From Octopus sinensis (Eukaryota), in NCBI RefSeq assembly GCF_006345805.1, contig NW_021836054.1, positions 1 through 28,167 on the forward strand: a DNA stretch of 28,167 nucleotides. Direction: 5' to 3'. Positions 1-28,167 of the stretch are shown here, piece after piece (position 1 is the stretch's first letter; each line of letters opens with the position of its first letter). A program made the translations under genes and the position numbers. The notes below the pieces were generated by a model, which worked only from the letters and a program-made list of their open reading frames with translations, ran no database searches and was not told the origin of the DNA.

Positions 1-118
1 GATAGAATAAGTACTAGGCTTACAAAGAATAAGTCCCGGGGTCGAATTGCTCGACTAAAGGCGGTGCTCCAGCATGGCCGCAGTCAAATGACTGAAACAA
101 GTAAAAGAGTAAAGAGTA
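1..118 (+). mobile_element. 3' part of tRNA-derived SINE family A (cut by the window edge)
   Basis: Near-identical to the 3' end of the full copy at 5121-5527 (GATAGAATAAGTACT...GGCGGTGCTCCAGCATGGCCGCAGTCAAATGACTGAAACAAGTAAAAGAGTA). Confidence 0.9.
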
Positions 119-460
119 TTCATAATTAGTGGTTTCTTATTTATAGTAAACGCTTAAATCGTTCAATGTTTTATTTTAAACCGTTCTACAGGCAAAATAA
201 CTAAAATCGTTAAGACCTACTTCCCTTGTATGTAATACATCGAATAAAAATATTTTATTAATGAAGTTATTTATCCGAAGATAACGTACACGTACAGTGC
301 CTTTTGTAAGACTGATGGAGTTTCTGCAGTTATTGTTGCTGAGCTTGTAGTGGGAATATTCGCACTGATGAGTATTTTTCTAGGGATTTAATTGAATAAA
401 CTTTTGATTATTTAATGTGCATGATAATTTTTTTCATTCTTGCGTCTATAATGCAATATG

Positions 461-1061
461 ATAATGAAATTATTGTATGCAGTGCTCAGGTGCACCACAA
501 CTTGTCAAAAGTGCATATAAAGAATATGCAGTAATGTACAAATGCCTGGAAAGTGAACAGTGTATGAGTCAGATACATACTTGCGTGTGTATGGAGGGCA
601 GAAAATCAGGTGTAGCGTTGGCGAATCTCAGGAAGCATGGAAGTTTTGAAGGATGCAGTGCTCCGACAACTAACAACTGATGCCGGCAGTTTGTTCCATA
701 CTTAAGCAACTCTTAGCGTGAAAAAATGTTTCCAAAAGTCATGGGAGCTGTGCTGTTTTCTGACTTTGTAAACATGTCCACGGGTGTTAGACAGGTGGAG
801 TTTGAAAAGATGCTCAGAGTTATTGTTTGTAAGATGGTTAATAGTTTTATGGGTGTCTTCCAAGTCAGCTGCCAGACGTCGGAATTTAAATGTATCAATG
901 CCCAGGGAAGTAAGGCATTCAGAATATGGCAAATGCTTGATGGAGGGTATTCTCTTGGTTGCACGTCGCTGAACGGTTTCCAGGCGATTAATATACTGGG
1001 CAAGATGGGGATTCCAGACCGATGATGCAAATTCCAGGTGAGGCCGCACCATAGCTATATA
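461..1061 (-). mobile_element. 5'-truncated CR1-clade LINE 3' end (ORF2 C-terminus plus 3' UTR)
   Basis: ORF 702-1052(-) reads VRPHLEFASSVWNP...LETVQRRATKRIP...RRLAADL, matching the CR1/L2-group RT C-terminal pattern VRPxLEY..xVWxP / LExVQRRATK. The 3' UTR and ATT tail match the copy at 16385-17150. Confidence 0.9.
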
Positions 1062-1232
1062 TTTGTAACGAATTGTAATAATGATCTTATTCTATACAAT
1101 GCTTTTCAGGAAAGGGTAATAGAAGTGGGGGACAGAAAACAGTTGTGAGGGAAATGTAGAAAGACAGCAATGAGAACTAAAAGGACATGCACCGTCTACA
1201 GAATAAAATATAAAAAGACAGAAAAGTGAACA

Positions 1233-1335
1233 ATTTATTTTAGCTTTATTTTTTACTAAAGCTTTTCGGTGTAAGATAAATGAAAGTGCTAGGTTTTCAT
1301 TTTTGACGGTTGGTAATTGTCTTGTCTTTTCGTAA
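1233..1335. repeat. ~103-bp direct repeat of 2473-2581 (duplicated piece of the PLE ORF)
   Basis: ATTTATTTTAGCTTTATTTTTTACTAAAGCTTTTCGGTGTAAGATAAAT...GTCTTTTCGTAA occurs at both positions (offset 1240). The second copy has a 6-bp CTTCAT insertion. Confidence 0.9.
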
Positions 1336-2591
1336 TAGAAAAGAAACGAGTACAGAGACATTTTTGGGGGGTGGAAAATGTTAGTCTCCGTATTTCTTGC
1401 TTTGTGTATTTTGATGCAAGAAAGAATGTTTTGTGTAATTGAGCTGTATTGTGTCCTCCTTAATTTCTGAGTGTGTATTGTTTATACACGTCCCTCTCTG
1501 TTGTAAATTACTGTTGTTAGGTACTGTCTTTCAAATAGTATTTATTTTAATAGTTGGAGACTTTTATTCTGAAATTCAAAGTGGAAACTATTACACGTAT
1601 TATTTGTCCTACATTAAATGGTATATTTATTTTGGTATGTTTTGGGTGACAAGAATTAAATAGTAAGTATTGTTTACAGACTGTCGGTTTGTAGGGGATA
1701 GTTGTATCTTTTTTGATGACTTAAGTATACACGCAGGGAAGTGATCAGATTCAGAATCGTGTATTGCTGCTTATATTATCAATTAAGGTTTCCAAATCAT
1801 TACGTAGATCAAATCTGTGGGTTAACGGAATGAAACTGTCATCCAAGTACACATTAAAGTTTTCTTATAGGTTTTTATTGAAGCTAATGCGGTATTTTAG
1901 TGTAGATTATTCATAGATTTGAACTTTTAGCTATACCAGTACAAATTTGGAGTAAGTTGGGGCAACTTTTGTTCCCATCGACGTCCCTAATGTTCTTTCG
2001 TAAACGAAGTCATTCGAGTTGAAAAAAATGATTTTTTAAGATAAAATTAATTTTTTCAGCAATTAGTGTTCTTCTCTCTTCGATGTGGGATTTCATTGGG
2101 AGAAGCTTTCAAGTCGAAAGTCGAGTACGTTAGTAGCTTACTAAATCAAATAGTACAAAAATAGTATTTAACTTTTATTTTTTTTTATTTTTCGGAAAAT
2201 TGTTTAACAGTGCCAAATTATCTCTTATAACGCTTGGTATGTTTCAGAATGGTTTTTAGCAGTATGTCTGTAAAGTTGCTGAGTTTGTACGTTTCACTGT
2301 TTGGGTCCGACTGCAACTGGTTTTAGTTTAAGATCGTTGGAATGTAGTATGTTTCTACATATTGAAATTGATTCTTTGCAAGTGTCGTACATCGTTTTAA
2401 TTTTGTGAATTTCAAGGCATCCGTATAAATGGCTGCTTTTGCATCTCAAATTCGTTAGGTAGTCGCATCCCTATTTATTTTAGCTTTATTTTTTACTAAA
2501 GCTTTTCGGTGTAAGATAAATTAAAGTGCTAGGTTTTCATCTTCATTTTTGACGGTTGGTTATTGTCTTGTCTTTTCGTAACATCACTAGG

Positions 2592-3034
2592 TGAGACAAG
2601 CTGACACTGAATCAGCTTCGCTGACAGGTGACGGTCGTTTAGAAAATGTGCGGGCTAGAACTACGCGCCTTCACTAGTCAGTTAAGGTGAGACAGTGTCA
2701 CGTGACAACTTGCTGGGGCTGCCTGCTGGAGCCTAGCGGCAGGTATTTAAAGGGAAAAGTTTGACAAGTCAGTCAGTCACCGGCTGACACTCGCTGACGA
2801 TACATCGAAGAGGCCAGGGAACAGAAGAAAGAAGAAGAAAGAAGACATGCACCCAACTCCAGAGCTGAAGACACCTCCGAAAGGGGAGGCCCTGTCACGT
2901 CAAAACGGTAGAGGAGTAGGGACCGAAACCGGACGTGGTTCTTCCTGATGATGTCTTGAGCTAACTGGATCCTATAAAGGAGCTGTTGTGGTAGCAGACC
3001 ACGAAACACGGTTGTAATTCCTCCTGTCTTGTAA
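2592..3034 (+). mobile_element. 443-bp LTR-like or pseudo-LTR-like insertion into the PLE ORF
   Basis: Flanked by TAGG (2588-2591 and 3035-3038). Removing it rejoins the PLE peptide between ADKG and the RT (IIPSD..YEK, cf. IL.D...YEK). It starts with TG, ends TAA rather than CA, and is more GC-rich than the flanks. Confidence 0.6.
2696..2778 (+). promoter_or_regulatory. Candidate Pol II core promoter inside the LTR-like cassette
   Basis: Palindromic E-box TGTCACGTGACA (2696-2707), TATA-like TATTTAAA (2744-2751) and initiator-like TCAGTC at 2769 and 2773, placing the TATA 27-31 nt upstream of the Inr A. Confidence 0.5.
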
Positions 3035-3827
3035 TAGGAATAATTTGGTGCTTTTTTTAGTAGTCAATATCCAGAATGAATACAGTACTTCCTTTATCTG
3101 CGTTTTTACTTACGATATGATTGTTGACATTTTAGTCCATGGATGAGTTCCCATTTCTTTCGACTGGGGTTAGATTTCGATTTAAAATGTCACTATATAA
3201 AATCACAAAACTTACCCGATGCTTTCTGTCTCCATTTTATTGAGTTGTAATTAATTTTATTTCCTACTTGATTCGTCATTGTTTCCTGGTCAAATAATTC
3301 TTCTGTTGGACGTAATTTTCGACACAACGAACAGATATCGCCCAGTATTTTATTGACATTACAGTTTTGCGGTATTGGATTGGCTTTTAAACCGCTTGAG
3401 GGGACTTGAATTTGTTATGTCGAAACGGTTTGTATGAAAGACTGATTATCTTTAGTTTCTACATTTGGTTTATAAAATCTGCTGTCGCAAATTTTGTCGA
3501 TTTGATCTTACAGAAAGTAGTTTTGAGCCTGTCATTCAGTTAGTGTTTCTTTTCATTTTTTTTTTTGTTATTCGTAAACCGTTTCTCTGTTTTTATCAAC
3601 ATTTCTCTAGTGTATTCGTTCTTTGGTCTACATAGTGGTTAGTTATTTCTGTGATCGTTTCTTGGATTCAAATTTCCGTTCTTTTGTATGTATTGAAATT
3701 TTTCTATTCTGCGAGATATCCTCCCTTGAGAAAAATAAGCTTTGGATACTTTGGGCTGCTACATTACCTAAATATCCTGGATTCAAAGTAGTTATTTATG
3801 TATATATATATAGTTGGTCTCTGGCTT

Positions 3828-4383
3828 GTGAAGACGCATACCTGAGTGGTTAGAGTATTTTGTTCACGATCGAAAGGTCCTGCGTTCGATTCCTGATTGT
3901 GCGTTTTGTCCTTGAACAAGACAATTTACTTCACGTTGCTCCCGTCCACTCAGCTAGCAAAAATGAGTTGTACCTGTAATTCAGAAGGCCCAACCTTATT
4001 ACATTCTGTGTCATATTCTGTGTCACGTTGAATCTCCCTTAGAACTTAGAGGTGGCAGAAACGTTAGCACACCGGGCGAAATGCGTAGTCGTATTTCGTC
4101 TGCCGTTATGTTCTGAGTTCAAATTCCGCCGAGGTCGACTTTGCCTTTCATTCTTTCGGAGTCGATTAAATAAGTACCAGTTACGCACTGGGGTCGATAT
4201 AATCGACTTAATCCGTTTGTCTGTCCTTGTTTGTCCCCTCTGTGTTTAGCCCCTTGTGGGTAATAAAGAAGTAGGTATACATGTCTGTGGAGTGCTCAGC
4301 CACTTGCACGTTAAGTTTATAAGCAGTCTATTTCGTTGATTGGATCAACTAGAACCCTCGTCGTCGTAACCGACGGAGAACCA
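3828..4383 (+). mobile_element. tRNA-derived SINE family C, interrupted by a SINE-B copy at 4049-4273
   Basis: tRNA-like head (AGTGGTTAGAG...GTTCGATTCC), central GTCCTTGAACAAGACA (CORE-like motif, from memory) and tail ...GTCGTCGTAACCGACGGAG, shared with 4387-4700 and 27109-27438. Confidence 0.85.
4049..4273 (+). mobile_element. SINE family B, single unit with the X-type tail, nested in SINE-C
   Basis: TGGCAGAAACGTTAGC A-box region, GAGTTCAAATTCC B box, core GAGGTCGACTTTGCCTTTCATTCTTTCGGAGTCGAT (Meta/MESC-like, from memory and unverified) and tail ...TAGCCCCTTGTGGGTAATAAAGAA. Confidence 0.9.
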
Positions 4384-4386
4384 GTT

Positions 4387-4700
4387 TTTATGAATATTGT
4401 ACTCACGGTAAGAAGGTCATGAGTTCGGTTTATGGTGACGCGTTGTGTCCTTGAGCGAGACACTTTACTTCACGTTGCTCCAGTCCACTCAGCTAGCAAA
4501 AATGAGATAGTACACGTATTTGAAAAGGGACCAGCCTGTGTCACAATCTGTGTCACACTGAATCTCCCTGAGAACTACGTTAAGGGTACGCCGTAACTGC
4601 AGAGAGCTCAAACACTTCCGCGCTAATTTCACGAGCAGGCTGTTCCATTGATCGGATGAATTGAGACCCACCCACGTCATCATAACCGACACAGTGCCAA
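4387..4700 (+). mobile_element. Second SINE-C copy, head degraded, directly tandem to the first
   Basis: GCGTTGTGTCCTTGAGCGAGACACTTTACTTCACGTTGCTCCAGTCCACTCAGC...TAACCGACACAGTGCCAA, collinear with 3828-4383. Confidence 0.85.
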
Positions 4701-5120
4701 TTGAAGGTCTTTGGCTATTTTCGCAATTTCCAATTCCATTTGTTCGTCAGTTCATTTCAAATCTCCATCAATGGAATTCGCTTTTACTAGTAATATTTTA
4801 ATTCCCATTCTATACATGTCTAGAACTATCTTCTCTCTTGGATTTCTTTGTTACACAGATTCATTATGAATAGGTTTAATTTGTAAATTTTTCCAAGAAA
4901 TCTCAATCGATATTGAAATTAATCTATTTTTCATATATTTTCATATATTTCGTCTTTGTCAATATTTTTTTATGTATACTAAAAAACCAATTCATTGGTT
5001 GTAAGGCTTTCTTTCCAAATATGATTTAATCTATATTTCATTGAATATATTTGCCGTTGCAGATCAATGTTAGTTATTTTCTTATTTTACTATGTGTTCA
5101 GTATAATTACGGTCACTATA

Positions 5121-5291
5121 GGCGCAGGAGTGGCTGTGTGGTAAGTAGCTTGCTAACCAACCACATGGTTCCGGGTTCAGTCCCACTGCGTGGCATCTTG
5201 GGCAAGTGTCTTCTGCTATAGCCCCGGGCCGACCAAAGCCTTGTGAGTGGATTTGGTAGACGGAAACTGAAAGAAGCCTGTCGTATATATG

Positions 5292-5324
<33 letters not shown>

Positions 5325-5527
5325 TTGTGTGTCTGTGTTTGCCCCCCTAGCATTGCTTGACAACCGATGCTGGTTTGTTTACGTCCCCGTCACCTAGCGG
5401 TTCGGCAAAGGAGACCGATAGAATAAGTACTGGGCTTACAAAGAATAAGTCCCGGGGTCGATTTGGTCGACTAAAGGCGGTGCTCCAGCATGGCCGCAGT
5501 CAAATGACTGAAACAAGTAAAAGAGTA
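5121..5527 (+). mobile_element. Full-length tRNA-derived SINE family A
   Basis: A-box TGGCTGTGTGG (5131), B-box-like GGTTCAGTCCC (5174-5184), CTTGGGCAAGTGTCTT core, internal (TA)n(TG)n and a tail identical to 1-118. It may correspond to one of the described octopus SINE families (OK/OR); not verified. Confidence 0.9.
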
Positions 5528-5594
5528 TAGTTTTACATAATTACTTTAAGAATTTATTAACTTCCGCTTCTTGAGTGCTACTTCTTCCCTCGTT

Positions 5595-5777
5595 CATTTC
5601 TTATTTCTTTATTGCCCACAAGGGGCTAAAAACAGGAGGGATGCGGCAAACAAGGACAGACAAACGGATTAAGTCGATTACATCGACCCCAATGCGCAAC
5701 TGGTACTTATTTATTTAATCGAGCCCTAAAGGATGAAAAACAAAGTCGACCTCGGTAGAATTTGAAATCGGCGGACG
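5595..5777 (-). mobile_element. SINE-B copy lacking its head, X-type tail
   Basis: The reverse complement contains AAATTCTACCGAGGTCGACTTTG...GTACCAGTTGCGCATTGGGGTCGATGTAATCGACTTAATCCGTTTGTCTGTCC...GGGCAATAAAGAAATAAGAAAT. Confidence 0.85.
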
Positions 5778-5945
5778 TGTGTGTGTACATGTGTGTGTGC
5801 GCATGTATGTGCATATGTGTGTGCGCGTGCGTGTGTGTTTGTGGGAGTGTGTGTTTGCATGTGTGTGTGTATGCATGTATGTGCATATGTGTGTGTGCGT
5901 GCATGCACGCGCGTGCGTGTGTGTTGGTGGGAGTGTGTGTTTGCA

Positions 5946-5977
<32 letters not shown>

Positions 5978-6089
5978 CATGTATGTGTGCGCATGTGTGT
6001 ATGCGTGCGTGCGTGCATGTGTGTGCATGTGTATGTATGTGTGTATTTATGTGTTTGTATGTGAGTGCATGTGTGTGTGTGTTAATGTA

Positions 6090-6128
<39 letters not shown>
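5778..6128. repeat. Compound (TG)n/(TGCA/TGTA) microsatellite
   Basis: Seen directly. Confidence 0.95.
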
Positions 6129-6131
<3 letters not shown>

Positions 6132-6502
6132 TCCAGGCGTTTGTGAGCTCTACTGACAACACGTAAACTAGTAGAACCGGTTGTTAGACGGTCGGGTTCC
6201 CGAAGACTGGCAGCGTTTAGAAGCTCATCTGGCGAAGAGGTTAACTTTCGACATCCTACAGGACGAAGGGCAACACCTGCCAAAAGGTCGTGTGAAATGT
6301 GAGAAGTAAATAATAATCCAATGATGTATACATCATATACACGCTGGATGTGTATTTTGTCATCAATCACATTCTTTTATCCTTTGGTGTTAGTCCCAGT
6401 TGTCACGAAGTGATTGGTCAACCTACTGTGGAAGCGGAGATAACTCAAATAAACCAAGTGTATATATCTTGTATATTAATTTGACATGCCCTTATATATA
6501 TA

Positions 6503-6605
6503 TACTCTTTTACTCTTTTACTTGTTTCAGTCATTTGACTGCGGCCATGCTGGAGCACCGCCTTTAAGTCGAGCAAATCGACCCCAGGACTTCTTCTTTG
6601 TAAGC
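6503..6605 (-). mobile_element. 3' tail fragment of SINE-A
   Basis: TACTCTTTTACTTGTTTCAGTCATTTGACTGCGGCCATGCTGGAGCACCGCCTTTA is the reverse complement of the SINE-A tail. Confidence 0.9.
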
Positions 6606-6689
6606 TCTAAGTTGAAAAACACTTTTGAATAGAAAATGTCGATACACAACGCACCTACAATCGCTGCTGCTGCTACTACTACTGCTGCT

Positions 6690-7081
6690 TGTTTGTTTGT
6701 TTGTTTGTTTGTTTAGCGAAGCGGTTTTCGTCCCTTTATTGGGAGAAGTCCGAAACGTGGTCCTTTGCTATTCGTAAAACCCACAGAAGAGAAAGCAGGT
6801 CAACCCCCCCCCCCGACACCGGGAGCATCGACGGATGGATGAATGCTCATCCAGGCTCAGCAGTTGCGTAGGAAGTCGGGGGCAAGAAACAGGAAGAGAG
6901 AGTGAGAGAAAATTGGGGCGAAAGAGTACAACAGGGGTCGCCACCACCATCCCCTGCCGGAACCTCGTGGAGCTTTAAGTGCTTTCGCTCAATAAACACA
7001 CACAACGCCCGGTCTTGGAATCGAAACCGCGATACTCCGACCGCGAGTCCGCTGCCCTAACCACTGGGCCATTGCGCCTCC
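6690..7081 (-). mobile_element. tRNA-derived SINE family D with (AAAC)n tail and 12-bp TSD
   Basis: Minus strand starts GGAGGCGCAATGGCCCAGTGGTTAGGGCAGCGGACTCGCGG...GGTTTCGATTCC and ends with an (AAAC)n tail at 6690-6714. ACTACTGCTGCT flanks it at 6678-6689 and 7082-7093. Confidence 0.85.
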
Positions 7082-7116
<35 letters not shown>

Positions 7117-7269
7117 GGTTATATGAGATTTGCTGTATGAGACAGAATACTGAATGAAATAATGAGGAAACACACAACAAGTCTGTTAATGTGATCATTA
7201 TTAACGTTAGACTAATTCTTGCTGTAATTCACGAATGATTTCCTTACACAACACTGAATATTCAAGGAA

Positions 7270-8354
7270 GATGCGTGTGTATGTGTGTGTGTGTAAGTGT
7301 TTGTTCGTATGTGTATACGTATTGTGTATGGATATAGGCACGTATGTGCGTATATATGTGTGTATTTGTATGTATATGTATATGTATATGTATATGTGTG
7401 TATGGATATGTTCGTATATGTGCGTATATGTGCGTATATTTTTTATGTATGTGTATATGTGTGTGTATGGATATAGGCACGTATGTGCGTATGTCTGTGT
7501 ATGTTTGTGCATGTATGTGTATATATGTGTGTGTATGTTTGTGTTTGTATGTGTATACGTGTGTGTATATGTGTGTGTATGTTTGTGTTTGTATGTGTAT
7601 ACGTGTGTGTATATGTGTGTGTATGTTTGTGTATATGTGTGTATATGTTTGTGTTTGCATGTGTATATGTGTGTGTATATGTGTGTGTATGTTTGTGTTT
7701 GTATGTGTATACGTGTGTGTATATGTGTGTGTATGTTTGTGTATATGTGTGTGTATGTTTGTGTTTGCATGTGTATACGTGTGTGTATATGTGTGTGTAT
7801 GTTTGTGTTTGTATGTGTATATGTGTGTGTATGTGTGTGTATGTGTGTGTATATGTGTGTATATGTTTGTGTTTGCATGTGTATACGTGTGTGTATATGT
7901 GTGTGTATGTTTGTGTTTGTATGTGTATACGTGTGTGTATGGATATGTGCGTATGTTTGTGTAGGTATGTTTGTATGTATGAATATGTGTGTGCGTGTGT
8001 GTGTGTGTGGATATGTGCGTATATTTGTGTAGGTATGTTTGTATGTATGTGTATATGTGTGTATGGATATATGCATGTATGATCGTATGTTTATGCATGT
8101 TTGTATATATGTATATGTGTGTGCGTGTGGATATATGCACATATGTGCGTATGTTTGTGTGTGTATGTTTGTATGTATGTGTATGTGTGCGTATGGATAT
8201 GCGCGTATGTTTGTGGGTGTGTATGTATGTGTGTGTGTATGGATATGTGCGTGTATGCATCTGTATGTCAGTGTTATGGAGATTTGTGTATATGTGTGTA
8301 TGTGTACGTATGTGATTTTGTGTATGGATACGTATGTATATATATATATATATA

Positions 8355-8430
<76 letters not shown>

Positions 8431-9688
8431 TGTATGTTATGTATATGACTGTATAAATGGATATGTGTGTGTACATGTATGTATGTCTGTGAGTATGTGC
8501 ATGTATATAGATATATGTGTATACATGTGTATACACCTGTGTATAGGAATTCATGCGTATATGTGTATATATGCGCGTACGTATATATATGTGCGCATAT
8601 GTGTATATATGCGCGTATATGTGTATATATCCGTATATATGTGTATATATGCATGTATATGTATATATGCGCATATATGTGTATATATGCGCGTATGTGT
8701 ATATATGCACGTATATGTATACGCATGTGCACATATGTGTATATATGCGCGCGTATATGTGTATATATGCACGTATATGTATATGTATGTGTACATATGG
8801 TGTATATTCTGCGCATAAGTATATATATGCGCGTATATGTGTATATATGTGTTGTGTATGTTTGTTGTTTTTATTTGTAGTACGTGTGTGTATATGTGTG
8901 TGTGTTTGTGTTTGTATGTGTATACGTGTGTGTATTGTGTGTTTGTATGTTTGTGTATATGTGTGTATATGTTTGTGTTTGCATGTGTCTATGTGTGTAG
9001 TATGTGTGTGTATTGTTTGTGTTTGTATGTGTTACGTGTGTGTATATGTGTGTGTATGTTTGTGTATATGTGTGTGTTATGTTTGTGTTTGCATGTGTAT
9101 ACGTTGTGTATATGTGTGTGTATGTTTGTGTTTGTATGTGTATATGTGTGTGTGTGTGTGTGTATGTGTGTGTATATGTGTGTATATGTTTGTGGTTTGC
9201 ATGTGTATACGTGTGTGTATATATTGTGTGTTTGGTTGTGTTTGTATGTGTATACGTGTGTGTATGGATATGTGCGTATGTTTGTGTAGGTATGTTTGTA
9301 TGTATGAATATGTGTGTGCGTGTGTGTGTGTGTGGATATGTGCGTATATTTGTGTAGGTATGTTTGTATGTATGTGTATATGTTGTATGGATATATGCAT
9401 GTATGATCGTATGTTTGTGCATGTTTGTATATATAGTATAGTGTGTTGCGTGTGGATTATAGCACATATGTGCGTATGTTTGTGTGTGTGTATGTTTTTG
9501 TATTGTGTATGTGTGCGTATGGATATGCGCGTATGTTTTGTGGGTGTGTATGTATGTGTGTGTGTATGGATATGTGCGTGTAATGCATCTGTATGTCAGT
9601 GTTATGGAGATTTGTGTATATGTGTGTATGTGTATGTATGTGATTTTGTGTATGGATATGTATGTATATTATATATATATATATATCT

Positions 9689-9760
<72 letters not shown>

Positions 9761-10195
9761 TGTATGTTATGTATATGACTGTATAAATGGATATGTGTGT
9801 GTACATGTATGTATGTCTGTGAGTATGTGCATGTATATATAGATATTGTGTATACATGTGTATAACACCTGTGTATAGGAATTCATGCGTATATGTGTAT
9901 ATATGCGCGTACGTATATATATGTGCGCATATGTGTATATATGCGCGTATATGTGTATATATCCGTATATATGTGTATATATGCATGTATATGTATATAT
10001 GCGCATATATGTGTATATATGCGCGTATGTGTATATATGCACGTATATGTATACGCATGTGCACATATGTGTATATATGCGCGCGTATATGTGTATATAT
10101 GCACGTATATGTATATGTATGTGTACATATGTGTATATATCTGCGCATAAGTATATATATGCGCGTATATGTGTATATATGTGCGCATAAGTATG

Positions 10196-10220
<25 letters not shown>
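7270..10220. repeat. ~3-kb compound TG/TA cryptic simple repeat containing a ~1330-bp tandem duplication (about 7519-8841 and 8842-10180)
   Basis: Unique landmarks recur at offsets of 1328-1332: GTGTTATGGA 8271/9599, GGAATTC 8546/9878, CTGCGCATAAG 8809/10141. Confidence 0.9.
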
Positions 10221-10226
<6 letters not shown>

Positions 10227-10319
10227 TTATATCTGCGTGTTTATATCATGATATCACTGTTTGCACATGCTTCTTCTTGTTATTGTTTATATTTTTTGTG
10301 TTATTATTTTCGTATACCA

Positions 10320-10437
10320 TTTGTTGCTTTTGTTGTTGTTGTTGTTATTTAATTTGTTATGAATATCGAATTGTTCTTCCCAATGTTTGTCGTTGTTTCT
10401 CCATCTTTCTTTGTTGTTTTTTTGTTGTTGCTCGTTA

Positions 10438-10470
<33 letters not shown>

Positions 10471-12670
10471 ATTGACGTTTTAATTTTCGTCTGTCACTAC
10501 CATGCTCGCGATTACCACCGCCACCATCAACATCACCACCATAATGGTTACAGTCACTTTCATTGCTACCACCAACACCAACACCAACACGACAACAACG
10601 GCATCACTACCATCAACACAGCCATTATGACCATACACCAACATCACCAACACCACCACCACCAACACCACCATCAACACCACCACCAACAACAACAACA
10701 CCACCACCAACAACAACAACAACAGCATCACCACAATCAACACCATCAACGCCACCATTATGACCATCACCAACACCACAACCAACACTACCAACACCGC
10801 CACCAACAACACCACCACCAACACCACCACCAACAACACCACCACCACCAACACCACCACCAACCACCACCACCAACACCACCAACACCAACAACAACAA
10901 CAATACCACCAACAACAACACCACCACCAACAACAACAACAACAACAACAACAGCATCACCACAATCAACACCATCAACGCCACCATTATGACCATCACC
11001 AACACCACCACCAACACTACCAACGCCACCACCAACAACACCATCACCAACAACAACACCACGACCATTAATAGAGACCATCACCACCATTAATACCGCC
11101 ACCATCAATACAATCATTGCAACCGCCGCCGCCACCACCACCATCAACAACAACAAGACCAGCAGTATCATCACCAACGCCACCAACCACCATTCACACA
11201 TCCATTGTGACCATCACCACTGCCACCAACTACACCCTCACCACCACCAGAACCAACGCCTCCCTCGGCCTAAAACTATCGCCTCCAGCAACGTGACCAC
11301 CACAACTGCACCCGTTATCACTATCAATATAAAGAGCAAGACCACCATTTTTACCACCATCAATACCATTGCAACACCATCGACATCATCACCATCACCA
11401 CTGCCACCACCAACACCAATATCGTGACCAGCATCATCATCACCATAAGCACATTATCACCACCATCACAACCACCATCATTACGGCTACCAATGCCATT
11501 ACAATGACCACAATCATCATCATCATCATCATCATTGTCAACATCATCATCATTCATCATCATTGTCAACATCATCATCATTCATCATCATCATCATCAA
11601 CATTATTATTATTATCATTGTCATCATCATCATCATTCATCATCATTCATCATTCATCATCGTCATCATCATCATTCATCATCATTCATCATCATCATTC
11701 ATCATTTATCGTCATCCTCATCTCCATCATCATCATCGTCGTCCTCCTCATCATCATTCATCATCATTATTCATCATTCATTATCATTCATCATCATTAT
11801 CATTCATCATCATTATCATTCATCATCATCATTCATCATCACCATTCATCATCACCATTCATCATTCATTATCATTCATTATCATTCATCATCATTATCA
11901 TTCATCATCATCATTCATCATCACCATTCATCATCATTCATTATCATTCATTATCATTCATCATCATCATCATTCATCATCATCATTCATCCTCATTCAT
12001 CATTCATCATCACTATCATCATCATCAGCAGCAGCAGCATCATTACCATCGCCATCATTATCATTCGTAATTGCAACCGATATATTTTTCTTTCTCCTGG
12101 TTCATCTATTGCTGCTGCTGCTGTTTCTGCTGTTATTGCTGCTGTAGTTGCCGCTGGTGCTTTTGTTGTTGTTGCTATTGTTGTTGTTATTGCTATTCTT
12201 CATCACATTGATATTGTTTATTTACCCAGAGTACATCATTAAAAATAGAGAAATAATTATTATTATTGATTTTGCGGGGAGGCTTAGGGTAGTGTTAGCA
12301 GTGGTGGTGGTGGTGGTGGTGGTGATGAGAGTGGTGATGGTAGTGGTGATGGTGGTGGTAGTAATGGGGGTGATGTTGGTGACGGCTGTGATAGTGGTGG
12401 TGTGGTGGTGGTGAAGGTGGTAGTGGTGGTGGCGACCTCGGCGGTGGTGGTGGCAATGGCAGCGGTGATAGCTATGGTGGTGGCGGTAGTAGTGATGGTG
12501 GTGAGAGTGGTGGTAGTGGTGGTAGTGGCGGTGGTGGTGGTGGTGGTTGTGGTGGTTGTGATGGTTATGGTGGTGATGGTAGTGATGGTGGTTATGGTGG
12601 TGCTTGTAGTGTTGGTTGTGAAGGTGATATTTCATGTACCTGTGGTGGTGGTGGTGGTGGTGGTGGTTGT
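10320..12670. repeat. Trinucleotide-repeat patchwork: (TTG)n, (CAC/CAA)n, (CAT)n, (GCT/GTT)n, (GGT)n
   Basis: Approximate blocks are 10320-10470, 10495-11500, 11510-12065, 12105-12195 and 12298-12670. There is an internal 229-bp repeat (AACAGCATCACCACAATCAACACC at 10721 and 10950). Confidence 0.9.
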
Positions 12671-12816
12671 AGATAATGCCGACAACGATGGTAGAAACAA
12701 TGGCAGTGGTGGCGATAATGACGATATTAACGTCGCTGACGTCATTATTATTGTTTCTGTTGCTGTTGTTGTGCTTGACCAACGATACATCACCACGCAT
12801 GTTCGACATGCACAAC

Positions 12817-12817
<1 letters not shown>

Positions 12818-12863
<46 letters not shown>

Positions 12864-12948
12864 TGTGTGTGTGTGTGTGCATTTACATATATATATATGT
12901 ATATATATGTACATGTATATATGTAGGTGTGTGTGTGTTTGCATTTAC

Positions 12949-12989
<41 letters not shown>

Positions 12990-13604
12990 CAAAGAGCAAT
13001 AAAGATTCAAGTTAATTTAAAAAATTTACTTGAATATGGTACCTAACTTAGATGCACCAAAAAAAACTATACTGATTTAACAATACAGTAATGTGGGGTG
13101 ATTATAAGCGAGAAAGAAGCAACATATATATATATATAAGTATGTATGTATGTATGTATGTATACATATATATGTATACATACACGTATATATATATATA
13201 TATTTAAAATATATATGTATATATATGTACATAAATATGTATACATACATATATATATATATATATATGTATTATGTATATATATACGTGTATACATAAC
13301 GTGCATGTGAGGATATTGAACATGCCTCTTCTCAGTTTCTTCTCCATATGTGGGGCGCTCCTATGCGCATGTGTGTATATGTATGTGTGTGCGTGTGTGT
13401 ATGTGTGTATGTGTATGTGTGCATGTGTCAATACGCACACAATCAAACACAGGCATATAATATATATCGCACCTCCTTGTTTATCTGCCCGTCTCTCTCC
13501 TGCAACATATATATATATATGCACGCACACATATATATATATATACCTATGCATACATATATATATATACATATATATACATATATATATACATATATAT
13601 ATAC

Positions 13605-13656
<52 letters not shown>

Positions 13657-13657
13657 A

Positions 13658-13725
<68 letters not shown>

Positions 13726-13796
13726 CATATATATACACATATGTAGTTGCGTTCATGCATCTATGCATGCGTGATATATATATACATTCATATATA

Positions 13797-13831
<35 letters not shown>

Positions 13832-13935
13832 ATGTTGGTGCTGCATTCGTGTATGTTTATGCACATGTGTCAGTGTGCGAGCGTGCGCATGCGTGTGTGT
13901 GTATATTTGTGTGTGTATATATATGTGCGTATGTA
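12818..13935. repeat. Compound (TG)n/(TA)n/(TATG)n microsatellite field with small unique islands
   Basis: Seen directly. Confidence 0.9.
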
Positions 13936-14356
13936 TAGGTATGTATAGTGTCAGTATTCGTGCGTTTCCACGAGAGATTGTTTAAGCGGTTTTTGTGGCT
14001 TGTCGAAGAAAGTCTACACAACGTGCCTTGCAGCTTTCTTGTTGGCTTTTGAAGAACTGCACAAACGTGCCTTCCAGCCTAGAATAAATTACAGAATATG
14101 GAAACAATCAGAATATCCTACGCCGTATTTAGTCTATTTACAGCCAGGCAATTTCAGAGAAACTAACTTTACTATAGCAAACACAGATAGAAGCGATGTG
14201 GGTACGTGGGTGGTTTTTATCGAAACAAGCGATGCTTATTGGTATGTAAGCCTTAGTAAGTATTTCCAGTATTAGCACGTTACAACTAATTACGGAAAAG
14301 GTGAGCAATGGTTTACATTTCTCCGTGTTGTAGAATGTGTAGCTTCTTACCACACT

Positions 14357-15291
14357 GGCGTAGCTCTGTAGTAAGAAGCTTGCTTCACATCTACATGGTA
14401 CCCTGGGCGAGCTGGTCAAGGCGGCGGGCTGGCAGAAACGGTAGCACGCCGGGCGAAATGCTTAGCGGTATTTCGTCTGACGCTACGTTCTGAGTTCAAA
14501 TTCCACCGAGGTCGACTTTGCCTTTCATCCATTCGGGGTCGATAAATTAAGTACCAGTTACGCACTGGAGTCGATATAATCGACTTAATCCGTTTGTCTG
14601 TCCTTGTTTGTCCTCTCTGTGTTTAGCCCCTTGTGGGTAGTAAAGAAAGAGGTATTTCGTCTGCCGCTACGTTCTGAGTTCAAATTCCACCGGGTCGACT
14701 TTGCCTTCATCCTTTCGGGTCGATAAATTAAGTACAGTTACGCACTGGGGTCCATGTAATCGACTTAATCCGTTTGTCTGTCCTTGTTTGTCCTCTCTGT
14801 GTTTAGCCCCTTGTGGGTAGTAAAGAAAGAGGTATTTCGGCTTCGCCGCTACGTTCTGAGTTCAAATTCCACCGAGGTCGACTTTGCCTTCATCCTTCGG
14901 GGTCAGATAAATTAAGTACCAGTTACGCACTGGGGTCCATGTAATCGACTTAATCCGTTTGTCTGTCCTTGTTTGTCCTCTCTGTGTTTTAGAGCCCCTT
15001 GTGGGTAGTAAGAAAGAGGTAGTTCGTCTGCCGCCTACGTTCTGAGTTCAAATTCCACCGAGGTCGACTTTGCCTTTCATCCATTCGGGGTCGATAAATT
15101 AAGTACCAGTTACGCACTGGAGTCGATATAATCGACTTAATCCGTTTGTCTGTCCTTGTTTGTCCTCTCTGTGTTTAGCCCCTTGTGGGTAGTAAAGAAT
15201 TAGGGACCTTAGGCAGGTGTCTTCCACTGTAACATCGGGCCGATCAAAGGCTGTTGAGTGGATTTGATAGATGGAAACTGAAAGCAGACCG

Positions 15292-15322
<31 letters not shown>
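14357..15322 (+). mobile_element. Older SINE-A-type copy split by the SINE-B array (host pieces about 14357-14407 and 15202-15322)
   Basis: The left piece matches the SINE-A head (GTAAGAAGCTTGCT...ACATGGT). The right piece resumes at ACCTTAGGCAGGTGTCTT...GAGTGGATTTGATAGATGGAAACTGAAAG and ends in (TG)n. Confidence 0.75.
14418..15200 (+). mobile_element. SINE-B head followed by four tandem ~184-bp internal units
   Basis: Units start at GGTA(T/G)TTCG 14467, 14651, 14831 and 15018 (periods 184, 180, 187). There is one A box (14430-14441) and one B box per unit (first at 14492-14504). Confidence 0.92.
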
Positions 15323-15425
15323 GAACATATTTTTAAATACAACGTAGGATTTTCTAAAAATGAGGTCTTCTATGCAGGGGTCACAGAAGGTTTTCTATAT
15401 ATTGATTTCAAATGTTGGCAATATC

Positions 15426-15602
15426 GGGGAGAGGATAAGTCAATTACGTGACCCCAGTGCTCAACTGTGATTTATTTTATCGACCTCGAAAAGGATGAAA
15501 AGCAAAATCGAACCTCGGCAGAATTTGAACTCAGAACGTAAAGATTGACGAAATGCCGCAAAGCAATTTGTCCACCGTGCTAACGCGTCTGCCAGCTTGC
15601 CG
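15426..15602 (-). mobile_element. Diverged SINE-B-family copy
   Basis: The reverse complement reads CGGCAAGCTGGCAGACGCGTTAGCAC...TTCTGAGTTCAAATTCTGCCGAGG...CTTTTCATCCTTTTCGAGGTCGATAAAAT. Confidence 0.85.
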
Positions 15603-15692
15603 GCTTTGGTTTCTCCATATATTGGCAATTGCTGTCGAAGACCGCTTGAAATAAATTGTATGCCTCAAGGAACTCCTACATAAAAATTTTTT

Positions 15693-16140
15693 GGATCTTT
15701 TCGGTTTGAACGGCAGTTTTTCTAGCGGTGTCAATGAAATTGTCACCCATAATTATGTCCCTAGTATCGATCTATTGCATTTCAATCTGTTTTGGGGTTA
15801 GGGTTAGTTAGGATTAGTTAGGGTTAGGGTTAGGGCTAGAGGTGGGGCGAAGGGTATCTTTTTTCTTCACAAATGTAAATAAACCCAATCTGTTTCTTAA
15901 ACGAGGGACATATTCATACGGCACAGAATGTTTTTTTACCTCAATGGGCGTCACTGATTGGTTGAAATTTCAGAAATTGAAGAGAAAAGACAACAAATAT
16001 CTTACAAACTATAGAATTTTCTCAATAAAACCAAGAGAAAAAGATGTTTTATAAACACATTCTACCAGTATACGAAGTTTAAAATTTTTTAGTTACGTGG
16101 AAATTATTTTAAAAAACTGCCGGTCAAACCGAAAAGATCC
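15693..16140. mobile_element. 448-bp non-autonomous TIR element (MITE-like) with internal TTAGGG-type repeats
   Basis: 29-bp terminal inverted repeats with 1 mismatch: GGATCTTTTCGGTTTGAACGGCAGTTTTT (15693-15721) and AAAAACTGCCGGTCAAACCGAAAAGATCC (16112-16140). GGGTTAGGGTTAG array at ~15794-15847. No TSD visible. Confidence 0.8.
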
Positions 16141-16384
16141 GATTATTTTATTATATCATTATTAACTTTTTTCTTTCTCTTTCATTAAGTTAGACTACAA
16201 CACATGGAAAATTTTCTGATAAATGGTTTTAAGCATAAAATAACGAAAGGTTTTCATCAAATTCATTTATAATGAAAAAAGAATAAGAGAAATCAAACTG
16301 CTTCTTAGGGAGACTATTTAAGGAGGTTTTCACTCACATAAGAAAAACTATCAAATACTGAAAACTATTTGCAAATATCCAGTA

Positions 16385-17673
16385 TGCTAATGTAAAACGT
16401 GACCTGGGCGTTATTGTCGACAGCGATTTGCGTTGGACAAAAGACATCGCTGAAATTGCCAAGAGGGCTGAGGGTGTCTTGGCATCACTCACCAAGTCCT
16501 TTGTGAGCTGCTCTCCGGCTATATATCTGCGGCTTTATATAGCTATGGTACGACCTCACCTGGAATTTGCATCACCGGTCTGGAACCCCTATCTTGCCTA
16601 GGATATTAATCGTCTGTAAACCGTTCAGCGACGTGCAACCAAGAGAATACCCTCCATCAGGCATTTGCCATATTCTGAATGCCTTATTTCCCTGGGCATG
16701 GATACATTGAAACTCCGACGTCTGACAGCTGACTTGGAAGACACCCATAAAATTATTAACCATCTTACAAACAATAACTCTGAGCATCTTTTCAAACTCC
16801 ATCTGTCTAACACCCGTGGATATATTTACAAAGTCAGAAAACAGTACAGCTCCCATGACTTTCGGAAACATTTTTTCAGGCTAAGAGTTGCTGAAGTATG
16901 GGAACAGACTGCCGGCATCAGTTGTTAGTTGTTGGAGCACTGCATCCTTCAAAACTTCCATGCTTCCTGAGATTCGCCAACACTACAACTGATTTTCTCC
17001 CCTCCATACACACACACAGGCATGTATCTGACTCATACACTGTTCACTTTCCAGACATTTGTACATTACTGCATATACTTTATACGCTCTTTTGACAAGA
17101 TGTGGTGCACCTGAGCACTGTGTACAATAATTTCATTATTATTATTATTATAACACCCGTGGACATGTTTACAAAGTCAGAAAACAGCACAGCTCCCATG
17201 ACTTTCGGAAACATTTTTTCAGGCTAAGAGTTGCTGAAGCATGGGAACAGACTGCCGGCATCAGTTGTTAGTTGTTGGAGCACTGCATCCTTCAAAACTT
17301 CCATGCTTCCTGAGATTCGCCAACACTACACCTGATTTTCTCACCTCCATACACACTCACAGCATGTATCTGACTCATACACTGTTCACTTTCCAGACAT
17401 TTGTACATTACTGCATATGCTTTATACGCACTTTTGACAAGTTGTGGTGCACCTGAGCACTGTATACAATAATTTCATTATTATTATTATTATTATTCCT
17501 GAGATTCGCCAACACTACACCTGATTTTCTCCCCTCCATACACACACAGGCATGTATCTGACTCATATACTGTTCACTTCCCAGACATTTGTACATTAAT
17601 GCACATACTTTATACGCACTTTTGACAAGTTGTGGTGCACCTGAGCACTGTATACAATAATTTCATTATTATT
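16385..17673 (+). mobile_element. CR1-clade LINE 3' end followed by two progressively shorter 3'-coterminal copies (16385-17150, 17151-17495, 17496-17673)
   Basis: Translation KRDLGVIVDSDL...LYIAMVRPHLEFASPVWNPYLA*DINRL*TVQRRATKRIP. Each unit ends GGTGCACCTGAGCACTGT(G/A)TACAATAATTTC(ATT)n. Confidence 0.9.
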
Positions 17674-17932
17674 TTAAAAATAAACGACACAAAATCAGAT
17701 AAACTAACTACAACAATAGCTTCATTTCTTATTAAGAATGCTGAGAAGGCGGAAGGTAAATCGAGACACTCTCATAAATCAAGACACTACTATTTTTAAG
17801 CCAGTTTGATTAACTCTGATTCTCTTTTGGTACACAAATATTTAGCTTGGAGTCGAACTTTAGATAAACACATACGAGTTTACCTTTCAACTGAGAGGAG
17901 GCGGTTTCTTTTTGTATTATTGATAATTACAT

Positions 17933-18130
17933 AATTTATCGACCCCGAAAGGATGAAAGGCAAAGCCGACCTCGGCGGAATTTGAACTCAGAACGTAGCG
18001 GCAGACGAAATACCTATTTCTTTACAACCCACAAGGGGCTAAACACAGAGGGGACAAACAAGGACAGACAAACAGATGAAATACCGCTAGCCATTTCGCC
18101 CGGCGTGCCAACGATTCTGCCAGCTCGCCG
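17933..18130 (-). mobile_element. SINE-B host copy containing a 58-bp inserted X-tail (18015-18072) flanked by a 13-bp direct repeat
   Basis: CAGACGAAATACC (18002-18014) and CAGATGAAATACC (18073-18085) flank TATTTCTTTAC...GGACAGACAAA. The host head is at 18086-18130. Confidence 0.85.
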
Positions 18131-18424
18131 CAGAGACCGAAAGAATACCGTGATACAGTGTGATAAAACCTTCATTAACTGGCCCATGATATTAAATAAA
18201 TAGCTTATGGTATCCAACTTAATAGCTCCAGTTCTCTTCAGCAATTGTTCGTGTAAACTGTTGAGTATACAAACGATTTGAATGCTTACTTGGTCAAATG
18301 ATGTTCAAACCCCCGAAAGAAAACCCAAACAGGTTCGAAGATCGATCAACGCTGTTCAGAATTTTCTTTCAATCTGCGAAGAAATAATTAAATTTGAAAT
18401 GTTCCTATATCTACAATGTCGATT

Positions 18425-18426
<2 letters not shown>

Positions 18427-18456
<30 letters not shown>

Positions 18457-18681
18457 TGTATGTATGTATGTATGTATGTATGTATGTATTATGTATGTAT
18501 GTATGTATGTATGTATGTATGTATGTATGTATGTATGTATGTATGTATGTATGTATTATGTATGTATATATTTGCATGTGTATATGCATGCATATTCGTG
18601 TGCGCATATGTATGTATGTAAGTCTGTATGACGTATTTATGTATGTTGTATGTATGTATGTATATATGTGTATATATATAT

Positions 18682-18714
<33 letters not shown>

Positions 18715-18811
18715 GTATATATATGTATATATACATGTATACATATATATATGTATATACATATATATATATATATATACAATATATATATATATATATA
18801 TTATAATATAT

Positions 18812-18866
<55 letters not shown>

Positions 18867-18897
18867 GTATATATATATGTATATATATATATATATG
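18427..18897. repeat. (TATG)n followed by (TA)n microsatellite
   Basis: Seen directly. Confidence 0.95.
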
Positions 18898-19110
18898 TAG
18901 TTCGTTTAAAACAGGTAATTATCAGATTTGAAAATAATTCATTAATCATCGATTTTCCGATAATCTTTTAAAGACTCAAGTAATTTTCAATGATTTTTGT
19001 TTTCTTTTTTTTCCAGGGGACTTATTATCACATTACTTTTGGTCTTCTTTTCTTCTCATTTCTACGCTGCTCCTTCAGCTTTACTTCCTCATCATCATCA
19101 TCATCATTAT

Positions 19111-19149
<39 letters not shown>

Positions 19150-19229
19150 TTGCAGTAGCAGCAGTTTACTGTGCCTAATTCTAAGGTTTTCGTCCTTCAT
19201 TAAATGTTTTACCATTTCCATCATCAAAT

Positions 19230-19310
19230 GCAGGCTTGTCTGTGTGGTTGAGAAACTCGCTTTTCAACCCTGTGGCTGTAGGTTCAGTCCCAGTGCGTGG
19301 CATCTTCAGC
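19230..19310 (+). mobile_element. Diverged SINE-A head (host of the RTE insertion; resumes briefly at ~19661-19671)
   Basis: GTCTGTGTGGTTGAGAAACTCGC...GGTTCAGTCCCAGTGCGTGGCATCTT aligns to 5121-5200. Confidence 0.75.
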
Positions 19311-19660
19311 CACCTACACTCGCCTCCTTATGAGAGCTCAAAATCTCTCGTGGAAGCGTCATCCAACCAAAATGCAAATATATGGGAAACTGCCACCTGT
19401 ATCATCTCTTGTGAAAGGTAGAAGAGTCCAGTTTGCTGGACATTGTTGTAGAGCTGAAAACGAGGTAATTTCTACTTTTCTCCTCTGGAAGCCATCTACT
19501 CGCAATACTAGAGGGCGCACACTCTCCTACCCTGATGTAATATCCAGGGATACAGGCATCCAGCAACATGACCTCCATGGTGCTATGATGGGCCGTAAAG
19601 TCTGGTATAACATGGTAAATTCTATTGTCTCGACCACGGTCGAACAATGATGATGATGAT
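19311..19660 (+). mobile_element. 5'-truncated RTE/RTE-X-type LINE 3' end with (TGA)n tail and 9-bp TSD
   Basis: Peptide TYTRLLMRAQNLSWKRHPT...RRVQFAGHC.R...LLWKP...GRTLSYPD...DTG...VW fits the RTE-group ORF C-terminus. The stop codon (19648-19650) runs into (TGA)n. ATCTTCAGC occurs at 19302-19310 and 19659-19667. Confidence 0.85.
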
Positions 19661-19665
19661 CTTCA

Positions 19666-20146
19666 GCAAGTTGATTTAATTTTTCTCTACTCTTTAAGAT
19701 GTACCGCGATGTCACTTTCCGTAGTATCTATGCGAGAGATATCATACAAATCACAAACATCAATGGTGACAGGCTATCTCTTTGAAATACGACTCAGTTG
19801 GTGTTGAAACTCCCGCCAAGTTTTCCACATAAAGTCAACTCTGTATTCCAATCGTTCATTGATCTCTTGATAAAATTTGACATGTTGTCAGACACCTGTA
19901 CCAACTCAAGACTTTCTAAAATCCAAGAATGGAGGCCCTTGTTATACGCTTTCTTATAATCGTTCCGCCCTTGCTCAGATTAGTGTTTTCTTGCAATCGT
20001 TCAGTATCATTCTGTCCATCAGAAGTTGGTCTTTTGTCCCTCGGTTTTTCCTTCTGCATCCATTCTGTCCTACTGGCAGCTTGTCATTCATTTCCAGTAA
20101 ATTATACACGCAATCAGATATTATTCTTGTCATCAGCTTCTACATC
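19666..20146 (-). pseudogene. R4/Dong-clade LINE reverse transcriptase fragment, ending just before the catalytic motif
   Basis: Manual translation: KLMTRIISD...LPVGQNGCRRKNRGTKDQLLMDRMILNDCKK / DYKKAY (19944-19961)...HSWILESL...SMNDWNTELT...FQRDSLSP (19764-19787) LMFVICM...KLNQL. This matches the pattern EQKGCR...GTKDQLLID / DYKKAYD.VPHSW / IFQGDSLSP / KINHLLFMDD. Confidence 0.85.
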
Positions 20147-20160
20147 ATTATTATTATTAA

Positions 20161-20760
20161 GGCGACGAGGTAATAGGATCATTAGCACGCCGAGCAAAAT
20201 GCTTAGCGGTATTTCATCCTGGCAGAAGCGTTAGCACGTCGGGCGAAATGCTTAACGGTATTTAAATTCCGCCGAGGTCGACTTTGCCTTTCATCCTTTC
20301 GGGGTCGATAAATTAAGTACCAGTTACGCACTGGGATCGATGTAATCGACTTAATCCGTTTGTCTGTCCTTGTTTGTCCTCTCTGTGTTTAGCCCCTTGT
20401 GGGAAGTAAAGAAATAGGTATTTCGCTTGCAGTTATGTTCTGAGTTCAAATTCCGCCGAGGTCGACTTTGCCTTTCATCCTTTCGGGGTCGATAAATTAA
20501 GTACCAGTTACGCACTGGGGTCGATGTAATCAACTTAATACCTATGTCTGTCCTTGTTTGTCCCCTCTATGTTTAGCCCCTTGTGGGTAATAAAGAAATA
20601 GGTATTTCATCAGTCATTACGTTCTGAGTTCAAATTCCGTCGAGGTCGATTTCGCCTTTCATTCTTTCGGGCTCGATAAATTAAGTACCAGTGAAACACT
20701 GGGATCGATGTGATCGATCACCCAAAATTCCAGGCCCTATGCCAATAGTAGAAAAGATTA
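20161..20760 (+). mobile_element. Three nested SINE-B-family copies: Y-tailed host (20161-20218 plus 20601-20760), X-tailed insert 1 (20219-20263 plus 20417-20600), 5'-truncated X-tailed insert 2 (20264-20416)
   Basis: Direct repeats GGTATTTCATC (20208-20218 and 20601-20611) and GGTATTT (20257-20263 and 20417-20423). The last segment ends in a different tail (CCCAAAATTCCAGGCCCTATGCC...AGAAAAGATTAT). Confidence 0.8.
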
Positions 20761-20763
20761 TAA

Positions 20764-22648
20764 TTATTATTGTTGTTGTTGTTTGTTGTTGTTGTTATTA
20801 TTATTATGATTATTATTTACTTTTTATCTGCATGTTTGTTACAATCACTCATCGAGACACACCCAGCATCCTAGGGCGAGTGAAAGATAAGTGGTGTTAC
20901 AGTGTAACTGAAATCTTGAGGAGGGGAAGTGGCAAGCGTAGTAGCGAATATCTTCATGTAATACAGCACAGACATTTAAATTGATAGGCTTTTCCTAGGG
21001 ATGTGGGCAGTACTTGTCAGCACAATATTTTGCATTTCTCTGAGACACAGTTCTCCTGGGATGTTATCTAGACGTTTATGACATCCTTTTTTTATCATAC
21101 CTAGGTCACCTACAATAACAAGACAGCTCTCGCTTTAGGATAAGAGATGTTACTGTTTGACTGAAAGCTTGGGGAGGGGACAGCAGTGAAATATCTTCAT
21201 GTAATTCTACATAGGCATTTAAATGGATAGGATTTTTCTCAGGATATGGACAGTACCTGTCAGCACAATCTTTTGAATTTCTCTGAGACATGGTTCTCCT
21301 GGGATGTTACCTAGATGTTTCTTACATCCCTTTTTTTATCATATCTTGAGTATCTACAATAACAGGAAGAGTTATTATTATTACTAATATTATTGTTGTT
21401 GTTGTTGTTATTATTATTATGATTATTATTTACTTTTTATCTGCATGTTTGTTACAATCACTCATCGAGACACACCCAGCATCCTAGGGCGAGTGAAAGA
21501 TAAGTGGTGTTACAGTGTAACTGAAATCTTGAGGAGGGGAAGTGGCAAGCGTAGTAGCGAAATATCTTCATGTAATACAGCACAGACATTTAAATTGATA
21601 GGCTTTTCCTAGGGATGTGGGCAGTACTTGTCAGCACAATATTTTGCATTTCTCTGAGACACAGTTCTCCTGGGATGTTATCTAGACGTTTATGACATCC
21701 CTTTTTTTATCATACCTAGGTCACCTACAATAACAAGACAGCTCTCGCTTTAGGATAAGAGATGTTACTGTTTGACTGAAAGCTTGGGGAGGGGACAGCA
21801 GTGAAATATCTTCATGTAATTCTACATAGGCATTTAAATGGATAGGATTTTTCTCAGGATATGGACAGTACCTGTCAGCACAATCTTTTGAATTTCTCTG
21901 AGACATGGTTCTCCTGGGATGTTACCTAGATGTTTCTTACATCCCTTTTTTTATCATATCTTGAGTATCTACAATAACAGGAAGAGTTATTATTATTACT
22001 AATATTATTGTTGTTGTTGTTGTTGTTATTATTATTATGATTATTATTTACTTTTTATCTGCATGTTTGTTACAATCACTCATCGAGACACACCCAGCAT
22101 CCTAGGGCGAGTGAAAGATAAGTGGTGTTACAGTGTAACTGAAATCTTGAGGAGGGGAAGTGGCAAGCGTAGTAGCGAAATATCTTCATGTAATACAGCA
22201 CAGACATTTAAATTGATAGGCTTTTCCTAGGGATGTGGGCAGTACTTGTCAGCACAATATTTTGCATTTCTCTGAGACACAGTTCTCCTGGGATGTTATC
22301 TAGACGTTTATGACATCCCTTTTTTTATCATACCTAGGTCACCTACAATAACAAGACAGCTCTCGCTTTAGGATAAGAGATGTTACTGTTTGACTGAAAG
22401 CTTGGGGAGGGGACAGCAGTGAAATATCTTCATGTAATTCTACATAGGCATTTAAATGGATAGGATTTTTCTCAGGATATGGACAGTACCTGTCAGCACA
22501 ATCTTTTGAATTTCTCTGAGACATGGTTCTCCTGGGATGTTACCTAGATGTTTCTTACATCCCTTTTTTTATCATATCTTGAGTATCTACAATAACAGGA
22601 AGAGTTATTATTATTACTAATATTATTGTTGTTGTTGTTGTTGTTGTA
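20764..22648 (-). repeat. Three near-identical ~615-bp tandem units, each a dimer of two diverged R4/Dong-clade LINE 3' ends, separated by (ATT)n(GTT)n
   Basis: Landmark ATCGAGACAC at 20851, 21464 and 22082. Minus-strand peptides are LVIVGDLGMIKKGCHKRLDNIPGELCLREMQNIVLTSTAHIPRKSLSI* (20976-21122) and LPVIVDTQDMIKK/GCKKHLGNIPGEPCLREIQKIVLTGTVHILRKILSI* (stop 21219-21221; one homopolymer frameshift). Both match the R4/Dong C-terminus pattern PV.VGALG...IQK..L.GTA.ILR. Confidence 0.85.
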
Positions 22649-22732
22649 GTTAAGTTGTTGTTGTTCGGATAGTAGTGGTGATGGTGATGGTATTTATGAT
22701 TGTTGATGTATCAGACAAAATACTTTCGTCTA

Positions 22733-22775
22733 TTTGAGGTCGATAAAATAAAGTACGAGTCACGTATCTCATCAC
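22733..22775 (+). mobile_element. Short SINE-B core fragment
   Basis: TTTGAGGTCGATAAAATAAAGTACGAGT matches the family core. Confidence 0.55.
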
Positions 22776-22932
22776 CACCACCGTCAACACCAACACCAAC
22801 ACCATATTCATCATTATCATTAACTTTTCCTTTTCTTTTTTTTTCAGGTAAGTGAAACTCCGACTCTGAATATCTGAAATCCCAAGGTATTTCAACATCT
22901 CTGATATTACACACAGTACATTTGAGTATTAT

Positions 22933-23186
22933 CTCCTTCCTTCAAACGGGAAGGAAGAGCTATTTTCATCGTTCTTGTGGCTATGGTGAAAGAATGTATC
23001 TGGTGGACGCGTCTGAAAGGATTGGAGACAAACACTTTCCTCTCTGGTCAATCTCTCATCAACTTCTTCAAGTATCACTTGAAAAGGGAAAATGAGAGTA
23101 GAGAGGCAAGTTTTGTTTAGCGAATGTTTCAAAAAAAAAGATGGGTGAATGTAGCAAGGATGGCACGTATGAATGACGAAGCCACC
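22933..23186 (+). pseudogene. Probable Tx1/L1-clade LINE ORF2 C-terminal fragment
   Basis: With two frameshifts it reads ...LVAMVKECIWWTRLKG...LINFFKYHLKR/MRVERQVL..ECF../RWVNVAR, resembling the K..IW..R ... F..RW end of Tx1-type ORF2. Confidence 0.55.
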
Positions 23187-23199
23187 TATGCATGTATCT

Positions 23200-23566
23200 A
23201 TACATACATACATACATGCATACATACATACATGCACACATACATACATATATATATATATATACATACATACACACATACATGCATAGATACATGCACA
23301 CATACATGCATAGATACATGCATACATGAATACATACATACATACATACATACATACATACATACATACATACATACATACATACATACATACATACATA
23401 CATACATACGAGCGCGCATATATACATGCAGGCATGTATAGAAAACTATACTGATAATGTCTAAATTCTAACCAGGGAATTGCTTCTTGGCTGGAAACAA
23501 GCTCTCCCCCACCTGGAGGTTAATTCTGAAACTAAAATCACGAATTCATCCATACATACATACACA

Positions 23567-23598
<32 letters not shown>

Positions 23599-24655
23599 TA
23601 CATACATACATACATACATACATACATACATAAATACATACATACATACATACATACATACATACATAATACATACATACATACATACATACATACATAC
23701 ATACATACATACATACATACATACACACATGCATACATACATACATACAAACATACACACATACATACATACACACATACATACATACATACATACACAC
23801 ACACATACATACATACATACATACATACATGCATACATACATACATACAAACATACACACATACATACATACATACATACACACACACATGCATACATAC
23901 ATACATACATACATACACACATACATACATACACACATACATACATACATACATAATACATACATACACACATACATACATGCATACATACATACATACA
24001 TACACACATACATACATACATACAAACATACACACATACATACATACACACATACATACATACATACATACATACATACATACATGCATACATACATACA
24101 TACACACATACACACATACATACATGCATACATACATACATACATACATGCATACATACAAACATACACACATACATACATACACACACACATACATACA
24201 TACATACATGCATACATACATACATACAAACATACACACATACATACATACACACATACATACATACATACATACATACACACATACATACATACACACA
24301 TACATACATACACACATACATACATACACACATACATACATACATACACACATACATACATACACACATACAAACATACACACATACACACATACATACA
24401 TACATACATACACACATACATACATGCATACATACATACACACATACATACCTACATACATACATACATGCATACATACATACATACACACATTCATACC
24501 TACATACAAACATTCATACCTACATACATACATACATACATACATACATACATACATACATACATACATACATACATACATACATACATACACACATACA
24601 TACATACATACATACATACATACATACATACATTTGCATATGTACACACATTCAT
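23200..24655. repeat. (CATA)n/(CA)n arrays (about 23200-23435 and 23550-24655) separated by a ~110-bp unique spacer
   Basis: Seen directly. Confidence 0.95.
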
Positions 24656-25135
24656 AAACCTTTATGAACCAATCTATGAAAGCAATTTTTTTTAAATCGC
24701 CTTTTTTATATACTATTTGTAGATTTTTCCTTCTACAATGTCGATTGTATTCAAATGTGACAATGCATGACATGAAAAATAATGCATTTTTAATATTACA
24801 CACACACACACACACACACACATGTATTTTTTTTTTGTTATTTATTAATTTTTTTTTTTTATTCATAAACTGACATGCATATGACACGAAGCTTTGCTTA
24901 GATATTTTTCAACTCTCGCTTCACACCTTCCATCTGATACAATCTCATTCTCCCACACGCACACACACATACACACATACACAACCACCCCCACACACAC
25001 GCACACATTCACACATATACACGCCAATAATTCACACGCGCGGACGCGCGGACGCGCAGACGAGCGTTCGAAACTGTCTTAAAGAATTACTTTCAAGATA
25101 TGCTTTTCGTTCGGGAGATTATTACAAAATATTAA

Positions 25136-25183
25136 TATGTGTGTGTGTGTGTGTGTGTTGTGTGTGTAAATATGTATGTGTGA

Positions 25184-25214
<31 letters not shown>

Positions 25215-25233
25215 CATACATCGTATATGTATG

Positions 25234-25265
<32 letters not shown>

Positions 25266-25421
25266 AGTATAAATATATATATACGTGTATATATATATAT
25301 ATAAATATATATACGTATATATATATATGTATATGTATGCATATATATACATTTATATGCATATATATAATGTACACGCATATACATATATATACTTCGC
25401 ATATATGTATATGCATATATA

Positions 25422-25452
<31 letters not shown>

Positions 25453-25465
25453 GCATGTGATTACA
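25136..25465. repeat. (TG)n/(TA)n compound microsatellite
   Basis: Seen directly. Confidence 0.9.
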
Positions 25466-25686
25466 TGCAAAGTTGATTAATAATTTTTATGCTGTTTTAC
25501 GTTTTTATCCTTTTTTTTCCATTTTAACCCATTTTACTTTCCGCTTTAATATATTTTTTAAAAATTCAATTACAATTTCTCGATATAGATTTCTTTGTCA
25601 TTTTCTCCAACCACGCTGAAAATAATTTTTTTTTAAATGTAATAAAAATAATGGCTTCAATATTTTAGTGCAAGGGTAGCTAGTTC

Positions 25687-25890
25687 AGAGGAGGTGCTAA
25701 GTCGACTGCATCGACCCCATTATTCAACTGGTACTTAATTTTCCGACTCCGTAAGAATGAAAGGCAAAAGTCGACCACGGCGGAATTTGAACTCACAACG
25801 TGAAGGTGGATAAAATGCCACTAATCATTTTGCCCAGCTTTTTAACGATTCCGTGTTCAAATTCTGGCACAAGACCAGCAATTTTGTGGG
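25687..25890 (-). mobile_element. Old SINE-B-family copy plus an adjacent Y-type tail fragment
   Basis: GTCGACTGCATCGACCCC...CTGGTACTTAATT...GAATGAAAGGCAAAAGTCGACCACGGCGGAATTTGAACTC is the reverse complement of the family core and B box. Confidence 0.8.
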
Positions 25891-26045
25891 TCAAGATACA
25901 TAACTGTAACTTAGTAAAAGGGAATACCCAACACCAGGGTAGGTCTATCACTCGTCAGATCAGAAGCTCTTGTGTGTTTGTCTTTTAGGCTGGTCCAGCA
26001 ATCATCAGCCCTTTTGCGAGGCCTTATCGCTACTTCACCATATTG

Positions 26046-26187
26046 CTTTTTATTTGCTTGCTGTGTGGCCTGGAACAACGTGAAATGAAACGGTTTGCTC
26101 ATGAACACAGCGAAACGCTTGATTCAGGAATCGAAACCACAATCTTATGATTATGAGTGCAACAACCTAACCACTAAACCACAAAGC
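26046..26187 (-). mobile_element. Old SINE-C 5' half
   Basis: The reverse complement reads TTTAGTGGTTAGG...GGTTTCGATTCCTG...GTGTTCATGAGCAAACC...TTTCACGTTGTTCCAGGCCACACAGC. Confidence 0.7.
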
Positions 26188-26456
26188 TACGCGTAATCAC
26201 TAAACATCCCTGCCCTGTAACTTAGTAACTCGGCCAAACACTATAAGTACCTATTTTAAAAGAACCACGGGTGTCAATTTTATGGAGTAAACTAGTTCTG
26301 AAGACAAACAGTCCACAGGCCGTATGTGTCGCGCAGGATAATTTGTTTGGCACACCTAACGAAAAGGTATCTAGTGCGATCCACCTGTATATGAACCACG
26401 TCTTATGTGACCCATTTCTCAAAAAAGTTTGCCTATGCCTGGTTTTAAATCTTCAC

Positions 26457-26505
26457 AGCGGTGCTCCAGCACAGGCCCTATCCAACGACTGATATGTGAA
26501 AGAAT
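26457..26505 (+). mobile_element. Degraded SINE-A-type tail
   Basis: GCGGTGCTCCAGCACAGGCC...ACGACTGA resembles GGCGGTGCTCCAGCATGGCCGCAGTCAAATGACTGA. Confidence 0.45.
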
Positions 26506-26583
26506 GCAAAAATACATATAAGACTTTTTTTTTTTTTACATCAAACTCAATTTTAAATTTATTCAAATCTAAACGTAAGCAAA

Positions 26584-26740
26584 AGGCAGTGAGCTGGCAG
26601 AATCGTTAGCGTGTCGGATAAAATGCTAAGAAGCATTTCTTCCAACTCCTTACATTCTGAGTTCAAATCTTCCACACTATTCCGAGGTCAGCTTTACGTT
26701 TCGTCCCTGCAGAGTCGATAAAATAAAGTACTGCCAAGTA
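26584..26740 (+). mobile_element. Old SINE-B-family copy
   Basis: GAGCTGGCAGAATCGTTAGC...TTCTGAGTTCAAAT...CCGAGGTC...GAGTCGATAAAATAAAGTAC. Confidence 0.8.
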
Positions 26741-27108
26741 TTTGGCCTTGAAACCCTGCAACGGACCAATGTCCTTTTGATGGGTTAATGTTGTGAATTC
26801 GGCTACTTATACTCAAAATAACCCTGGCAACCTATGTTATGAGCCCTAGGGCTCGAAATAAATGAAATAAAATAGATAAATAAATACATGAGAATTTGTC
26901 CTCACCCACAGCCATCAATTTCTTATTAGTTTAACTAGTAATTGGTACCTAAATATTTTCTATTTACAAAGGAATTTTTGGTTTTAAAAAATTATGGCTA
27001 ATTTTGCGGAAAATTTGTAAATAATTAAAACACCTCTTCATAATTCTTACTAAGGAAATATTTTCTCTTTCCCCTGGGTTCATGAATATTTATTCTTGTA
27101 TTCTAAAC

Positions 27109-27438
27109 TGGCACTCCGTCGGTTACCACGACGATGGTTCCAACTGATCCGTTCAGTGGGATAGCTTCTCGTGAAATTAACGTGCAAGTGGCTGAGCACT
27201 CCACGGTAACGCGTACCCATTATGCGGTTCTCGGGGAGATTCAGGATGACACAGCGTGTGACAAGGATGGCCCTTTGAAAAAAATACAGGCACTACACAT
27301 TTTTGCTAGCTGAGTGTGGACTGGAGGAACATTAAATAACGCTTCTTATTTAAGGTCGCAACACACCGCCGGGAATCGAAACCACGACGAAACGATCGTG
27401 AGCTGAAATACTCCAAACACTAAGCCTCGCATCTTCAC
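27109..27438 (-). mobile_element. Full-length diverged SINE-C copy
   Basis: Runs from GTGAAGATGCGAGGCTTAGTG (27438) through GGTTTCGATTCCCGGC to ...GTGGTAACCGACGGAGTGCCA (27109), collinear with 3828-4383. Confidence 0.85.
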
Positions 27439-27489
27439 TCTTGTACTTTAAACTCTGTACTTGAATGCAGCTCCACGATTTCCACCACC

Positions 27490-27491
<2 letters not shown>

Positions 27492-27524
<33 letters not shown>

Positions 27525-27590
27525 TCTCTTTCTCTCTCTTTCTCTCTCTTTCATTCTCTGTGTCTTTCTCCCATTCTCTCTCTCCCTCAC
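27492..27590. repeat. (CT)n microsatellite
   Basis: Seen directly. Confidence 0.9.
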
Positions 27591-28167
27591 TCATTATATC
27601 AATCAATAATTTCCTTCCTCTGTCCTCACCTTTTTCTCCTTAAAAATATTCACTTCTCTCAACCACTCTTATTGATCTACGCGTTCTGAAATATATAAAA
27701 CACAGATAAATTAATAAGCATACCATATTCGATAGCGTATACGATGCACTATTTTTCGAAGCAGATAATATCTCACCGGGTCCTATATGCTAATATCGCA
27801 CGCTTTAATGCACTCAAAACCTTTTTTTTATCTCAATATACGCTGAATATACTGGAGTGCACCTAATATGCCTTGCATCTTTTATGTCATAAAATACAGT
27901 AGTTTATGATAACGTTATGATTAATTTGATTTATAAACATTGTCAAATCACAACATATAACTAGAACCAAACACACGATGTTTAACCAGAAACCAAAAAA
28001 TATCTATCCCCTTTCCTTTCTTTCATTCAACTCTATATATCCCTCGAAGTCCCCTAAAAGACTCTCTTTCTCTTTTTTTATTCTTCTGCCCTAACGCAAA
28101 CACTTTTTGAAATTCGAACGTCAGAGAGTGAGGTTAATACCTTTTTTAAGAAGTTCCCAGTTATTGC

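What the first reader, a model, noticed from the sequence alone, without database searches (positions are those of the whole stretch)
20161..20760. Candidate new system: a self-targeting SINE building nested insertions at one site in its Pol III promoter
Seen: what looks like a trimer resolves into three nested copies. The old host (different Y tail) is split at GGTATTTCATC, which is duplicated exactly (20208 and 20601) and carries the host-specific CATC variant, whereas the insert has CGCT. Insert 1 is near full length and is itself split at GGTATTT (20257 and 20417) by 5'-truncated insert 2. With 18014 and the three junctions in 14418-15200, six junctions at three loci share the same 3' position, while 5' ends and duplication lengths (7, 11, 13 bp) vary. 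Known: this is the pattern produced by sequence-specific non-LTR endonucleases, whose described targets are mostly rDNA, tRNA/snRNA genes, telomeric repeats and microsatellites. I do not know of it being described for this octopus SINE, but cannot check. Inference: a site-specific partner LINE (R4/Dong-, Tx1- or RTE-type remnants lie nearby), or RNA-guided homology, directs the SINE into its own multicopy family as a safe harbour. A long insert restores a B box behind the host A box, keeping the locus transcribable and seeding satellites.
Basis: partly seen in the sequence, partly recalled or inferred. Interest (0 to 1): 0.75.

Follow-up and report, generated by a model that had tools for sequence, protein, structure and literature searches.

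The report
SINE and LINE targeting SINE heads
An octopus SINE and its partner LINE (a roughly 5.3-kb L1/Tx1-like element) insert preferentially at one fixed position inside the heads of older SINE copies, which seeds nested copies and 184-bp tandem arrays; this is a new variant of the known habit of some LINEs to land inside another repeat.

Summary
The 600-bp block is an older Y-tailed SINE copy. It is split between C49 and G50 of its head by a younger X-tailed block, with an exact 11-bp duplication (20208/20601).

- **Scale:** about 40-50% of at least 118,000 X tails genome-wide abut this head position.
- **Insertion into DNA:** 163 "two-head" cases show 8-17-bp target-site duplications (TSDs). 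These carry host-specific variants (27/48 shared, against 9.6 in permutations), so this is not RNA joining.
- **Partner LINE:** it is about 5.3 kb and L1/Tx1-like (APE endonuclease, RT, CCHC). Its last ~33 nt match the SINE tail, and at least 92% of its 146 copies sit at exactly this position. Two checked copies have the split head ~5.3 kb upstream.
- **Lineages differ:** GGGTAG and GGGTAA tails go to C|GGTA sites, in SINEs or elsewhere. GGGCAA tails do not.
- **Not all junctions are nested insertions:** the 14418-15200 array and long arrays grew by local duplication or as multimers.
- **B box:** its "restoration" fails at this locus.

Closest known cases are Tx1L into Tx1D and Tx1-Mar/SINEU-3 into Mariner-N4, so this is a new variant of a known kind. 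The scan noted the same pattern elsewhere in this genome (s1-105422).

The parts
20159..20218 (+). 5' part of the host: an older Y-tailed SINE copy, positions 1-60 (head with A-box-like motif). It ends with the upstream copy of the duplication.
   Evidence: BLAST to the reference copy gives positions 1-57 at 79% identity; sequence read.
20208..20218 (+). Upstream copy of the target-site duplication, GGTATTTCATC (11 bp).
   Evidence: Identical to 20601-20611. The length fits the 8-17-bp range seen in about 20 other two-head loci.
20219..20263 (+). Start of the inserted block: SINE positions 12-56 (second head), ending in GGTATTT.
20264..20416 (+). SINE positions 78-231 with an X tail.
   Evidence: the junction is unique in the genome.
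20417..20600 (+). In-register unit, SINE positions 50-231, with X tail GGGTAATAAAGAAATA ending at 20600.
   Evidence: 91% identity to the reference; TRF period 184.
20601..20760 (+). 3' part of the host: downstream copy of the duplication (20601-20611), SINE positions 50-166 and the Y tail.
14418..15199 (+). One head (14418-14466) followed by four in-register 180-186-bp units. This is an array that grew locally or arrived as a multimer, not three separate hits.
   Evidence: TRF gives 4.0 copies at 93% matches. The tail variant AAAGA is shared at the junctions and is rare genome-wide: 151 against 28,091.
17928..18131 (-). SINE head and positions 50-136 split by a tail-only X piece (18072-18015). 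The 13-bp duplication lies at 18085-18073 and 18014-18002, with one mismatch.
4053..4273 (+). Solo X-tailed SINE (GGGTAA tail) followed by GGTATACATG, a non-SINE target of the GGTA type.
5602..5769 (-). 5'-truncated X-tailed SINE (GGGCAA tail) followed by AGAAATGAACG, the other target type.

Best explanation
The element is a SINE of about 231 nt. It has a head with A-box- and B-box-like motifs, a core, and a 65-nt X tail. The last ~33 nt of that tail (a small hairpin plus AATAAAGAAAT) match the 3' end of an L1/Tx1-like LINE of about 5.3 kb.

Shown: that LINE is target-specific. Nearly all its copies lie between C49 and G/C50 of SINE heads. This point is the 3' edge of the loop of the anticodon-like hairpin, between the two promoter boxes.

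Shown: SINE lineages with GGGTAG or GGGTAA tails are inserted at the same kind of site, 5'-C|GGTA(T). They insert by target-primed reverse transcription and leave duplications of 8-20 bp.

Inferred: this CpG-containing motif is uncommon in the genome, and the SINE head is one of its largest single sources (about 13% of CGGTAT sites). Insertion there is also favoured beyond that share. Together these make the family its own main landing site.

The locus 20161-20760 is one such primary event. A younger X-tailed block (one dimer, or two successive inserts) landed in an older Y-tailed copy.

The abundant in-register 184-bp units arise in several ways. Shown for individual cases: whole multimers move as one unit, and arrays expand locally by duplication. 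Inferred: the 5' end of the new copy may be joined in register, because the cDNA is homologous to the target, and read-through transcripts that start at a nested insert's promoter and end at the host's tail may be retrotransposed.

What reads the site is not settled. It is most likely the LINE's APE endonuclease, as in Tx1-clade elements.
For: Scale:
- 28,091 exact junctions against 0 in the control.
- About 50 of the first 100 unselected X tails abut position 50.

Insertion into DNA:
- 163 two-head cases against 0 in the control.
- In about 20 independent loci the host stretch after GGTATTTC is repeated after the insert's tail. Host-specific variants are shared 27/48, against a mean of 9.6 (maximum 19) in 2,000 permutations.
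- About 10 independent two-head cases also exist at a second site, position 17, AGAAAC.

Target motif outside SINEs:
- TSDs of 13-20 bp start right after the tail.
- GGTA starts about 15 of about 50 non-SINE flanks and about 42 of 100 for GGGTAA tails.
- The base before the nick is C in 6 of 6 such sites.

The LINE:
- Its 3' tail matches the SINE tail at 29 of 33 positions.
- 146 copies carry the tail 21-mer. 135 of them are followed by [C/G]GTATTTCG, and 8 of the remaining 11 by GGTATT- or CGTATT-like sequence.
- The 18 nt beyond the site differ among copies by about 9%, whereas the free positions of the LINE tail differ by about 0.4%. The hosts are therefore independent.
- For both LINE copies within the listed range, a same-strand SINE head with the same 13 nt lies 5.33-5.34 kb upstream. 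Their hosts differ.
- ORF2 relatives carry Exo_endo_phos + RVT_1 + zf-RVT, and their best solved match is human L1 ORF2p at E = 1e-50 to 2e-73.

Array growth:
- A dimer lies inside a perfect 19-bp duplication, and its first unit has CG while its second has GG at position 50.
- Array-specific variants are spread over the whole unit.
- The AAAGA variant is clustered in a few arrays.
Against: - Fewer than about 1-2% of junctions have the second head that proves a separate insertion. For the in-register majority, the adjacent-unit duplication test was weak and the head-age test was inconclusive.
- SINE tails abut GG in 97 and CG in 3 of 100 cases. The LINE abuts CG in about 58% of cases, although CG-type heads are about 45% of well-kept heads. 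One machinery should give one spectrum unless the events differ in age.
- The LINE's own tail is of the GGGCAA type, the type that in SINEs avoids the site.
- GGGTAA-tailed SINEs use more non-SINE than SINE sites.
- The endonuclease's specificity was not tested, and the LINE's clade (Tx1 or L1) is unresolved.
- Pattern counts are lower bounds. The row samples come from the first 15-20 Mb of one contig.
- Only two LINE copies could be checked at their 5' side.
Confidence: 0.72

Rival explanations
1. The site is read by RNA, not by the endonuclease. Transcripts of masters that sit at such a site run on into the flank. The LINE tail contains AATAAA, so its mRNA should end 10-30 nt inside the target. 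SINE units have no T4 terminator. The 3' extension would pair with the nicked target and prime reverse transcription, as downstream rRNA or telomere sequence does for R2, R1 and SART1. Each lineage would then breed true for the kind of flank its master has.
For: - Target type goes with lineage: GGGCAA tails go to AGAA, AAAT or TATA; GGGTAA and GGGTAG tails go to GGTA; the LINE goes to [C/G]GTATTTCG.
- LINE and SINE differ in the base at +1 although both use the same place.
- SINE-borne sites are used 3-20 times more than their share of CGGTAT (about 13%) predicts.
- No T4 run occurs in the unit.
Against: - The base on the other side of the nick (C at -1) is conserved in 6 of 6 non-SINE GGTA sites. 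Primer pairing cannot explain this.
- Non-SINE targets share only 4-5 nt with the head site.
- In both checked LINE copies the host head itself is CG-type, so the +1 base comes from the target.
- An antisense GGTAC site in the SINE core is also hit.
Confidence: 0.2
2. No targeting at all. All multimers descend from a few multimeric masters and from unequal crossing-over, and the junction is a frozen accident.
For: - Long arrays carry array-specific variants over the whole unit.
- The AAAGA variant is clustered in a few arrays, including one of 8 kb.
- Head arrays of 65-bp and 26/32-bp period exist.
- A dimer lies inside a perfect 19-bp duplication.
- Similar SINE arrays in a clam were ascribed to unequal recombination (PMC11481361).
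Against: - Two-head loci have host-specific duplications.
- Terminal units are of another subfamily (Y or GGGCAA) than the internal ones.
- The same GGTA preference is seen at non-SINE sites with TSDs.
- At least 92% of an unrelated 5.3-kb LINE's copies sit at the same nucleotide in different hosts.
Confidence: 0.04
3. Joining at the RNA or cDNA level. Reverse transcriptase runs off a SINE RNA cut in the anticodon-like loop (position 50) or at the RNase P-like site (position 17). It then jumps to the 3' end of another SINE RNA, so no DNA target is involved.
For: - Both junction positions fall at places where tRNAs are processed.
- Most junctions have no visible duplication.
- The dimer in L020 was born as a unit.
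Against: - Duplications with host variants are present.
- The LINE, which has no such head, sits at the same nucleotide with the head split about 5.3 kb apart.
- Non-SINE targets start with the same motifs and are duplicated.
- Second units start with GG in 97% of cases, although 45% of well-kept heads have CG.
Confidence: 0.04
4. About the anatomy of 20219-20600 only: it is one inserted dimer whose first unit lost positions 57-77, not two successive nested inserts.
For: - Dimers move as units.
- The supposed second duplication is only 7 bp, against 8-20 bp elsewhere.
- In-register dimers are the commonest form.
Against: - A break exactly after GGTATTT is what a truncated insert at the site would give.
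- The minus-strand locus at 18014 shows the same kind of out-of-register piece with a 13-bp duplication.
- The junction is unique, so no deletion-bearing subfamily exists.
Confidence: 0.45

Closest known systems
Tx1-Mar LINEs and SINEU-3 in crocodilians (Kojima 2015, PMC4494074)
   Same: An APE-type LINE of the L1/Tx1 group inserts at one site of another abundant repeat. A SINE mobilised in trans shares the preference (90% of SINEU-3 copies). Tandem SINE copies sandwiching a duplication arise by successive insertion.
   Different: There the target is a Mariner DNA transposon. Here it is the head of the SINE family itself, so insertions truncate and duplicate the family's own units and build 184-bp arrays. 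Tx1 membership of the octopus LINE has not been shown.
Tx1L into Tx1D in Xenopus, and Keno, Kibi, Koshi and Mutsu (Tx1 clade; cited in PMC4494074)
   Same: Sequence-specific APE-type LINEs that use multicopy sequences as landing sites.
   Different: Their targets are a piggyBac-type transposon, snRNA or rRNA genes, or microsatellites. None is reported to target its own SINE.
R2, R1 and SART1 (rDNA- or telomere-specific LINEs)
   Same: A fixed insertion nucleotide, a multicopy 'safe' target, and a possible role for co-transcribed downstream target sequence in priming (from general knowledge and PMC4494074).
   Different: R2 uses a restriction-like endonuclease and DNA-binding domains. The octopus LINE's relatives have an N-terminal APE domain and align best to L1 ORF2p.
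[quoted passage not shown]
   Same: One complete head followed by head-less repeated units and a complete last tail.
   Different: There the units are also tail-truncated, and the arrays are ascribed to unequal recombination only. No insertion preference or partner LINE at the junction was reported.
Alu copies inserted into A-rich parts of older Alus (from general knowledge; not checked here)
   Same: A SINE becomes a frequent target of its own family because it carries the endonuclease's preferred motif.
   Different: That is a weak, A/T-rich preference with many positions. Here a single nucleotide position takes about half of all copies.

Membership tests
SINE (LINE-dependent short retroposon) | 3' tail shared with a LINE | tested here: met
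   29 of 33 terminal positions are shared with the LINE 3' end in L058.
SINE (LINE-dependent short retroposon) | Flanked by target-site duplications of varying sequence | tested here: met
   Duplications of 13-20 bp at about 15 non-SINE loci.
SINE (LINE-dependent short retroposon) | tRNA-derived head with an internal Pol III promoter | tested here: inconclusive
   ARAGORN and Rfam give no tRNA match. A-box- and B-box-like motifs and an anticodon-like hairpin are seen by eye and by folding.
Target-specific non-LTR retrotransposon (criterion of PMC4494074: more than 20% of flanks are one sequence) | The same sequence flanks most copies | tested here: met
   135 of 146 LINE tails are followed by [C/G]GTATTTCG, and the hosts are heterogeneous.
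Target-specific non-LTR retrotransposon | The target is split, with a duplication at both ends of a full-length copy | tested here: met
   Met in 2 of the 2 copies that could be checked: the head lies 5.33-5.34 kb upstream with the same 13 nt.
Tx1 clade (L1 group) | N-terminal APE endonuclease, RT, and a C-terminal CCHC motif in ORF2 | tested here: met
   Seen in relatives P0153 (68% identical to the L058 fragment) and P0086. The fragment itself gives only a weak zf-RVT hit.
Tx1 clade (L1 group) | RT groups with Tx1 references in a phylogeny | not testable with these tools
The only support is that L1 ORF2p is the best solved match.
R4/Dong clade | Restriction-like endonuclease C-terminal to the RT, with no APE domain | tested here: not met
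   Relatives carry Exo_endo_phos at the N terminus.
RTE clade | Short single ORF with APE and RT and no C-terminal zinc knuckle | tested here: not met
   zf-RVT is present and ORF2 is about 1,100 aa.
Satellite / tandem repeat | Head-to-tail arrays with array-specific variants | tested here: met
   TRF arrays; an array of 8 kb or more at C1:208.83 Mb; shared variants over the whole unit.

The most novel reading that the evidence does not exclude
Target choice is inherited through the transcript. Each LINE or SINE lineage carries a few nucleotides of its master's flank at its RNA 3' end. That extension pairs with the nicked DNA, so a copy that lands in a SINE head begets copies that land in SINE heads. 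Self-targeting would then be a runaway of this feedback rather than a property of the protein. The two head types (U.G or G-C closing the hairpin loop) would be co-evolving landing pads.
Probability: 0.2. Interest if true: 0.8.

Novelty: new variant of a known kind. Interest (0 to 1): 0.6.

Why it matters
- **Origin of arrays:** SINEs make up about 11.6% of an octopus genome (PMC13282606). This finding explains how a large share of them came to lie in nested copies and 184-bp arrays. The arrays start from insertion at one nucleotide, not from unequal crossing-over alone.
- **A natural pair to study:** a LINE and its SINE use the SINE as the landing pad. This can show what sets target specificity in APE-type LINEs (protein or RNA 3' extension) and how retroposons turn into satellites.
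- **Annotation:** multimers, head arrays and LINE-in-SINE composites can be mis-called as separate families.
- **Dating by nesting:** the method assumes random targets, which does not hold here.

Tried and rejected
- **Sequencing reads.** Contigs of four runs were laid on 19700-21200 and hundreds of thousands of repeat contigs piled up. Unique contigs stop at 20207, so nothing could be learned about empty alleles.
- **ARAGORN and Rfam on the head.** No tRNA match.
- **Adjacent-unit duplication test.** Identity in positions 58-65 was only slightly above random pairs. The sample was also contaminated by full-length inserts.
- **Head-age test.** Inconclusive, and biased by the search pattern.
- **'CG-type heads are resistant to insertion'.** This was suggested by 97:3 among SINE junctions. 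It is contradicted by the LINE, which sits in CG-type heads in about 58% of copies.
- **'The tail trinucleotide pairs with the target (GGUA)'.** Rejected, because the full tail is always retained.
- **'The SINE-like sequence after the LINE tail is part of the LINE'.** Rejected on three grounds: heterogeneity beyond the site, uniqueness of the L058 continuation, and the upstream heads.
- **An artefact of my own.** An H anchor at the end of patterns hid the LINE's target, because the base there is G.
- **A second tail family (CCCCCTGTGGGCAAT, 1,193 copies).** It is not site-specific; its flanks are of the AAAT type.
- **Window ORFs.** The four scanned had no LINE domains.
- **Homologue names.** None were given, so the clade could not be named.
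- **Consensus.** A majority-rule consensus was computed only for the non-coding SINE, to measure divergence. None was made for the LINE.

Full report
**What is in the window.** The reference SINE copy is window:14418-14650. Position 1 is AAGGCGG. The A-box-like motif lies near positions 25-36. GGTATTTC occupies positions 50-57. The B-box-like motif lies at 75-87. The X tail runs from 167 to 231 and ends in GTAAAGAAATA.

Against this reference, BLAST resolves 20159-20760 into five pieces:

- Positions 1-57 at 79% identity.
- A second head from position 12 to 56.
- Positions 78-231.
- Positions 50-231.
- Positions 50-166, followed by a different (Y) tail.

GGTATTTCATC is present at 20208-20218 and at 20601-20611. 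The first stretch and the last therefore form one older Y-tailed copy, split by a 382-bp X-tailed block with an 11-bp duplication.

**Scale.** The junction 'X tail followed by GGTATTTC' occurs 28,091 times as an exact 28-nt pattern and never in the reversed control. X tails as such number at least 118,034. Of the first 100 listed, the flanks were:

- About 50 continue as SINE position 50.
- About 15 are non-SINE sequence starting with GGTA.
- About 20 are TATA-like.
- A few start with AGAA.

After correcting for the anchor letter in the search pattern, about 40-50% of X tails abut the head site. Counts from this tool are lower bounds, and the rows come from the first 15-20 Mb of one contig.

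**It is insertion into DNA.** I searched for a head that runs to GGTATTTC plus 0-24 nt and is followed by a second, near-complete head. This found 163 cases against 0 in the control.

In about 20 independent fetched loci, the host stretch after GGTATTTC is repeated right after the insert's tail. Examples are 15- and 16-nt exact repeats that contain variants found only in that host. Host-specific variants were shared in 27 of 48 cases. Across 2,000 permutations of loci the mean was 9.6 and the maximum 19. A second, rarer site at position 17 (AGAAAC) shows the same two-head form in about 10 independent loci.

These duplications settle that question for the two-head class.

**The target motif.** X-tailed copies outside SINEs have duplications of 13-20 bp that begin directly after the tail. 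For GG-type targets the duplicated stretch starts with GGTA(T), and the base before it is C in 6 of 6 loci. The SINE head has the same arrangement, AGC|GGTATTTC. An antisense GGTAC site in the SINE core is also hit repeatedly.

The head folds into a long hairpin with loop UAGC. The nick lies at the 3' edge of that loop, between the two box-like motifs. ARAGORN and Rfam do not recognise a tRNA here, so 'tRNA-derived' rests on the motifs alone.

**Lineages differ.** The tail variant predicts the target:

| Tail variant | Exact copies | Flanks in 100 listed rows |
|---|---|---|
| GGGCAA | 16,680 | 3 start with GGTA; the rest are AGAA, AAAT or TATA; 4 are SINE position 17 |
| GGGTAA | 19,663 | about 72 start with GG: about 30 SINE position 50, about 42 elsewhere |
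| GGGTAG | commonest | 37 of about 60 are SINE position 50; 5 are other GGTA sites |

CGGTAT occurs 461,172 times in the genome, and TAGCGGTAT, the SINE form, 60,468 times. SINE heads therefore hold roughly 13-20% of the hexamer but receive 42-88% of the GG-type insertions. Part of that excess reflects later growth of arrays.

**The partner LINE.**

- **3' end.** Locus L058 holds the 3' end of a LINE. ORF fragments carry the FLW...GGLGMP motif and a CCHC motif. These are followed by a 3' UTR whose last ~33 nt match the SINE tail at 29 of 33 positions.
- **Clade.** A 1,111-aa relative that is 68% identical, and a second family, both have Exo_endo_phos + RVT_1 + zf-RVT. They align best to human L1 ORF2p, with E values from 1e-50 to 2e-73. 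This is an L1/Tx1-type LINE, not R4/Dong and not RTE.
- **Site-specificity.** The LINE-specific tail 21-mer has 146 copies. Of these, 135 are followed by AAATT plus [C/G]GTATTTCG, which is SINE position 50. Eight of the other 11 are followed by GGTATT- or CGTATT-like sequence.
- **Independent hosts.** The 18 nt after the site differ among 21 LINE copies by about 9%. The eight free positions of the LINE tail differ in only 3 of 100 rows. The L058 continuation is unique.
- **Split heads.** For both LINE copies within the range where heads were listed, a same-strand head containing the same 13 nt lies 5.33-5.34 kb upstream (C1:829015 and C1:11528220). The two hosts differ: one is a solo SINE and one is an array.

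The LINE is thus about 5.3 kb long and is inserted, with a duplication of at least 13 bp, at the same nucleotide as the SINE.

**Not all units are separate insertions.** Fewer than 1-2% of junctions have a second head, whereas most X copies at non-SINE sites are full length. Three routes to in-register units are supported or plausible.

1. **Multimers move as units.** In L020 a dimer lies inside a perfect 19-bp duplication. Its first unit has CG and its second has GG at position 50, so the inner repeat is not a duplication made by insertion. A plausible source is transcription from a nested insert's own promoter through its tail, which has no T4 run, into the host's remainder. This is inference.
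2. **Local duplication.**
   - In the array of loci L027-L030, variants specific to the array are spread over the whole unit.
   - The tail variant AAAGA has 151 hits, against 28,091 for the usual form. It is clustered in a few arrays, among them the window's 14418-15199 and an 8-kb array at C1:208.83 Mb.
   - Head-only arrays with periods of 65, 32 and 26 bp also exist.
3. **In-register joining during insertion.** The cDNA is homologous to the target overhang, so the 5' end could be joined in register. This is plausible but not shown: the adjacent-unit test was weak and the head-age test inconclusive.

**Open points.**

- SINE junctions are GG in 97 of 100 rows and CG in 3. The LINE sits next to CG in about 58% of copies, and CG-type heads are about 45% of well-kept heads. 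A difference in the age of the events may explain this, or several LINE subfamilies, or a role for RNA 3' extensions.
- The LINE's own tail is of the GGGCAA type, which in SINEs avoids the site.
- In the two head types, positions 45 and 50 change together (U.G to G-C). These two positions close the hairpin loop.
- The block 20219-20600 may be two nested inserts or one dimer with a 21-bp deletion. The junction is unique in the genome.

**Comparison with known systems and novelty.** Target-specific APE-type LINEs that land in other repeats are known:

- Tx1L inserts into Tx1D.
- Tx1-Mar inserts into Mariner-N4_AMi, with SINEU-3 carried to the same site and tandem copies sandwiching a duplication (PMC4494074).
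- SINE arrays with one head and head-less units were described in a clam and ascribed to unequal recombination (PMC11481361).
- A recent octopus repeat survey lists L1-Tx1 among active LINEs but does not mention this behaviour (PMC13282606).
- My paper searches found no description of a LINE/SINE pair whose target is the SINE itself.

I rate the finding a new variant of a known kind.

Laying reads on the locus was uninformative because of repeat pile-up.

Noticed in passing
L067-L071 (G000:C1:195358943-195359248); also G000:C7:15322772-15323082: Tandem arrays of SINE heads only, with a 65-bp period (positions 1-65 repeated). This is the spacing of the two heads after a full-length nested insertion, so these are probably expansions of that duplication.
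   Followed up: partly
G000:C10381:37344-37973 and G000:C9071:33931-34096: Arrays of 26-bp and 32-bp period built from the first ~26-32 nt of the SINE head. They may be the analogous expansion at the position-17 site.
   Followed up: no
G000:C1:208832565-208840696: An array of 184-bp SINE units spanning 8 kb or more, in which many units share the rare tail variant AAAGA. It is a true satellite derived from the SINE.
   Followed up: no
SINE positions 45 and 50, e.g. rows; fold: Two head types are in near-complete linkage: GCTTAGC|GG (54 of 100) and GCGTAGC|CG (45 of 100). The two positions form the closing pair of the hairpin loop, so U.G is replaced by G-C. This suggests the hairpin is under constraint.
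   Followed up: partly
rows, e.g. G000:C1:10793122, 14697371, 15808243, 19050912: X tails are followed by GGTACTTAATTTATCGAC, the reverse complement of SINE core positions 121-138. This is a third, antisense landing site within the SINE.
   Followed up: no
L084:1560-1665 (-): A second tail family (..CCCCCTGTGGGCAATAAAGAAATA, 1,193 exact copies) is preceded by non-SINE sequence in L084. Its flanks are of the AAAT type, so it is not site-specific. It may be a second, non-specific LINE or SINE relative.
   Followed up: partly
X tail and LINE tail, e.g. window:20585-20600, L058:1318-1331: The tail contains AATAAA. For a Pol II LINE transcript this would place the RNA end 10-30 nt inside the target sequence.
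   Followed up: no
window:7342-10189, 10570-12667, 13124-13950, 18378-18930, 23200-24633: Very long impure microsatellite tracts (TG/TA-rich, CAC/ATC, (ATAC)n for 1.4 kb) fill much of the window. Most long ORFs lie in them and are not genes.
   Followed up: no
window:16808-17683 and 20783-21500: Other direct repeats lie near the SINE loci: units of 343 and 188 bp at 84-97% identity, and a 105-bp exact repeat 613 bp apart. Their nature is unknown.
   Followed up: no
L023, L026 5' junctions: Some full-length X copies carry 8-15 extra nt (an A run or unrelated sequence) between the upstream duplication copy and SINE position 1.
   Followed up: no
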